IMG/VR virus record: IMGVR_UViG_3300025413_000008
Length of the DNA stretch: 58,977 bases
Source of the DNA: a virus
Lineage: Duplodnaviria; Heunggongvirae; Uroviricota; Caudoviricetes
Direction: 5' to 3' (one strand)
The number at the start of each line of letters is the position of its first letter. The stretch's first letter is position 1. Made by a program: the position numbers and the translations under genes. The notes beneath the pieces are model-generated. The model was not told where the DNA came from. It worked only from the letters and a program-made list of their open reading frames with translations, and ran no database searches. Shown in pieces: positions 1-58,977 of this stretch.

Positions 1-545
1 GAATTATATGTACCGGCTCCGCCAGTTCCTCCACCACCACCACCACCACCTGAGGATGAGGCGGCGCCGCCACCGTTAAACCCATTACCAAGCGAAGAAG
101 CTGCTGAGCCGCCACCGCCGTAATAAGATGTAGCGCCATTTCCTCCAGAATATGTTATGTTGCCTATACCGGATGATGCTTGTCCTCCAATGCCAGTCGA
201 TCCGCCCAATCCTCCTTTGGCAAGAGCACCCTGAGAAGTTGAAGTTGGTGCTGCATTTGTTGCTATATTAAGCCAAGTATCACCACCATTCCCGCCATAA
301 CTGTTGGTTCCACCACTACCTGCTGCTCCCACCGATATGTATACGGTGGTCGGGTATGAAATGGTCAGAGAGGAGGTTTGTGACCACGCGCCGCCTCCGC
401 CTGCCACAAAAAGGTTTGCATTCGCATCACTTCCTCCGCCACCACCACCAATACAAGTAACGGTAAATGGATAATTATACAGAAAATCAACTGGGATTGT
501 CCAAGTAGTTCCAGAAGTAATTAAAACCGTTTTTATAGTAGTCAT
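1..545 (-). CDS. Glycine-rich virion/fibre-associated protein (partial, runs off window start)
   Basis: Hand-translated; not in the ORF track. ATG at 545 just after the stop of the fibre gene: MTTIKTVLITSGTTWTIPVDF...VTCIGGGGGG...GGGGAWS...ISVGAAGSGG...GGNGGDTW, a typical phage glycine-rich domain. Open to position 1. Confidence 0.8.
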   Translation of the reverse strand, partial: MTTIKTVLITSGTTWTIPVDFLYNYPFTVTCIGGGGGGSDANANLFVAGGGGAWSQTSSLTISYPTTVYISVGAAGSGGTNSYGGNGGDTWLNIATNAAPTSTSQGALAKGGLGGSTGIGGQASSGIGNITYSGGNGATSYYGGGGSAASSLGNGFNGGGAASSSGGGGGGGGTGGAGTYN

Positions 546-546
546 T

Positions 547-3500
547 TTATTGTTCCGCTACTGCAATGACATCCCAACAAGCTGCCGAAATACTTACAAA
601 ACCACTTGTAGCTTGAGAAATACTAACCGTCCACGATGTGCCACTTCCGGCAGTTATTGTAGTGCCTGATGTTATGCCTGATCCGCTAAGAACCATACCG
701 ATGGCGATGGTTCCCGAATAAACAGTATTTACCGTTAATGCAGTGCCAGAAATGCTTCCAAAAAAATACGCACCAGTTGCATTATAAATACACGCCATAT
801 ACAAAACTTTTCCTGATACGGTGCTACTAGGGAATGATATTCCAATAGGACGGTATATACTTGCCCATGTCAGTGCTTGAGAAGTTAAGTTATCCGTGAA
901 ACGTAACATCAATTTCTGGCCATCTACTGGATTTCCGGATGGAGCGGCGATGGTTGCTGATGTAGCCAGTGCTGTTATATTGTATTGATTTGTGGTTCCT
1001 GCCGTAGGCGTAATCGTAGTGCCGGTGGTTGTGTTGGCAGTAGAAGTAACAAATAATCTACTCACCGATAATGAATCTACTCCTACTGCAAAATTGTTAG
1101 TAGTAGTTACATTCGTTCCGTTAACTGGATTAGAGAAATATGTTCCATATAAATTAGTGAATGTTACAGGATTTGATGCGTTTAATTGAGATTGACCAAA
1201 GTAATTAATATTTACATTAGAAGATGCTGTTCCGCTTGAGGTTGTATCAGTATAAGTGGCATTGTTTTGTGTTATTCCCACGCCGTTCGCATTGGTGCCA
1301 TACCAACTTGCTGCTGAAACATTATTTGGAATTATACGTATTGCGCCATTACCGTTAATAGTTGTATTGGCAGCAGCATTTCCTATGAATACTGATGAAG
1401 TAATTCTTGAATTTCCTGTGACATCCAAGGTATATGCTGGGCTAGTCTGGTTAATACCTACATAACCATTTGAAGCAATACGCATACGTTCATTGCTTGC
1501 TAACTGTCCTCCCGTAAAGAATATAACATTAGCGTTTCCTGCCGTGCCGATGCCTAAATTTGTATTACCTGTGTATACATAACCATCTGATGGTCCAGTA
1601 ACGGTCCATGATCCATTGCTCCAAGTATTACTTAGAATACCAATATCAATGAAATTATTACTTGAAGGTCCAGTAGTATCATAAATTGCAAAGTCGGCAG
1701 ATGTGTTCTGACTTACGTTTGAATTCCAAATATATACCTGCACATAATTTGCAAGGTTACCTTGAAACGCGCCTATTGCATTGTTTGGACTATCATAATA
1801 TAAACTTGTCGTTGCGTTTGGATTAGTGATCACGACTCCATTTGCAGACACATTGCTTGCTGATATCAGATTTCCTGTTGAAATATTTCCAGTAACAGTT
1901 AGGTTTGAAAGTGTTCCAACAGAGGTAATGTTTGGCTGCGCTGCATTTGTTACTGTATTTGCGGTGGATGCTGTGCCGATTAGGTTACCAGTAATAGTGC
2001 CACTTGGAACTATTATATTTCCAGCATTGATGTTTCCGGATGTAATTAAGTATGTTAATGTTCCAACAGAGGTAATGTTTGGCTGCGCCGCATTTGTTAC
2101 TGTATTTGCCGTAGATACGCCTGATCCACCTACCAATTGCTGTGCATATACTGCATAATTTGCATTTGCTACCGTTCCAATTACATTTGGTCCTGATAAT
2201 GAACTTAGATTTGCGCCGTTGCCAGTAATGTTACCCGTTACCGTAAGAGTGGATAACGTTCCAACGGAAGTAATATTTGGTTGAGCATTTGTTGTTAGTG
2301 TTCCAGTCAACAAACTACCAATAACACTACCACTTGGTGCAGATATATTTCCGGAATTGATGTTGCCGGAAACAATCAATGAAGATAGTGTTCCTGTTTG
2401 TGTAATATTTGCCTGAGTTGCACTTGAAATATTTCCGGTTAGATTTCCGGCTGGAAGATTTGTTAATGCCGTTCCGCTACCAAATACGCTAGTAAATACA
2501 CCATTACCCCCACTGATATTACCGGTGACACTAAGTGCATTTGTTGTCTTATTGAAGGTTAATCCCGGCTGTGCTGCAAAGTTTCCACTATCATTGAACA
2601 GAACCTGAGTATTTGACCCCGGTGCAATAGTCAATGCGGTAGTGCTTAACCAATTTACTCCACCTGATCCGTTAGAAACAAGCACTTGGTTTACAGTTCC
2701 ACCAGTAATGACAATGTTACTAGTTGGACCCAAATTAGCAACGCCTGCCATATTCAGACTAGTCAAATTGCCAAGGGATGTGATATTTGGCTGTGCAGAA
2801 GTAACAATATTACCTGCCAATGTAGTTGCCGTAAAGTTACCATTTAATATTGCGCCAGTTCCTATCACTGATAGGACATTTGCATTTCCAGAAACACTGA
2901 TATTGACATTTCCATTTAATGGAATATTAACATTAGAACTTCCGTTGATGATAGTAGAACCAGCAGCAACTGTAATACCTGTTAATTGACTACCATTACC
3001 AATAATATATGTAGCATTAACATTTCCTGTAGTGGTTAAATTTCCAGCAGCAATATTTCCTGAGACGGCTAAATTAGAAAGAGTTCCTACAGATGTGATA
3101 TTTGGTTGTGCTGCATTTGTTACTGTTCCGGCATTTGATGCTGATCCGCTCAGTGCGCCAACAAATGTAGTTGCAGTAATTGCGCCATTTGCTAAGTTTG
3201 CACTAAATGATGGATTTGATGTGTGTGCATAATTTCCGGTAGTATTTCCGCTCACAAAAGTAGGGTAATAGATTCCGGTTGATTGAGTCGTTACCGTAGT
3301 ATTTACTGCATTGGATGCCGTGGTTGCTGTCCCACTCAATCCTCCTACAAATGTTGCGGCAGTAATTGAGTTGTTTGATAAATTTGCGGAAATCCCCGAA
3401 GTGGTTACTGCACTATAGTAACCATTACCTATTGTGGTAACAAATGCTGGATACACGTTGGTTGCGGATGAAGAATTGGTAAGTAAGGTATTGGCAGCAT

Positions 3501-4788
3501 TCGCATTTGAAACTGGACCAGTAATGTTTGCGGCGGTGAGTGAACTTAGACCAGAACCATTACCAAAGAAGTTTCCGTTGACATTTGCTGCCGAGATGTT
3601 ACCTGTGACAGCGAGTGAAGTTAGTGTTCCAACAGATGTAATGTTCGGCTGAGCATTTGTTGTTACGGTTCCTGCGGTTGTTGCAGAGGTTGCCGAACCC
3701 GCATTTGTTGCATATGTTGCGTTTGCGACGTTTCCCGTTACGTTTGCTGCATTAATTGATGAAATGGCCGCACCGTTCCCGAACAGATTAGCGGTAACAT
3801 TTGCCGCTGACACGTTTCCAGTAACATTGAGAGAACCCAAAGTTCCAATAGATGTGATGTTTGGCTGTGCTGATGTTGTTAACGTTCCTGCTACACTTGT
3901 AAATGCAGCATTATTTGCACCAATATTACCTACGTTTGCATTTCCTGTAGCGTTTAGTGTTCCTGCTACATTAATTCCAGTCGCAGTTATTACCACCACA
4001 TTAGATGTGCCGCCAACTGAAGCACTTATGTTTCCATTTGTTGATGTGACATTAACATTTGATGTGCCGTTTGCGATGTATGGGCTTGCGACGGCAATTA
4101 CTCCAGTTAATTGACTACCATTACCAATAAAATATTGTGCTTTAATGTTTGCCGTGTTAGCGCAGATATTTCCAGTAGAATTTATTACATTAGCATTTAC
4201 TATGTTTGCAGCAATAGTTCCAGAATTTGCATAAATGTTTCCGGAAGTAATCGTATTTGATACCGACACATTAGTTGTAAATGCGCCTGTTGATGCTCCT
4301 ATATTACCTACGTTTGCATTTCCAGTAACTAACAACACTCCTGATGTTGTTAAATTGCCGCCAGTGATATTTCCCGAAACACCTAAAATGTTGCCATTAA
4401 TTCTGTTCCCAGTGATATTTCCTGAATTGGCTGTTAGATTACCAATGGCATTAATATCGGTAACTGTGTTTATTATTGATGGCAAATCAACAAAAAGAAC
4501 TTGGGATGAATCATTTATTGACGTAAATTGTGAGCCATTAGAGCCGCGACCGATGCTTAATGTGGTTGTTTGAACTTGAACTTGAGCAAGGTTCGCAGTA
4601 ATAAGCACATTTCCAGTAGGTGAATTGATTGAAATTCCTGGACCCGCTGCGATACTAAGAACTGCCTCGGACTTAAGACTATTGAATAACTGACTAAAGT
4701 TATTCTGAGTTTTTTGAAATGCAGTTCTGATTGCATCTGCGCTTGGATCGTCCGGGAAAGTTCCGAAATCTATATTCTGCTGGCTAAT
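547..4788 (-). CDS. Long tail fibre/baseplate-attached fibre protein (~1413 aa, proposed ATT start)
   Basis: Track ORF 547..4608 extends in frame without stops to ATT at 4788, which lies 7 nt after AGGAG. The added N-terminus SQQNIDFGTFPDDPSADAIRTAFQKTQNNFSQLF resembles the gp9/gp10-type fibre attachment motif. Body has many AQPNITSVGTL repeats and an ERMRI...GYVGI...P...LDVTG fibre motif. Confidence 0.75.
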   Translation of the reverse strand: MSQQNIDFGTFPDDPSADAIRTAFQKTQNNFSQLFNSLKSEAVLSIAAGPGISINSPTGNVLITANLAQVQVQTTTLSIGRGSNGSQFTSINDSSQVLFVDLPSIINTVTDINAIGNLTANSGNITGNRINGNILGVSGNITGGNLTTSGVLLVTGNANVGNIGASTGAFTTNVSVSNTITSGNIYANSGTIAANIVNANVINSTGNICANTANIKAQYFIGNGSQLTGVIAVASPYIANGTSNVNVTSTNGNISASVGGTSNVVVITATGINVAGTLNATGNANVGNIGANNAAFTSVAGTLTTSAQPNITSIGTLGSLNVTGNVSAANVTANLFGNGAAISSINAANVTGNVANATYATNAGSATSATTAGTVTTNAQPNITSVGTLTSLAVTGNISAANVNGNFFGNGSGLSSLTAANITGPVSNANAANTLLTNSSSATNVYPAFVTTIGNGYYSAVTTSGISANLSNNSITAATFVGGLSGTATTASNAVNTTVTTQSTGIYYPTFVSGNTTGNYAHTSNPSFSANLANGAITATTFVGALSGSASNAGTVTNAAQPNITSVGTLSNLAVSGNIAAGNLTTTGNVNATYIIGNGSQLTGITVAAGSTIINGSSNVNIPLNGNVNISVSGNANVLSVIGTGAILNGNFTATTLAGNIVTSAQPNITSLGNLTSLNMAGVANLGPTSNIVITGGTVNQVLVSNGSGGVNWLSTTALTIAPGSNTQVLFNDSGNFAAQPGLTFNKTTNALSVTGNISGGNGVFTSVFGSGTALTNLPAGNLTGNISSATQANITQTGTLSSLIVSGNINSGNISAPSGSVIGSLLTGTLTTNAQPNITSVGTLSTLTVTGNITGNGANLSSLSGPNVIGTVANANYAVYAQQLVGGSGVSTANTVTNAAQPNITSVGTLTYLITSGNINAGNIIVPSGTITGNLIGTASTANTVTNAAQPNITSVGTLSNLTVTGNISTGNLISASNVSANGVVITNPNATTSLYYDSPNNAIGAFQGNLANYVQVYIWNSNVSQNTSADFAIYDTTGPSSNNFIDIGILSNTWSNGSWTVTGPSDGYVYTGNTNLGIGTAGNANVIFFTGGQLASNERMRIASNGYVGINQTSPAYTLDVTGNSRITSSVFIGNAAANTTINGNGAIRIIPNNVSAASWYGTNANGVGITQNNATYTDTTSSGTASSNVNINYFGQSQLNASNPVTFTNLYGTYFSNPVNGTNVTTTNNFAVGVDSLSVSRLFVTSTANTTTGTTITPTAGTTNQYNITALATSATIAAPSGNPVDGQKLMLRFTDNLTSQALTWASIYRPIGISFPSSTVSGKVLYMACIYNATGAYFFGSISGTALTVNTVYSGTIAIGMVLSGSGITSGTTITAGSGTSWTVSISQATSGFVSISAACWDVIAVAEQ

Positions 4789-4841
4789 GGGATATCTCCT
4801 GAGTATACTGTATGAGTATTTATCTTTGGAGACAGAAACAG

Positions 4842-4869
4842 AAATAGCCGGAACTAAGTCCGACTATTT
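4842..4869 (-). terminator. Probable intrinsic terminator after 798-aa gene
   Basis: Minus strand AATAGTCGGA-cttagt-TCCGGCTATT followed by T-rich TCTGTTTCTG. Confidence 0.5.
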
Positions 4870-4894
4870 CATTGATTAAGGTATTAGGTGGTAG

Positions 4895-7291
4895 TTACTT
4901 TCTAATACCTGCCAATTTCATCCAGTCACTCACTGACTCATTGATGTCTTTAGTGTTGTGTGAATGCATACGGTCATTTTGTCCTGCGATTACCGGAACA
5001 GTAGTTTGACCAGTTGATTTCTGCTTGTTTAGACCACCAGAGATGATTTTAGTCATGAAATCAATATCGGCTTCCCAATCTTCGTCATTGTTTTGACCTG
5101 CATTGTTTGCCCATTCATTGAGACTTTCTTCATCATCATCTTCTTCCTCATCGCACTCACATGGCTCAGAATGACAATCTTCACATTCTTTGTCTTCCTC
5201 AACTTCCTGTGGACCATTTTCTTCATGCTGTGACGCATCATAGTTTGCGGCTGCTGCATTTGCCGAATTGTTGCCCTTTGTAGCATTCTGTGAGTTTGCT
5301 GAACCGTTATCAGAAGGATTCTGTGGCTGAGCATTGCTCTGACCTTGTTGGTTCTGTGGTTCTTCTTCATCTTCAGCCATATTGTATGTCATCTGATCTT
5401 CTGATTCAACTTCATCCAGCTTGTCTTCTTCGCACTGACAGTGTGAAACGGGTTCACCACAGTTTTCACATTCAGCATCTTCATCTTCATAATCGTGATG
5501 ATCTGAATCACCTTGGATGCCGGAAAGTTTCTTCATCAGCCCAAGCATACCTTCATTGTCATCTACAACCTCAATATCGCCCGGTGTATTGGTTTCGCTA
5601 GATGGTGCTTGGATGCTAAAGCCCCTTGGTTCTCCGCCAAGCTCTTCGTGACTTTCGCCACCAAAGATTCCTAATCCAGCCTGCTTGATAAGCGAGATAA
5701 CTTGATCTGCCTCAGAATCAGTTGCATTAATATTTACTGAATCTGGTGAACCCTGTTGACCTTTAGAGATAGAAATAGTCATGCCTTCGTTAAGTGACTT
5801 TTTACTTGACTTTTTACCTTCGTTGATTTGCTTACCTTCATTGATTAAGTTTTCAAGGTTTTTATTCCAAGATTCAAATGCAAAATCATTTTCACCAAGG
5901 TGTGCACTATAATCAGAATTATCAGTGTAAGTTTTCCCGCCTACTGTAAACTTACCACCCTTTGGTGTTTTTGCAAGTGCGGCAGTGAAGGCATTGCCTT
6001 CTTCCATGTCGCCATACATTTCATCAAGTGTGCCAGTATATGGATCACGAATAGCCTGATCTGCCATACCATGTGTAGTTGCTGGCATATGAGGAGTCGC
6101 CATGCCGTAGCATTCGTCCATCATACCATAACATTCATCAAGACCTTCTTTATAGCCATCGTGATATGCTCTGCATTCTTCCATGTCGTCATAATTTTTA
6201 CCGGCATAAGAGTGACCCTTAAGCCCATGTGACTTACCCTCAAGACGGGCTGCTCTGATACGGTTACTCATATTTTCCTTTACTGCCTTTTTCTTTTTGT
6301 CTGATGTGGCTTTTTTCATTGACTCTTTCTTATCGCCATCTTTGTCTAAATCAAGGAAGTCTGGCTTAGCTTTTTTAGCTTCTGTCACTTCTTTTACTCT
6401 TGCATATGCAGGGGCTTTTGATTTAGGGTATTTTTTACCAATTAAATCTTTATAATTTTCTCTGTTAAAAGCATTGTCAACAACTTCGACCTGTGGTTCT
6501 TTTCCTTCAAGAGTAGTTCTACTTCTACCTGCTCCTAATGCTGCTCCCTGCGTATCAACACCTGCTACTGATGGGATATCTGCTTCCTTGACAGATTTTT
6601 CCTCAAGTTTACCTTGCTTAGCCAACTTAGCACGAACCGCGCCTGCAACACGCTCGCCCGCTGCTTTGGAGCCATATTCCTTAGCAGCCTTTTTAGCAAT
6701 CTTGGCAAAGTTCTTACCCGGCTTGCCCTCATCACGTTCAGCAAGTTTTTTATCTTGCATTTTCATCTTATGTGCGCGATCACGCTCTTGTGCCGCGATA
6801 TTTTTCATGCCATCTGCTTGTCTGCGCATATTTTTCTTTACGACCGGAACTTCATCATCTTCACTCATCGGTTGCTGACTCTGAGTTGAACTGGTTGGCA
6901 TAGTTGATTTGGTAGCGCCGCCTTGATTCTGTTGATTCTGTTGACCTTGCTGATTCTGTTGTCCGGGTTGAGTAGGAACAACAATCTGTGCTTGCTGTGG
7001 GGTCAATGAACTCAATGCAGTCTGCAATGCTTTACCAGTTGGTGATTGGTCAGTAATGTTAATAAAACCAGCACCAGTTTGTGTTTGGTCGCCCTGCTTT
7101 CCTACAACGGGAATTGGCTTCTGACCCGGAGCAAGTGCTTCATCTAATTGCTTGAACATATCTTTCAATGACATTTCTTTAGGATCAGTCTTGACTGCAG
7201 GAGCAGATTCATTTAGAACCTTTTTCTTTTTCGGAGCAGTTTTTTTAGCAGATGCTTCTAACTGGCTCATCTTGTCTAATAAGTCTTTCAT
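4895..7291 (-). CDS. Large low-complexity putative prohead core/internal head protein
   Basis: 798 aa with Gln-, Lys- and acid-rich blocks, a KPDFLDLDKDGDKKE motif, many (I/L/V)xE sites and C-terminal WMKLAGIRK. Lies in a late-promoter block. Confidence 0.5.
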   Translation of the reverse strand: MKDLLDKMSQLEASAKKTAPKKKKVLNESAPAVKTDPKEMSLKDMFKQLDEALAPGQKPIPVVGKQGDQTQTGAGFINITDQSPTGKALQTALSSLTPQQAQIVVPTQPGQQNQQGQQNQQNQGGATKSTMPTSSTQSQQPMSEDDEVPVVKKNMRRQADGMKNIAAQERDRAHKMKMQDKKLAERDEGKPGKNFAKIAKKAAKEYGSKAAGERVAGAVRAKLAKQGKLEEKSVKEADIPSVAGVDTQGAALGAGRSRTTLEGKEPQVEVVDNAFNRENYKDLIGKKYPKSKAPAYARVKEVTEAKKAKPDFLDLDKDGDKKESMKKATSDKKKKAVKENMSNRIRAARLEGKSHGLKGHSYAGKNYDDMEECRAYHDGYKEGLDECYGMMDECYGMATPHMPATTHGMADQAIRDPYTGTLDEMYGDMEEGNAFTAALAKTPKGGKFTVGGKTYTDNSDYSAHLGENDFAFESWNKNLENLINEGKQINEGKKSSKKSLNEGMTISISKGQQGSPDSVNINATDSEADQVISLIKQAGLGIFGGESHEELGGEPRGFSIQAPSSETNTPGDIEVVDDNEGMLGLMKKLSGIQGDSDHHDYEDEDAECENCGEPVSHCQCEEDKLDEVESEDQMTYNMAEDEEEPQNQQGQSNAQPQNPSDNGSANSQNATKGNNSANAAAANYDASQHEENGPQEVEEDKECEDCHSEPCECDEEEDDDEESLNEWANNAGQNNDEDWEADIDFMTKIISGGLNKQKSTGQTTVPVIAGQNDRMHSHNTKDINESVSDWMKLAGIRK

Positions 7292-7294
7292 ATA

Positions 7295-7921
7295 TTATCC
7301 TTTATGTGCGCCAGTTTGTGGCTTTGCGGGTCTGGTAATGTGTGACATTGGACTATTTTTTCCATGTGGATCATTGTCCAAATACGGCTTGAATGGATCA
7401 AATGCATCAGGAGTTTTTTTGCCATCATAAACATATTGAATTTTGTCATCTTTGGCTTGATCTTTAATGCTTTCAAGATATGAACCGCCATATGCTTTTG
7501 CAGCAGCCTTGGCATCCTTTTCTTCTTCCATTTCTTCATGAGTAAGAACAGGGCTATGTTTCATTTGGTTAGCATAGCTATCCATTTCATCGTTAATGCT
7601 ATCATCATATGATGTTTTGACGACACGAACCATATCTACATTGTAGCCAAGTAATTGTGCAATTTGTTGAATCATAGGTTCAGTGGCAGGATATCTAAAC
7701 ACACACTTTATAATCGTAATGGATTCATTCTCCAAATTGGGAAACCCATAAGGGTCTTTTTGGATTGGAGTTGATTTTGGTTCAGATATTTCAACGGGAT
7801 CAAACTTTTTTAGATTGAACGTGAACATATCAAGAAAGTTTTTATCAACGTTTCCTGCGATTTTAATCGTGTATGCATAAGTTCTTACACTTTCTGCAAT
7901 GAAATGTTTCAGGCTTTTCAT
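7295..7921 (-). CDS. Putative internal head protein
   Basis: 208 aa. N-terminus MKSLKHFIAE resembles the T4 capsid-targeting sequence MKTYQEFIAE. Late promoter at 7949-7955. Confidence 0.55.
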   Translation of the reverse strand: MKSLKHFIAESVRTYAYTIKIAGNVDKNFLDMFTFNLKKFDPVEISEPKSTPIQKDPYGFPNLENESITIIKCVFRYPATEPMIQQIAQLLGYNVDMVRVVKTSYDDSINDEMDSYANQMKHSPVLTHEEMEEEKDAKAAAKAYGGSYLESIKDQAKDDKIQYVYDGKKTPDAFDPFKPYLDNDPHGKNSPMSHITRPAKPQTGAHKG

Positions 7922-7954
7922 AGGTATCCTTGCAATTGCTTTATATTATATTTA

Positions 7955-8437
7955 TCATTGATCATTATTTTTGTTACTCAACATTCTGAGTAGCTCATTA
8001 CGATCAAACGACTGTCCTTCGCCTAAGGGAGTAGATTCAATTTGTTCCGTCTTAGCTGCATTTTTAGCATCTAATGCTGCTTTCTTTAGCTGCATGTCAA
8101 GCATTTTGAGTTTCTTATTAATTTTCGCAGTCTTTGCCGTGATCGCATGTCCGAGAAATCCGCTTGCTGCGCTGAATATTTCTGCACTAAATCTGGAATC
8201 AACTTGCATTCCTAAATCAACAAGGTCTTTATAACTATTTGTTGCTAAAGCTGCGAGTTCATCCATTTCTTCATCGGCGGCTTCAAGTCCCTTGACTTGA
8301 GGTAGAGCGTTATCAATCTTTTCAAGAGTGCTTGCTGCTTCTGTGGTGATGTCGTGTACATGTTCAAGAATTGGGTGAGTGAGTTCATTTTCCTCACTGG
8401 TTGCCAATTCAAACAGTTCTTCCAGTTTGCGACTAAT
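7955..8437 (-). CDS. Helical late protein, possible terminase small subunit (proposed ATT start)
   Basis: Track ORF extends to ATT at 8437 (SRKLEELFEL), 7 nt after GGAG. Coiled-coil core of TerS-like size next to gp4. Function is inferred only. Confidence 0.45.
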   Translation of the reverse strand: MSRKLEELFELATSEENELTHPILEHVHDITTEAASTLEKIDNALPQVKGLEAADEEMDELAALATNSYKDLVDLGMQVDSRFSAEIFSAASGFLGHAITAKTAKINKKLKMLDMQLKKAALDAKNAAKTEQIESTPLGEGQSFDRNELLRMLSNKNNDQ

Positions 8438-8489
8438 AGTAATTCTCCATTATTATGGAGTATTTAGTATAGAATTAAACAAGTCTGAC

Positions 8490-8933
8490 TTATCTTTTGT
8501 TCTTTGGATCGCCGTTATAAAACAGATCATCTTCAGTTATTACACGAAATGCAAAGCCCTGTGATTTGCAGTATTTGGTTGCTGCTGACCATTTAGCCCT
8601 ATTGACAACAACTACCATTTTGTTTGCAGCAGATGCCTTACTTTCAATTATACTTTGCTTTTTTGGTTTGATTTCAACTACTTCTGCTATTGTTTTGCCA
8701 AATTTATTCTTATACACGACAAAAAAATCGGGAATGTATATAGTAGGTTTTCCGGTAAAGGGGTGTTTGTATGGAATTTTAAGCGATTCACTGGCCCAAT
8801 GTAAAATATTTTCATTATTATCGAGAAAGACCATGAATGACATTTCCCATCCTGACCTATAGCGCGGTGCGCGATTACCTAAATATTTTTGTGGATTTTT
8901 TACGGTGTAAATGCCCTGCGCATACTTAGCCAT
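8490..8933 (-). CDS. gp4: Head completion nuclease, T4 gp4-like (TnsA-type PD-(D/E)xK)
   Basis: Motifs YRSGWE..FM, W.SE...IPY, YIPDFFV, EIKPK, N.AKW.AA...C, F.VITEDDL. Confidence 0.88.
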   Translation of the reverse strand: MAKYAQGIYTVKNPQKYLGNRAPRYRSGWEMSFMVFLDNNENILHWASESLKIPYKHPFTGKPTIYIPDFFVVYKNKFGKTIAEVVEIKPKKQSIIESKASAANKMVVVVNRAKWSAATKYCKSQGFAFRVITEDDLFYNGDPKNKR

Positions 8934-8982
8934 TATAACGCTCCATACACATACTTCCCATTATTAATATATTATTTAGGTT

Positions 8983-9336
8983 TTAATTTATGATGTTTCT
9001 CTGCACTGCTTGGTTTGGGTGAGGAACATTACTGATTCCATACATTGATGCTTTGGATTTAAATGTATTTAAGTAATAACAAATCAATGAATTCATCTGT
9101 AAAGTGTCGTTTGCACCTTTAATAATTTGCAAAAGTTCTATGACATTATACCCCCCTTGCTGTGCTATATTAAATAATATAGCAGCATAATTTCCAGCAA
9201 TGGTACGGTTATCAGATACTCCGTAGAAATATGAATATACGACATCATAATCTGACGCATTTACTACAGCATTCATGTTATAGAAACTATCATATATCAA
9301 TACAGTTTGGTCGGGACGATATGTAATTGTAGCCAT
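8983..9336 (-). CDS. Hypothetical late protein
   Basis: 117-aa ORF with ATAAATA 5 nt upstream of the ATG. Confidence 0.65.
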   Translation of the reverse strand: MATITYRPDQTVLIYDSFYNMNAVVNASDYDVVYSYFYGVSDNRTIAGNYAAILFNIAQQGGYNVIELLQIIKGANDTLQMNSLICYYLNTFKSKASMYGISNVPHPNQAVQRNIIN

Positions 9337-9368
9337 ATTATTATTTATTCTTTAAAGAATGTTGCAAG

Positions 9369-10952
9369 TTAAATTCCAAAATCAAGCGGTGGGGGTAGAT
9401 TACCACTGTCATCAGAGGTGCTTCCAATATACTGACTACCGGCCAACTCATTATTTTGATTACTGAGTGACTGTTGATTATTTGCAACTTCCTGTCCCAA
9501 TGATGATTGATATGAATATTGACCAGTTGCCAGAGACATCGGAGCCGGTGATATCATTATGCCATCAGAATTTGCATATGTAGCTGCTTGTTGTTCTGAA
9601 ATAGGATCACTATATGAAACGATAGTAGAATTATTGGATATCGGGAAATTTTGCTGATTTAATGTTGGGTTTTGTGCAATAGCAATTCCAGTACTAATAT
9701 CAGTAGCATTATATTGATTGCCAAAATAATCACTGGTAATGCCATCTTGCGCAACAGAAGGTGGGGATGAAAGTGCACCAATAACAGGAGTATTCGCAAG
9801 TCCAAGAGGACCAGGAGAAGATTGCGCATTCGGAATAGAAAATGGAGTATTTCTATTTGTTGGTGTATTCATGCTGGATTGTGCATATAGTCTATTTAAT
9901 TCCCCACCGTATGAATTATTGCCGACAGTATTAAATCCGTTATATGCAATATTCTGTGCTTGGGTTGCTCCGATCTGATTGAAATTTCCAGGCGAATCTA
10001 TGTAACCTCCAGAAGCATTTACAAGACCATTCTGCCCTAGTGCGTAACCATTGCTGTTGGGTGATGTAATTGGGCTTGGTGTATTATCGTAATTTGACGA
10101 ATCACCAAACCCCTTTACTATTTCACCGGGTGACTTACCGTCTATATTTCCATAATTATATATAACAGTTTCATAGTCTATAGTCATTCTATTTGACATT
10201 ATACCGTCTCCCGCTGCATAGGCATAAGTATCATGACTAAATGTGGTTATTACTGGATTGACAAAAGTGTATGCAGTAAATCTATGCTGATTCAACCCAA
10301 AAACTGTTATATTATTAAAAAATGGGTTTTTTTTGCCGGATTTGGCATCACTCTGTCCCCCAGAAAAGCCCCATGAGTTTTGTTGAGAAAATGTTTCTGA
10401 ATCACTATATAAAGTTCTTGTATTCACATCAGGAGTATTGATAAAGCTGTTACCCGGCTGTCCAGTTTGCGGGATCATACCATCATTATAGTAGTAGTTA
10501 TAGTAAGTTTCCCACAGCTTATTAATTTGATTAATATTATCATCATGGAAAACTATTTCAACTGGGTCATATTTTATTTTAGTCTGTATTATTCTTTTTC
10601 TATTATACTGGTTTAACTGAACTGTATTGAGTGAAAACGATGGAAGTTTAATCTCTTTGACTAATAATCCATAATTTGGCGTTTGTAATGAACTTCCACC
10701 TAAAGAAGAATTTTGCCCATACAGTATACCTTGCTGCGAAGGTTGATTGCTGGTAAGTGGCGTATTTAATGCATTGATATTGAAAAAAGTATGGAATAAA
10801 AACTTAAACTTTGGCGCGTTTGAATATGCGACAGGTCTAAACGTCTTAGAGGCATGCTGATAATCTCTAAGAACCACGGGACCGGGTAAACTCCCGGTCC
10901 CGTTTAGTGTAGTAGCTGCTCCATTCTGAAGATTTTGAAAAAATCCTGACAT
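9369..10952 (-). CDS. Tail-tube-fold baseplate/tube initiator protein
   Basis: VKEIKLPSFSL...NQYNRKRIIQTKIKYDPVEIVFHDD and MTIDYE match gp19-family tube motifs. Directly downstream of the tube gene, with a long low-complexity C-tail. Confidence 0.6.
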   Translation of the reverse strand: MSGFFQNLQNGAATTLNGTGSLPGPVVLRDYQHASKTFRPVAYSNAPKFKFLFHTFFNINALNTPLTSNQPSQQGILYGQNSSLGGSSLQTPNYGLLVKEIKLPSFSLNTVQLNQYNRKRIIQTKIKYDPVEIVFHDDNINQINKLWETYYNYYYNDGMIPQTGQPGNSFINTPDVNTRTLYSDSETFSQQNSWGFSGGQSDAKSGKKNPFFNNITVFGLNQHRFTAYTFVNPVITTFSHDTYAYAAGDGIMSNRMTIDYETVIYNYGNIDGKSPGEIVKGFGDSSNYDNTPSPITSPNSNGYALGQNGLVNASGGYIDSPGNFNQIGATQAQNIAYNGFNTVGNNSYGGELNRLYAQSSMNTPTNRNTPFSIPNAQSSPGPLGLANTPVIGALSSPPSVAQDGITSDYFGNQYNATDISTGIAIAQNPTLNQQNFPISNNSTIVSYSDPISEQQAATYANSDGIMISPAPMSLATGQYSYQSSLGQEVANNQQSLSNQNNELAGSQYIGSTSDDSGNLPPPLDFGI

Positions 10953-10973
10953 TATTAATGATATTCCTACCTG

Positions 10974-11621
10974 TTAAGCAGTAGTTCCACCAATGCCTGT
11001 TACAGAACCAGTTGTTCCATCAGCAATACGATTGATTGGAGTACCGACGCCAGAACCAAGTGGTGCCTGAATTGCGTTGTCATAGCGAAGTGATAGGGTA
11101 ATTCTTACTACTTCGCTTGTTGCATAATTCAGTGTATCGTAGTTGGCAGTTACTAGGTAGCAACCATATAGTTCCCAAGTTTCAAGAACTACTGGTGCAG
11201 ATGTTCCGTTACCACCATCAAGAATTTCAATATTGGTTTGGAATTTATAATCCTGTCCAGTCGCGGCAGAAGCCTGTTCAACAAAGTCAAGTTGTTTCTG
11301 AAGTTGTTCACCAACTGCACGCGAAACACTACCAGATGCGTCATCACGAATGTTAACTTGTAATGGTTGCCATTTGTGCTTACCTGCCAGATATAACGTC
11401 GAGTTGTAAACTGGAAGGGTAATTTCGTCAAATGTCACCTGAGGTCTTGCACAGTCAATTACTTGCTTCGTTAAACTTATTCCACTAGTTGAGCTAATAC
11501 CAAAGTTAAGAAAGTTAACTCTGAATCTGAACTGTAGTTTTGGCATCAACAAGCCTTGGTTTCCGCCAGCGTTATCTGATGCTACTGTCATGTTAAATAA
11601 TGATTGGCTTGCTGTTGCCAT
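10974..11621 (-). CDS. gp19: Tail tube protein (gp19-like)
   Basis: PKLQFRFRVNF, RPQVTFDEITL, LAGKHKWQPLQVNIRDD, ETWELYGCY, LSLRYDNA. Follows the sheath gene. Confidence 0.85.
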   Translation of the reverse strand: MATASQSLFNMTVASDNAGGNQGLLMPKLQFRFRVNFLNFGISSTSGISLTKQVIDCARPQVTFDEITLPVYNSTLYLAGKHKWQPLQVNIRDDASGSVSRAVGEQLQKQLDFVEQASAATGQDYKFQTNIEILDGGNGTSAPVVLETWELYGCYLVTANYDTLNYATSEVVRITLSLRYDNAIQAPLGSGVGTPINRIADGTTGSVTGIGGTTA

Positions 11622-11657
11622 TTGTATTCTCCTGTTATATATATATTTATCTTTAGT

Positions 11658-11684
11658 TAGAGTGGGTGCCGAGCACCCACTCTA
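11658..11684 (-). terminator. Strong hairpin between sheath and tube genes
   Basis: TAGAGTGGGTGC-n3-GCACCCACTCTA, a perfect 12-bp stem. No long U-tract on the minus strand, so it may be a stability/processing hairpin. Confidence 0.5.
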
Positions 11685-11689
11685 TGTTT

Positions 11690-14600
11690 TTATTGACCTT
11701 TATTGTTACCCAATGTACCAGTAGCAAGGACGCGAACTGGGATATAGATGAATTCAACAGCCTTGACTGGTTCAATTGCAACGTCTACCCAAAGTTCATT
11801 TCTATCAATTCTTGCTGGTGTGTTGTTTGACAGATCACATACTACCAAGTAGTCATATAAGCCTCTCTTAGCAACAAGATCAACCAACAGTGACTGAATT
11901 ACACCAGTGATTTGACTTCTAGTGAGTGAATCATTAGGTTCAAACACAAATGGTCTTGCCGCTAGAGTCAACTGGCGACGGAGATAAGCGATAAGTCTTG
12001 CAACGTTGATTCTATCAAGTGCAGAACTTGACTTATAACTAGTGATATTACCATAGCACAACAGTCCGTTTCCTGAGAAGAAAACAAGTGGGTTGATTTC
12101 ATTTTCATATAGAGTATCACGGATACCTTGGCTGGTCTTAACCGTAATAAAACTGCCTGTAGCTGAATCAATATAACCAAGACTTGTGGCATTATCAATG
12201 ATTCCACGACGAGTACCTGCCGCCGCAAACCAAGGATAAGCGATGTTATCGTTACGTAAGAATGTTCTGATCATCATGTGTGATGGCGGAACTGCAACGA
12301 TATTCCCATTTAAATCGGATGTTGTGCCCGATGGGTAGAACAATCCAAGATAAGTGTCACGATTTACAAGACCATTCATATCAGTAGTTACTGATCCATA
12401 TGAGTTATTTGCCCATGCCTGAATTGCAGTTCCAGTTGCTGGAAGATTCATTGGAGTATCTCCAACAATGTATCCAGTTTGACCACGATCATCGTTGAGA
12501 ACAATCATGTTTGGTTGAAGTTCAGGGTAGTTTGGAGCAGCGATCAAGTTGAAGAAATTGTCTTCGTCACGAATTGCAGTATTAGTATCAATAGTTGCTC
12601 TCATTGCTTTGACAACCATTGCTCTCTGAGCATTGCTTCCCATGTATGGAGTGCCATCTTCCATATTACCAGATACCGTTACCCAAGCATCGGTTACTGC
12701 GGGAAGAGTAGCACCAGGGAAAGTGCTGTTATTGAAGTAATTAGCAATATATTGCTTTACATTATACCCTGAGCGTCTAGTGTTATATAGCAGCATACCT
12801 ACTGGATAAAGAGAATGATTCGGAGCATCCAAATCAAGATAATTGCTAGTGAGCAATGATTGAATCGTAGGAATTGCATCTGTTACAGGGCTAACAGACC
12901 CTGACGTTCCCCAACGAGCATCTTGGAAAATGATACCACTTGAATCAACGTGATCAGCAGTATTAATCATTACCCATTGTGCAGTTTGCGGATTACCTGC
13001 AAGTTGCCAACGATAAATGACTGGATATTCTGTCAAGTTTGCAGTATCAATCCAGAGATCACCATATTGAAGTGCTGTGCCATCTGATTGTGTAGTTGGC
13101 ATAGTAGCACTAACAAGCGGTCCATTCGGATCAGTTACTGGAGTTCCGGTTGGGAGAGGGAATCCGTTTGAATTAAAGCATACGTTATTATATCCCTTCC
13201 ATCCAGTTGAAGTATTGACCATGATGTCAACCTGATCAACTACTGAATAGAACCAATTAGTTCCAGACGCTGGAGCATTAAATGGTGCGCCAGAAGATGC
13301 CTGCATTGTAAATTCTTGCCAGTTTGACAACTGGGTTGAATATGCAATTGGACCCACACCGGACTTAAAGGAGACAGCAGTTACTACGCCAGCACTTACT
13401 GCTTCAACAGTCACGATTAGATCATTGGCAGGTGATGTTCCACCAAATTGTGTACCATTAAAGGTTATGCTGTTACCTACTGCGTAACCAGAACCACCAC
13501 TTACAAAACTAGTTGGATTTACGTAGTATGTTTGGTAGTAATTTGTTACTTTAAGTTGTAGACCAGAACCACTGCCACCTGAACTTGCAGTTGGAGTGAA
13601 GCTTGCTACGCCAAATGGACCTTCTTTGACTCCCTGTGTTGTTCCAATTACAAATCCGGCATCCATCATCAATCCATTGCTCAATCCAGTGGTTGGACTT
13701 ACATCGTTAACGACAATTGTACCACCGGCAGTATGAGTAAGTTGAATTGATCCTGTTGCAGTTAATGCAGCAGAAGTATATGGAATATTTGCTGCTTGCC
13801 ATGCTGCAACAAAGTCTGCACCAGTAACCAAGGCTGTTCCGTTTGTTCCGCCGAAAGTATATGCGGCTGATAAACTATTTGAACCGGGAACCGATACAAA
13901 AACATTTGCACTATACAATGTAGTTATTGTTGCAGTGCCTGATCCTGTTCCAGGTCCAGATGCAGTAAATTGTGTGCCTATATTGTTGTTTGCTGCACCA
14001 ATCAACGTAAAGTCAGTAGTTCCTACTGTTTTAATAGTATACAAGGTTCCGGTTACAAAAGAACCTGCGTTAACTGTTGTTGTATTACCAAAGGATGGTG
14101 CATTGTTATTACCGGTGATAATAGTTGGACCAGTTGCAATTCTTTCCCAATAATAAAGTGGAGAGTTGACCCAGCCAGTTCTTACATCTTGGTCATACCA
14201 GTATTGAGTATAGACTGTTCCGGCAGGAATTGCTAACCCACCAGTTGAGTCAAGAGCAGCAGTAGCATTCCAATCGTCAGTTGCATAACTTACTAACTGC
14301 GGAACCCAAGTGGCAGTGGTGGAATTCCACTGTTTGATTACTGTATTCAGACCGTTTCCTGCTGAACCAACTTTGAACCATACTGAACCCGATGGTGCAG
14401 GATATGTTTGACCAGATTGCCATAATGGCTGTTGAGCGGAAGTTCCATATGTGGTTTGTGGCTGATAGTATGTGCCTGTAGTAATTCCCAGTGCAGACAA
14501 AAGAGTGCTTGTTCCAGCAATTCCAAGAGAAAATGGTACAGCGAGATTAGCAAAATTAGCATTAGTTTGCTTTGAGTAAATTTGTAAGTTTCCACCTACT

Positions 14601-15457
14601 ACAGCAGCAGATAATGGAGTTAATCCTGCGGCATTAATCTGGCTACTGATGTTACTAATATTGTTGTTTGGAGAAGCAGGAACTGTAATAGTTAGCTGCG
14701 CGCCACCATTGATTGTAATGGTCAAGTTATCGCCCGGATTCAGTGTTGGATTTGGTGCAGGAGCAGCACCCATAACAGTTGGAAGTGAACCCAACCATGA
14801 ATAACTTCCTACAGGTGCCCACGTATTTCCCGGAACTTTCTTGAAGAACATAGGAGCATTTGATGCACTTGGATAATTGTAGTTAGGGACAGCAACAACA
14901 GCGTATTGGCCAATACTACCGATAGAAGGTGATGGCGCAGTTCCAGAAAGCTGTGAAGCCAAAGTTAAAACGAGTGGAGTTTGAAGGGCAAATTGTCCGG
15001 TGGTTGAATTGAATTCGTAAATTCCCCAAGTAGAATTAGTTGTATCTAACCAATAAGTACCATTTGCTGGATTTCCAAGTGGGCGACCAGTTGAACCAAC
15101 AAGACTTGCCAAATCAATATCTGCTCTCAAGCAATATACTTGGTTAGTTACGCCGAGTGCAGAATAAGCAGCAAGCAATCCATATTCGTTCAATTCATAA
15201 CCATTGATCGGAGTGCCATTGGTTGTGTTATAGAAGAATGGATTACCATAAGTATTAACTAGGTCTTGCTGACTAGTTATCAAGTAAAGTTGACCAGCAT
15301 TAGCAGCAGTAGTTCCAGTTGCAACAGCAGTAGAATTTGGCTGAGCCTTATTCTGTGCAGTGGCAAGCAAAATAAACGGAATAGAATTAGTTGGTGCCGA
15401 TACGTATTGTGACTGGTCAATAACGGTAACTTGTACACCTGGGGATACTAGTGTCAT
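11690..15457 (-). CDS. gp18: Tail sheath protein (gp18-like), enlarged
   Basis: N-term LVSPGVQVTVIDQS. C-term PPSH, PWFAAAGTRRG, RDTLYENEINP, ALDRINVARL, FVFEPND, YLVVCD.SNNTPARIDRNELWVDVAIEPVKAVEFIYIP. Confidence 0.95.
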   Translation of the reverse strand: MTLVSPGVQVTVIDQSQYVSAPTNSIPFILLATAQNKAQPNSTAVATGTTAANAGQLYLITSQQDLVNTYGNPFFYNTTNGTPINGYELNEYGLLAAYSALGVTNQVYCLRADIDLASLVGSTGRPLGNPANGTYWLDTTNSTWGIYEFNSTTGQFALQTPLVLTLASQLSGTAPSPSIGSIGQYAVVAVPNYNYPSASNAPMFFKKVPGNTWAPVGSYSWLGSLPTVMGAAPAPNPTLNPGDNLTITINGGAQLTITVPASPNNNISNISSQINAAGLTPLSAAVVGGNLQIYSKQTNANFANLAVPFSLGIAGTSTLLSALGITTGTYYQPQTTYGTSAQQPLWQSGQTYPAPSGSVWFKVGSAGNGLNTVIKQWNSTTATWVPQLVSYATDDWNATAALDSTGGLAIPAGTVYTQYWYDQDVRTGWVNSPLYYWERIATGPTIITGNNNAPSFGNTTTVNAGSFVTGTLYTIKTVGTTDFTLIGAANNNIGTQFTASGPGTGSGTATITTLYSANVFVSVPGSNSLSAAYTFGGTNGTALVTGADFVAAWQAANIPYTSAALTATGSIQLTHTAGGTIVVNDVSPTTGLSNGLMMDAGFVIGTTQGVKEGPFGVASFTPTASSGGSGSGLQLKVTNYYQTYYVNPTSFVSGGSGYAVGNSITFNGTQFGGTSPANDLIVTVEAVSAGVVTAVSFKSGVGPIAYSTQLSNWQEFTMQASSGAPFNAPASGTNWFYSVVDQVDIMVNTSTGWKGYNNVCFNSNGFPLPTGTPVTDPNGPLVSATMPTTQSDGTALQYGDLWIDTANLTEYPVIYRWQLAGNPQTAQWVMINTADHVDSSGIIFQDARWGTSGSVSPVTDAIPTIQSLLTSNYLDLDAPNHSLYPVGMLLYNTRRSGYNVKQYIANYFNNSTFPGATLPAVTDAWVTVSGNMEDGTPYMGSNAQRAMVVKAMRATIDTNTAIRDEDNFFNLIAAPNYPELQPNMIVLNDDRGQTGYIVGDTPMNLPATGTAIQAWANNSYGSVTTDMNGLVNRDTYLGLFYPSGTTSDLNGNIVAVPPSHMMIRTFLRNDNIAYPWFAAAGTRRGIIDNATSLGYIDSATGSFITVKTSQGIRDTLYENEINPLVFFSGNGLLCYGNITSYKSSSALDRINVARLIAYLRRQLTLAARPFVFEPNDSLTRSQITGVIQSLLVDLVAKRGLYDYLVVCDLSNNTPARIDRNELWVDVAIEPVKAVEFIYIPVRVLATGTLGNNKGQ

Positions 15458-15593
15458 ATTTGTTTTCCTTTTGTATAATTATAAGGTATACCACCTGACC
15501 AAAACTTTCATTTTGGTTTCTAAATGTATTTAGGAAAAGTTTTCAAAATATGCCTGTTAACGAGTCTTTAAAGACTTTTTGTTAAATAGTATC

Positions 15594-15938
15594 ATGAGAC
15601 CTATGTGTAAATCCTGTAATAAAAATGCGTGTTCTATCAACTACACCAGACTGGGTAAAACCTATTATCGCAATAAGTGCTACCATTGCAGGAAAAACAA
15701 ACCAAGAAAAAAATCCACGGTATATCTATGGGAAAAGGCTGGATATGCAAAAAAACCGCACTGTGATTTGTGCGGTTTTAAGAGTTTGTATACCAGTCAA
15801 ATTGTGGTATTTCACATTGATGGAAATTTAGAGAACGTTTTGTTTAATAATTTGCGAAGTATTTGTCTTAATTGTGTTGAGGTGGTAAATCGTAAAGAAG
15901 TTAATTGGAAGCGTGGAGACTTACGAGTTGATCGCTGA
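15594..15938 (+). CDS. Zn-finger/HNH-like protein
   Basis: Four CxxC pairs and HIDGN..N....NL..ICLNC (HNH-like, final His absent). ATG at 15594 is 5 nt after TTAAATA. Confidence 0.6.
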   Translation: MRPMCKSCNKNACSINYTRLGKTYYRNKCYHCRKNKPRKKSTVYLWEKAGYAKKPHCDLCGFKSLYTSQIVVFHIDGNLENVLFNNLRSICLNCVEVVNRKEVNWKRGDLRVDR

Positions 15939-16571
15939 AATGATTGAAGCAATTTGCTGATGCAAACTATCAATTGTTCCATTGTTATCAAGGTGCGCGT
16001 CATAGTCTAATCCAACACTTGAATATTCACTGGCATGAATTCCTAAATCTTCAAGTAACTTTTGGCAAAAAAACTTTGCATCTTCACTGTCTGTTGTGTT
16101 TAAGGTAGTTGCATGAGTAACCCAATTAGGCTCCTCACCACGATGACATCGCATGGTGATACCGCCTGCATTTTTGATAGCAGCAAGTTCGTTGGGAAAT
16201 CTGCAATCAGTAATGACGATATCTTCATTGGTGCTGCGTAATTTGTTTTCTAACGCAGCAACCCAAATATCATTATGAAATGACTTACGAGCAACTTCTG
16301 TTCCCCATTGCTGTAGAACCCAACGCGGAGTTAGGTGGGGAATATCTAAACGCGATGCCCACCATTCGTCAACCTGCTCTCGCCATTCTCTGCTGGCCTT
16401 GGTTGATCCTTCAAGGAGTTCTCGGTCCCAACTGAAAATACTTGAAATAGCATCCTTCAATGTTGAGGCAAAACTCATGCGTTTGAAGCCGTGGAAAGTG
16501 CAAAGGAAATCTGCTGCGGTGTCTTTTCCTGAACCAATTAGTCCAGTAATACCTATAATTTTATTTTTCAT
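15921..16571 (-). CDS. Deoxynucleoside monophosphate kinase (T4 gp1-like)
   Basis: IIGITGLIGSGKDT P-loop, SFA..LKD, TPRWVLQQWGTE, VITDCRFPNE, H.SE. Confidence 0.9.
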   Translation of the reverse strand: MKNKIIGITGLIGSGKDTAADFLCTFHGFKRMSFASTLKDAISSIFSWDRELLEGSTKASREWREQVDEWWASRLDIPHLTPRWVLQQWGTEVARKSFHNDIWVAALENKLRSTNEDIVITDCRFPNELAAIKNAGGITMRCHRGEEPNWVTHATTLNTTDSEDAKFFCQKLLEDLGIHASEYSSVGLDYDAHLDNNGTIDSLHQQIASIISAINS

Positions 16572-16621
16572 TTTTTTAACATACTGTAAAGTTAGAGGAA
16601 TGTCAAGTCTTAGATTGCACC

Positions 16622-16774
16622 TTAGTCATCAAGAGTTCCTATAATATAGTTCATCTGTAGGTCACTAATATCATCTCTGAGTTTTTCTTCTTCCTCAGTC
16701 GTAATAGTTCCTGCCTTGATTCCATTGTTTAAATCTTCAATTAATTTTATAATTTTTTGCTGTTCTTCAATCAT
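16622..16774 (-). CDS. Small hypothetical protein (50 aa)
   Basis: Hand-translated MIEEQQKIIKLIEDLNNG...GTLDD. ATG overlaps the upstream TAA (TAATG). Confidence 0.55.
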   Translation of the reverse strand: MIEEQQKIIKLIEDLNNGIKAGTITTEEEEKLRDDISDLQMNYIIGTLDD

Positions 16775-17559
16775 TAACCTTGAATCCATGTCAATGGCTG
16801 GCTGTAATCTACATAGTTCTTGAGGTCCATCATCAAACGTTCCTGTTCTGCTTTGGCTTCATTCTTCATTGCTGTGCCGTTTAAGGTTGTTCCGCCACTT
16901 GGACCCGCAATGCTCCCAAATTTTTCACGCGCTTCACCAATGATCATTTTACACTGTGCGAGCATAAAGTCGCCAATCCAAATACCAGCGCCGGGGTCTT
17001 GTAAAAGTTCCCATTCTGGGCGCTGAACATCAGCCCAAATAAGAATACGTTCACCAGTTCCCTTAAAGTCACGAGTGATCTTTAGAGCCTTTGTAACAGG
17101 ATTGAACGTATAGGTAAGATAACCACCAAACATACGCGCTGCAAGTTCAACGTAACCTGCATAAAAATCGTATGTGGCCATACCACCCGTGTAGTTGTAG
17201 TTCAACAAATAGGTGTTTAAGATGGCGCTTGAGAATGGGTCAAAGGACGAGGAAGACGGACCAGTTTCAAGACCCACTGTGCGTCTGAACAGAGAACGAA
17301 CGTTTATGAACTCAGAAGGCAACGTATAAGTATCAACATTTTTGATAACCGTCATCAGAGTGTATGTTTCTTGAGTTGCATTCTGTGCTCTTTGACGATA
17401 CACCTTAATTGCATAGTTGTATGCAGCCTCATAGTGCTGGGGATCAAGTTCAAGGTCTATAATTCCATCGCCTAGACGATATCTGATATTATCAAAAAAT
17501 GCTTCCTTGAGTTGATCAAGATCAAGATTCGTAGGCGTTGATAGAATGTTTGCAGTCAT
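16774..17559 (-). CDS. gp13: Neck protein (gp13-like head-tail adaptor)
   Basis: RLGDGIIDLELD..H, C-term K.IIGEAREKF..I.GPSGGTTLNG..MK.EA..E.ERL. Late promoter at 17581. Confidence 0.8.
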   Translation of the reverse strand: MTANILSTPTNLDLDQLKEAFFDNIRYRLGDGIIDLELDPQHYEAAYNYAIKVYRQRAQNATQETYTLMTVIKNVDTYTLPSEFINVRSLFRRTVGLETGPSSSSFDPFSSAILNTYLLNYNYTGGMATYDFYAGYVELAARMFGGYLTYTFNPVTKALKITRDFKGTGERILIWADVQRPEWELLQDPGAGIWIGDFMLAQCKMIIGEAREKFGSIAGPSGGTTLNGTAMKNEAKAEQERLMMDLKNYVDYSQPLTWIQG

Positions 17560-17579
17560 AGTCGTGTTCCCTCATAATG

Positions 17580-17786
17580 TTATTTATCAGGAAACGACAG
17601 ACCTTGGTTCTCTTTAACGATTTGCGTATTAATCCATATATGACCATCTACATCCCACGTGCTTCCCGTAGGATGATATTCATTATAAGGACAAACGTGT
17701 TCTCCCTGTTGATTAGGATGTTCCTTGTTTGGAACGTAGATCGTAAAAACCTTACATTCCAAACAATAACTGGGTCCTAAGCCCAT
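17580..17786 (-). CDS. Small Cys/His-containing hypothetical protein
   Basis: 68 aa with CLEC...HVCP. Start is coupled to the upstream stop. Confidence 0.5.
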   Translation of the reverse strand: MGLGPSYCLECKVFTIYVPNKEHPNQQGEHVCPYNEYHPTGSTWDVDGHIWINTQIVKENQGLSFPDK

Positions 17787-18175
17787 TATTGCACTCCATT
17801 TTTTTTATCAATAATGCTTCTAAGATTGGGCTTAAAGTAGTTAGGTCCCTTGAGGATTTTACCATCGTCTCTATAAATGGGAAGCCCATCCGCACCGAGT
17901 TTACTCATATTTGAGTTGTGAATTTCTTCAAATACCTCATCTAATGGAATCCCATATGTAATTGCTGTCCCATAGATGACGTAAAGCATATCACCCAGAG
18001 CATCCGCAATTTCTACAATATCATTGTTTTCTTCGCCGGTTAGATATTCATTAAATTCCTCCTGAAGCAGAGACTTTCTCAATTTCCGTTCTTCTTGGTC
18101 AGGTAGTTCTGGATTCTTTCCAATATAAGACCCGTAGGTTTCATGAAACTGCTTCACCATATGAGTTTTATTCAT
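17786..18175 (-). CDS. MazG-like/PRA-PH family NTP pyrophosphohydrolase
   Basis: VKQFH, LLQEEFNEY, EIADALGDMLYV.YG, EIHNSNMSKL, DGKILKGPNYFKP. Confidence 0.88.
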   Translation of the reverse strand: MNKTHMVKQFHETYGSYIGKNPELPDQEERKLRKSLLQEEFNEYLTGEENNDIVEIADALGDMLYVIYGTAITYGIPLDEVFEEIHNSNMSKLGADGLPIYRDDGKILKGPNYFKPNLRSIIDKKNGVQ

Positions 18176-18196
18176 TATTTTTCCTTTTTAATGTGT

Positions 18197-19444
18197 TCAC
18201 CAAACTTTAAGAATGATGATACTTTCGTTCGTGCGACCATTCGGAATTGTCGCTACAGTTTTAATTTCGTCAAAGAATTTGCGACCGGCAGGTTTACCAA
18301 TCTTCATGAACTCTTTGAGTTGTTCATGTGGCTTTCTCAAAGTTTTAGATTGACTTTTCTTAGTATCAAAACCCAGAATGGTAGTTCCCTTGACTGTAAA
18401 GCATTTGCTATATTCATCTGCAATCAGATAGATCAACTTGCGCTTAGCAGTGTCATAAAGATATGCCTCAGTTGCATTATGCAACTTCACAGGAGATACG
18501 CTTGTCAAGTCAAGTTTTACAGTATCATCTTTAAAGTGCTTTAGATACTTCAACTTAGAAACAATCTTTTCTACTGGAACTGTCTTCTTAGGACGGGGTG
18601 CCCGAGTTGCCTGTTTGATAGCAACGTAATCACCCAAATCATCAATGATTTGGCCAGCAAACTTGATCATGTTATTGATCTGAGTGCGTGTGTATTTGGC
18701 ATACCCTTCTTTAATTTCGGGGTCTTTTCCAATCTTTGCCGCCTCATATTCAAACTTAATGTTTTCCCAATGCTTGACATATTGCCCAATATGGTGTGGC
18801 AATACCTTCTGCTCATTCAAAGTCGCATGAACTTTATCTCTGGTGGCGAATTCTTTTGGACAAGAAGAATTGATAAAATCATCAGCAAGTGCTTCAATTT
18901 CGCTAAATGCATCGCTTGCGCGTTCTCGCATTACTTCCTGTATGTTTTGACGAGTAGCAATCTTTGGCGCGGCATCGGTGCTATTCATAGCAACATCAAG
19001 TTTGCCAGCGTTAATAGCATGTTCAATTCTGAGTTTTACAAAATTTGACAGGGGAGCTACTTCTCCACTGGTTCCGCGCAAGTCTTTCCAATATCCTGCT
19101 TCTGCTTGGTTGAAGTCTGGACACCCGGTGCGCAGTAGTTTACAAATAATAGCAGTCCATACACTAATACCATTCCACCCAGTAGCCTTTGTGGCATTTC
19201 TGATGTCCTGATTAGTATATCCATTTTCCTTCATCCATGCCCACACTTCAGGGAGCAAGTCTGTTTCCTGATAGTTTTCGTAATAAAAATACTTGGCATC
19301 GTTCTTGAATTTATAGAATTTTTCACCAGTCCAGTTATCCCATCCAGTAAAATCTGGTCCAGACAATTTCTTGCCGCGCCTTACTGTTGGTGCTGCACGA
19401 GTAGATTTTTTCTTAGTCTTAATCAGTGATGGGCGTCGTGCCAT
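18197..19444 (-). CDS. Hypothetical phage protein (basic, 415 aa)
   Basis: Long ORF with GGAG RBS and a sigma70-like promoter at 19471-19499. Confidence 0.7.
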   Translation of the reverse strand: MARRPSLIKTKKKSTRAAPTVRRGKKLSGPDFTGWDNWTGEKFYKFKNDAKYFYYENYQETDLLPEVWAWMKENGYTNQDIRNATKATGWNGISVWTAIICKLLRTGCPDFNQAEAGYWKDLRGTSGEVAPLSNFVKLRIEHAINAGKLDVAMNSTDAAPKIATRQNIQEVMRERASDAFSEIEALADDFINSSCPKEFATRDKVHATLNEQKVLPHHIGQYVKHWENIKFEYEAAKIGKDPEIKEGYAKYTRTQINNMIKFAGQIIDDLGDYVAIKQATRAPRPKKTVPVEKIVSKLKYLKHFKDDTVKLDLTSVSPVKLHNATEAYLYDTAKRKLIYLIADEYSKCFTVKGTTILGFDTKKSQSKTLRKPHEQLKEFMKIGKPAGRKFFDEIKTVATIPNGRTNESIIILKVW

Positions 19445-19503
19445 TTAAATCTCCATGTATTGAAATGTTACTTATACTAAACTATAAGGAGATTGTCAAT
19501 TAG

Positions 19504-19533
19504 AAAAAAGCCCTGCCAAATTAATGACAGGGC
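19504..19533 (-). terminator. Intrinsic terminator
   Basis: GCCCTGTCA-ttaatt-TGGCAGGGC followed by TTTTTT on the minus strand. Confidence 0.75.
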
Positions 19534-19542
19534 AACTTTCAT

Positions 19543-20214
19543 TTATCCACGAAAAAGTAGGTAAATCTTGCGTCCACCCCAGATAAGGAAAGTGATAATT
19601 GCAAGGAGAATAATAAGATTTACAAGTCCCCAGAAGATCATACCGAAAAAACCGGGACCATTATCCTGCTGTGGTGCCTGCATCTGCTGCTGGTCCCCCT
19701 GAGGGGCACCTTGGGCCACCTGCTGTGGTTGACCACCGCCGCCGCCGTTGTTTACATAGACAGGAGCCTGCTGGTTATGGTTGTTCATCGCCCACATCCA
19801 AAAGAAGGGATTGCTGAACACGCCACCACCGTAACCGCCGCCATAATAGCCGCCGCCATAATAGCCGCCGCCGTGATAATGGTTATGAATGACCGTATGA
19901 TTAGCACCGCCATAGCCACCATTATAGGTATTGGACGAACGAGTCACCACACGGGTCTGTGCAGGCTTTGCCGTGTTATAAGACGAGCCAGAACTAAAAC
20001 GCGATGTGGTAGCTGCAGCAGGTTTATAAGTGCTGTTATAACTCCCAGAAGGCTTGTAGGTGCTTCCTGAACTGAAGCTGCGCGAACTGGAACTTGAACT
20101 GTAACTACTTGAGCGCGAGGAACTGAATCCGCCGCCACCACCAAACTTACCGGCATAAGCAGGCTGCGCGATCATTACAACAGCGGCAAAACTAAGAATA
20201 AACTTCTTAAACAT
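19543..20214 (-). CDS. Exported Gly/Ser/Tyr-rich protein with C-terminal membrane anchor
   Basis: Signal peptide MFKKFILSFAAVVMIAQPAYA, GGYYGGG repeats and a hydrophobic C-terminal helix. Confidence 0.7.
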   Translation of the reverse strand: MFKKFILSFAAVVMIAQPAYAGKFGGGGGFSSSRSSSYSSSSSSRSFSSGSTYKPSGSYNSTYKPAAATTSRFSSGSSYNTAKPAQTRVVTRSSNTYNGGYGGANHTVIHNHYHGGGYYGGGYYGGGYGGGVFSNPFFWMWAMNNHNQQAPVYVNNGGGGGQPQQVAQGAPQGDQQQMQAPQQDNGPGFFGMIFWGLVNLIILLAIITFLIWGGRKIYLLFRG

Positions 20215-20225
20215 ATTAATATTCC

Positions 20226-20453
20226 TTATTCAGCAGGGAGGATAGTAAGAAGATGATCAAGAATTTCCTTCTTGGTTTCAATCTTCTTTGATTCGTCAAG
20301 TTCATTCAGATACGCGACGACTTTGTTGAGGGTTTCTTCCTTGCCCTCAAGATATTCAATGTAATTCTGTGCTTCGTCAATGACTTTGCCAATTACATAT
20401 GGTTGAGTTTGACGAATGTTGTCAAAATCGGTTTGTAGACCTTCATAATTCAT
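20226..20453 (-). CDS. Hypothetical protein
   Basis: 75-aa ORF packed in an operon. Confidence 0.6.
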   Translation of the reverse strand: MNYEGLQTDFDNIRQTQPYVIGKVIDEAQNYIEYLEGKEETLNKVVAYLNELDESKKIETKKEILDHLLTILPAE

Positions 20454-20455
20454 AA

Positions 20456-21046
20456 TTAATTCTCCTTTACAATTTTTACTTGATATCCAAGCAGGGCTTC
20501 AATTTCTGCGATGGTAAGTTCTTGGACAGCGGTGGTTCTGCGTTTATGGTCTGCCTGTGTCACATGGACATCATTCAGATACCAGAACTTGGAACCATCT
20601 GCAAATTCAACAGCAGGCCCATCTTCACGGTGGCGTTCACCATTCAGAAACCATTCCTTGGCTCCATCTGCATATTCAATAGCGGGTCCATCTTCGCGAT
20701 GGAGTTTGTCATTCAGATACCAATAATTGTCGCCAGCCACATCTTCAACAGCAGGAAGATCATTTTCGCGATGGAGTTTGTCATTTAAATACCAATACTT
20801 GGTACCATCTGCACGTTCAATAGCAGGACCATCTTCGCGATGGCGTTGATCATTCAAAAACCAGTGCTTGGTGCCATTTGCATATTCAATAGCGGGTCCA
20901 TCTTCGCGATGGAGTTTGCCATTCAGATACCAAGACTTGGAACCATCTGCACGTTCAATAGCAGGTCCATCTTCGCGATGGAATTTGCCATTCAGGTACC
21001 ATTCTTTATGTCCATCTGGATAAACCCTAACAGTATATTCAATCAT
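20456..21046 (-). CDS. Tandem repeat protein (W(Y/F)LNxxxHREDGPA(I/V)E, MORN-variant-like)
   Basis: Six full 23-24-aa repeats plus a partial seventh. Confidence 0.8.
   Translation of the reverse strand: MIEYTVRVYPDGHKEWYLNGKFHREDGPAIERADGSKSWYLNGKLHREDGPAIEYANGTKHWFLNDQRHREDGPAIERADGTKYWYLNDKLHRENDLPAVEDVAGDNYWYLNDKLHREDGPAIEYADGAKEWFLNGERHREDGPAVEFADGSKFWYLNDVHVTQADHKRRTTAVQELTIAEIEALLGYQVKIVKEN
20570..21012 (-). repeat. ~69-bp coding tandem repeat, ~6.5 copies
   Basis: Recurrent ccatcttcgcgatgg...cattcagataccaa with ~69-nt period. Confidence 0.85.
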
Positions 21047-21057
21047 AATAAAAATCC

Positions 21058-21435
21058 TTACCAGTCAGATGAAGAAGAGCCGTTGTCATAGCTGCTAGAG
21101 CCAGAATCCCACGAACCAGATGCGCCACCGCCATCGGAACTGCCCCCGCCGCCGGAAAATGAATCAGTGTTATTGCTGGTGTATGAGCCAGTATCATATG
21201 TGCTGCTACTTGCAATGTCCATAAGCACTTCTGCGGTAATGACGCTATCAACCACCGTCATGTTTGACCCATTGTCTTCGCACGAGTGGTCATACTGAAC
21301 GGGGTAATACCGTTCACTGTAGGATAAATTCGTGCCTTTAAGCACTTGAGTGTTTTGACGAAGAGATGAAGAAGATGTGCTATAGGTAGGGGTAGCAAAT
21401 TTCTTCTTACGTTTAAAGATAGAGAATGGAAACAT
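21058..21435 (-). CDS. Ser/Gly-rich-tail hypothetical protein
   Basis: ATG at 21435 after AAGGAG. Ends FSGGGGSSDGGGASGSWDSGSSSYDNGSSSSDW. Confidence 0.6.
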   Translation of the reverse strand: MFPFSIFKRKKKFATPTYSTSSSSLRQNTQVLKGTNLSYSERYYPVQYDHSCEDNGSNMTVVDSVITAEVLMDIASSSTYDTGSYTSNNTDSFSGGGGSSDGGGASGSWDSGSSSYDNGSSSSDW

Positions 21436-21500
21436 TGTTTCACTCCTTTGTTGGATGTTTAAACACATTAACTCAAAGTTTAGGCATTGTCAAGATAAAT

Positions 21501-21860
21501 TTATGTGATTTTGATTTTTTTCTCTGGGACGTCCGGGGATCGGTGACTAAGAATTTTGATTCCTCTTTCACGAACAAGTTCTGCAGCAAATTGTGGCGTA
21601 TTTTTCCACCAGTCCCACAAATTTTCTTCTGTAATACCGGCTTCACAATCCATGGCATAAATTTCATAGGTGCGCTGCGGATTAAATCGTGCGCGACATG
21701 TCATTGCAGTAAGAATACTTTTGAGTGGATTTTCTTTTACTTGTTCACCTTTAAGGATAGCCCATGTGTTAATCTTGTCTTGATCTTCATATTGAGTGAT
21801 CGGAACGATGGAATCAATACCATAGCATGACCACATAAAAATATAAGCATTAGTTGTCAT
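21501..21860 (-). CDS. Hypothetical protein
   Basis: ATG at 21860 after GGAGG; RARFNPQRTYEIY motif. Confidence 0.65.
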   Translation of the reverse strand: MTTNAYIFMWSCYGIDSIVPITQYEDQDKINTWAILKGEQVKENPLKSILTAMTCRARFNPQRTYEIYAMDCEAGITEENLWDWWKNTPQFAAELVRERGIKILSHRSPDVPEKKIKIT

Positions 21861-21862
21861 AA

Positions 21863-22060
21863 TCAAACCTCCCAAATCTTGACGCCACGACGAACCAATT
21901 CAATGGCGATTAATCTTTCAACGCGATTTGCCCGACCAACTAACCGAGGTTCAATTTTTGCTTTATCAACCCTACCGAGAAAGTCAAGTGTTTCTTTTAA
22001 CCCATCAGTGTCTTGAAAACGAATAATGATTGGCGCGAAAAGGTCGCGTAACTTATCCAT
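21863..22060 (-). CDS. Small hypothetical protein
   Basis: The 3' part of the track ORF (MDKLRDLF...) fills the gap. The 5' part overlaps 22053..22406. Confidence 0.5.
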   Translation of the reverse strand: MDKLRDLFAPIIIRFQDTDGLKETLDFLGRVDKAKIEPRLVGRANRVERLIAIELVRRGVKIWEV

Positions 22061-22406
22061 AATAATTTTTCCATCCGTCGCGTTTTGGAAAAGTGGTATT
22101 TTCTTTTGCCCACGATAGATATGCTTGTGCATCTTCAATGTCGTGGAAGAGGTAATGATTGTTGTAGTGTGCACCAATGTTGTGATCCATAAGATGGCAT
22201 CTACCATCCTCCCAACCGATTCCATTTTCAATAGTGCTGGTGAAATATAGGGTTCCATGACTGGTCAGTTTAAGTTCAGAAATTCGCATGTTAATTTCCA
22301 TGGAAGACTGTTGACCAAGACCAAGAACGGCATACAGTGTCTTGTTCTCAGCGTAGCGAGCAGCATCAGTGGTTTCAAGTGCACCGAATGGATATTTGTG
22401 AGTCAT
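22053..22406 (-). CDS. Hypothetical early protein
   Basis: 117 aa, downstream of promoter TTGACG-N17-TATAAG (22436-22464). Confidence 0.65.
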   Translation of the reverse strand: MTHKYPFGALETTDAARYAENKTLYAVLGLGQQSSMEINMRISELKLTSHGTLYFTSTIENGIGWEDGRCHLMDHNIGAHYNNHYLFHDIEDAQAYLSWAKENTTFPKRDGWKNYYG

Positions 22407-22499
22407 GATTAATCCTATGTTGAGTTAACATGCTTCTTATATACTACCTGAAAATGCGCGTCAAGCAAAAAAGATAAATAACAATAAAGGTTATCAGAT

Positions 22500-24218
22500 A
22501 TGCCCGCACTGTCGTTATGGCGTCCTAATAAACAGAATGATTACAGATTCTTAGACAGAAATATTTCTGAACAATTGCGCGTGGGTGGCACAGATTTGTA
22601 TATCCACAAGTATGCTGGTATTACTAATCAGGGACCGTCTACCGATGCTACACAGCCACAGTATTTGGAACCGAATCCGACACAGATTCAGGATTTGTTA
22701 TTCTTAGAAAACAGAGACAGAAGTTATGAACCTAACATCTATCGTCTAAGAGGACACTATTCCGTTCAGAATCTGGATTTTGATTTAAGCCAATTTGGTC
22801 TATTTTTGAACAATGATATTGTCTTTATAACTGTGCATTATAATGACATGATTGATATTATTGGCCGTAAATTGATGGTAGGTGATGTTCTTGAATTACC
22901 ACATCTTCTCGACTATAACCCACTTGACGAAAAACTTCCAGTTGCATTAAAACGCTTTATGCAAATTACTGATGCTAACTATGCGAGCGAAGGATTTTCA
23001 CAGACATGGTTTCCGCATATGTGGCGTATTAAATGTGAACCACTAATTAATTCTGAAGAATTTGCAGATATCCTCAATCAGCCCACCCAGCAAGATAATT
23101 ATCTTGGAGATTTTGATGCTACCAAGACTTATCCAATGGGATATACAGTAACTTATGGAGGCGTAGTGTATCAATCAACTACTGATGTTCCTGCTGGAAC
23201 TATACCGCCAAATGCAATGTACTGGTCAGTTGTTCCGAATGGCAGTCTTGCTGATATTCTATCAACCTATAATAAAAATATTGCAATCAATAATGCTAAT
23301 CTCCAAGAAGCAGAAAAATTGTTACCGAAATCAGGCTATGATAATAGCAATCTTTATGTTGTGCCAACCTATGGTGCATATCAACAGGATGGAATTTTAT
23401 CCGGATATCCAAATCAGCCTGCTCCACCAATTGATATTCTCATTAACGAATCCAATACCCAACCTACTGTAACTGGAAATGTAGTTATGGTTCGTGATCC
23501 ACGTTATCGTACTCCAAGTGCAGGTGTCAAGATTTCCAAAGAGGCACTTCAAAGTATTTGGGACATGACAGTAGATGCCGAAGGCTTGTCTGAAAAAATA
23601 GATAAATTTATTGCCGCAAATCTTTCTATCATTGAAGTTCAGCCAAACAAAACATCAAGTGGCTCAGGTTCCGTTGAGACAACTAAGTTGTTGGCTGTAG
23701 AGCCATTAGGCACTGCATATGGTCCATATGGCACTGCCGACAATACTTATGCCACTGCTGACCAAGACCCCACTCAGTCTGGATTTACGGGTGATATTAC
23801 TCAACAAATGGACTATCGTGCAGACTGTGATCCAAGATTTCAGTATATTGCCCGTTCAAGCCCAAGATCATTTGGCTATGCTACTGGTTATCTTACTGGT
23901 GATGGCCAAGCCCCAGATGGATATCCTGTGTCTGCGGGAATAGCGTTTCCACAAAATCCACAAGTTGGTGACTATTTCTTACGTATTGATTACATGCCAC
24001 AATTGCTATTTCGTTGGGATGGTGGATTATGGGTAAGAATTTCCGAAAATGTCAGAACACAAACGGGATTTGCAGATGCCACTAACCAATCACAGTTAAG
24101 CGGATTTATTAATAATGATAATCAAATATATAACAATAATAGCAAAACATATATACCTGAGAAACAGGCACTGTCAACTATACTGATGCCTTCTCCAGAT
24201 ATACTTCCACCAGAATAA
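22500..24218 (+). CDS. Neck/head-closure protein (gp14-like) with C-terminal extension
   Basis: GGTDLYIHKY, DLLFLENRDR, LSQFGLFL.ND, MVGDVLELPHL, WRIKCEP. Late promoter at 22474; precedes the gp15-like gene. Confidence 0.65.
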   Translation: MPALSLWRPNKQNDYRFLDRNISEQLRVGGTDLYIHKYAGITNQGPSTDATQPQYLEPNPTQIQDLLFLENRDRSYEPNIYRLRGHYSVQNLDFDLSQFGLFLNNDIVFITVHYNDMIDIIGRKLMVGDVLELPHLLDYNPLDEKLPVALKRFMQITDANYASEGFSQTWFPHMWRIKCEPLINSEEFADILNQPTQQDNYLGDFDATKTYPMGYTVTYGGVVYQSTTDVPAGTIPPNAMYWSVVPNGSLADILSTYNKNIAINNANLQEAEKLLPKSGYDNSNLYVVPTYGAYQQDGILSGYPNQPAPPIDILINESNTQPTVTGNVVMVRDPRYRTPSAGVKISKEALQSIWDMTVDAEGLSEKIDKFIAANLSIIEVQPNKTSSGSGSVETTKLLAVEPLGTAYGPYGTADNTYATADQDPTQSGFTGDITQQMDYRADCDPRFQYIARSSPRSFGYATGYLTGDGQAPDGYPVSAGIAFPQNPQVGDYFLRIDYMPQLLFRWDGGLWVRISENVRTQTGFADATNQSQLSGFINNDNQIYNNNSKTYIPEKQALSTILMPSPDILPPE

Positions 24219-24228
24219 GAGATAACAA

Positions 24229-25605
24229 ATGGCTGAATTTTTTTACGATTCTCAGATAAGAAGATACTTAATTCAATTTGCAAAAATATTTAGTTCTTGG
24301 AATGTCACTAAAGGTAATGATCCCCAAGGCAATCCTATTATTGTTCGTGTTCCTATTATGTATGGCGATTCAAGTCGTCAAGCTGCCACTATTATCGCGA
24401 ATAATAGTGCAAGTAATTTGCCTTCTGCTCCATTAATTACCTATTATATCAGTGGACTTGAATATAATCAAAGATGGACAACCGATCCTACATTCATTGA
24501 TAAGTTACAGGTCCGTCAACGCACTTACAATAGCGATACTCAGTCCTATGAACCCACGCAATCGCAAGCATTTACCATTGAAAGACAAATGCCTGTGCCA
24601 TATACCTTACGTATTACTGTAGATTTCTGGACAACAAACTATAATCAAAAATTAGAACTACTTGAACAGCTTGGAACTCTATTCAATCCTGCTCTTGAAA
24701 TTCAAAGCACTGATAATTTTATAGACTGGACATCGTTATCATCAGTGTTCCAAGATGGATTGACTTTTAGTAGTAGAAGCATTCCTGTTGGTAGCGGCAA
24801 TCCGATTGATGTCATGTCATGGAAATTCTATATGCCTATATGGCTGTCAACCCCAGCAAAACTAAAGAAAATGGGTGTTATTGAGAAGATTATTGCATCT
24901 ATCTATCAAGGAACAGCATACCAAGATGTTCAAAATGAAGATTTGTTATTGGGAACCCGACAAAAAATTACCCCATATGGCTATAATCTTTTGCTACTTG
25001 GTAATCAATTACAATTGCTTCCACAAAATTCTACATTTATCCCACCAAATGATGCGCTTACGTTACCGAGCAATCCTAATACAGATTTGTATTGGTCAGC
25101 ATTTTTAAATGCATATGGTGCTATCAGGCCAGGAATCTCACAAATTTGGTTACAAAACCCATATATGACTACTGATATTGTTGGGACTATAGTTTTAAAT
25201 CCGAATGATGATAGATTTTTAATTTATGATATTGATCCCCAAACTCTTCCACAAAATACACTGGTTCCGGTGGATAGCATTATTAATCCACAGATCACGG
25301 GACCAAATGCAGGATTGCCGGGACCAACTCCAAACAAAAGATATCTAATTGTAGAGGATATCGGGGCAGAGGGCGAAACTACTATTGCTTGGGGTGGACT
25401 TGTAGCGCATGCAAATGATATAATTCAATTTAATGCAACTACTATGGATTGGTACGTTTCATTTGATTCCAGATCAGCCACCGAAGTTGAATTTGTTACT
25501 AACATAACCACAGGAGTCCAATATCGCTATGACACTACTGATAGAATGTGGGTAAAATCGTATGACGGATACTATAGTGCTGGTGATTTTTCTATTGTTA
25601 TATAA
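24229..25605 (+). CDS. Tail terminator/sheath stabiliser (gp15-like) with C-terminal extension
   Basis: FFYDSQIRRY..QF..IFS, VRVPIMYG, MPVPYTL...VDFWT....QKLELLEQL..LFNP. Confidence 0.75.
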   Translation: MAEFFYDSQIRRYLIQFAKIFSSWNVTKGNDPQGNPIIVRVPIMYGDSSRQAATIIANNSASNLPSAPLITYYISGLEYNQRWTTDPTFIDKLQVRQRTYNSDTQSYEPTQSQAFTIERQMPVPYTLRITVDFWTTNYNQKLELLEQLGTLFNPALEIQSTDNFIDWTSLSSVFQDGLTFSSRSIPVGSGNPIDVMSWKFYMPIWLSTPAKLKKMGVIEKIIASIYQGTAYQDVQNEDLLLGTRQKITPYGYNLLLLGNQLQLLPQNSTFIPPNDALTLPSNPNTDLYWSAFLNAYGAIRPGISQIWLQNPYMTTDIVGTIVLNPNDDRFLIYDIDPQTLPQNTLVPVDSIINPQITGPNAGLPGPTPNKRYLIVEDIGAEGETTIAWGGLVAHANDIIQFNATTMDWYVSFDSRSATEVEFVTNITTGVQYRYDTTDRMWVKSYDGYYSAGDFSIVI

Positions 25606-25625
25606 TATATTAGTTAAATAAACCT

Positions 25626-26030
25626 ATGACAGTTCAAGCAGCAGGGGTATTTTTTTACAGTTCAAATACCGGTCGTTACCTATATCTACTAAGGGCAGAC
25701 CCCAAAGGTTATACGTGGAGTATACCGGGTGGTGGAATTGAAAAACATGAAACCTTATATGATGGTATTGCGCGAGAATGCACAGAAGAAATGGGTTTCT
25801 TCAATCATGAGCTAAAACTGATACCGATTCAAAAATTTGTTAATAATAATTTTACGTATCATACATTTTTTTGTGAAGTGGAGGTGGAATTTATTCCAAA
25901 TCTCAATGAAGAACATATCGGATATGCATGGGTAGGAGAAGGACAATATCCAAAGCCCCTTCATCCGGGATTGTTTTCTACTGTAAATATTGATATTGTT
26001 ACTGAAAAATTAAAATTACTGGCAAAATAA
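25626..26030 (+). CDS. NUDIX hydrolase
   Basis: WSIPGGGIEKHETLYDGIARECTEEMG Nudix box; LNEEHIGYAWV; PLHPG. Confidence 0.9.
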   Translation: MTVQAAGVFFYSSNTGRYLYLLRADPKGYTWSIPGGGIEKHETLYDGIARECTEEMGFFNHELKLIPIQKFVNNNFTYHTFFCEVEVEFIPNLNEEHIGYAWVGEGQYPKPLHPGLFSTVNIDIVTEKLKLLAK

Positions 26031-26053
26031 TAGGGGCTTTCGCCCCTATTATT
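26026..26053. terminator. Bidirectional terminator between convergent genes
   Basis: AATAATAGGGGC-tttc-GCCCCTATTATT, a 12-bp perfect stem spanning both stop codons. Confidence 0.75.
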
Positions 26054-26372
26054 ATATGTGTAGGAATTTTCCTATAACATGGAAACCTAATGCGCCAGCA
26101 AGAGCCACGCCACCCATGATCATCCATCTCCATTTTTCCAAATCTGAGATTTTCTGTTCAAGAGTTTTGTTTGAAGTTTTGCTGGATTCTGACAACTCTT
26201 TAATCGCTTGCATAGTGACGGTGGTGTGTTTTTCAACACTGTCACTAACTTCCTTCAAGCCAGTCTTTAGTTCATCAACCTTTTCGTTGAGATTTCCATA
26301 CTGGACTTGAAGGACGGCAATTTCGGTTTCCGTCTGCTGTTTAATCTGCTGAAATGATGAACGCGCAGCCAT
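26052..26372 (-). CDS. Coiled-coil protein with C-terminal TM helix (holin/XhlA-like candidate)
   Basis: IAVLQVQ...ISDLEKWRWMIMGGVALAGALGF. Confidence 0.5.
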   Translation of the reverse strand: MAARSSFQQIKQQTETEIAVLQVQYGNLNEKVDELKTGLKEVSDSVEKHTTVTMQAIKELSESSKTSNKTLEQKISDLEKWRWMIMGGVALAGALGFHVIGKFLHI

Positions 26373-26383
26373 GACCTAATTCC

Positions 26384-27757
26384 TTATGCGTTAGTGATAG
26401 TGATGACTGGATTTGGCTGACCTGCTGCTGCGTTTGCAGTGTAGGCTGTACCAAAAGTTGCAATAACATCTGGATTAGCATTCGCAGCAATTGCGAAACC
26501 AGTACCGGCGATGTTACCGGTTGCAGTGAACGTGATACCAGACATATTGTCGCGAGCACCAACTGATGTCCAGAGAGTGTTACCTGCGTTTGCAATAGTG
26601 TATTGAGTACCAACCACGAGTGCGTTAGAGTATGTCCATGGAGTATATACTCTTGATTGATAATCATCAACATTGAACAAGTTCACGGTTGATGAGTTTG
26701 CGTAAGTACCAGTGATGATCATGGTGTTTGGTAACATTGCCGTGTTTGCTACGTTTGCAGTATAGCACTGACCAGTAAGTCCAGAAGTCAAACCGGTGAC
26801 CAAATACTTGATTTTGCCCTTTTGACGATTGATGTAGCCGGTTTCAGGAGTTGCCTGAATGAATGCGCTATTTGAAACTGCGACTGCTGCGTTTGCAGTG
26901 AATGTTACAGTGTCTTGTAGGGCGTTTGCAGTTACACTTGCGTTAGATGACAACTGCACTGGGGCACCGCCTAGTGTTGCTGAGACCGTGAATGCGGAAG
27001 CATTTGGAGTAGTCTTGACATAATAAACATTGCCAGAAGTCAGCCCGCCAAATGTGTTGTCAAAGATTACAGGTGCATTTGCAATCAAAGTCAACGCGTT
27101 ACCAGATGTGCCTATTACGTTTCCAGTTGCGGTTGTATTTGCGATTACAACTGCGTTATTTCCTGGAGTACCAGTTACATAACCCACCGTAGTATAATCA
27201 GTTTGAATACCATTAACATTTGCTACTGGAATCTGAATAATAGCGCCGTTTGCTACATTAGTAGCAAAATTAGTGTTTAAACCAACTGCTTTTGTACTAG
27301 TGGTTGAAGTGAAGAGTGTGCCTGTACCATTCGCGCCGATTGCCACGGTTACAGAAACCTGCTTTCCATATTGTGCAGTGTTTCCGCCTACAACACCCCA
27401 AGTATTAGCATACTGTGCGGTGTTTGAACCGTTCGGGTTATTAAAGCCATAATCAACAAGACCGACAGTTGCGGCAATTGATTGACCTGTTGTGGTTGTC
27501 AAAGTTGGGAATGTTTGTGGTTGAACACTGAGTTGAGTGCTTGATACTGAAAAAGTTGTTGACGATGCAACATTATTTACGTAGTAAGTTGTTCCTGTTA
27601 GCAACCCACCAACGTTTGCGGATACAACAAATGGCATTCCTCTTGTTACGTTGGTTGCAGTTAGATTACCAGAAGTAGTAACCAATTGAGTAGATGCAGT
27701 TGTTGCGGTGATAGTCAATACAGCCTGTGACTGTGCGATTTTTAATGGTCTTCCCAT
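26384..27757 (-). CDS. Virion structural protein (Thr/Asn/Ala-rich, modular)
   Basis: ATG at 27757 (MGRPLKI) after AAGGA, under perfect TATAAATA. Two GGL..G..YYV.......F.VS modules and YINRQKGKIKYLV. Confidence 0.65.
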   Translation of the reverse strand: MGRPLKIAQSQAVLTITATTASTQLVTTSGNLTATNVTRGMPFVVSANVGGLLTGTTYYVNNVASSTTFSVSSTQLSVQPQTFPTLTTTTGQSIAATVGLVDYGFNNPNGSNTAQYANTWGVVGGNTAQYGKQVSVTVAIGANGTGTLFTSTTSTKAVGLNTNFATNVANGAIIQIPVANVNGIQTDYTTVGYVTGTPGNNAVVIANTTATGNVIGTSGNALTLIANAPVIFDNTFGGLTSGNVYYVKTTPNASAFTVSATLGGAPVQLSSNASVTANALQDTVTFTANAAVAVSNSAFIQATPETGYINRQKGKIKYLVTGLTSGLTGQCYTANVANTAMLPNTMIITGTYANSSTVNLFNVDDYQSRVYTPWTYSNALVVGTQYTIANAGNTLWTSVGARDNMSGITFTATGNIAGTGFAIAANANPDVIATFGTAYTANAAAGQPNPVITITNA

Positions 27758-27776
27758 TTGTTTTTCCTTTATCATT

Positions 27777-27830
27777 AACGGGTTCTAGCCGTTACGCGGT
27801 GGGTGCCGCATAAACTCTCACCATGAGAGT
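27777..27830 (-). ncRNA. Candidate structured 5' leader (three consecutive hairpins)
   Basis: ACTCTCA/TGAGAGT, TTATGCGG/CCGCGTAA (G-U pair only on the minus strand) and AACGG/CCGTT, between TATAAATA and the RBS. Confidence 0.55.
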
Positions 27831-27839
27831 GTATGAAAG

Positions 27840-27847
27840 TATTTATA
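27840..27847 (-). promoter_or_regulatory. T4-type late promoter TATAAATA (representative of ~19 (A/C/T)TAAATA sites)
   Basis: Other sites on minus: 4817, 7949, 8461, 8973, 9342, 11644, 15527, 17581, 28452, 32919, 34816, 35759, 36265, 38830, 43013. On plus: 15582, 22474, 25614, 40357, 43058. All are just upstream of gene starts and correctly oriented. Confidence 0.8.
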
Positions 27848-27871
27848 CTTTTTGCGTAGAAATGGGGTTAG

Positions 27872-28429
27872 TTAATTACTGATTCCGCCATTTGCTGGAT
27901 CAATATTCACGCCTGATGTTCCAGTCGGTGCATATGGCATACCAAGTTCAGTAATTGAGAAAGGTGCTGCAGTTGCTCCCGTCACGTTCAAGAATGACAC
28001 GATATTTCCTTGTCCAACATAAAAGCTATTTCTAGTTGTATTTGCTGGAATAATTTCACTATTTCCAGTTGCAACAGTATAAGGAACACCGAACGGATTG
28101 AATGTTGCTCCTGCACCAGAGATTGCTACGTTGGCATTTGCCGTTAACGTCAAACTTGTATTATTGGCAATTGATTTAACAATACCCACCGTAACCCCAG
28201 TAGCATTACCAATCCATGCGCCAACATTCAATTGTGTGAAAAATACAGAACCCGATCCTGTTACCACATTACTTGAAGTATTAGCAGTTACGGTACCAGT
28301 TACAGCAACATTCGGATAACTCGCTACTACTTGAATAGGCGAACTAGTAGTTGCAATTCTAATCTTATCAGTTTGAATATTGGCAGATGCCTGTGCTGAT
28401 GAATTTGCTGTATATACATAAGATGTCAT
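27872..28429 (-). CDS. Small virion structural protein
   Basis: 185 aa with a TGTVTANTSSNVVTGSGSVF...IVKSIANNTSLTL fibre-type module. Late promoter at 28452. Confidence 0.6.
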   Translation of the reverse strand: MTSYVYTANSSAQASANIQTDKIRIATTSSPIQVVASYPNVAVTGTVTANTSSNVVTGSGSVFFTQLNVGAWIGNATGVTVGIVKSIANNTSLTLTANANVAISGAGATFNPFGVPYTVATGNSEIIPANTTRNSFYVGQGNIVSFLNVTGATAAPFSITELGMPYAPTGTSGVNIDPANGGISN

Positions 28430-28454
28430 TGTAATTTATTCCTCTTTGTATTAT

Positions 28455-31400
28455 TTATGACTTGATAATGGATATCATGCTCTGCAAATCTTCAATTTGC
28501 TTTTGTTGCTGTTTGATGGCTTCAATTAATAACGGGACAACTCTTTCATATTTGACTGCGAGAATACCATCTTCTCTTTCAGCAACCGCCTCTGGTAATA
28601 CTTGTTGGATTTCCTGAGCAAGCACACCGACATCATGTTTGCGAACAAAATACCCATCTTCTCCGCCCGCAGAATCAAGATAATCCTGAGTCCAGTCAAA
28701 TTCAACGCCAGATATCTGGCTTATTTTTTCTATTGCATTTGCAATAGGAATAATGTTTTCTTTGAGACGTTTATCTGATGAGTAGTAAGCCGTAATATTA
28801 TTTGTTGCACGGATTTCTCCCGAAGTGCCAGAAGCAACAGTGCCGACTCCCAAAGAACCGATCTGTGTATTACTTCCGGTAGCCGAAATAAAACCAGATA
28901 CTGTTAAATTAGCAAGTGTGCCAAGTGACGTAATGTTTGGCTGCGCGCTCGCAGATACAGTTGCTGCATATCCAGTTGTATTTTGATTAAGAGTAGCGAC
29001 ATATGACGGCTGAATTGGACTTCCCTGCCACACACCAGTTGTGATGGTCCCGATTGATGCGAGATTAGTTGCGGATGTAATGTTCGGCTGTGCTGCCACA
29101 GACACTGTATTGGCAACATTGGCATTGGGCACATATCCGATTACATTTGCGGCATTAATTGAACTCAGACCAGAACCATTACCAAAATGATTTCCGTTAA
29201 TATTTGCCCCAGAAATAAAACCAGATACTGTTAAATTAGCAAGTGTGCCAAGTGACGTAATATTTGGCTGTGAACTTGCTGATACTGTTGCTGCATAACC
29301 AGTTGTGTTTTGGTTAAGTGTAGCAACATATGACGGCTGAATTGGACTTCCCTGCCACACACCAGTTGTGATGGTCCCGATTGATGCGAGATTAGTTGCA
29401 GATGTAATGTTTGGTTGTGCTGCTGTTGTTACAGTCGCAGCGTATCCAGTTGTGTTTTGGTTAAGAGTAGCGACATATGACGGCTGAATTGGACTTCCCT
29501 GCCACACACCAGTTGTGATGGTCCCGATTGATGCGAGATTAGTTGCAGATGTAATGTTTGGTTGTGCACCCACAGATACGGTTGCCGCATATCCAGTTGT
29601 GTTTTGGTTAAGAGTAGCGACATATGACGGCTGAATTGGACTTCCCTGCCACACACCAGTTGTGATGGTCCCGATTGATGCGAGATTAGTTGCGGATGTA
29701 ATGTTCGGCTGTGCTGCTGTTGTTACTGTTCCGGCAATGGTCGCGCTACTGGCAGCAAGCGTAGAGCCTGAACTTAGTGTCCATGTTCCTGTAATTATTC
29801 CTGCTGTAGTGTTTGCTCCCGTAGTAATAGTGCTTGTCTGTAGCGTTGTTGGATTAAACGTGGAATTGTATACCATAAATCCAGCAGAATTTGCTAAGAA
29901 ATGTGACCATTCGTTTGTAGCAGTTGAATCAGTAATTTGAATTAATGCATTTCCTGTTACTGAATTTCCTCTTACACGCAATCCACCCGTTGTTCCTCCA
30001 CTATTTGGAGTGGTGACATCAACCGTTGCACTGACACCAGATGCTGTGAATAACGCTGGTCCAGAACTTAATCCAGTTAATGTTCCCAACGATGTAATAT
30101 TTGGCTGTGAACTCACTGATACGGTATTAGCAACATTAGCATTAGGAACATATCCGGTTACATTAGCACCAGTAATTGAACTCAGACCAGAACCATTGCC
30201 AAAATGATTTCCGAAATGATTTCCGTTGACATTTGCCCCAGAAATATTTCCGGTAACATTGAGTACTGTTAGTGTCCCTACAGAAGTAATATTTGGTTGT
30301 GCCGCTGTTGTCAAGTTTCCACCCAAATTGATAGAAACTACGTTTCCAGTTACATTAACGTTTCCGTTGACATTTGCTGCTGTTGATGTAACAGTTATTA
30401 CATTTGACGTACCATTTACACTAAGATAGATATTACTATTACTTGATGGAATACTAACATTTGATGTTCCATTAACAATAATAGTAGATGAACCAGTGGT
30501 TATACCAGTTAACTGACTTCCGTTACCTATGAAATAAAATCCTTGGATATTTCCAGTTGCATTTATTGTCCCGTTACCGAACTGGATATTAGAAGTTGCA
30601 TTACCTACAGTCAATCCAGTCAATGTTCCAACAGATGTGATATTTGGCTGTGCTGGGCTTATCACTGTTCCTGCTGTTGTTGCAGAAGTTGCTGCTCCGC
30701 TAAGTGCACCTACAAAGGTGGTTGCAAGAACAGCACCATTTGCTAAGTTTGCACTAATTCCGGAGTTTGCTGCCAATGCATAGTTTCCAGTGGAACTACT
30801 TGGGGAAAATGTAGGATAATAAATTCCGGTTGATTGTGTAGTTACACCTATACTCGTTGCATTACTGATAGAAGTTGCTGTTCCTACCAATGTTCCTATA
30901 AATGTAGTGGCAGTAATTGAATTGTTTGCCAGATTTGCACTGATTCCGGTGCTAATAACAGATGATGAATTTCCATTTGCAGATGATGTGGTAAATTTTG
31001 GATAAACGGTCGTAGCGGTTGAAGTATTCTGTAATACAGCAGATGCATTAGATGCATTCAGTGCCGAAGTTGCCGTACCGCTTAACGTACCCACAAATGT
31101 TGTTGCTGTAATTGAACTATTCGCTAAATTAGCATTTATTCCAGATGCGGTAATAGAACTATAATAACCATTAGATGATGAAGTTACAAATGTTGGATAT
31201 GCGGTAGTAGAAACAGATGAATTGGTTAATACTGTATTAGCGGAATTTGCGTTGGCAACCGTTCCGATAACATTTGCGCCCGCAATAGAATATAGTCCAG
31301 AACCGTTTCCAGTAATAATACCAGTAGTATTTAATGTGCCCGTAATGTTCGCACCAGTTCCAGTAACGGTCAAAACATTGCTACCGGCAGCAACGAGAGT

Positions 31401-32888
31401 TACGTTTGAACTAGTTGCTATGGTAACGGCTGAGGTTCCATTTACAAGATTACTTATTACGTTTCCGGCAGTGACATTACCGGTGGTTGTTATGGTGTTT
31501 GATCCAGCAGCAATGGTCCCAATAATATTTCCGGCAGTTATATTACCCGTGCCAGTTACCACTCCCAACCCAAATCCCAAATTTCCAACGTTTGCATTGG
31601 CAACTAGACTGAGTGTATTGCCTACAAAAATATTACTATTAATGTTTCCATTTGCATCACGAACCGGAATTGTATTGGCGGAAGTCGTAATAGAAGTATT
31701 ATATCCATCTACAAAATCCGCATTGAGATTGGCAACTTTTGTAGTAGAATTAACTGTGATCGGTGAAGTGCCTGTAGCAATGTTAGATGCAAGAGTACTT
31801 GCAGTAACTGATGTTGTGGCATTTAAATTGCCAACATTGGCATTGCCGTTAACTGTTAAAATTTTGCTGGTATAATTAAATGTAAGCGATGAACTGGCAC
31901 CAAAACTACCGGCGCTGTTATATTGAATTTGCGTATCTGTACCAGATACTAATCCGGAGCCTGAACCACCTGATGATATCGAAGTCAACTGACCACCAGT
32001 TTCATATACGTTGGCGCTTAAGCCATTTGCTGTCTGTAGGGCAAATATAGGTCCTGCCGTGCCATTTGCATAAACTGTATTTGATACTGTGATGCTTGTG
32101 CCATTGGGAATAGAATTAATATAATATGTCGTATTAGCTAATATTCCACTCGTTGACATGCTTCCCACGAACTGTACAGGCTTATTCACCGAGAGGACAG
32201 CACTATTACCAACAGTGATGTAATTGGTTCCAGTTGTAGTATTGGATACCGATGTAAATGCATATGCTGTATAAGATGTAGAATTTACTGGTGAAGTAAG
32301 TGCTCCGTCACTATACAATGAAAATGTGTTTGGGCTTAGATTGCCGACATAATATTGCATACCATTTAACTGGGTCATGCCCTGTGCACCAGTAATAGTA
32401 ATTGATGCGGCGTTGGTAAGATTATGATTTTGAACTGTAGTTACTACGGCAGGATTCGCTTTGGTTACATTTTCAATGTATGCAATTAATGTGTTTTTTG
32501 GAGTCCAAGAAAGATTTCCTAGTCCATCAGTCTGTAGTACATATCCCGTTGCTCCACCAGAAATAGCCACGTTTGAGACATTTCCAAGATTAATATTACC
32601 TCCAGCAACTCCGCCACCGTTAACCCAGTTCGTTCCATCATATACTAATATTTCTCCTGCAGCCAAGGTAGTAGGATTTATATTTAAATTACCATAACTA
32701 CCACTGATTTGACTAAAGTAAATATTAGAGTAGGATGTCAGAATTTCCACATTTTCATTTGGTGAGGTCTTGCCAATAAACAAGCGTTTGGAATCATTTG
32801 CCCATCCGAATTCGGCATTGTCCAATTGCGGAAGGTCTACTAAGTTTCCTGATCTTTGTTGTATTTTTGAGATTTGTAAAATTGACAT
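28455..32888 (-). CDS. Long tail fibre with C-terminal intramolecular chaperone (peptidase S74-like)
   Basis: N-term ILQISKIQQRSG...LPQLDNAEFGWA.D..RLFIG, an FCCH-like ANPAVVT...HNL module and AQPNITS repeats. C-term YSSDKRLKENI...GVEFDW...DVGVLAQEIQQVLPEAV...VKYERVVPLLIEAIK. Confidence 0.9.
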   Translation of the reverse strand: MSILQISKIQQRSGNLVDLPQLDNAEFGWANDSKRLFIGKTSPNENVEILTSYSNIYFSQISGSYGNLNINPTTLAAGEILVYDGTNWVNGGGVAGGNINLGNVSNVAISGGATGYVLQTDGLGNLSWTPKNTLIAYIENVTKANPAVVTTVQNHNLTNAASITITGAQGMTQLNGMQYYVGNLSPNTFSLYSDGALTSPVNSTSYTAYAFTSVSNTTTGTNYITVGNSAVLSVNKPVQFVGSMSTSGILANTTYYINSIPNGTSITVSNTVYANGTAGPIFALQTANGLSANVYETGGQLTSISSGGSGSGLVSGTDTQIQYNSAGSFGASSSLTFNYTSKILTVNGNANVGNLNATTSVTASTLASNIATGTSPITVNSTTKVANLNADFVDGYNTSITTSANTIPVRDANGNINSNIFVGNTLSLVANANVGNLGFGLGVVTGTGNITAGNIIGTIAAGSNTITTTGNVTAGNVISNLVNGTSAVTIATSSNVTLVAAGSNVLTVTGTGANITGTLNTTGIITGNGSGLYSIAGANVIGTVANANSANTVLTNSSVSTTAYPTFVTSSSNGYYSSITASGINANLANSSITATTFVGTLSGTATSALNASNASAVLQNTSTATTVYPKFTTSSANGNSSSVISTGISANLANNSITATTFIGTLVGTATSISNATSIGVTTQSTGIYYPTFSPSSSTGNYALAANSGISANLANGAVLATTFVGALSGAATSATTAGTVISPAQPNITSVGTLTGLTVGNATSNIQFGNGTINATGNIQGFYFIGNGSQLTGITTGSSTIIVNGTSNVSIPSSNSNIYLSVNGTSNVITVTSTAANVNGNVNVTGNVVSINLGGNLTTAAQPNITSVGTLTVLNVTGNISGANVNGNHFGNHFGNGSGLSSITGANVTGYVPNANVANTVSVSSQPNITSLGTLTGLSSGPALFTASGVSATVDVTTPNSGGTTGGLRVRGNSVTGNALIQITDSTATNEWSHFLANSAGFMVYNSTFNPTTLQTSTITTGANTTAGIITGTWTLSSGSTLAASSATIAGTVTTAAQPNITSATNLASIGTITTGVWQGSPIQPSYVATLNQNTTGYAATVSVGAQPNITSATNLASIGTITTGVWQGSPIQPSYVATLNQNTTGYAATVTTAAQPNITSATNLASIGTITTGVWQGSPIQPSYVATLNQNTTGYAATVSASSQPNITSLGTLANLTVSGFISGANINGNHFGNGSGLSSINAANVIGYVPNANVANTVSVAAQPNITSATNLASIGTITTGVWQGSPIQPSYVATLNQNTTGYAATVSASAQPNITSLGTLANLTVSGFISATGSNTQIGSLGVGTVASGTSGEIRATNNITAYYSSDKRLKENIIPIANAIEKISQISGVEFDWTQDYLDSAGGEDGYFVRKHDVGVLAQEIQQVLPEAVAEREDGILAVKYERVVPLLIEAIKQQQKQIEDLQSMISIIKS
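28885..29715 (-). repeat. Near-identical 147-bp (49-aa) repeats x4 inside a 327-bp-offset duplication
   Basis: AQPNITSATNLASIGTITTGVWQGSPIQPSYVATLNQNTTGYAATV at ~28972, 29299, 29446 and 29593. The block at 28885 recurs at 29212. Confidence 0.9.
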
Positions 32889-32943
32889 AAGTGTAATCTT
32901 TACCCATTGATATACACTTATTTATCTTTACATATTCAATCTC

Positions 32944-33657
32944 TCAAACGAATGCAGAGTAATATTTTTCTAGTCTTTTATACCAAAGTTGGGTATATTT
33001 GTCAAATTCGTTACCCTCAACTATAAACTCTAGGTATTCAGGTTTTGTCCACTTATTATCAACCATTTCTGGCTTAACCGACATAAAGATAACACCTTTG
33101 CGAATATTAGTCCCATACACTTCATTGTGGGCCAACGCATATGCTGCTGTCTGAACAAAGTAATCCTCAATCCATTCTCGCTTCTTGACTTTATTGGATT
33201 GCTTATGATCCATGATTGCTTCTGATCCATTATGGATTCCACATAAATCTGTAGTTCCGGCATAGACTCCCGGAAAGAATAGCGAGACTTCTGTTCCCCA
33301 ATATTCATCGCAATTTACTAAACCATTTGTGATGATTTCCTGCGCCATCAGATGACTCTGTTGACTATATGGATTCGTGCCCGGTTCACCAAGTATATCT
33401 AACTTGATATAATCTTCGATCCATTTGTGCATTCTGGTGCCGCGACCGGCTGCTTCGGTCGTAATTTGTTGTGCTTTTGCGTGTCCTACACGATTTTTCC
33501 ATTGACGCAGTGCTTGTTTGGATTCTTCTGATTTAGTTAAATCAAGAATAGTAGTAACACTTGGAACCTTTTGACCATCAGGGGTCAGATACCGGCGAGA
33601 ACCGTCAACGTTTACTCGCTTCATTTCTTCATAGGGGAATTTATTAGTTATAGCCAT
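32944..33657 (-). CDS. PD-(D/E)xK (Cas4/RecB-like) exonuclease
   Basis: PSVTTIL, RGTRMHKWIE, E......YAGTTDL, IMDHKQS, YFVQTAAYALA. ATG at 33657 is 6 nt after TATAAT. Confidence 0.85.
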   Translation of the reverse strand: MAITNKFPYEEMKRVNVDGSRRYLTPDGQKVPSVTTILDLTKSEESKQALRQWKNRVGHAKAQQITTEAAGRGTRMHKWIEDYIKLDILGEPGTNPYSQQSHLMAQEIITNGLVNCDEYWGTEVSLFFPGVYAGTTDLCGIHNGSEAIMDHKQSNKVKKREWIEDYFVQTAAYALAHNEVYGTNIRKGVIFMSVKPEMVDNKWTKPEYLEFIVEGNEFDKYTQLWYKRLEKYYSAFV

Positions 33658-33702
33658 GTATGTATTATACAAAAAAACGTCAGAAAAGTCAACAATAATA
33701 TT

Positions 33703-34053
33703 TTAAATTTGCATTGCTGATTTTGCCATTTTGGCTACTGTTTTTTTCTTTTCATCTTCGGGTTCTTTTTCATCTTCGGGTTCAGACTCTGGCTCTGACT
33801 CGTATCCTTTAAATTCAATTTTATCACCTTCAATGCTAGTAATAAGTGACTTTAGGGGGTTGACTTTAATCATATTGTATAAATCAGATTTGTCAAGAAT
33901 GATGTCATATATTTGAAAATAATCAAGCAAGTCTTCTACAGAATAGCTATCCGGATCAATTTTACCAGAGTCAACATCATCCTTTAACTGATTAGTTAAA
34001 GCAACAATTTTAGTTAGTTCGGCACTATCTTGGTCAAATTCAAAGAGATACAC
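33703..34053 (-). CDS. Hypothetical late protein
   Basis: GTG start, MYLFEF, acidic tail ending VAKMAKSAM. Confidence 0.65.
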   Translation of the reverse strand: MYLFEFDQDSAELTKIVALTNQLKDDVDSGKIDPDSYSVEDLLDYFQIYDIILDKSDLYNMIKVNPLKSLITSIEGDKIEFKGYESEPESEPEDEKEPEDEKKKTVAKMAKSAMQI

Positions 34054-34056
34054 GGG

Positions 34057-34806
34057 TTATCTCTTAGGACGGCCTGCGCCACCAAATCTGTTTTCTGGCT
34101 TTTCTGCTGGTGCTTTAGGGGCCTTTGGCGCTACATCGGGAACAGGAGGAAGTTCTGAATCAAGGTCCATGTCCATATCCATGTCTGCACCAAGTGCATC
34201 TTCATCTCCAGCAAGATCAGCACCCATATCCATGTCTGCACCAAAATCTGTGCCACCTTGGCCAGTAATTACATTGAGCGCGCTCTTTAGACTGGCTTGC
34301 GTTTCCTGTAATGATGCGTTCAGAGATGCGAGAGATTCTGAGACTTGCGAATTAAATTGTGTGCCTTCATTTACTCCAATTTCAGATTCAATTGAGTCTG
34401 AAAGTGCTGGTAGTTCTTTAACCAGCATATCATTGACTTCTTCAACCATTTTCTGAATAGAATCAATCATATCTTGAGCAGCAAGAATAACCTGTGACTT
34501 TTCTACTTCTTCGTTTTCAAAGACAATGCGTGGTGTAGGCATTGAGTTTAAATATCTAATGTGTGAGGTTAATGCCTGTTCCATGAATACGAGTTTCATG
34601 TGAGTAGGGTTAGTTTGGTTTCTATGGAAATTATGTGAATTTCTAGATTCATTGATAAGTCCACGAACTTTTCTAAGCATTGTGGCAGTTTGAGACTTAT
34701 CCAAGTTATCAGTATTGAAGTTGAATGAAAAACTTTCTCTCAATGCCTTTTTTGCTACATTCTTATTGTTTAACTCGTTAAGTTCCATGCCGTTTAACTC
34801 TTCCAT
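34057..34806 (-). CDS. Coiled-coil putative head core/scaffold protein
   Basis: EVEKSQVILAAQDMIDSIQKMVEEV coiled coil, D/M-rich linker, ends GRPKR. Late promoter at 34816. Confidence 0.55.
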   Translation of the reverse strand: MEELNGMELNELNNKNVAKKALRESFSFNFNTDNLDKSQTATMLRKVRGLINESRNSHNFHRNQTNPTHMKLVFMEQALTSHIRYLNSMPTPRIVFENEEVEKSQVILAAQDMIDSIQKMVEEVNDMLVKELPALSDSIESEIGVNEGTQFNSQVSESLASLNASLQETQASLKSALNVITGQGGTDFGADMDMGADLAGDEDALGADMDMDMDLDSELPPVPDVAPKAPKAPAEKPENRFGGAGRPKR

Positions 34807-34836
34807 GTTGTTATGTATTTATCTTAGATATTTATT

Positions 34837-35310
34837 TTATTGGTGTCGCGTATTCAAAAATCGTCTTTCTTGAATCACCTTAGACTTATTTATGTGAATA
34901 CTCATTTCTTCTAACATTAAGTTTTTCTTTAATGTCGCTTCTTCCACTTTAATCATATAGGTCAGTTTAACTGATGGAGTTGGGGCCACTTTAAATAATC
35001 GTGTATGATTGGCAATGTCTATGTTGATACTTCCCAAACGCAAATCTAAAGAGACTACTCTCCGGGCATTATTAAAATTTCCAGAATTGTGAAGGGTGCA
35101 CCACGACACTGCATTAATTAGAGTTGAAAACACGTGTTCTTCCGCATGCTTTGGGGTAAAGGTTTTAAAGCCGCCATCCAGTGACGGAATGATGGTATAT
35201 TTACCGAATAACGAATATTTGCCCTGTTTATCACATGTAATCAAAATGTCTTTGATATCAGAATTCAATTCATTTTCAAAAAATTTATCTAGTTTTGTTA
35301 AATGTATCAT
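34837..35310 (-). CDS. Hypothetical protein
   Basis: 157 aa; ATGA overlap with the upstream gene. Confidence 0.65.
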   Translation of the reverse strand: MIHLTKLDKFFENELNSDIKDILITCDKQGKYSLFGKYTIIPSLDGGFKTFTPKHAEEHVFSTLINAVSWCTLHNSGNFNNARRVVSLDLRLGSINIDIANHTRLFKVAPTPSVKLTYMIKVEEATLKKNLMLEEMSIHINKSKVIQERRFLNTRHQ

Positions 35311-35753
35311 ACTACCTCAAAATAAATGTTTTTTAATTCATCGGATATGTCTAAAAATGCAGGCATTGTTTCGGTTTGTGTTTTGGATAGTATCATTGGT
35401 ACTCCTTCACAGTCTCTGTATAATGAACCGAGAGGGATTATTCCATTTTCAAATACGCTACTGTGATGGACTTCAAATTCAAATCGCCAACAATAGCGTG
35501 GTTTGTTGTCGGTATACTCATACAAAAATCCAAACTTTGACAATAGACTATCATTTATTTCTAATTTTATTGGGATTTTGATTATTTCTGGCTGTGATCG
35601 TAATGAAATGACTTGAAGTATTGTGTCAAAGTTACACTGTGTGTTACGTTTTTGCACCCACCCTTCAACATCATCTTCATTTGGGCGCGATCTATTTAGG
35701 ACGCCAGTATAAGTAACATCAAAAAGGGTGTGACAGGAAATACGATGTGACAT
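35307..35753 (-). CDS. Hypothetical late protein
   Basis: 148 aa (TLFDVT.TG, RNTQCNFDTILQVISLRSQP). CTAAATA 5 nt before the ATG. Confidence 0.7.
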   Translation of the reverse strand: MSHRISCHTLFDVTYTGVLNRSRPNEDDVEGWVQKRNTQCNFDTILQVISLRSQPEIIKIPIKLEINDSLLSKFGFLYEYTDNKPRYCWRFEFEVHHSSVFENGIIPLGSLYRDCEGVPMILSKTQTETMPAFLDISDELKNIYFEVV

Positions 35754-35768
35754 GTAAGTATTTAGGTC

Positions 35769-35801
35769 AAAAAAAAGACCCGAGAATATCTTCTCGGGTC
35801 T
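35769..35801 (-). terminator. Intrinsic terminator
   Basis: AGACCCGAGAA-n4-TTCTCGGGTCT followed by a T run on the minus strand. Confidence 0.85.
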
Positions 35802-35827
35802 CTTGTTTTGTTATTTAAAGATCAGAA

Positions 35828-36223
35828 TTAAACGTCTGAACCTGAAACAAAAGTTGCACCAGTTGCAACAGTTGAACCTGCTGGCCATGAAGCGCCATTA
35901 GTAGTGCTCAAGAGTGAAGTCTGGAGAGTAGAAGCAGTCCATGCACCTGCTGGGTAAATGCCCCAAGCAACAGTGTTGTTGGTTGCGTTACCATACTGAT
36001 AAAGCATGACAGTTGCAAGTTGTTCAATAGTCTGGAAACTTGCTGCTACCTGAGTAGTAGTCAATGAACCATTAGAAGTTGCAGTGAAGAAGTCCAGTTT
36101 TGGACCCTGTGGCTGAACAGCAACGTTAGGAGTTACTGCATTAAGACCTGCATTAGTGTATGCTGGTGAGTCCAAGTGAAATACTGGAAGAAAGTCACCA
36201 TTAACTTTAGTAAACTGTGCCAT
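35828..36223 (-). CDS. Small virion protein (possible capsid decoration)
   Basis: 131 aa monocistronic unit with its own late promoter (36265), AAGGA RBS and terminator. Confidence 0.55.
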   Translation of the reverse strand: MAQFTKVNGDFLPVFHLDSPAYTNAGLNAVTPNVAVQPQGPKLDFFTATSNGSLTTTQVAASFQTIEQLATVMLYQYGNATNNTVAWGIYPAGAWTASTLQTSLLSTTNGASWPAGSTVATGATFVSGSDV

Positions 36224-36299
36224 AAAATTATTCCTTTAAATGTGTGAGCATGTGCCCATGATTTTATTTATCACTTTACACAAAAAAAGCGTCTTTAGG

Positions 36300-37445
36300 T
36301 CATCTTCCTTGAAGATTTTGTTTGGAGAACCCAAGACGATCAATAAATTTTACACCCTGAGACACAAATCCTTCTTGTGATTGTTTTCCATTGGCAAGGT
36401 AGCCGCGAACAGGACTAGTTTCTGCTGCTACATTCAGTTGATTGACAATATCCATCTTGAGATTATATAATGCTGCCCAAATCTTAAATGCGCCTATTAC
36501 GCCTTGCTTATGGTTATTCAGGTGTTCTGCTATTTTGATTTTCATTTTGTCCGACATGGGTCTTGCTTCTACAAAATTCATGAAATCTCTTGCTAAATTA
36601 GTAAGGCTACCCGATACAATTTTCTTATTGACAAAAACAGTAAACAGTTGATTAAATGTTTTGCGAGCCTGTGGAGCATTAGTCATGAGTTCACGAACAG
36701 AATTTCCATGATCAGACAATGCCTGTTCTGCTGCTCTTTTCAATGTCGTATTAATTCTCAATTTTGGAACAATTGGCATTTTACTCGGAACAATCGCAAC
36801 GTTAGATGCATTTTGCAAATTGCCGATTGATCCGTCCAATGATACTGCCTGATCCGTTGATACTGCATCAGCCGGAATAAATTGATGAACAGCAATCGCT
36901 GCGTCTTTGTCAGACAGTAATTTACCTACATCACTTTTTACATCAACCGCGTATTCAATGCCATTTGGATTTGCTTTGAATTTGTATACGTCAGCATGAT
37001 TAACTAATGGATGACTAAACAATAAATCTCCCCAATAATATCCATTACCTGCGCGATCATCCTTTTCAAGACCGGGCCATATATTAGAAATTATATTATG
37101 CAAATCACTGCGATCTACGCCACGATTTAAATCATATTGCGCAAATTCTTGAGGACTGAATACTTGGCGACCAGTTCCATCTTTTTTGTTAAACATATGC
37201 TTGTCCATAATGGAAAATTTACCATCTGAACCGCGTCCAAATATAAGTGCAGGATATCCATCCCATTTAATGGTTATTGATTGAGGATTCTCAACAGTTG
37301 CAACAATAGAATCTATGGCCTGTCGTGCCCCCTGTTCATCACCAAGAAACACTAAGTCCTCAGGATGTTCAAGATGCCCCTTTCCTTCAACAATCACATT
37401 ATTGATTGTTTCCATTTTGGTGATAATATCACGAATATCGGTCAT
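36300..37445 (-). CDS. Ligase-like nucleotidyltransferase-fold protein of unknown function
   Basis: GHLEHPEDL, TIKWDG (KxDG motif I-like), WGDLLF, C-terminal EGFV....KFIDR (motif IV/V-like). Confidence 0.5.
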   Translation of the reverse strand: MTDIRDIITKMETINNVIVEGKGHLEHPEDLVFLGDEQGARQAIDSIVATVENPQSITIKWDGYPALIFGRGSDGKFSIMDKHMFNKKDGTGRQVFSPQEFAQYDLNRGVDRSDLHNIISNIWPGLEKDDRAGNGYYWGDLLFSHPLVNHADVYKFKANPNGIEYAVDVKSDVGKLLSDKDAAIAVHQFIPADAVSTDQAVSLDGSIGNLQNASNVAIVPSKMPIVPKLRINTTLKRAAEQALSDHGNSVRELMTNAPQARKTFNQLFTVFVNKKIVSGSLTNLARDFMNFVEARPMSDKMKIKIAEHLNNHKQGVIGAFKIWAALYNLKMDIVNQLNVAAETSPVRGYLANGKQSQEGFVSQGVKFIDRLGFSKQNLQGR

Positions 37446-38572
37446 TATGGTAGCGATCTTTTCAGCTTGTCGTATTCATATGGATTTTTGTTTTTTAGTG
37501 AAAGTAAATTAGCCTTAATTTGATCAGTTGTCAAGTCCTGAGTTGGAATATCCTGAGTTGGAATATTTGTTGGTTGTCCACGATTTACAGTAGGGGCTGA
37601 TGCACTAGCGATTGCATAAGTTATGTTTGCTAATTGTGATAAAGCCTGTTTACCTCCATCAGAATTATAAGTAGCTTGTAGCTGCTGCAATACCTTATCT
37701 ATTTGAGGCTCATGTTCTTTCCAGTTGAGTCTGCCCATATAATCACTATACCATTTTTTCATATACTGATATATACCCATAGGCTGACTGGCCTCTACGA
37801 TACTTTCAAAAACTACATTAAGTTTGTGGTATGAATTTTCTGATAGTCCTGCCGCCTTCATTGCAAGTTTGTCTGCTGCTGTTCTCTGAAATCCAAGCTT
37901 TGCTGCTGCCGCTTTTCCCGCTGCCTGAACATTTTGTGCGTTGGAAATGCTCTGTCTATGCTGCTGTGCTGCTGCTACAGTCTGTTGTGCAAATGTTGGT
38001 GCCGCTTGTTTTGGAGCCTGCGGCGCGGTGGCTGATTTTGGAGCCTGCGGCGCAGCGGCTGATTTTGCTTGATATCCTAATCCACCAGAAGTGATTCCTC
38101 CGGTTGCAGGCGCTATCATAGCTGGGTTAACCGTAGTAGTAACATTATTTGATTTAATAGTAGGAGCAGATAATGGGTTGGGGTGTGCCGGTTGTGGATT
38201 AGCCCTACCAACATTAGATGGAGTTGAACTGCCATAGAAATTATCCGGTTTTTTCGTCATTTTTCTGTTGACTGGGGTGTTAGGTTTAGATGCATTTGGC
38301 TTTATATTGTTAGTTGGTGGTGCTGGTGGAGTGTTGTTTATTTGAGTAATACTTTTATCCACTATACCACCCTGAATTGCACTATTCAATGCCGTCATGG
38401 CCTTGGTATAGAAACTGTTAGTGAAGATTTTTTGTGTCTGAGCAGGGTTTTCCACTGTTTTGCGATTAAAAAACAAATTCTTCAAGCCCTGTGGGACATC
38501 ATACGATCCCAACAAATTGTCAGCCATTCCTTCGTCTATTTGCTTCTGTGTGTTAAATTCATTTATCTTCAT
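37445..38572 (-). CDS. Low-complexity putative internal head protein
   Basis: MKINEF...IDEG N-terminus, Pro/Ala/Gln-rich middle with KSA(A/T)APQAP repeats. Confidence 0.55.
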   Translation of the reverse strand: MKINEFNTQKQIDEGMADNLLGSYDVPQGLKNLFFNRKTVENPAQTQKIFTNSFYTKAMTALNSAIQGGIVDKSITQINNTPPAPPTNNIKPNASKPNTPVNRKMTKKPDNFYGSSTPSNVGRANPQPAHPNPLSAPTIKSNNVTTTVNPAMIAPATGGITSGGLGYQAKSAAAPQAPKSATAPQAPKQAAPTFAQQTVAAAQQHRQSISNAQNVQAAGKAAAAKLGFQRTAADKLAMKAAGLSENSYHKLNVVFESIVEASQPMGIYQYMKKWYSDYMGRLNWKEHEPQIDKVLQQLQATYNSDGGKQALSQLANITYAIASASAPTVNRGQPTNIPTQDIPTQDLTTDQIKANLLSLKNKNPYEYDKLKRSLP

Positions 38573-38807
38573 GCTTCTTCCTTATAGACTTAGAAAATCT
38601 TGTCTGGTCTTTGCCTCTAATTGAACTAAGCAATTTTTTTTCAAGCAACTCTGCCTTTTCCGGAGAATAATTTTTTTGCATCAACTCAATCAGATTGATT
38701 GCGCTGGCAATAATATTAGAAGCACGGGATTCAATGATATGGTTAATATCACGAGTTTCCCCATACGATTGTAATTCTTCAAGAAGGCTTTTTGTTTTTT
38801 TCTGCAT
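38559..38807 (-). CDS. Hypothetical late protein
   Basis: 82 aa, CTAAATA at 38830-38836. Confidence 0.65.
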   Translation of the reverse strand: MQKKTKSLLEELQSYGETRDINHIIESRASNIIASAINLIELMQKNYSPEKAELLEKKLLSSIRGKDQTRFSKSIRKKHEDK

Positions 38808-38844
38808 AATTGTAAAGACCCCGTAATTGTATTTAGTCTAAAGG

Positions 38845-40263
38845 TTAGGATTTCTTAAGTGAATTGAGCATAGCCTTCAGTTTTGAACCTTGTGCATCGC
38901 CAATAACTCTACTACCAGATTCCTCAATCTGATTTTGAACTATTTGATTAGTGGAGCCTATTTGACTTGTTGTTTTAATTTGTTTCATAATCTGACTTGC
39001 ATTCTGCTGTGGCTTATCATCTGTATCGGGGTCTTCATCTGTTATTCTCATAGTTTCAATGTTATATTCTAAGTCAATCTTTTGACCTACACCAGTAGAA
39101 CTACGAGACTTCATACACTGAATTTGATATTTGCCACGTTCACGCATGCTTCTGCTTGTGAAAATACCAAACACATAGTCTGCTGTATTGATCTTAGAGA
39201 TACCACCAGCGATGTGGCTATGGTCAAATTCAATTTCTTCAACGGCACTACGGTTTAACTGTGACGCAGTTACCATTAGAATGCCCAACTCTTTTGCAAG
39301 ATTACGCAGTTCTTCTGATACATATTTGTCTTTGATAAACTGATCATTTGGATTGACTTTTACAGATACGGGCATAACCAAGTCAAGATAATCAATCATC
39401 ACAAAGTCAACTTTAATTCCCGTCTGAATTTGAACTTCTTTCAAATAAGAACGAATATCATTGACATTACTTTGTGCTGGCAATCCCTTAACGCGGTATT
39501 GTCCAGACTTTTTGGATACCATTTTCACCTTGAGTTCCGCAGTATCCATGTCCTTGCGAATTTCTTTAGTGCTCATGCTTGTAAGCATTGCATCGGTGCG
39601 GAGGGAAGTTAGTTCTTCCGAAAGTTCAAGAGTTATGTATACGCCGCTAAGACCCATGCTGAGCCAGTTTAATGCCATGTTCATCATGACAAGTGACTTA
39701 CCTGATCCAGAACCGCCCGCAAAAATATTTAATTCTCCGCGAGACATTCCTCCATACATGACACGATCAAGTTGTGGCCACCCAGTGCTTACTTGTCCAC
39801 CTGCATTAAAATATTTGTTAAGGCGTCCTTTAGGGTCAGCAAAATAATCTGTGCCCATATCTTTCTGTAGTGATATTTGGACCGCATCTTTAACCAATTT
39901 TTCTACTGGATTGAAATCTCCCTTTTCCAACAAATCTGCTGCCTTGAGAATGGCTCGTTCAAGTTCCTTGCGTTTGGTGAATGATTCAAATTCCTCAAGA
40001 AACCAATCATAGTGACCATCATCTAAACCGTCAATGGGGAGAATTTCTTTACCAGTAACGGCTTTTATTTGAATAGGATCGGGCATAACTGAATATTGCC
40101 CCGCATGGGTTACTATGAACTTAATCACAGGTCTAAGCGTTCTGCTAAAATTTTCGACATTTAAAATGTTTATAACTCTAGTATAAAGATTAGGATTCGT
40201 AATCATCATCCTAATGAACAATTCCTGTATCTCATCATTGAATTCTTGTATATGTGCTGTCAT
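38845..40263 (-). CDS. gp41: Replicative DNA helicase (DnaB/T4 gp41-like)
   Basis: STGWPQLD...GG, Walker A GGSGSGKS, ITLELSE, MIDYLDL, LRNLAKE, TASQLNR, KINTADYV, MKSR. ATG at 40263 follows the promoter at 40270-40298. Confidence 0.93.
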   Translation of the reverse strand: MTAHIQEFNDEIQELFIRMMITNPNLYTRVINILNVENFSRTLRPVIKFIVTHAGQYSVMPDPIQIKAVTGKEILPIDGLDDGHYDWFLEEFESFTKRKELERAILKAADLLEKGDFNPVEKLVKDAVQISLQKDMGTDYFADPKGRLNKYFNAGGQVSTGWPQLDRVMYGGMSRGELNIFAGGSGSGKSLVMMNMALNWLSMGLSGVYITLELSEELTSLRTDAMLTSMSTKEIRKDMDTAELKVKMVSKKSGQYRVKGLPAQSNVNDIRSYLKEVQIQTGIKVDFVMIDYLDLVMPVSVKVNPNDQFIKDKYVSEELRNLAKELGILMVTASQLNRSAVEEIEFDHSHIAGGISKINTADYVFGIFTSRSMRERGKYQIQCMKSRSSTGVGQKIDLEYNIETMRITDEDPDTDDKPQQNASQIMKQIKTTSQIGSTNQIVQNQIEESGSRVIGDAQGSKLKAMLNSLKKS

Positions 40264-40269
40264 CTTTTT

Positions 40270-40298
40270 ACTATACCATAATATATCTATAGCATCAA
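40270..40298 (-). promoter_or_regulatory. Sigma70-like promoter of helicase (leaderless)
   Basis: TTGATG-N17-TATAGT with extended TG; ATG 6 nt downstream. Confidence 0.65.
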
Positions 40299-40356
40299 CT
40301 ATTTTGTTAATTATCATTGCACAATGAGGATAAAATCATTATATTATGATATGAAG

Positions 40357-40427
40357 ATAAATAAAGGTGTGTAGTTCACGGGACTCCCAATCCCCAACTA
40401 CTCTAACGCTTAAGAGGAGCAATCAGC
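40357..40427 (+). promoter_or_regulatory. Late promoter and structured leader of endonuclease gene
   Basis: ATAAATA at 40357-40363, stem GTAGTT/AACTAC enclosing GGGA/TCCC, RBS GAGGAG at 40414-40419. Confidence 0.6.
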
Positions 40428-41096
40428 ATGACTATTTATTACGTATACGCATATCTGCGAAAATCCGACAACACACCATATTACATTGGTAAGGGCAGTG
40501 GTAACAGGGCATTTAGAAAACACCGTGGGTTAACTGTTCCAAAAGACAAGTCTAAAATAGTAATATTAAAGTCTGGTCTCACCGAACTGTGGGCATTAGC
40601 AATGGAACGTTGGTATATTCGTTGGTATGGTCGTAAGGACAACAACACCGGTATATTACGCAATAAAACGGATGGTGGCGATGGGGCTACGAATGTGTCT
40701 GACGAGACAAAAGCAAAAATTGGTAAAAATAGCAGCTTGGCATTATCTGGTAGAGTTAGACCTGACCTAAGCATTGCGTTAAAGGGTAACCAATGTGCAA
40801 AGGGTGCAGTAAGGACTGATGAACAGAAAGAGAATGCCCGAATCTGGAAGACCGGAAGATCAAATACTAAAATACAGAATGATCGCATAAGACAGACATT
40901 AACTGGCGTAAAACATACCGAAGAGCGTTCATTAAAAAAATCAGCATCCACAAAAGGAAGAAAGAGTCCTCTAAAAGGCGTTCCTCAAACAAAAGTAACG
41001 TGCCCGCATTGCAATAAAATTGGCGGGATGTCCAGAATGAAGGGTATACACTTTGATAAGTGTAAACTAAACCCTATCAATCTCGTTGTAGCTTAA
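40428..41096 (+). mobile_element. Free-standing GIY-YIG-type homing endonuclease with NUMOD3-like repeats
   Basis: YYVYAYLR...PYYIGKG...[24 protein letters not shown] / HTEE...KKS repeats and C-terminal CPHC. Antisense to the flanking replication genes. Confidence 0.85.
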
Positions 41097-41194
41097 TAAG
41101 AATGATGGTTATTGACGGTCAGTGTTCTTGGGGCATCAGTGACCATCATTCTAAGAAACAAGGTCTGTATATCTAAATTAAATTCTGTTATCAA
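41093..41194 (-). pseudogene. Orphaned original 5' end of the helicase gene
   Basis: TTG-started frame overlapping the primase end: MITEFNLDIQTLFLRMMVTDA then unrelated PRTLTVNNHHSY*. 12/20 identical to helicase IQEFNDEIQELFIRMMITNP. Confidence 0.75.
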
Positions 41195-42152
41195 TTCTTC
41201 TTCTCGCCATCTGAATCTTAATCTTACTGTTCGTTGCTGATTGCATTATACTTAGTAGAGTTGGTAGTCTTCCATATTTTACTATGGCATCATTTACATC
41301 TTTTATGTCATCACCCCAGTTTGGAATGCTTACTTTGAATCCAAGTTCTAATGCAGGATCACAAATTTCAAGACCAGACTTATCCTGATCTGGAACGACA
41401 ATGATCGTTCTGTTCAAATTTCGCAATATATCAACTTGCGTTTCGTTTATGGTATTTGATGTTAATGCACATCCGTTTATACTCAATGCATCAAATATGC
41501 CTTCAACAACAATACAGTATTGCCATTCTGGTTTTTGAAAATCATAACCAAACAAATACCCGACCTGTTGTTCTTTAATGAACTTTGGTGTGCGGTTATC
41601 CAAATACCGACTGGTATGTCCTACAATTTTGTTATTAAATGTGTATGGTATAATAATGCGATTACTATTTCTTCCTTCTTCATCCGGAGTTACCCTGAAC
41701 GGATAATCTTTGTAATTTATATTTCTACTTTCTAAATAATCAATGAACACTTGATGCTTAGGATTGTTACTATCAATTAATTCTGATTTTGGAAGAGCGA
41801 CTTCATCAAACTTTATCTTCTTTTTCTTCTTGACAGTGCTATATAGTTCTACTAGATTCTTTTGCTTTAAACTGTCAAAATTCCACTCATTGATTTGTGA
41901 GTCATCTATTCCAATCCAATGCAGCAGCATTTTTGTGTTACCGCTGAATTGTCTACCCAAAACAAAGCCGCATTTAAATCCGCAATTAAAGCAGTGATAT
42001 GACCAGTTGGTTCCCTCACTAAACTTTATTCCGCCGCGCATACGTTTATCAGGCTTATGCCCCCGATGATGGCAGCAGGGTGCATTCACACTTGTCCATC
42101 CACTTGATGTGTGCTTTTTTCTTCCCGGCAGTAGAGATAGAATGTCAAACAT
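41178..42152 (-). CDS. gp61: DNA primase (T4 gp61-like, Zn-ribbon + TOPRIM)
   Basis: APCC...YHCFNCG, YLESR, RIIIPY, GHTSR, IVVEGIFDALS, VPDQDKSG, KDVNDA. Confidence 0.9.
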   Translation of the reverse strand: MFDILSLLPGRKKHTSSGWTSVNAPCCHHRGHKPDKRMRGGIKFSEGTNWSYHCFNCGFKCGFVLGRQFSGNTKMLLHWIGIDDSQINEWNFDSLKQKNLVELYSTVKKKKKIKFDEVALPKSELIDSNNPKHQVFIDYLESRNINYKDYPFRVTPDEEGRNSNRIIIPYTFNNKIVGHTSRYLDNRTPKFIKEQQVGYLFGYDFQKPEWQYCIVVEGIFDALSINGCALTSNTINETQVDILRNLNRTIIVVPDQDKSGLEICDPALELGFKVSIPNWGDDIKDVNDAIVKYGRLPTLLSIMQSATNSKIKIQMARRRIDNRI

Positions 42153-42200
42153 AATCTATATTATAACAGACTTGACAGAAAAATCAAGTATTATGGTAAC

Positions 42201-42986
42201 TTAGCGAGATAGAATGTTTGTTACGGCACCAGCATTGCTGGTAAATGCCATGCGTATATATGGATGATATCCGTTAACCACATAACCATAAGTATCTGTT
42301 ACGTTAGAATATGAAACATTGGAAATTGGATACCAATCGGTATCTACCTGACACGATCCTTCAATCAGAACAGAGCCAACATATTGATCATAAGTCGCCT
42401 GTAGTGTCAAGACTGGATTGTTATCAGTGCTGATAACACTGGTATAATAGGTATTAGCATTTGGATATTGATAATCTGGTGAAAGGTTTGCGTTATTCAG
42501 ATTCGGAAATGCCTGTCCAGTCGGAATAGTCACTTGACTGGACGGGACAAACGCCGGAAGCACAGAATTAACTATATTAATATCTCCTCGTGCACCGCCA
42601 TTTTGGTCCACAAATACAGGATAGTTTAAATTGCCGACTGGAATCTCAAGTGAGTAGTAACACTTTTGTGCATCAATGTCTGCCAGATCAGCGGCACCAA
42701 GGTCCAATGTTGCTATTCCTGTTAGGGGTAATTTTAGGTTTAATGTAGCTGCCAGCAGAATTGCATTGCCATCATAACTAAGTATTCTGCACGTGATAGA
42801 TAAACCAGTAATGTCAATTGGCTTTTGTTCCTGATTAAGGAACTGGAATTGAATTTGATTGTCAACCCCTTTATTGAGGGTTAATGGTTTACTATATTGT
42901 GGCATATATATCCTCGGTGAAAAACCTGACTGGAGAATAACAATCTGCCGCTGAATGTATACAAAAACTGAGGTGGCATATGACAT
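42201..42986 (-). CDS. Hypothetical late (probably structural) protein
   Basis: 261 aa, KGVDNQIQFQFLNQEQKP. Late promoter at 43013. Confidence 0.65.
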   Translation of the reverse strand: MSYATSVFVYIQRQIVILQSGFSPRIYMPQYSKPLTLNKGVDNQIQFQFLNQEQKPIDITGLSITCRILSYDGNAILLAATLNLKLPLTGIATLDLGAADLADIDAQKCYYSLEIPVGNLNYPVFVDQNGGARGDINIVNSVLPAFVPSSQVTIPTGQAFPNLNNANLSPDYQYPNANTYYTSVISTDNNPVLTLQATYDQYVGSVLIEGSCQVDTDWYPISNVSYSNVTDTYGYVVNGYHPYIRMAFTSNAGAVTNILSR

Positions 42987-43012
42987 GTTAAATTGTTACC
43001 CTTTCCATCTTG

Positions 43013-43064
43013 TATTTAGTCTTGTATATATGAAAATATTAAGTTTTAATCACAAGACTAAATA
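43013..43064. promoter_or_regulatory. Divergent late promoters in a perfect 13-bp inverted repeat
   Basis: TATTTAGTCTTGT-N26-ACAAGACTAAATA. Confidence 0.7.
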
Positions 43065-43072
43065 TAAAAAGT

Positions 43073-43453
43073 ATGGATAATAATGATTTTTTTAACAAAC
43101 TGACGCTGAATCACCCGTTTATTACGGTCTGTGCCTACGCAAGTCAAGATTACGTGGGCATAATTCAGAACAGAGATGACATGGTTACTACCATATATGA
43201 TTATGGATCAATAGTGCAATCTGAATTGAGAGAAAGATTTTTAGAATTAGGGGAAATATGGTGGTGGGAATCAAATAGAACTATTCCCATTAATATTTTT
43301 TTGAAAAAGGATTGGGATGTTTTTAAACCATACTTAAAGACATTTAATAATAAAAGCTTGGTCATACTTCATGGACCGGTAGTAAGCATCACCGATTTCT
43401 TGAAAAAACGATCAAAGAGACGTTCAATTACTATGGTTAAACGTCTTCCTTAA
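43073..43453 (+). CDS. Hypothetical protein
   Basis: 126 aa, YVGIIQN...WWWESNRTIPINIFLK. Confidence 0.7.
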   Translation: MDNNDFFNKLTLNHPFITVCAYASQDYVGIIQNRDDMVTTIYDYGSIVQSELRERFLELGEIWWWESNRTIPINIFLKKDWDVFKPYLKTFNNKSLVILHGPVVSITDFLKKRSKRRSITMVKRLP

Positions 43454-43658
43454 TTGACCAGTTTGGCATTCGCGAATGCTTCAGTTTGTCAAAATGATCT
43501 TCAATTTTTCTGAGTTCCGACAGCCTATCAATAGTCCACTGAATAATTACTGGTCGCATGTCACCACACGCCATATCAACCATGGCTTCTTCTCTCATGC
43601 GGACAAGAGTTTCAGTTGCTTCGTCATACTGAACAGGGTATTGAATAATATTTCGCAT
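43437..43658 (-). CDS. Hypothetical protein
   Basis: 73 aa following def with AAGGA RBS. Confidence 0.55.
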   Translation of the reverse strand: MRNIIQYPVQYDEATETLVRMREEAMVDMACGDMRPVIIQWTIDRLSELRKIEDHFDKLKHSRMPNWSIKEDV

Positions 43659-43662
43659 ATTT

Positions 43663-44166
43663 TTATCCTTTTCTATTCATTTTCTTTAAATATTTTGTGC
43701 GTTTTTCTTTGGCCAGTTTCACATTCATGTCACTGGCTCGCTCATCAAACGTAATACCCAACAGATGATCTAATTCATGAAGGAATACACGGGCTTCAAT
43801 GCCTGTCAATTGACGTTCAATTACCTCTCCGGAAGTGGATTGATATTGCACTGTGCATGATGCTGGTCGCTTTACCTTGAGCCACAATTCCGGAAAACTT
43901 AGACAACCTTCAATTTCAACAATGGGGTCATCATCGGGAAAAGATACAATCTGTGGATTAATACACACGACCATCTTGGTAAAGTTTCCCATAATAAATA
44001 TACTCTTGCTGATACCAACCTGAGGGGCGGCGAGACCTACTCCGCCGTTTTCGGTTAGAATTCTAACCATATCTTTTACCAACTCAGTAGGATCACCATC
44101 AGTTTCAAAATCCCATGCAGTGGCTTCTGCATGAAGTTTTGGATCATTTTCTTTAAGTAGTTCCAT
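43663..44166 (-). CDS. def: Peptide deformylase
   Basis: All three motifs present: GVGLAAPQVG, EGCLS, HELDH. Confidence 0.95.
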   Translation of the reverse strand: MELLKENDPKLHAEATAWDFETDGDPTELVKDMVRILTENGGVGLAAPQVGISKSIFIMGNFTKMVVCINPQIVSFPDDDPIVEIEGCLSFPELWLKVKRPASCTVQYQSTSGEVIERQLTGIEARVFLHELDHLLGITFDERASDMNVKLAKEKRTKYLKKMNRKG

Positions 44167-44175
44167 CAATAATCC

Positions 44176-44352
44176 TTAATCATTTCTTAGAGTGTGCCAA
44201 ATAATGTCACCCTCATTAACCCAAACGAGAATATTATCGCCTTGTTGAAAAAGTTCAGCACTTAATCCTTGACGCATTTCACCAAACGTAGTCTTTTCAC
44301 CATTCGGTATTTTTGCACGTTCCCATCTGATTGAAGGCTGATTCTTAATCAT
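44176..44352 (-). CDS. Small hypothetical protein (58 aa)
   Basis: Hand-translated MIKNQPSIRWERAKIP...WHTLRND; fills the operon gap. Confidence 0.5.
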   Translation of the reverse strand: MIKNQPSIRWERAKIPNGEKTTFGEMRQGLSAELFQQGDNILVWVNEGDIIWHTLRND

Positions 44353-44680
44353 CTCCGCGCTCCCTCAACTTCCGTTTTAGGGATTCATTTTCGCGTTTGA
44401 TTTTGGAAATCTTTTCATGAGACCAACTGAGTTCTTCATAGTTGTCTATAATGGACGTAATCTCATCGCGATTGATTTCGCGCAACTCATCGCCTTCCGG
44501 TGTAACGAAAAGCGTGTTAACGTCCCAGTCAAATCCGAGATAAACATGTTTTACTGGAACGCTTCCAGCAGGACCCATTTGTCCAACGCGAAATACAGGA
44601 ATGACAACCTGCACTTCTTCTGGATGCCGATGACGAGATACAATATTATCAATCATTGTCTTAAGTTCAATCAGATTCAT
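44345..44680 (-). CDS. Hypothetical protein
   Basis: 111 aa, overlapping its neighbours in the operon. Confidence 0.6.
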   Translation of the reverse strand: MNLIELKTMIDNIVSRHRHPEEVQVVIPVFRVGQMGPAGSVPVKHVYLGFDWDVNTLFVTPEGDELREINRDEITSIIDNYEELSWSHEKISKIKRENESLKRKLRERGDD

Positions 44681-45254
44681 TAATACTTCCTTCCGATATC
44701 AGATTCATATGGACCACAACGAGTTGCGCATAAGATATTGCGTGGCTACGTTTAAACTGATAGCCGTTATCATCTTTCTCCCAAACTGCTTGACTAATCT
44801 CTTTCCAAGACTTGCCAAGTAGATGTCGCTTTGCGGGGCGAATTGCTGCAAGAAACATAGCAAGACGAGGAATAGAGTCAATCGGCTCGGGCATTCTCTG
44901 AATGAAGTCGTAACTATTGTTGAGGTGAATTAATTGTTCAACAAACTCACGATTTTTTAGATTTGACCAATTAGGTTCACGCATCAATTCAATGATATGT
45001 TCTTCATTCTTCACATAGTTATACACGTGAACGTTAAGCAAGTCGAGCTTAAAATAACCGCGTTTGTCTGCTTCTTTGTAATCAACAGCAGCCATATCAT
45101 GAACAGGATCGTAAGGTATTTCGGTGATATAGACACCGCTGTTGTGTTTGCGGATAGGATTTACTTTTCGCATACCAGCAGGGATATGTTTTATAAGTGA
45201 CAAGATTTTGTCACGATCACCCAAATCAATGTCAATATCACTATTAATATTCAT
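44667..45254 (-). CDS. Miniature DNA polymerase III alpha (family C) palm/fingers protein
   Basis: SDIDID, KHNSGV, FKLDLLN, AAIRPA and FKRSHAISYA occur in the order of the DnaE motifs PDxDxD, HAGGV, KxDxLGL, ALYRPG and FNKSHxxxY. Confidence 0.75.
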   Translation of the reverse strand: MNINSDIDIDLGDRDKILSLIKHIPAGMRKVNPIRKHNSGVYITEIPYDPVHDMAAVDYKEADKRGYFKLDLLNVHVYNYVKNEEHIIELMREPNWSNLKNREFVEQLIHLNNSYDFIQRMPEPIDSIPRLAMFLAAIRPAKRHLLGKSWKEISQAVWEKDDNGYQFKRSHAISYAQLVVVHMNLISEGSINESD

Positions 45255-45802
45255 GCGAGGTGCGTAAAACCAGCAGCGATCAGTTTCTGATAGGCTTTCT
45301 GAGCAATGAATGCCTGACGCTCGGCGTCTTCAACGGCGATATGACTGGTCACATACCCATCATCCTTAACATTTACATTGGCAATTTTATATAGAGTGCG
45401 GCAGTCTCGGACAACCCAGAATTGGTATGGTATGTTGATTCCCAGTTGTCTCCACGCAGACTCAGCAATAGATATGTCAAAGGTTGCTCCGTTTGACCAA
45501 ATACCATCAATGTTCCAGCAAAACTTTGCCAACTGTTCCATACAATCCTTAAATGGAATTCTTCCGTCTTCTCCCATTGCTCGTTCAATGGCTTCTGGTG
45601 ATTGCGTTTCCCACCACTTCAAAGTTGACTCACTGATAGTGCGTCCGTATACTTCCGATTGTTCATCAATCATTGGAAGCAATTGCAATCGCTCAGTAAC
45701 TCCGGTGCCGCTTGGATCAAATTTTACTGCACCAACAGATAGAATAACAGAGTCCGGTGTGGTATCTAAAGTTTCAAAATCAATCATAATCTCAATAGTC
45801 AT
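45251..45802 (-). CDS. DEDDh 3'-5' exonuclease
   Basis: IMIDFETL, ILSVGAVKF, WSNGATFD, RDCRT, HIAVEDA. Confidence 0.85.
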   Translation of the reverse strand: MTIEIMIDFETLDTTPDSVILSVGAVKFDPSGTGVTERLQLLPMIDEQSEVYGRTISESTLKWWETQSPEAIERAMGEDGRIPFKDCMEQLAKFCWNIDGIWSNGATFDISIAESAWRQLGINIPYQFWVVRDCRTLYKIANVNVKDDGYVTSHIAVEDAERQAFIAQKAYQKLIAAGFTHLA

Positions 45803-45808
45803 TACTTA

Positions 45809-46099
45809 TTATCTCCATTTTAATAAAAAATATGTATGTAGTTTTTCATCTACTATTTCATATTTGTCAGTTATGTTTCCACTAACGATATTCATTTTTA
45901 TACCGTAGTTTTTTTCAACATAGTCTTCAAACTCATAGGCATCAAACTGTCCTGCGAGCGCATCAAGCGTTTCCATATACTCTGCGCGAATTTTCTTTAA
46001 TATATCCCAATATTCCCAACGTTTCTTGCGAAAGTCAAGTTCTGGGTCTGATGGGTCTACATCAGCTAAGCTTTTTTTGGGAACCATTACCACAAACAT
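45809..46099 (-). CDS. Small FxLxW-motif protein
   Basis: Ends YEIVDEKLHTYFLLKWR. Confidence 0.65.
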   Translation of the reverse strand: MFVVMVPKKSLADVDPSDPELDFRKKRWEYWDILKKIRAEYMETLDALAGQFDAYEFEDYVEKNYGIKMNIVSGNITDKYEIVDEKLHTYFLLKWR

Positions 46100-46140
46100 T
46101 ATCCTTATCTTATAACAGCAATTACTGTAAATGTCAAGAA

Positions 46141-46407
46141 TTACTCACACAACTTCCAGTGAACATATGTTCTTTCATCTAAAATAATATGCCCGGATAT
46201 CTTATACCATCTTCCCAAATAAACAGGATCACTATAGTGTTCGTAGCACCATTTTTCCAATTCGGATGACCCTTTAACCAATCTGTCAGTGCCCCAGACC
46301 GGTATTCTGATGAACTGCACCTCTTCCCAATTGCCGTTTATTTGGATTTTCTTTTTTATTTTTTGTGTTTGGGGGATTTGGTCTGTGATAATTTGAACTA
46401 TCCCCAT
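46141..46407 (-). CDS. Small FxLxW-motif protein (variant)
   Basis: LEKWCYEH...ILDERTYVHWKLCE. Confidence 0.6.
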   Translation of the reverse strand: MGIVQIITDQIPQTQKIKKKIQINGNWEEVQFIRIPVWGTDRLVKGSSELEKWCYEHYSDPVYLGRWYKISGHIILDERTYVHWKLCE

Positions 46408-46631
46408 GTTAGATTGAACCATACGTAATCTTTCTGATATCTGAACTTGACATCCATCGTGTCTCCCTGATACACCCAGCGGCAGTGACGTTCATGCTTA
46501 TCAATGTGTTCCTTGAGCCAGTTTATCACTTCTGCATATTTCTTTATAGAGCCATGGATATTTACGGATACTTCATGCCAGCCGGGTTTAGTATTTTCCC
46601 ATCCACGACTTAAGTCATAGTGTTCTAACAT
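46398..46631 (-). CDS. Small FxLxW-motif protein
   Basis: VINWLKEHI...VKFRYQKDYVWFNLTWG. Confidence 0.65.
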   Translation of the reverse strand: MLEHYDLSRGWENTKPGWHEVSVNIHGSIKKYAEVINWLKEHIDKHERHCRWVYQGDTMDVKFRYQKDYVWFNLTWG

Positions 46632-46632
46632 G

Positions 46633-46839
46633 CTATTCCCATCTCAACAAGAATGCTATCAGGTCCGACTCAGTTTTAAACTCTAAGATCATACCCTCCC
46701 GTATCCATCCCGGAGTGCATGCATCTGCCCATTCTTCAATCTCGTTACTTTTTTCAACATAATATCTCCAATCAACGATAGTCAATAATGGAAGTTTAAA
46801 ATAATCTATTTGCGAGAACTTCATAACCAAGAACTTCAT
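46633..46839 (-). CDS. Small FxLxW-motif protein
   Basis: IEEWADAC...LEFKTESDLIAFLLRWE; ATGA overlap. Confidence 0.65.
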   Translation of the reverse strand: MKFLVMKFSQIDYFKLPLLTIVDWRYYVEKSNEIEEWADACTPGWIREGMILEFKTESDLIAFLLRWE

Positions 46840-47057
46840 AACCATCTCAGTGCAAATAGAATTGCTGAGCTTTCATTATCAAAGTAGAATGTTTTGATTG
46901 TTTTATGTTCTGGTCCAATAGGACGATTACTTATCCAATTGCGATATGTTCCAAGGAAACCATCACAGTTATACATTGCCCACATTTCTAAGTCGTCTTT
47001 TTTATTGTATGATATATTTTCATAATCAACATTGACTGTGATAATATCCTCAACCAT
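46836..47057 (-). CDS. Small FxLxW-motif protein
   Basis: LEMWAMYNC...FYFDNESSAILFALRWL. Confidence 0.65.
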   Translation of the reverse strand: MVEDIITVNVDYENISYNKKDDLEMWAMYNCDGFLGTYRNWISNRPIGPEHKTIKTFYFDNESSAILFALRWL

Positions 47058-47788
47058 CAGTATCCACCCACTTCCAACAGTTGCTTGACTTGTATGACCA
47101 TATCAGCATCGCGTTTGAACTTTATTGCCCACTGCTCAGGGTTAATATATTCTAAAATATACTTTTGCTGAACCTCGTCCAATGCTTCAAGGAAGGAAAT
47201 TCCGCTCGCACTGTGAAACAGCATCCATGGGCTAATCTTACCATTTATGATATATTGACAAATACGATTACGGTTCACATAACGTAAACAATCCTTGCTC
47301 TGAATTCCCGCTTCTTTGGCAAGATCAATTGTCGTTTCAATGCTGCGAGCAATGGCATCAAGCGGGTCTTCATCTTTAAGATATTGAATTAGAAATTTGT
47401 TATAGTTTACATCGCTGCACCAATTGTCAATCTTAATTTTGTTGTCAAGCAACCAATCAGCATAACGGTTTACGTTGATTACTTTGACATTTACGCAATA
47501 ATGCCCAAACTTAACAAAAGCAATGTAATATGAAGATTTGGCAAAGTCCACGTAGGTAAGTTGTTTTTTAGTTGCCGTGTTTTTCTTGTAGAACCTAAGC
47601 CATGATTGAAAACCGATACGATTGCCAGCCAAGTCATGATCTTGCCATCTTCTTTTTTGTTCGCACAAATGGCTAATCATCGTTGTTTCCTTCTGGAAAT
47701 AACGATTGCAGAATTCACACTGAAATTCTGATTTAATTTCCGAGGGCTTTTTCGTATTCTTTAATGTCTTGGTCGGTAATAATTTCAC
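47057..47788 (-). CDS. Zn-finger-containing protein in replication cluster
   Basis: FQCEFCNRYFQKETTMISHLC (C2H-C finger) and GKISPW. Confidence 0.6.
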   Translation of the reverse strand: MKLLPTKTLKNTKKPSEIKSEFQCEFCNRYFQKETTMISHLCEQKRRWQDHDLAGNRIGFQSWLRFYKKNTATKKQLTYVDFAKSSYYIAFVKFGHYCVNVKVINVNRYADWLLDNKIKIDNWCSDVNYNKFLIQYLKDEDPLDAIARSIETTIDLAKEAGIQSKDCLRYVNRNRICQYIINGKISPWMLFHSASGISFLEALDEVQQKYILEYINPEQWAIKFKRDADMVIQVKQLLEVGGY

Positions 47789-48320
47789 TTAAAATCTCAA
47801 TTTCATCGTATTTAAGGGTAGGAAACTTTTCACCAAGATACATCTTTCTTTGATGGTTGTCAATAAAGACATCACTCAAAAGAGTAACATCCCCATCACT
47901 GGTCTTTGGGTATATTTTCTTGAAGTAGTCCTTGATTTCTTTTGACTTAGGAGATTCCCTGAGTTTGCTGACTCTATCTCTAATATGAGGAATCCATTGA
48001 TGGAATTGTTTTCCAATGCCCGGACTTGCGGAGCATAACATTAGCCATTGCAATTTTGGATGCTTTTGCACGTTCTCGTTAAACATATGAAGATTAGCAT
48101 GATATTCAGTGCTCTGTAGATAATATGACTGAACGTCACGGTTTGCTTTAATAGCACTGATCCAGTGAAGCATCATGAATGGTATGAACTTCTTCTGCTG
48201 ATCAGCGGTCAATCTATCATAGTAAGAATAGTCTTTTTTGTCTATGGCGGCAAGTGCTTCAAACAAGTCAAAATCCTGTTTTTCAAATTTTTCTTCTACC
48301 GGGAGTTTTTCTTTAGCCAT
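47733..48320 (-). CDS. Possible clamp-loader small subunit (gp62-like)
   Basis: DLFEALAAIDKKD, FIPFMMLHWIS, HPKLQWLML...QFHQWI, EIKDYF; helical pattern and size resemble gp62. Confidence 0.5.
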   Translation of the reverse strand: MAKEKLPVEEKFEKQDFDLFEALAAIDKKDYSYYDRLTADQQKKFIPFMMLHWISAIKANRDVQSYYLQSTEYHANLHMFNENVQKHPKLQWLMLCSASPGIGKQFHQWIPHIRDRVSKLRESPKSKEIKDYFKKIYPKTSDGDVTLLSDVFIDNHQRKMYLGEKFPTLKYDEIEILSEIITDQDIKEYEKALGN

Positions 48321-48634
48321 TAGATAGATAACCTTGCCCAAATTGATTTTTTATTTAGTTCTTCTTCAAACTGCGGATATACTTCGTTGAGTTTGGTTAT
48401 GTCAACTTCGGTATATCCGCGTGTGCATTTATTGTAAATTTTATCATTGATGCTAAAATCAGAATCGGTTATAATTTTGGTTTGCAGCTTATTGCCTCTG
48501 CGACCCCAAAATATCATATATACTCCGAGTTCAAATATTGAAGCGGCATTTATGTGTGGTGCTTCCAATTCTATAACACCCCACACTTTATCGCTAATAT
48601 CTTCTTTACACCAACCAATAAATTGATATTTCAT
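48320..48634 (-). CDS. WGR-domain-like protein
   Basis: SDKVWGV...FWGRRGNKLQTK...K..RGY. Confidence 0.6.
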   Translation of the reverse strand: MKYQFIGWCKEDISDKVWGVIELEAPHINAASIFELGVYMIFWGRRGNKLQTKIITDSDFSINDKIYNKCTRGYTEVDITKLNEVYPQFEEELNKKSIWARLSI

Positions 48635-48915
48635 CAGATTGCCTGTGGGTTTTGATAGACCATGTTTTTACCTTGATGTGAAATGACAAAAACAGATGCA
48701 TCCATATCACTATTATACCACTTGTTCAAGCACTCAGCATATGCTTTATTAATTGCAGTATCAAGTTCATAATCTGGAATCTTCAAATCTTCCAGTTTAA
48801 ATGGAATGTTTACAATTTCTGTTCCACCGGCAGTCCTACGCAGCATATGGAAAAATAAATTTGGTTTATAACCAGATGGCTCAACCTGAATGCGAGCGAC
48901 CTTGGCATCACTCAT
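48634..48915 (-). CDS. Hypothetical protein
   Basis: 93 aa, translationally coupled. Confidence 0.6.
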   Translation of the reverse strand: MSDAKVARIQVEPSGYKPNLFFHMLRRTAGGTEIVNIPFKLEDLKIPDYELDTAINKAYAECLNKWYNSDMDASVFVISHQGKNMVYQNPQAI

Positions 48916-49214
48916 TGCTTTAGGGCCTCATATGTGATGATGTGTGCGAATGCTTCGCCCAAATCTTTTTCAGATGGAATAATATGCAGGGAGGTGTTGG
49001 TGCGATCAGTCATAATATTATAATGGCTTACTTCCACAATCATGCCACCCGTAGCATTATATGTGCGAAATGTAGTGTTTGATGAGTTCAAACCATTAGT
49101 GGTATTATATTTGCGAAGGGGAAATCCAGTATCTGGCAATAAAACTGGTTCATCCTGAACCGTTTCCCATGCTTTGCGAGATTGTTTTAGAAACCACTTG
49201 TCAAACCATTTCAT
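48912..49214 (-). CDS. Hypothetical protein
   Basis: 100 aa, translationally coupled. Confidence 0.65.
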   Translation of the reverse strand: MKWFDKWFLKQSRKAWETVQDEPVLLPDTGFPLRKYNTTNGLNSSNTTFRTYNATGGMIVEVSHYNIMTDRTNTSLHIIPSEKDLGEAFAHIITYEALKQ

Positions 49215-49819
49215 TATACATAATCCTTTTCAACAAGAATCATTTCAACTTCTGAACTCTTGCCATCAGTTGACAGTTCACCCAAATCTGCTAAATCAAC
49301 GCCGTTATACTGAACTCCGGTTACAAGAACCCATCCTTCAACATCAGTAGTCATAAATGTCAACTTTTTTGGATCAAACTCATTATCCTCAAATTCATAT
49401 GAGGAAAACACACCCTTTTCAAAACTCTGTCCCACAAAATATACATCACCGTCATTTAGGTGATCTTCTGCACGAATCTCTTCAACTTCATTGACCAATG
49501 CTCCTTGGTCAGTGAAATTTACAATCTCGGTTGAATCCACGATTATATTTTCAAGAGAATCATAAATGGTTACATAAGCATACTCAACATCTGCTCCACA
49601 ATTATGAGCGATGTCATCACAATCATACCAATCGCCCGGAGAAAATGGACGAATATCTTCTGGAATTACTACTTCTTCATTTTCTTCAAAAAAATCAGAG
49701 TTCCAGCAGTAATCCTCAAGATCAAGTTCGTTTTCTTCAAAAACATCATAGAACTTACGATTTACTTTTCCTACTGTAATTTCGCCGCCGCGACCCGCGA
49801 TTTCAATCCTATACTTCAT
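49214..49819 (-). CDS. Acidic hypothetical protein
   Basis: 201 aa, GRGGEITVG, EKGVF, STDGKS. Confidence 0.7.
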   Translation of the reverse strand: MKYRIEIAGRGGEITVGKVNRKFYDVFEENELDLEDYCWNSDFFEENEEVVIPEDIRPFSPGDWYDCDDIAHNCGADVEYAYVTIYDSLENIIVDSTEIVNFTDQGALVNEVEEIRAEDHLNDGDVYFVGQSFEKGVFSSYEFEDNEFDPKKLTFMTTDVEGWVLVTGVQYNGVDLADLGELSTDGKSSEVEMILVEKDYV

Positions 49820-49947
49820 TTCTTCTTTCCTTTCTTTTTAGACGGAACAGTCAATTCAACATCTGGATATAAGTTGCGAATTACGCCCATAATATCAGAT
49901 TCTTTATTTTTCTTCTGGAACTCTTGAATTAGCGATTCTTTAATCAT
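49816..49947 (-). CDS. Small basic hypothetical protein (43 aa)
   Basis: Hand-translated; AAGGA RBS, ATGA overlap with the downstream gene. Confidence 0.5.
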   Translation of the reverse strand: MIKESLIQEFQKKNKESDIMGVIRNLYPDVELTVPSKKKGKKK

Positions 49948-49956
49948 GTTTTTTCC

Positions 49957-50457
49957 TTAAAATGCTTGGCTATAGTCAACAATTTCACAATTTCTGCTTA
50001 TTTCTTTAACAAAGTATACACATCTTGGTTTTTCTCCATCATCAATTGGAACACATAAAAACTGGCCGTTTCTAAGTCTCGGGGCAAACCATGTGACATC
50101 TGGATAGATGTCTAAAATTTCAATAGGCAAGAATGACGGGGAGAAAGATGACAATGGATTAAATTCAAAAGCATTAAATCCTCTGTCATTAAGGCTTGAT
50201 AATGGAAGAGTTTCCAGATCACCGTGCTCTTGCTCACCAATTAGTATTTGCCAATCAACTGGCATTTTTATTGTCATATCACCTATCTTAAGAACTAAGG
50301 CAGGAGAACTAAATGATTCCAAAAAAATCAATGGGATGAAGTGGTAATCTACATTGGATGGAGTGGAGTTATCAAGGATTGCAAATCTAACATCATCTAC
50401 TTCATCTGGGAGATTATCTAAATTAAATTTTTCATTTTCTAATAGAAGTATGTTCAT
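49957..50457 (-). CDS. Hypothetical protein
   Basis: 166 aa, leaderless promoter TTGACA-N17-TATAGT. Confidence 0.75.
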   Translation of the reverse strand: MNILLLENEKFNLDNLPDEVDDVRFAILDNSTPSNVDYHFIPLIFLESFSSPALVLKIGDMTIKMPVDWQILIGEQEHGDLETLPLSSLNDRGFNAFEFNPLSSFSPSFLPIEILDIYPDVTWFAPRLRNGQFLCVPIDDGEKPRCVYFVKEISRNCEIVDYSQAF

Positions 50458-50463
50458 GATTAA

Positions 50464-50492
50464 ACTATAGCAAATTTTTGCTTAATTGTCAA
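50464..50492 (-). promoter_or_regulatory. Sigma70-like early promoter (representative of ~12)
   Basis: TTGACA-N17-TATAGT. Similar sites at 16578-16606, 19471-19499, 22436-22464, 33664-33692, 42160-42187, 46109-46137, 52944-52971, 54288-54316, 55734-55761, 57479-57507 and 58287-58315. Confidence 0.75.
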
Positions 50493-50496
50493 CATA

Positions 50497-51951
50497 TTAG
50501 ATGTCCAATTTTTCTGTTGTAAAGGGATATTCTGCTTCTTTATAAAAAACCTTACGTTGTGTTAGGTGGCGTTTTGCGAACTTACAAGTGCTTGTAATAT
50601 CCCAAATCTGCACAAAGTCCTTATCTTCTGCTTTTCTTACACCACGCCCAATGCTTTGAATAACACGAACAAACGACTTGCCAGGCTCAATAAGTACCAA
50701 GTTAAAGATACGAGGAATATTGATACCGACAGCAGCAACACCATACGTGGCAACGATAATTTTGTCATCACTTGTTGCAATTTCATCATATTCTTCTTTC
50801 CTTTCTGTTAATTTAGTATTACCATTAACAAACACTGCGTTTGGTAATCTGTTTACTAATTCTTTACCCGCGTTAACACGGTCAACGAGAACCAACGTAT
50901 TTCCGGTCTCAGTAATTTTTATGATTAATTCGCTGATTCTATCCAGCCTCTTTTCATCTTCTAAAAGATGCTTGAGTTCTGATTGATAATTTGCAAACTC
51001 TTTGTTATCTTTCATCTGAATGATGTTCACATGGCAGTTAGCAAGGACGCCTTTATCCTGTAGTTCTTTAGCCGATAGATTTCCCACAACAGGCCCAAGG
51101 GACACGAGAAGTGATACCCTATCCATTTCATCTTTAGGAATAGTTCCTGTTAGGCCCCATCTAATCGGAATTCTGGAAAGTAATCCGGTTAATAGCGTTT
51201 GTAAAATATTACCTTTAATTGAATGTGCCTCGTCAACAATCACGCATATTACGTCATCCAAGAAAGAGTTACGCAACTCTGGATCAATTTCAGAATCTGT
51301 CTTTTTATTTAAGAGGTTGTCCAATGATTGCCAAGTACAGATTGTGTGGGTTTTTCCGTATTCCTTGCGGTCGCCAAAATACACGCCAACATTTAATCCA
51401 AGATTGATGTAGTCTGCCTCGGTTTGCACAACAAGAGATTTGTTAGGAACAATTACAAGTGATCGCCCATACTTTTCTACACTCTTAGAGAGTGCAGCAG
51501 TTATCAGAGTCTTTCCAGCACCAGTGGCAATTTCTTGTAGCGACTGTGGATTTGACAGGAAGTTGTTTACGATTTCTACCTGATAATCGCGTAACATAAT
51601 AGGTTTGTCTTCGGCTGGGTGTCCTTTTGGCCACTTCTTATCAGCAAAGGTATCTTCTTTAATTAAATCAAATGTCAGGTCTTGGCTGCGCTGTCTTCGG
51701 TCATCAAGTTCAATATCATAATCATTATCAATTAAGTATGGAACAATCTGATCTAATAGATTTAGATAGGTGCTTCCTGCTAAAGAAAAGTAACTGATTT
51801 TACCATTCCATCTACCTAATCTTACAGCAGGAAGATATTTTGCACCGGGTTTTTCATATTCAAATTTTTTCATTAGTGCTCTGCGAGTGTCTAATTCAAG
51901 ACCTTCAATTTTTACATTACACTCGTCTTTTATTATTATTTTTGCTTTCAT
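50497..51951 (-). CDS. uvsW: UvsW-like SF2 DNA helicase
   Basis: LRDYQ, ATGAGKT, VPNKSLV.QT, VDEAH, GLTGT, GINIP, QSIGRGVR. Confidence 0.92.
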   Translation of the reverse strand: MKAKIIIKDECNVKIEGLELDTRRALMKKFEYEKPGAKYLPAVRLGRWNGKISYFSLAGSTYLNLLDQIVPYLIDNDYDIELDDRRQRSQDLTFDLIKEDTFADKKWPKGHPAEDKPIMLRDYQVEIVNNFLSNPQSLQEIATGAGKTLITAALSKSVEKYGRSLVIVPNKSLVVQTEADYINLGLNVGVYFGDRKEYGKTHTICTWQSLDNLLNKKTDSEIDPELRNSFLDDVICVIVDEAHSIKGNILQTLLTGLLSRIPIRWGLTGTIPKDEMDRVSLLVSLGPVVGNLSAKELQDKGVLANCHVNIIQMKDNKEFANYQSELKHLLEDEKRLDRISELIIKITETGNTLVLVDRVNAGKELVNRLPNAVFVNGNTKLTERKEEYDEIATSDDKIIVATYGVAAVGINIPRIFNLVLIEPGKSFVRVIQSIGRGVRKAEDKDFVQIWDITSTCKFAKRHLTQRKVFYKEAEYPFTTEKLDI

Positions 51952-52937
51952 TTTGCCTCAATGGGGCGAGAATCTTTAAGAACTATCAGTTTGCCCATTC
52001 CCGGATAGTTCATATTTACGGTGCTGTCATATAGAGTTATTAACATAAAGTGTTCCGGCGAAGTTTTACCTGGAGGAAAAAGCGTTATGCCATTTTCTAC
52101 AAATACTGCCTGAACTTCTTTACCAATTTTACTATAATTAATTCCTCTTCCCCATAGGACATTAGAACAACCCAATGATTTAATCATCTTGACGAGATTA
52201 GCACCATCTGAGGCTTCTATTTGTACGCTACGGTCAGCAGCAAATTTCAAAGTAGGATCATTCTTGGTCAACTCTGGATCAATCTTTATTCCATACTGAG
52301 ACAGTTTATACAATGTAAGAGGTTCAAGCGTGAGTTCAATGTCACTTATAGCCTCTAGGAGAGGCGCTGAGCATGCTACAAGCATTAGTCTGCCATTCAC
52401 CATCATTAGCGTTGGGTCCCAAACTGTAGTCGTTTCATATCGCTTTAAACTGTCCAACAAAACTTGTGAGGTTTCACAGAACTTGACCGTAGGAAAGTAT
52501 TTATAAAGTTTGGTTGCGGCAATATTGAATGCACGAGTAGAAAACTTTGATTTGTATATCTTCAATTCTCTATTCCACTCAAACGAATTGTGGGGAATAT
52601 CCCTGAATGACGAGATAAATGTTTTATTAAATGGAACACGAATGATGATTTCATCGTCATCAATAGACACTACTGCACCAGTATATTCTGGTGTGCTTTC
52701 AACAATCGTGGATTCCCAAGGAAGCAGCATAACGTCTTCCTTCTTGATATTGTTCTTGGCTAACTGCTTACCATACTTTTCAATCAGCCTATCAAACAGA
52801 TCGGCTTGATTGGATGTAACGCGCATGTTCTTTTGAACCATCGATTGCAGGTTTGCCAAGAACTTATAGTCATACTGGCTGAGAGAAATCTTTCCTACCT
52901 GTAGGAAGAAATACAGCAATTGTTCTTTCTTTTCCAT
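51948..52937 (-). CDS. Hypothetical protein coupled to uvsW
   Basis: 329 aa, ATGA overlap, own sigma70-like promoter. Confidence 0.7.
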   Translation of the reverse strand: MEKKEQLLYFFLQVGKISLSQYDYKFLANLQSMVQKNMRVTSNQADLFDRLIEKYGKQLAKNNIKKEDVMLLPWESTIVESTPEYTGAVVSIDDDEIIIRVPFNKTFISSFRDIPHNSFEWNRELKIYKSKFSTRAFNIAATKLYKYFPTVKFCETSQVLLDSLKRYETTTVWDPTLMMVNGRLMLVACSAPLLEAISDIELTLEPLTLYKLSQYGIKIDPELTKNDPTLKFAADRSVQIEASDGANLVKMIKSLGCSNVLWGRGINYSKIGKEVQAVFVENGITLFPPGKTSPEHFMLITLYDSTVNMNYPGMGKLIVLKDSRPIEAK

Positions 52938-52972
52938 GTTCTAACTATACCACAATCTATTATAAATGCAAG

Positions 52973-52998
52973 AAAAAAGGGGAGGCGGAAGCCTCCCC
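52973..52998 (-). terminator. Intrinsic terminator
   Basis: GGGGAGGC-ttcc-GCCTCCCC followed by TTTTTT on the minus strand. Confidence 0.85.
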
Positions 52999-53038
52999 CT
53001 GAGTTTACCGGTGCGGTGTGCTACCGGAGAGAATATGC

Positions 53039-53215
53039 TTAGAGTTTTTGACGAATTCGTACAGTATCAAATAGTGCGATAAGACCAAGACAGAATGCTA
53101 AATTTTCTATACTGCCCCATCGACCATCCATAACCCTGATTGCTATTACCAAAACAATAAGTTGTAAGATAGTCCAGAGCCATGCGATAATATAATTGAT
53201 AATATCGGTTTTCAT
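53039..53215 (-). CDS. Small membrane protein (58 aa)
   Basis: Hand-translated MKTDIINYIIAWLWTILQLIVLVIAI...LAFCLGLIALF; two hydrophobic stretches. Confidence 0.5.
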   Translation of the reverse strand: MKTDIINYIIAWLWTILQLIVLVIAIRVMDGRWGSIENLAFCLGLIALFDTVRIRQKL

Positions 53216-53226
53216 TTCATTTCTCC

Positions 53227-54258
53227 TTAGTGACGACGCATTACGGTGCTTTCCGCAAGTGCCTTCCAGTTCTTAGGTGAGATTTTGATCAAATCAGCGA
53301 TTTTGAGAGCGGTACGAATAGACAGTTCACGGAGTTTATGGTTGTTAGCTTCCATGAAATCAAGAACTTCTTGTCCTTCATTATTTTCAAAATTATAATC
53401 GCCAAACAGCCCATTTTCCGCATCGCGATTAACTTGACGAATACGAAGCATTTTGTCGCGCTCCGAGTCAATAGTCAAATCAACGAAGTGGCAACGTGAC
53501 TCCAGTGCTTCAAGGTGATCTTGCAACTTCTTAGAACGAACGTTTTCAAACTTAAGGTTTGTAATGAAAATTGCCGAACCCTTAAAGTCAAAACTATTGG
53601 GGATTCCTTCATCCCGAAGAAGGCGAGAATCCGAGTTCCAGCAGATGCGACGACGCTTACCACTATCAAGAGCGGCCTTAAGAATGTTCAGGGAAAGTTC
53701 GTCAGCAAAGACACTATCACAGTCATCAAAGACCAGAACATTCTTCTTGTCACTATACTTGTAAAGTTGTGCGTAAAGCCCCAAGGCAGTCATGGCACCC
53801 TTCACAACATTGTGACGAATTTTGTTACCAGAGAGTTGGTCAAACAAAGCAGACTTTTCAAGCTGTTGCTCAACGCCAAACGACTTGCCAACGCCCGGAG
53901 GCCCCGAGACAATCATCGCCTTCACATCGCCACGGATACAAGCAGCAGCCATGTCATCCAGAATCTGGAAACGGTTGGAAATGCGATCCATTGCTTCTTC
54001 GTCAGTTTCAGTCACAACGATAGGCTTGCTGCCCTTTGAGACCGTAGTATTATTAACTTCATCGTCAATAATTTCATAATGCGATGTACTATCCACTTTA
54101 ATCCTTACTTTGTTGCAATCCACGGGAAACTTATCATCATTAAGAACGGTGATGAAAGAGCCGTGAACCCCTTCTTGAATGCCCTTGAGCATCACGAACT
54201 CCCGATTGATTACAGGCTTGCCGCGAAATTCACCATACTTTACGAGAACATTATGCAT
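53227..54258 (-). CDS. AAA+ family ATPase
   Basis: Walker A GPPGVGKS, Walker B VLVFDDCD, IFITN sensor 1, ALESR arginine finger. Confidence 0.85.
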   Translation of the reverse strand: MHNVLVKYGEFRGKPVINREFVMLKGIQEGVHGSFITVLNDDKFPVDCNKVRIKVDSTSHYEIIDDEVNNTTVSKGSKPIVVTETDEEAMDRISNRFQILDDMAAACIRGDVKAMIVSGPPGVGKSFGVEQQLEKSALFDQLSGNKIRHNVVKGAMTALGLYAQLYKYSDKKNVLVFDDCDSVFADELSLNILKAALDSGKRRRICWNSDSRLLRDEGIPNSFDFKGSAIFITNLKFENVRSKKLQDHLEALESRCHFVDLTIDSERDKMLRIRQVNRDAENGLFGDYNFENNEGQEVLDFMEANNHKLRELSIRTALKIADLIKISPKNWKALAESTVMRRH

Positions 54259-54312
54259 GACTATCTCCTATCGTGTTCAGTGGAGCCACTTTACCGACAG
54301 GAGATATATATG

Positions 54313-54795
54313 TCAAGCAGAAAAAACACTGATTTTAGAAAAACCTTCATCTTCTGTTGGGTGCGTAAAAGACTTAACCATAGTCCCCAGAATATGCTGC
54401 GGGATGGTCTTGCCCTTACGAGAGTTGAGCCTATGTTCCCATTCATCCGGCTCAGGAGTCGGAAACACCACCGCTTCAAAAGTATATCCATGCCCCTTGA
54501 AGAAATCAATGAACTTCTTGCGGGACTTCACTGACAGGTTGGTGCGATCAATGATGACACTGTTGCCATTTTCTGCGCACAGAATAGCATCATCCCACAT
54601 AACTTTTTCTGCAAATCCGACCAGTTCCTTAAAGGCTTGATCATAAGTATAACCATACTTAAGTGCAATTTCATCAATGATCTTGTCGGTGGATAGGACC
54701 GTATCGTGCCAATGCTGCTTTTGCATCTTGTGCATGGTAGTCCACGTGGACTTTCCACTTCCTGGTAGTCCACATAAAATGATCACAGTTTTCAT
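54313..54795 (-). CDS. Polynucleotide kinase-like P-loop protein (AAA_33-type)
   Basis: LCGLPGSGKST, LSTD, VIIDRTNLSVKSR, RLNSR, P..DEGF. Confidence 0.8.
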   Translation of the reverse strand: MKTVIILCGLPGSGKSTWTTMHKMQKQHWHDTVLSTDKIIDEIALKYGYTYDQAFKELVGFAEKVMWDDAILCAENGNSVIIDRTNLSVKSRKKFIDFFKGHGYTFEAVVFPTPEPDEWEHRLNSRKGKTIPQHILGTMVKSFTHPTEDEGFSKISVFSA

Positions 54796-55031
54796 TGTTG
54801 ATGATGTTCTCCTCTGCGTACCATTCCTGCTGAAATGCTACACGACCTTTTATGGTAATAGAATTCATTAAGCCTATTTGGATTGCAGTTTCTGCCCATA
54901 CGTTTCATTCTTTCTATATAAGCACGACGTTCTTTATCAAGCTCAGCCGCAGTCTCAGACAAATAATCTGCTATTTTTTCACGTTCCTGTTTTACGGCAT
55001 CTTCAATCATTTCTTGTGTAGTCTTAGTCAT
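54792..55031 (-). CDS. Hypothetical protein
   Basis: 79 aa in operon. Confidence 0.55.
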   Translation of the reverse strand: MTKTTQEMIEDAVKQEREKIADYLSETAAELDKERRAYIERMKRMGRNCNPNRLNEFYYHKRSCSISAGMVRRGEHHQQ

Positions 55032-55188
55032 CTTCTTTATCCTTCAATAGATTGCGGGTTCGTTCCACGATACAGTTGCCCTTGTCTTCCAAAAAATGTG
55101 CCTGACAATAGCCATGATGATCATGATGACATGGTTCATCGTGAATGTCAAGCCATTCTTGTAGCAGTTTGGTTAATTCGTTAGTCAT
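55024..55188 (-). CDS. Small Cys/His-rich protein (54 aa)
   Basis: Hand-translated MTNELTKLL...PCHHDHHGYCQAH...NC. Confidence 0.55.
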   Translation of the reverse strand: MTNELTKLLQEWLDIHDEPCHHDHHGYCQAHFLEDKGNCIVERTRNLLKDKEDD

Positions 55189-55376
55189 ACACCCGGCGAA
55201 CGCCCTCCATACTCCAGAAAATCTTCAATGTCTTCTTTCAGACAAAGACCATCACAGTAAGTGCCATCATAGAATGCAGTTTCACCAAAGAAATCCTTAA
55301 CATATGGACCTTCATCACATTTGTTAAGGATTTCAAGAACGGCGTTAAGGAGAACAGTTGCACGATCTTCAGTCAT
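55185..55376 (-). CDS. Hypothetical protein
   Basis: MTEDRATVLL...CDGLCL. Confidence 0.55.
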   Translation of the reverse strand: MTEDRATVLLNAVLEILNKCDEGPYVKDFFGETAFYDGTYCDGLCLKEDIEDFLEYGGRSPGV

Positions 55377-55380
55377 TTTA

Positions 55381-55701
55381 TTATCCATTCCACTTGCAAA
55401 CGTCGATGAACTGCTCGTCACTCATCCAGAGATAATCGTCTTCGGTATAGCCCCAGCGATCAATACCGCCACCGATGCCGACATAGTTTCCATCAGCATC
55501 AAAAGCGCTGTAGCCATAGCTATCATAGCCATCAGCATCATAATCGGCAAAGTAAAGACGAGTGTTATAGATTTCGCCACGCTCTTTCATTTCAAGAGTC
55601 CACACTGGCGGAATCTGCTTGTCAGCATTATAGCAATAATCTCTGTAGGAGCGACTAGTTTGCTGGCAAGTCAGCGACGGGCTGTATTTACCTTTGCTCA
55701 T
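55381..55701 (-). CDS. Hypothetical protein with YDxxGY-type short repeats
   Basis: YDADGYDSYGYSAFDADG...IDRWGY; promoter at 55734-55761. Confidence 0.6.
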   Translation of the reverse strand: MSKGKYSPSLTCQQTSRSYRDYCYNADKQIPPVWTLEMKERGEIYNTRLYFADYDADGYDSYGYSAFDADGNYVGIGGGIDRWGYTEDDYLWMSDEQFIDVCKWNG

Positions 55702-55757
55702 ATCGAATCACTCCATATCTCTGCTACATTCTCAACATAGCAGATTCGCATAAAATG

Positions 55758-55901
55758 TCAATCGTTATTTTCCAACCGCTGCTTGATGATAGCAATCGTT
55801 TCATCAAGACATTCGTGAGAATCCGTACCGTCTAACTCAAGCATGGCCTTTGCCCAATCAAGGTCTTCAAGCGCCATTTCAAAAAGTTCTCTATCAGTCA
55901 T
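55758..55901 (-). CDS. Small hypothetical protein
   Basis: The 3' part of the track ORF (MTDRELFEM...), overlapping the ligase stop. Confidence 0.5.
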   Translation of the reverse strand: MTDRELFEMALEDLDWAKAMLELDGTDSHECLDETIAIIKQRLENND

Positions 55902-57114
55902 TATAAGCCAATCCCGGAAACCAGACATCACGAATGGCTTCATACTTTGTCGTGCGACCAAGGTTGTTGCGGATCGTGTTACGCACCGTGTTGTAGACCT
56001 TGGTCCTGTCACCCCAACAAGTAAAAACCGTGGCACGATCATACTGGTTGAAATTAGGTGCAACTTGAAGAGCAAAAGTTTTGCGGTCCATATTCTCTTC
56101 CGCAATCCTCGTCAGGATGTCTTGAATAGAGAGACAAGTAGACGCAACTTCGACATTAAAGTCATGCTCAAAGTGCGACAGACGATCACGATCCTCTGCA
56201 GGCAAATGAGCCTTGATGTCATCCAGCTTCTCGTCCAGAATGCATTCAACAATGTTGCGATCCTGTAGAATAGCTTCCTTCGCCTTGTGAATCTGGAGAT
56301 ACCAATGGCACTTCAACTTCAACATATGCCCATCATCAAAACGAACCACGAACCCTTCAAGGTCTTCCAGATCACGAACGTATTCAAGGAAAGCCTTCAT
56401 GTCAGTCTGCGGTTCGAATGCACGAACGACAGGGACAATACCAACACGAGCAAAAGCTTCAAGCATATCACGACTGGCATAAGTACCCTTCGTATTATGG
56501 CGAACAGCAGTCAGTATCAGTTGGTCTTCAGAACCATAATCCAGAACGATACGCTGCTTACGCGAACACCATTCAAAGATAGGGGTAAGTCCTCCGGCAA
56601 TCATGTCAGTTGCAAACTCAATATACTGCGGATTGTTCTTCACAAACTCCTCAACAGGCTTTGCCACATCGGTAGCACCCATCTTCGTGCCCCAGATCAT
56701 CTGACCATTCACAATGAACGGTGCAATCATCGAACCATCCAGCTTCTCAAGGATAGCATGAGGGCGCGACAGATCAATGACATGATCCTGAGTCTCTTCA
56801 CGCTCATTCACATTGAAGAACTTATGGAACGGGCGACGAATGATATCACCAGTTTCAGTATCAAAGATGATACCACGACACTCACGGCGAATCTTGGCAT
56901 CATCATCCAAAGTGAAATAGTCTTTCCAATCTTCAGGGGGGCGACTAGCTTTTTGCCACGTGTGGTGTTCGGTCTTCCCAAAGGTGTCATCCATCATCAC
57001 GTTGTAGTTGATGACGGTATAGCCTTCCTTCTGAGCCACAACGAACTCATCGCGACCTTCAATAGCAGGCAGCACATCAGAAATGTTTTTAATAACTGGG
57101 AAGGTATAATCCAT
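55894..57114 (-). CDS. rnlA: RNA ligase 1 (T4 RnlA-like)
   Basis: RECRGIIFD, RPFHKFFNVNE, EKLDGS, FEWCS...RIV, EGFVV, KLKCHWY..IH. Confidence 0.9.
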   Translation of the reverse strand: MDYTFPVIKNISDVLPAIEGRDEFVVAQKEGYTVINYNVMMDDTFGKTEHHTWQKASRPPEDWKDYFTLDDDAKIRRECRGIIFDTETGDIIRRPFHKFFNVNEREETQDHVIDLSRPHAILEKLDGSMIAPFIVNGQMIWGTKMGATDVAKPVEEFVKNNPQYIEFATDMIAGGLTPIFEWCSRKQRIVLDYGSEDQLILTAVRHNTKGTYASRDMLEAFARVGIVPVVRAFEPQTDMKAFLEYVRDLEDLEGFVVRFDDGHMLKLKCHWYLQIHKAKEAILQDRNIVECILDEKLDDIKAHLPAEDRDRLSHFEHDFNVEVASTCLSIQDILTRIAEENMDRKTFALQVAPNFNQYDRATVFTCWGDRTKVYNTVRNTIRNNLGRTTKYEAIRDVWFPGLAYND

Positions 57115-57162
57115 GGCGTATCTCCTGTTTCACTGTCAGTGTTATTGTAAAAGTGTTATAGT

Positions 57163-57447
57163 TTATCCAACCACGCTATCGATGATGCGAACCAAATCTT
57201 CGGCATACACATCTTCAATCTGCTTGATCATGTTGATATCATAGTTGCGAATCTTGAAGAAGTCAAGATCATAAAGGTCGGTGCCTTCATTATACTTGAC
57301 ATACACATAGCCCTTCCACTTGACCATGCCAGAAGTCTTGAACTTGAGACCATTGCCCATGTTCACATAATCTTTTGCACCCCAAGCCCACGTGGCGCGA
57401 GGATCAATCGTCTTGATCTGCGAAAGAATGGTTTGTGCAATGCTCAT
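57163..57447 (-). CDS. Hypothetical early protein
   Basis: MSIAQTILSQI...DLYDLDF; GGAG RBS, promoter at 57479-57507. Confidence 0.7.
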   Translation of the reverse strand: MSIAQTILSQIKTIDPRATWAWGAKDYVNMGNGLKFKTSGMVKWKGYVYVKYNEGTDLYDLDFFKIRNYDINMIKQIEDVYAEDLVRIIDSVVG

Positions 57448-57521
57448 GTCAAACTCCGTTTTCTCAGTGTGTGTGTTTGATATACGCACCGGAAGAAAGG
57501 ATGTCAACATGTTTTTTCAGA

Positions 57522-58280
57522 TTATTTAAATTCCCACTTCCATGGTGGAACGGAGTAGTAATTTAACTGATCTTTAAACCTCGGTGTAAATTTAGCATTC
57601 ACAACGATTGGTGTAGATTGAATGCGAGTTTCCCAAAGAGATAGCAGCGGATTATAATTATCAATTTCAATCATAACCCGATTGTCATCTTCGTCATAAA
57701 ACCAATACTCATATGTCTGCTTTTTTCTTTGGGTGGCATTTAATCTGGTAATATACGTAAGTGTTTTTTGATTGGTATCATTGTTTACCAGCGGCTTTAT
57801 TTCACTTCCGAAAACTCTAATAAGACTCATATCGTATTCATAGAAATATGGAAGTTTGTATGCTATACCACACTGATTGTCTTTGTATAAATTGTCAGAA
57901 ACGGCCAAGAATTTATTAAGATTTTCTCTATACACACTAATCTTATCGCTGCGTAATATTATCCACATTAATTTCTGAGTATAATGCTCACGGATGCGGC
58001 GGGCGAGTTCGCGATCATCAGTTGTAATATACGGAGAAATAATATTCTCATCTTCACTAATTGATAGTAAATGAACCGGTTTGCGACACGTATTGAGTTC
58101 ATGGTTCGTTGGATCATTTGATAAAATCTCACGAATACGCTTAATCGTGCAAGCAAGGACAATCGGGTCCTCTTTTATAAATGAAGATGTATAAACCACA
58201 TCAGAAAATGTGTGGGATTGGTGTATTAATGGATTATTAAGCCAATTAAAGGTATTCTTTTGAGTAGTATTAACTGTCAT
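57522..58280 (-). CDS. Hypothetical protein
   Basis: 252 aa, GIAYKLPYFYEYD. Confidence 0.7.
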   Translation of the reverse strand: MTVNTTQKNTFNWLNNPLIHQSHTFSDVVYTSSFIKEDPIVLACTIKRIREILSNDPTNHELNTCRKPVHLLSISEDENIISPYITTDDRELARRIREHYTQKLMWIILRSDKISVYRENLNKFLAVSDNLYKDNQCGIAYKLPYFYEYDMSLIRVFGSEIKPLVNNDTNQKTLTYITRLNATQRKKQTYEYWFYDEDDNRVMIEIDNYNPLLSLWETRIQSTPIVVNAKFTPRFKDQLNYYSVPPWKWEFK

Positions 58281-58323
58281 GTTCTTAATGTATCTTAGTT
58301 AGAGGTGAAATACAAGGGTAAAA

Positions 58324-58782
58324 TTACCCGATTGAAATATCTTCCATTCCTGCCGTGCGGAGGCGAACGATGTGGCCCATTTGCCATTGCTTGGCTTCAA
58401 GCCCCTTGATAATGCCAGTCCACGTATTGCGAAGCAATGCTACTTCATTCATAAGAACTTCATAATCAATAACTTCATCTTCACCTTCCGCATACTTTTG
58501 AGCATCCTTTGGCTGAAGTGCACGATTGTAGTTTTCAAGATACTTCTTGAAATGTGTGTGTTTTATTTTACGAAGCCTAATATTCATGAAGTTAAGCACT
58601 GCTTCAATTTCTTGAAGTTGATTGAAGCGGTATTCTGTTATTCCGGGCAGTGAGGCAATGTTTTTTTCAACATTTCCGTATATCTTTACCTCACGTTTTG
58701 CTTGCAGTAATTCATTTTCATAATATGCAATAAAATCAGGAAGATGACTTAAGTCCGAAGTAACTTTACTATACCAATTCAT
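58324..58782 (-). CDS. uvsY: Recombination mediator UvsY-like
   Basis: Helical 152 aa; KKYLENY...DAQKYAEGEDEV...IIKGLEAKQWQMGHIVRLRTAG. Confidence 0.75.
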   Translation of the reverse strand: MNWYSKVTSDLSHLPDFIAYYENELLQAKREVKIYGNVEKNIASLPGITEYRFNQLQEIEAVLNFMNIRLRKIKHTHFKKYLENYNRALQPKDAQKYAEGEDEVIDYEVLMNEVALLRNTWTGIIKGLEAKQWQMGHIVRLRTAGMEDISIG

Positions 58783-58977
58783 TATCCATAATCCTCGTCT
58801 TCATCTTCCTCAAAATAATCATCAAATAGGTCATCAATCTCTTCATGATATAGTCCATCATCCGGAGATTCTAAAAAAAACTCCAATGCGTCTTTAATGT
58901 CTTTATCACCACGGAAAGTATGTTTAATTTCAGCAGGAGAAAAGTCTTCTTCAATAAGATAGTTAACTAAAGTTTCT
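58782..58977 (-). CDS. Acidic-tailed hypothetical protein (partial)
   Basis: Open frame from the window end to TAA at 58782, ending DDYFEEDEDEDYG. Confidence 0.55.
   Translation of the reverse strand, partial: ETLVNYLIEEDFSPAEIKHTFRGDKDIKDALEFFLESPDDGLYHEEIDDLFDDYFEEDEDEDYG

Follow-up and report, generated by a model that had tools for sequence, protein, structure and literature searches.

A predicted endonuclease cassette and a duplicated helicase 5' end at the primase-helicase junction of a freshwater jumbo phage

Known settings of endonuclease genes within and beside other genes

Hybrid genes are formed in fungal mitochondria by mobile endonuclease ORFs (mORFs), as described for atp6 of Allomyces macrogynus and for atp6, atp9, cox2, and nad3 of Glomus sp.; in these genes identity to a relative is 91 to 98% for the native stub and 64 to 81% for the inserted end (PMC3630166). 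T4-like phages carry free-standing endonuclease genes of the GIY-YIG (seg) and HNH (mob) types, and intronless homing co-converts the markers that flank them (PMC2988022, PMC2330249). Phage genes split by an endonuclease include Aeh1 nrdA/mobE, T4 gene 60/mobA, phage 25 gene 43, and the split-intein "fractured" gp41 (PMC2988022, PMC3045599, PMC2677866). Between T4 mobE and nrdB, a middle promoter keeps the downstream essential gene expressed (PMC2988022).

The locus described here is the primase-helicase junction of an uncultured freshwater jumbo phage with a contig of at least 279 kb; the stretch that was analyzed, 58,977 nucleotides (nt) in length, is referred to as the window. The usual view restricts free-standing homing endonucleases to intergenic DNA, except where the host gene is protected by an intron, an intein, or a split that it tolerates. 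In the window, as in the fungal mORFs, an endonuclease gene lies inside a coding region without an intron or intein and is accompanied by a diverged substitute gene end, and the native stub is nearer to relatives than the substitute is (89.5% versus about 61% nucleotide identity). The mORFs, however, belong to organelles rather than to a phage and replace the 3' end of a gene, with the nuclease ORF usually in frame and cotranscribed, whereas the window has a substitute 5' end and an antisense nuclease gene; a gene whose 5' end is replaced also needs a new promoter and start codon. The 3'-end version is represented by a relative of this phage, L025, in which it concerns the primase.

The resemblance to T4 seg and mob lies in the predicted GIY-YIG domain and modular DNA-binding repeats, in a late-promoter leader with a hairpin, in a fixed site between conserved replication genes that is either occupied or empty, in flanking sequence that appears to travel along, and in a presumed target within a neighboring essential gene. 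The T4 genes are intergenic and leave no duplicated gene fragment, whereas the window copy sits 21 codons inside the helicase gene, at a site that offers no intergenic space because the primase and helicase genes overlap. With the endonuclease-split genes the locus has in common a homing endonuclease within an essential phage gene of replication or nucleotide metabolism, and the fractured gp41 loci likewise show a TATAAATA-hairpin leader. Those genes depend on both fragments, which come together again as proteins or through inteins, whereas the window has one redundant fragment and a gene made whole at the DNA level. The mobE-nrdB arrangement is comparable in that an endonuclease-adjacent promoter would serve an essential gene cut off from its operon by an insertion, but the T4 promoter drives a co-oriented gene with a normal leader and the predicted window promoter faces away from the antisense nuclease gene and abuts the ATG.

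The duplicated helicase 5' end

The DNA primase gene (positions 41178 to 42152, minus strand; 324 amino acids [aa]; a Toprim protein matching Pfam Toprim_2 and the PHROG 47 DNA primase family) is 56 to 77% identical to the primases of relatives. A TTG-started frame begins at 41194, inside the primase gene, whose stop codon ends at 41178; the first 17 nt of the frame are shared with the primase 3' end. The TTG and the 20 codons that follow (41133 to 41194, minus strand) are homologous to the helicase start of uninterrupted relatives, and the encoded peptide aligns with helicase N termini, as the first-pass annotation had proposed; that annotation also correctly placed the whole frame at 41194 to 41093, with a helicase-like beginning followed by unrelated sequence. 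Past this stub come a 36-nt filler (41097 to 41132), which runs to the stop codon of the nuclease gene and in the stub frame reads as 12 unrelated codons with a stop at 41093 to 41095, and then the nuclease gene itself, which encodes 222 aa on the plus strand (40428 to 41096), antisense to the replication genes. The complete DnaB-like replicative helicase gene (38845 to 40263, minus strand; Pfam DnaB_C, E = 3e-21; PHROG 19, E = 3.6e-73) encodes 472 aa from an ATG at 40263. Since the downstream helicase is complete, the gene is not split, contrary to the earlier description; its 5' end is duplicated. The two copies agree in 12 of 20 residues, the number first reported, and are diverged in DNA (41 of 60 nt, with no identical run longer than 6 nt). 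Gene callers were misled by the stub and by the long upstream ATG (40317), giving 490- and 454-aa products from the same DNA.

Alignment of the primase-helicase junctions of relatives showed that the empty alleles are contiguous. Approximately 126 junctions (76 of 80 viral contigs and 50 further metagenome loci) are uninterrupted and have the same 17-nt overlap. The stub is 89.5% identical in nucleotides to the empty-type relative L025 (4965 to 5059 of that locus), and 17 of its 20 residues are the same, as counted from the printed sequences; the substitute end reaches 60.6% nucleotide identity to the same relative. Judged against these empty alleles, the insertion point lies after helicase codon 21, with native homology stopping at 41133 and homology to approximately 25 of the empty alleles ending at 41132 to 41139. 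Two copies of the helicase N-terminal motif were found in the window alone among 85 related loci and 65 more with a complete junction, and endonuclease-free relatives among them carry no second copy. The 3.4-kb locus is 100% identical over the span covered in each of six contigs from ENA, Logan, and JGI samples, and these six contigs represent one haplotype, with no variation in the stub.

The filler showed no significant similarity to downstream helicase sequence in nine relatives (P = 0.02 to 0.96), and the stub was therefore taken to end at 41133 rather than to extend through helicase codons 22 to 35. The filler also had no similarity to the 3' flank of sense-type cassettes, and the idea that the nuclease 3' flank is a relic of a sense-type arrangement, with a helicase start after the nuclease stop, was rejected (P = 0.3 to 0.65). 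Part of the filler pairs with stub codons 15 to 20 in a 17-bp inverted repeat (41099 to 41152, with arms at 41099 to 41115 and 41136 to 41152). The arms are complementary at 15 of 17 positions, and the repeat ranks 6th of 15 local inverted repeats in the 59 kb; RNA folding gave -28.6 kcal/mol on the plus strand (z = -5.0) and -20.7 kcal/mol on the minus strand. A search for a closer empty relative gave a best primase identity of 77%. L155 (ENA accession series ERZ272718xx-ERZ272719xx) has a stub-like N terminus and is overall no closer than L025. No cultured phage in INPHARED was closely related; for helicase DNA, PA5oct-like phages came nearest, matching at 69.7% over 10% of the query.

The diverged 5' end, its predicted promoter, and the nuclease

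The divergence of the functional helicase from L025 is concentrated at its start. A maximum chi-square test placed a breakpoint at codon 85 (approximately 40011), with nucleotide mismatches of 39% before it and 16% after it, and none of 300 permutations was as extreme. Codons 5 to 75 have 60.6% nucleotide identity to L025, a value lower than in any of 922 control pairs, while codons 90 to 400 are 97.4% identical in amino acids, and dN is 0.33 in the diverged N-terminal tract (70 codons) compared to 0.018 in the helicase body. Codons 1 to 84 (40012 to 40263) are thus abnormally diverged and look replaced. This supports the recoded 5' gene end of the first-pass annotation and maps the switch from presumably foreign to native sequence that it had called for, at a tract length of about 84 codons rather than about 24. 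Given the sharp breakpoint and the high dN, we favor acquisition of the substitute end from a foreign donor. A region-restricted search of 5.8 billion proteins returned nothing closer than 66 to 68% aa identity, and neither did 80 viral contigs and 80 metagenome loci; because no donor sequence was found, import is the part of the earlier proposal that we infer, while the insertion near codon 21 with a replacement 5' end and a promoter is supported by the comparisons. Dating of the event by dS was dropped because synonymous sites have reached saturation, even within the helicase body (dS = 1.75).

The promoter first noticed upstream of the helicase, TTGATG (40298 to 40293) and TATAGT (40275 to 40270) separated by 17 nt and placed 6 nt from the ATG (40263), was located on the minus strand at 40270 to 40298 and has a TG before the -10 hexamer. 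By themselves the hexamers match at only 9 of 12 positions, a score that many sites in this AT-rich DNA reach. The case for it was strengthened by two comparisons. At the aligned position L013 has TTGAAG-N17-TATAAT-6 nt-ATG, with the hexamers conserved and the spacer diverged. The native primase promoter of the window (TTGATT, 16 nt, TATAAT, 7 nt, ATG; 42160 to 42187, minus strand) has a similar layout, and in all 13 relatives checked the -35 element, the extended -10 element, and a gap of 5 to 7 nt to the start codon are conserved, the start codon being ATG or, in L074, GTG. The same geometry thus recurs at the L013 helicase, at the primase promoter of the family, and at two other genes of the window, and five of the seven window ATGs that have it are ORF starts (Fisher P = 6e-4). 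The predicted helicase promoter is credible. A hexamer 6 to 7 nt from the ATG predicts a leaderless mRNA, and the helicase is probably expressed from a transcript that starts at the ATG.

On the other side of a spacer of approximately 48 nt (40307 to 40355), which L013 lacks in the alignment, lies the nuclease leader (40356 to 40427, plus strand), composed of the late-promoter-like ATAAATA (40357 to 40363), the stem GTAGTT/AACTAC, and a GAGGAG ribosome-binding site. Leaders with approximately 75 to 86% nucleotide identity (one locus is lower) precede nuclease genes in more than 50 other loci, and the homology often extends into the 5' end of the nuclease gene. This leader is also present upstream of the HNH gene of L025 and of the decayed nuclease gene of L013. 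Outward promoters adjoin it in other gene contexts; they are recurrent and not universal, in a survey whose late-promoter regular expression missed many loci.

The ORF on the opposite strand between the stub and the intact helicase gene, which had been read as an antisense GIY-YIG gene, matches PHROG 314 and PHROG 655 (both "homing endonuclease"). Its family assignment is predicted from motifs together with low-scoring profile and fold matches. Residues Y5/Y7/Y9, Y18-Y19-G21, R27, E60, and N79 are invariant across 30 family members; a profile search matched GIY-YIG structure 9u75 (E = 0.006); and in an AF2 model with block-mean pLDDT values of 88 to 95 over residues 1 to 60, the top 10 Foldseek matches were all GIY-YIG proteins (PD-T4-3, UvrC N-domain) and I-TevI ranked 12th, at E values of 0.07 or higher. 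The Pfam GIY-YIG model PF01541 did not match. A modular C-terminal DNA-binding region with NUMOD-type repeats and a zinc finger is likewise predicted: NUMOD3 is weak in the window nuclease (E = 0.047) and clear in homologs P0060 (E = 2e-13) and P0064 (E = 1e-10), and a C-terminal CxxC...H...C cluster is nearly invariant in the family.

The three closest clusters of homologs occupy the same primase-helicase junction in the sense orientation, and the closest homologs (64 to 67% aa identity) were found there in L006, L149-L152, L214, L215, and three further contigs. The nuclease gene is therefore present in the window and these clusters and absent from about 126 relatives at one conserved site. 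This lineage usually sits cleanly between primase and helicase, which argues that the stub is the by-product of one untidy event and not the regular mode. A comparison of occupied P0043 with empty P0014 bears on the target: only 8 of 468 residues differ, and all fall within residues 6 to 22, which places the likely target where the stub ends. At nucleotides conserved at 90% or more, both the window and L006 have 6 mismatches, compared to a mean of 0.66 and a maximum of 4 in 59 nonredundant empty alleles. These patterns suggest that flanking sequence was co-converted and the target altered in occupied alleles (P0043 relative to P0014; codons 1 to 84 in the window) and that cleavage occurs near helicase codon 21. 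L013 was discarded as evidence of target recoding because the empty allele L213 shares its unusual N-terminal residues. The junction as a whole is a hot spot, at which endonuclease genes occur in at least four arrangements: a sense GIY-YIG gene, an antisense GIY-YIG gene with a helicase stub (the window), a decayed antisense cassette, and an antisense HNH gene with a primase stub. L025, the last of these, mirrors the window, having an HNH cassette and a replacement primase 3' end; L013, with its decayed nuclease, and L006 are clean cassettes without a stub.

Proposed origin and alternatives

We consider it likely that an antisense cassette carrying a substitute helicase 5' end and a promoter occupies the targeted start of the helicase gene. 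In the ancestral state, as in the relatives, primase and DnaB-like helicase would have been translationally coupled through the 17-nt overlap, and a free-standing GIY-YIG lineage would target the first 20 to 25 helicase codons. The cassette would consist of the nuclease gene, the late-promoter leader, a promoter of the sigma-70 type that faces outward, and about 84 codons of substitute helicase 5' end. This last part would make the helicase whole, give it its own promoter, and alter the presumed target sequence. The original first 21 codons would remain as a nonfunctional stub that keeps its coupling to the primase. How this came about can be proposed only tentatively: after a break near codon 21, the helicase-side end alone may have copied a clean antisense donor like L013 and been joined nonhomologously to the unresected primase-side end, and this joining would have left the stub and the 36-nt filler with its snap-back inverted copy.

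It is also conceivable, and in our view improbable, that nothing was imported and that the helicase 5' end was duplicated in place, the nuclease gene having landed between the copies or caused the duplication, after which the functional copy diverged fast to escape cleavage. The absence of a donor-like N terminus from every database searched and the clustered substitutions in the target block of nuclease-linked alleles are consistent with such a history, but the divergence runs to codon 84 and drops in a sharp step to 16% mismatch, whereas the recoded tract of the sense type covers 17 codons, and a dN of 0.33 over 70 codons of an essential protein, against 0.018 in its body, is hard to reach by point mutation. 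The promoter and leader, moreover, are common to cassettes in other phages, and at least that part is therefore mobile. Retention of the stub and hairpin for a function, which would be compatible with the origin proposed above, appears rather unlikely. They could terminate or stabilize the convergent transcripts, end translation after the primase, or encode a 33-aa mimic of the helicase N terminus; the strong 17-bp stem (z = -5.0) lies exactly between the convergent primase and nuclease genes, both of its mismatches become G-U pairs on the nuclease transcript, the TTG start is kept at the native coupling position, and the locus is invariant across samples. Against this, a terminator scan was negative, with no T-tract or U-tract after the stem on either strand; the G-U pairing of both mismatches on one strand has about a 1-in-4 chance; a single haplotype makes the invariance no test of conservation; and the L013 and L006 cassettes do without a stub.

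A true gene in pieces, with the stub joined by splicing, protein splicing, ribosomal bypass, or peptide assembly, has phage precedents in Aeh1 nrdA/mobE, T4 gene 60/mobA, and the split-intein gp41 helicases (PMC2988022, PMC2677866). It is very improbable here: the downstream gene already encodes a full N terminus homologous to the stub, duplicating all 20 codons after the TTG, and the last 12 codons of the stub frame before its stop are unrelated sequence. The earlier view that neither an intron nor an intein is involved holds, as Rfam gave no match at E values up to 1 in 39900 to 41400, and the antisense orientation of the intervening nuclease ORF leaves no possibility of an intein. Finally, the metagenomic origin of the sequence and a junction in conserved, repeated-looking sequence raise the question of an assembly chimera of two phage strains at the helicase 5' end. 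This explanation is extremely improbable, since an assembler could not have jumped between copies that share no run longer than 6 nt, and the locus is identical in six contigs of different samples from three independent collections.

The substitute-end cassette would thus represent another route, in phage, for placing a nuclease cassette inside an essential replication gene: carrying a spare gene end and a promoter, it can sit within the gene. The junction arrangements and the many empty alleles form a natural series for study of the cut site, of the reach of co-conversion, and of the reshaping of an operon, which in this case would be a change from translational coupling to separate leaderless transcripts. 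Recognition of such loci is also of practical use in gene annotation. It is possible, though we would not put it more strongly, that the antisense cassettes of this family are mobile modules of three parts: a nuclease that can be exchanged (GIY-YIG or HNH), the late-promoter leader, and an early promoter that faces outward. A module landing in the overlapping junction would uncouple the genes and give the helicase a leaderless transcript of its own, and it would bring a recoded gene end wherever one was required, for the helicase 5' end in the window and for the primase 3' end in both L025 and L013. Once the host gene depends on the cassette promoter, the cassette skeleton would therefore be retained after decay of the nuclease, as in L013. 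If this is true, selfish elements would rewire operons by a ratchet-like process.

Primase-helicase junction and intervening nuclease gene

Every replication gene in this part of the window is carried on the minus strand. The last 17 nt of the primase gene (42152-41178, −; Toprim, PHROG 47), stop codon included, overlap the TTG-started 5′ end of a 33-codon open reading frame (41194-41093, −). This frame is followed by a 222-amino-acid open reading frame in the opposite orientation (40428-41096, +), which shares a single TTAA (41093-41096) with the short frame for both stop codons, and then by a complete DnaB-like helicase gene reading from the ATG at 40263 to 38845 (−; DnaB_C, 3e-21; PHROG 19, 3.6e-73). 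Residues 2 to 21 of the short frame match helicase residues 5 to 24 at 12 of 20 amino acids and 41 of 60 nucleotides, and the longest identical run of DNA is 6 nt. The first-pass annotation had described a TTG-started frame that overlaps the primase stop and resembles the helicase N-terminus, and its observations were correct in every detail. The arrangement is not an assembly artefact, since six contigs of up to 278,938 bp, drawn from ENA, Logan, and JGI samples, are 100% identical across whatever part of the 3.4-kb region each covers.

The Pfam GIY-YIG model gave no match to the 222-amino-acid protein, and PHROGs labels it a homing endonuclease. The GIY and YIG tyrosines, R27, E60, and N79 are invariant in 30 family members, a profile of the family matches a solved GIY-YIG protein (E = 0.006), and GIY-YIG nucleases account for all of the best structural matches to an AlphaFold model, at weak E-values. 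NUMOD3 repeats and a zinc cluster at the C-terminus are present in homologues. The intervening gene is thus predicted to encode a site-specific GIY-YIG homing endonuclease. It is preceded by a leader of ~70 nt (40356-40427, +) with ATAAATA, a stem, and GAGGAG, an architecture known for phage endonucleases (PMC2677866, PMC2988022). At more than 50 loci (L081-L137) nuclease genes are preceded by this leader at ~75 to 86% identity, with one locus below that range, and its DNA is conserved whichever DNA-binding domain the nuclease has and even between catalytic families (GIY-YIG, HNH). An outward sigma-70-like promoter adjoins the leader in other gene contexts (L083, L121, L160, L162, L165, and L176/L181), recurrently although not in all loci.

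Empty alleles and the probable substitute helicase end

Hundreds of relatives of the helicase occur in contigs (up to 524 kb) of uncultured freshwater phages; the nearest cultured phages, PA5oct-like jumbo phages, are distant (69.7% nucleotide identity over a tenth of the helicase query). Of 80 viral contigs, 76 have a helicase start (TTG or ATG) overlapped by the primase stop with the 17-nt geometry of the short frame in the window, and the identical overlap was found in 50 further metagenome loci having a complete junction. The first 21 codons of that frame (41133-41194), here called the stub, match the helicase start of locus L025 at 17 of 20 residues (hand count) and 89.5% of nucleotides, and that of the L155 type at 15 of 20 (hand count). 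Homology between the window and ~25 alleles lacking the nuclease (empty alleles) ends within a few bases of 41133. A motif scan of 85 loci found two helicase N-termini in the window only, and the same scan of a second metagenome set found no such locus; the test proposed in the first-pass annotation, whether endonuclease-free relatives hold both copies, was therefore answered in its favor, as none of the relatives scanned do. In distant relatives (L275-L295; primase 37 to 39% identical), 1.1 to 2.2 kb of other sequence separates primase and helicase.

The three closest clusters of nuclease homologues (64 to 67% amino acid identity) all lie at this junction, in the sense orientation and without a stub, and in these sense-type loci the nuclease stop codon overlaps the helicase ATG. 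The helicase P0043, from an occupied junction, differs from P0014, taken as an empty-allele helicase on the basis of a 17-nt overlap by the upstream gene, at 8 of 468 residues, all within residues 6 to 22; for P0042, also sense-type occupied, 7 of 8 differences from P0014 fall there. This recoded tract probably marks the recognition or cleavage region of the nuclease, and these pairs are a candidate for a very sharp map of the endonuclease target and of the changes conferring immunity. The stub ends, at codon 21, at the 3′ edge of the tract. Across codons 5 to 45, the window and locus L006 each have 6 changes at nucleotides that are at least 90% conserved, against a mean of 0.66 and a maximum of 4 in 59 non-redundant empty alleles. 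Locus L013 was dropped as support for target recoding because its unusual residues also occur in the empty allele L213.

L025 is the closest relative of the window helicase. Identity to it is 84.1% (nucleotides) and 97.4% (amino acids) over codons 90 to 400 but 60.6% and 67.6% over codons 5 to 75, where all 922 control pairs with similar body identity score higher. A maximum chi-square scan placed a breakpoint at codon 85 (~40011), with 39% mismatch upstream and 16% downstream (0 of 300 permutations as extreme) and dN of 0.33 upstream against 0.018 in the helicase body. The native stub resembles L025, whereas the 5′ end of the working copy does not. Judged by these comparisons, the 5′ end of the helicase gene appears to have been replaced. 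The proposal that the element carried in a recoded gene end holds as far as the abnormal divergence of codons 1 to 84 is concerned; import is the better-supported reading but no more than probable, because no donor was found among 5.8 billion proteins (next best N-terminus, 66 to 68% identical) and synonymous sites are saturated throughout the comparison.

Proposed origin of the stub, and other arrangements

Because the primase and helicase genes overlap, the junction offers no neutral insertion point, and some recoding or duplication is therefore unavoidable. It is possible, although we hold this only tentatively, that the stub arose by one-ended repair from a donor carrying an antisense cassette of the clean type, followed by non-homologous joining. 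A break near helicase codon 21 would have been repaired by invasion of the donor by the helicase-side end only; the substitute 5′ end, promoter, leader, and nuclease gene would have been copied, and the new strand would then have been ligated, with no homology involved, to a primase-side end that had not been resected. Such a history would account for the position of the stub end at the border of the presumed target, for the 36-nt filler (41097-41132) between it and the nuclease stop codon, and for the inverted copy of stub codons 15 to 20 within the filler. That copy forms a 17-bp inverted repeat (41099-41115/41136-41152; 15 of 17 paired) and looks like the product of snap-back templated synthesis where ends were joined. 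Equally, the repeat could be retained because it gives the convergent genes a 3′ structure in their RNA: its strong hairpin reaches −28.6 kcal/mol on plus-strand RNA, and no T-tract of a terminator was found at it.

Other elements occupy the same junction. In L025 (4212-5000) and L218, an antisense HNH gene (HNH_3, 2.3e-13) with a leader of the same family is inserted near the end of the primase gene. The primase there ends in a substitute C-terminus, and its native last ~14 codons remain as a stub before the native helicase, a mirror image of the window cassette. A promoter-like TTGCAT-N17-TAAGAT spans the L025 cassette edge. L013 has a decayed antisense nuclease, its open reading frame retaining a single DNA-binding repeat common to the L025 HNH protein. 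Here a 378-nt block (2913-3290) stands cleanly, without a stub, in place of 20 nt of L213 (2482-2501); it comprises a recoded primase end (last 12 codons), the endonuclease remnant, leader, promoter, and an ATG replacing the helicase TTG, so that leader and promoter persist where the nuclease domain is gone. In another lineage (L068, 4493-4993, and L249) a cupin-domain frame, of 166 amino acids and sense orientation in L068, occupies the junction, which is thus a hot spot.

Helicase promoter and relation to known systems

As the first-pass annotation had claimed, 6 nt separate the end of TTGATG-N17-TATAGT from the helicase ATG at 40263. Its hexamers match at 9 of 12 positions, a score that by itself is often reached in DNA this rich in AT, but three comparisons strengthen the case. 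L013 has, at the position that aligns, TTGAAG-N17-TATAAT, 6 nt, and then ATG, with the hexamers conserved and the spacer diverged. The primase promoter (TTGATT, extended −10) lies 5 to 7 nt before the start codon in the window and in 13 of 13 relatives. Of the 2,468 ATGs that the window contains, only 7 have this geometry, and 5 of these 7 are starts of open reading frames (50457, 42152, 40263, and 33657 on the minus strand; 15603, weaker, on the plus strand; Fisher P = 6e-4). The putative helicase promoter is thus credible. The −10 element is 6 to 7 nt from the ATG at these starts, without a Shine-Dalgarno sequence (none was found before 40263 or 40317), and helicase transcription is therefore predicted to start on the A of the ATG and to yield a leaderless mRNA. 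Starts of this kind suggest that leaderless mRNAs are routine in the phage family for genes expressed early. Gene callers disagree about where the helicase begins, and the predicted product has 490 or 454 amino acids accordingly. A spacer of ~48 nt (40307-40355) between leader and helicase promoter, absent in L013, creates the in-frame upstream ATG at 40317 used by gene callers and contains a plus-strand sequence that weakly resembles a promoter (TGCACA-N16-TATATT).

Among described systems, the mORF hybrid gene of fungal mitochondria comes closest; it follows the same principle (PMC3630166), and Allomyces atp6 is an example cited in PMC3630166. Compared with a relative, native ends of fungal hybrid genes are 91 to 98% identical and inserted ends 64 to 81% (PMC3630166), the pattern of the window, where the native stub is like the relative and the working copy is not. 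However, fungal mORFs replace 3′ ends, usually in frame (PMC3630166). T4-type seg/mob genes belong to the same enzyme family and are alike in leader logic and in co-conversion, but they are intergenic (PMC2988022), and in the split genes Aeh1 nrdA, gene 60, and fractured gp41 both pieces are needed (PMC2988022, PMC2677866). A full-text literature search found no paper on 5′-end replacement with a promoter in a phage. The window cassette is a confirmed, well-documented variation on the known principle of gene-end replacement, and what it adds is a hot spot with multiple arrangements, matched empty and occupied alleles, and a link to leaderless promoters.

Follow-up and report, generated by a model that had tools for sequence, protein, structure and literature searches.

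The 195-aa protein encoded on the minus strand of a 58,977-nucleotide stretch of Caudoviricetes DNA (IMG/VR record IMGVR_UViG_3300025413_000008; the whole stretch is called the window below) is the C-terminal unit of the already described split minimal Pol III alpha of jumbo phages (PMC7824862). From its sequence and its predicted structure, it very probably serves as the C-terminal subunit of a two-piece polymerase that is accessory to a family B polymerase (PolB).

The comparative study by Iyer, Anantharaman, Krishnan, Burroughs and Aravind (2021, Viruses 13:63; PMC7824862) describes a minimal Pol III alpha that is specific to phages and occurs in the group 2.2 jumbo phages. According to that study, the enzyme comes as two proteins whose genes lie far apart, an N-terminal one that binds NTP and a C-terminal one that binds Mg2+ and the template (N-half and C-half below); it accompanies a family B polymerase and has been proposed as a model of the ancestral core of Pol III. 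In a literature search for bench or biochemical work on either half, the 2021 comparative paper alone was found.

Gene layout and sequence motifs

The coordinates of the features are given in Table 1. A preliminary description of the window had reported an intact 195-aa gene joined to an upstream ORF by an ATGA overlap, and both ORFs were found as stated there. The plus strand reads TCAT at 45251-45254, which gives ATGA on the minus strand, the TGA stop codon of the exonuclease gene overlapping the ATG of the 195-aa gene. A 111-codon ORF downstream starts 14 bases ahead of the stop codon of the 195-aa gene; with this 14-base overlap the minus-strand string of genes is tightly packed. All of the DnaE palm and finger motifs listed previously were located in the protein in the right order: SDIDID (residues 5-10), KHNSGV (36-41), FKLDLL (68-73), IRPA (138-141) and FKRSHAISYA (167-176). 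Judged from the sequence, the occurrence of these DnaE-type motifs is far beyond chance. An identical copy of the protein is encoded on a 278,938-base contig. The source phage lineage is uncultured, no near DNA match being present among 50,697 phage records.

Table 1. Features of the window referred to in the text
Feature	Position	Strand	Description	Evidence
DUF6267 protein gene	36300-37445	-	Flanks the replication block	DUF6267 at 1.5e-34
Helicase gene	38845..40317	-	DnaB-type replicative helicase	PF03796 DnaB_C at 3e-21
Primase gene	41178..42152	-	Toprim (DnaG-type) primase	PF13155 Toprim_2
phrog_11637 gene	43073..43453	+	126-aa protein, convergent conserved neighbour	phrog_11637 at 4.5e-33
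Inserted genes	43663-44680	-	111-aa phrog_6026 protein, 58-aa ORF, peptide deformylase	PF01327 at 5e-38 (deformylase)
C-half gene	44667..45254	-	C-terminal subunit of split minimal Pol III alpha-like polymerase (predicted), 195 aa	Profile, AlphaFold2 model, conservation
Stop/start overlap	45251..45254	-	ATGA, exonuclease gene/C-half gene	Direct sequence read
Exonuclease gene	45251..45802	-	DexA-like DEDDh 3'-5' exonuclease, 183 aa	PF16473, phrog_255
phrog_11058 gene	47057..47788	-	243-aa protein with N-terminal C2H2-like zinc finger	phrog_11058 at 5e-55
RNA ligase gene	55894-57114	-	T4 Rnl1-type RNA ligase; flanks the replication block	1e-34

Homology and predicted fold

A Pfam scan of the 195-aa protein recognized no domain, PHP included, and phmmer with the single sequence gave no match in the PDB. 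A full-length match to phrog_11778, annotated 'DNA polymerase', was obtained in PHROGs (4e-57). A family alignment of 85 members was drawn from 50%-identity representatives, and with the resulting profile all nine matches in the PDB were Pol III alpha chains (best E value 8e-6). In the profile alignment the E. coli counterparts are K553/D555 for K69/D71, R639/P640 for R139/P140 and K758-H760 for the KSH motif.

An AlphaFold model calculated from the single sequence had a pLDDT of 36 and was discarded; an AlphaFold2 run based on the 85-member alignment was used instead and gave a model with a mean pLDDT of 95.5. When this model was compared with the PDB using Foldseek, the top 14 matches were all C-family polymerases. 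In the VIA structure search, which is independent of Foldseek, the first seven rows were again C-family polymerases (Z 9.9-7.5), each aligning 190-192 of the 195 residues, with PolC at Z 9.9, Thermus Pol III alpha and M. tuberculosis DnaE1 at 9.5 and E. coli alpha at 7.8; the next fold below them reached only Z 4.0. The ranges aligned with the model were 397-788 of E. coli alpha, 458-845 of the Taq enzyme and 968-1303 of Geobacillus PolC.

On the combined evidence of profile and model, the protein is homologous to the C-terminal part of the DnaE palm together with the template-binding finger core. The DnaE-palm fold anticipated in the preliminary description was thus recovered, 192 of 195 residues being matched to PolC/DnaE, and mapping onto E. 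coli alpha confirmed that the internal deletions (the thumb and much of the fingers) preserve the motifs.

Residue conservation and selection

The catalytic aspartates are near-invariant in the 85-sequence alignment: D6 and D8 are retained in 84 sequences each, D10 in 83 and D71 in all 85. K69, R139 and P140 are present in 85/85, and H37, G40 and H171 in 83-84 of the 85. D8, D10 and D71 had been named previously as the catalytic residues. D71 stands and all of the aspartates are retained, but the naming of the other two was one step off. The segment SDIDIDL aligns without gaps with PDFDVDF of E. coli (400-406), and position 5 of the family is most often proline; D6 and D8 are therefore the counterparts of the catalytic D401 and D403, and D10 that of D405. 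Since D6, D8 and D10 each occur in at least 83 of the 85 sequences, the earlier point about catalytic aspartates holds despite the misnaming.

Pairwise dN/dS values between the C-half and its closest relatives were 0.06-0.11. The family comprises more than 8000 clusters at 90% identity and 401 representatives at 50% identity, with a length of about 190 aa (185-205 aa among the relatives listed, and 188-205 aa in the 120 clusters listed at 90% identity). By these measures the 195-aa protein is functional and under strong purifying selection, not a remnant, and the earlier view of it as streamlined and not decayed agrees with a dN/dS of about 0.1 and a length that is stable over thousands of clusters.

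The N-terminal half and its natural fusion

With only five residues ahead of its DxD strand, the 195-aa protein does not include the phosphate-binding GRGS unit (E. coli 361-364). This unit is present in P0174, a natural N+C fusion of 375 aa in which the first half contains VGRGSSSASL and runs directly into ADFDID. P0174 is colinear with residues 350-416 of E. coli alpha, its GRGS...DFDID segment matching 361-405, and the fusion junction lies within the PF07733 match. Fused forms were found in three clusters only (P0174, P0392 and P0393; 375-376 aa), all on short contigs, as against thousands of split clusters; the available part of Iyer et al. (2021; PMC7824862) makes no mention of them.

Using P0174 as the query, a separate 168-aa N-half ORF was found in G001, a complete 360,683-base IMG/VR phage with a C-half 82% identical to that of the window. 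This ORF ends just past the GRGS helix, before the DxD strand, and scores above the Pfam cut-off for PF07733; the N-half maps to 352.4 kb and the C-half to 37.0 kb. The N-half forms more than 8000 clusters with a length of about 168 aa. Among cultured jumbo-phage records it occurs in 92 and the C-half in 96, with an identical taxon breakdown, and wherever both halves are listed the N-half is 4.8-224 kb from the C-half. No N-half was detected in the 59-kb window by the GRGS pattern or by tblastn with P0174 and with the N-half of G001; from the relatives, it is presumably encoded elsewhere in the genome of this phage. The 195-aa protein was therefore not upheld as a self-sufficient miniature polymerase, as had been proposed: it holds only the C-terminal half of the palm and a finger stub, the GRGS half being a separate 168-aa protein in relatives.

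The preliminary description had also raised the presence of a separate polymerase or of other DnaE pieces. A PolB ORF of 918 aa is present in G001 in addition to the distant N-half; a search of the same genome for a PHP domain or further DnaE pieces found none, and a full-length dnaE in the relatives was accordingly rejected. The window also encodes UvsW, Rnl1, DnaB, the Toprim primase, a gp15-like protein and a T4-type sheath; PolB was seen in G001 only and not in the window. In G001 (L020:729-1103, minus strand) the N-half gene is followed by genes for a 117-aa acidic protein and then for a 124-aa protein, putatively GroES/gp31-like by eye.

Gene neighbourhood

The order phrog_11058, variable slot, C-half, convergent phrog_11637, 261-aa protein, Toprim primase and DnaB helicase is kept from the window via IMG/VR relatives to the PA5oct-type phages and Atu_ph07. 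The primase gene keeps its place in every locus that extends far enough. The phrog_11058 gene, which forms the upstream flank of the variable slot, is syntenic in L001-L010, L016 and Atu_ph07. Of the cultured jumbo-phage records, 89 carry phrog_11637, and in 12 of the 12 compared its gene lies tail-to-tail with the C-half gene, often overlapping it; the tail-to-tail arrangement was also found in L012-L018, L001 (8584-8934) and L023 (5551-5910). It is a far steadier neighbour of the C-half than the exonuclease is. A protein-atlas search with the phrog_11637 neighbour returned nothing from which a fold or function could be assigned.

Three genes are inserted between the C-half and phrog_11637 genes in the window. 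The same insertion is found in L002-L005, the deformylase gene alone in L007, L008, L011 and L012, and none of the three in L013-L018. The variable slot (45809-47057, minus strand) carries small genes (96, 93 and 77 aa, and others) that are kept in relatives, their number and identity varying (38-87%). Between the DUF6267 and Rnl1 genes lie also those for UvsW (50497-51951) and for an AAA+ protein of phrog_1250 (53227-54258).

The upstream exonuclease

The assignment of the upstream gene as a DEDDh exonuclease was confirmed: the 183-aa protein matches PF16473 (Rv2179c-like) at 1.4e-32 and has the complete set of DEDDh residues (D8, E10, D109, H154 and D159). It belongs to phrog_255 and matches PDB entry 8kel ('exodeoxyribonuclease') at 6e-7. 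Exonucleases of this type are found in 1286 phage records, T4-type dexA included.

Among the loci with enough sequence, the exonuclease gene is upstream of the C-half gene in 11 IMG/VR loci. It is absent from this position in L003 and L004 (both with an 82% identical C-half), L011, the PA5oct-type phages and Atu_ph07; in L011 the small gene that comes before the C-half gene runs directly up to it. A search for it anywhere in the complete relative G001 gave an empty answer, which carries little weight. Its lack beside the C-half in close relatives marks it as a gene of the variable slot and not a fixed partner, and these comparisons show its adjacency to be incidental, that of an accessory gene which is an optional neighbour of the C-half. 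The polymerase-exonuclease coupling of the preliminary description is reduced to local synteny, which close relatives lack, as do all of the cultured relatives examined.

Discussion

In the proposed mechanism, the C-half would contribute the strand on which the catalytic D6 and D8 lie together with D10, the KxD strand with K69 and D71, and a reduced finger element (R139-P140 and K/R169-S170-H171); in bacterial Pol III alpha, the counterparts of these residues touch the template and the incoming dNTP. The N-half of about 168 aa would complete the Pol-beta-type nucleotidyltransferase palm with its GRGS helix-strand unit. The two proteins would associate non-covalently to rebuild one active site in an enzyme of about 360 aa, which may carry out DNA-templated synthesis over short stretches in an accessory role next to the family B replicase. 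Lacking the thumb, clamp-binding and OB domains, the reconstituted enzyme would be distributive. Its conserved place beside the primase and helicase genes suggests a role in primer extension or gap filling. In a more specific version, which we consider rather unlikely as it stands, the N+C enzyme would be the primer-extending polymerase of the phage primosome (cf. eukaryotic Pol alpha and Bacillus DnaE3) and would hand over to PolB, with the phrog_11637 protein and the zinc-finger protein of phrog_11058 as subunits replacing the lost thumb and clamp-binding domains.

The same features can be read in other ways. The 195-aa protein might be a polymerase or nucleotidyltransferase in its own right, working with the coupled DEDDh exonuclease in the manner of alpha and epsilon. 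It does have three metal-binding aspartates on one chain and is confidently folded alone in silico, and the ATGA overlap and the 11 IMG/VR loci with the exonuclease upstream would fit such a partnership. The GRGS NTP-binding unit required by every Pol-beta-type palm is nevertheless missing from it; a separate gene for this unit occurs alongside that for the C-half, and the 375-aa form has the two joined. The exonuclease, for its part, is a general phage gene (1286 records) that is missing beside the C-half in the loci and cultured phages named above and for which the search of G001 came back empty. A self-sufficient enzyme is thus very improbable. It is less far-fetched, although still improbable, that the N+C heterodimer is active but not as a templated DNA polymerase; it might, for example, tail primers or RNA, act as a terminal transferase, or be a nucleotidyltransferase in nucleotide signalling or DNA modification. 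The Pol-beta-type fold serves many chemistries, and the domains by which duplex DNA is held (thumb, clamp-binding and OB) are gone. Against this, the RP and KSH finger residues that bind dNTP and template are conserved to the same degree as the catalytic aspartates, the structural relatives are exclusively replicative C-family polymerases and the gene is located in a primase-helicase block.

Because the protein is far shorter than DnaE, it could also be a decaying fragment of a full-length dnaE or, DnaE being the classic split-intein protein of cyanobacteria, a split-intein exon. Decay is contradicted by the dN/dS of about 0.1, by the stable length across thousands of clusters and by the absence of other DnaE pieces from the complete relative G001. 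The C-half has just five residues ahead of its DxD strand, and the N-half stops directly after the GRGS helix; such short junctions leave no room for split-intein halves. We regard the chance of either as negligible, and both a split intein and a pseudogene remnant were ruled out (junctions without room, dN/dS of 0.06-0.11, fixed length).

Read as the C-terminal subunit of a split accessory polymerase, the protein is one more uncultured member of a known family, not an enzyme of a new kind. No smaller relative of the bacterial replicative polymerase is known than the split minimal Pol III, and each of the two halves is represented by thousands of metagenome sequence clusters. The conserved primase-helicase neighbourhood and the rare natural fusion are useful entry points for biochemistry, the fusion being a convenient single-chain construct.

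Comparison with known systems

Pol-beta-type palm strands and a finger core are common to E. coli DnaE, Thermus Pol III alpha, Geobacillus PolC and the present protein, and the E. coli residues D401, D403 and D555 (catalytic), K553, R639 and K758-H760 all have counterparts in it. The PHP, thumb, beta-clamp-binding, OB and tau-binding domains of the bacterial C-family polymerases are lacking. The spacing is compressed: D403 and H511 are 108 residues apart in E. coli versus 29 here, and R639 and K758 are 119 apart versus 30. The model covers only residues 397-788 of E. coli alpha, with about 200 residues deleted, and the palm is split over two polypeptides whereas bacterial DnaE and PolC have it in one chain.

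The exonuclease shares PF16473 and the DEDDh residues with T4 DexA and Rv2179c-like proteins, being 24.5% identical to T4-type dexA over 94% of its length (183 aa, versus 227 aa for T4 DexA). Unlike T4 DexA, it adjoins the C-half of a minimal Pol III, in part of this phage lineage only. In an alpha-epsilon-like proofreading pair a consistent association with the exonuclease across relatives would be expected, and the C-half does not show it.

The closest system is the split Pol III alpha of the group 2.2 phages (PHROG 11778). Both consist of a standalone protein of about 195 aa with DxD and KxD strands and RP and KSH finger motifs, and the present protein shows 35-46% full-length identity to those of PA5oct, Atu_ph07, RaK2/GAP32/CBB/121Q-type phages and XacN1. 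The primase-helicase neighbourhood is likewise shared, the N-half being distant in the relatives. In the window, unlike in the cultured group 2.2 copies, a DexA-like exonuclease gene and several small genes are inserted around the C-half.
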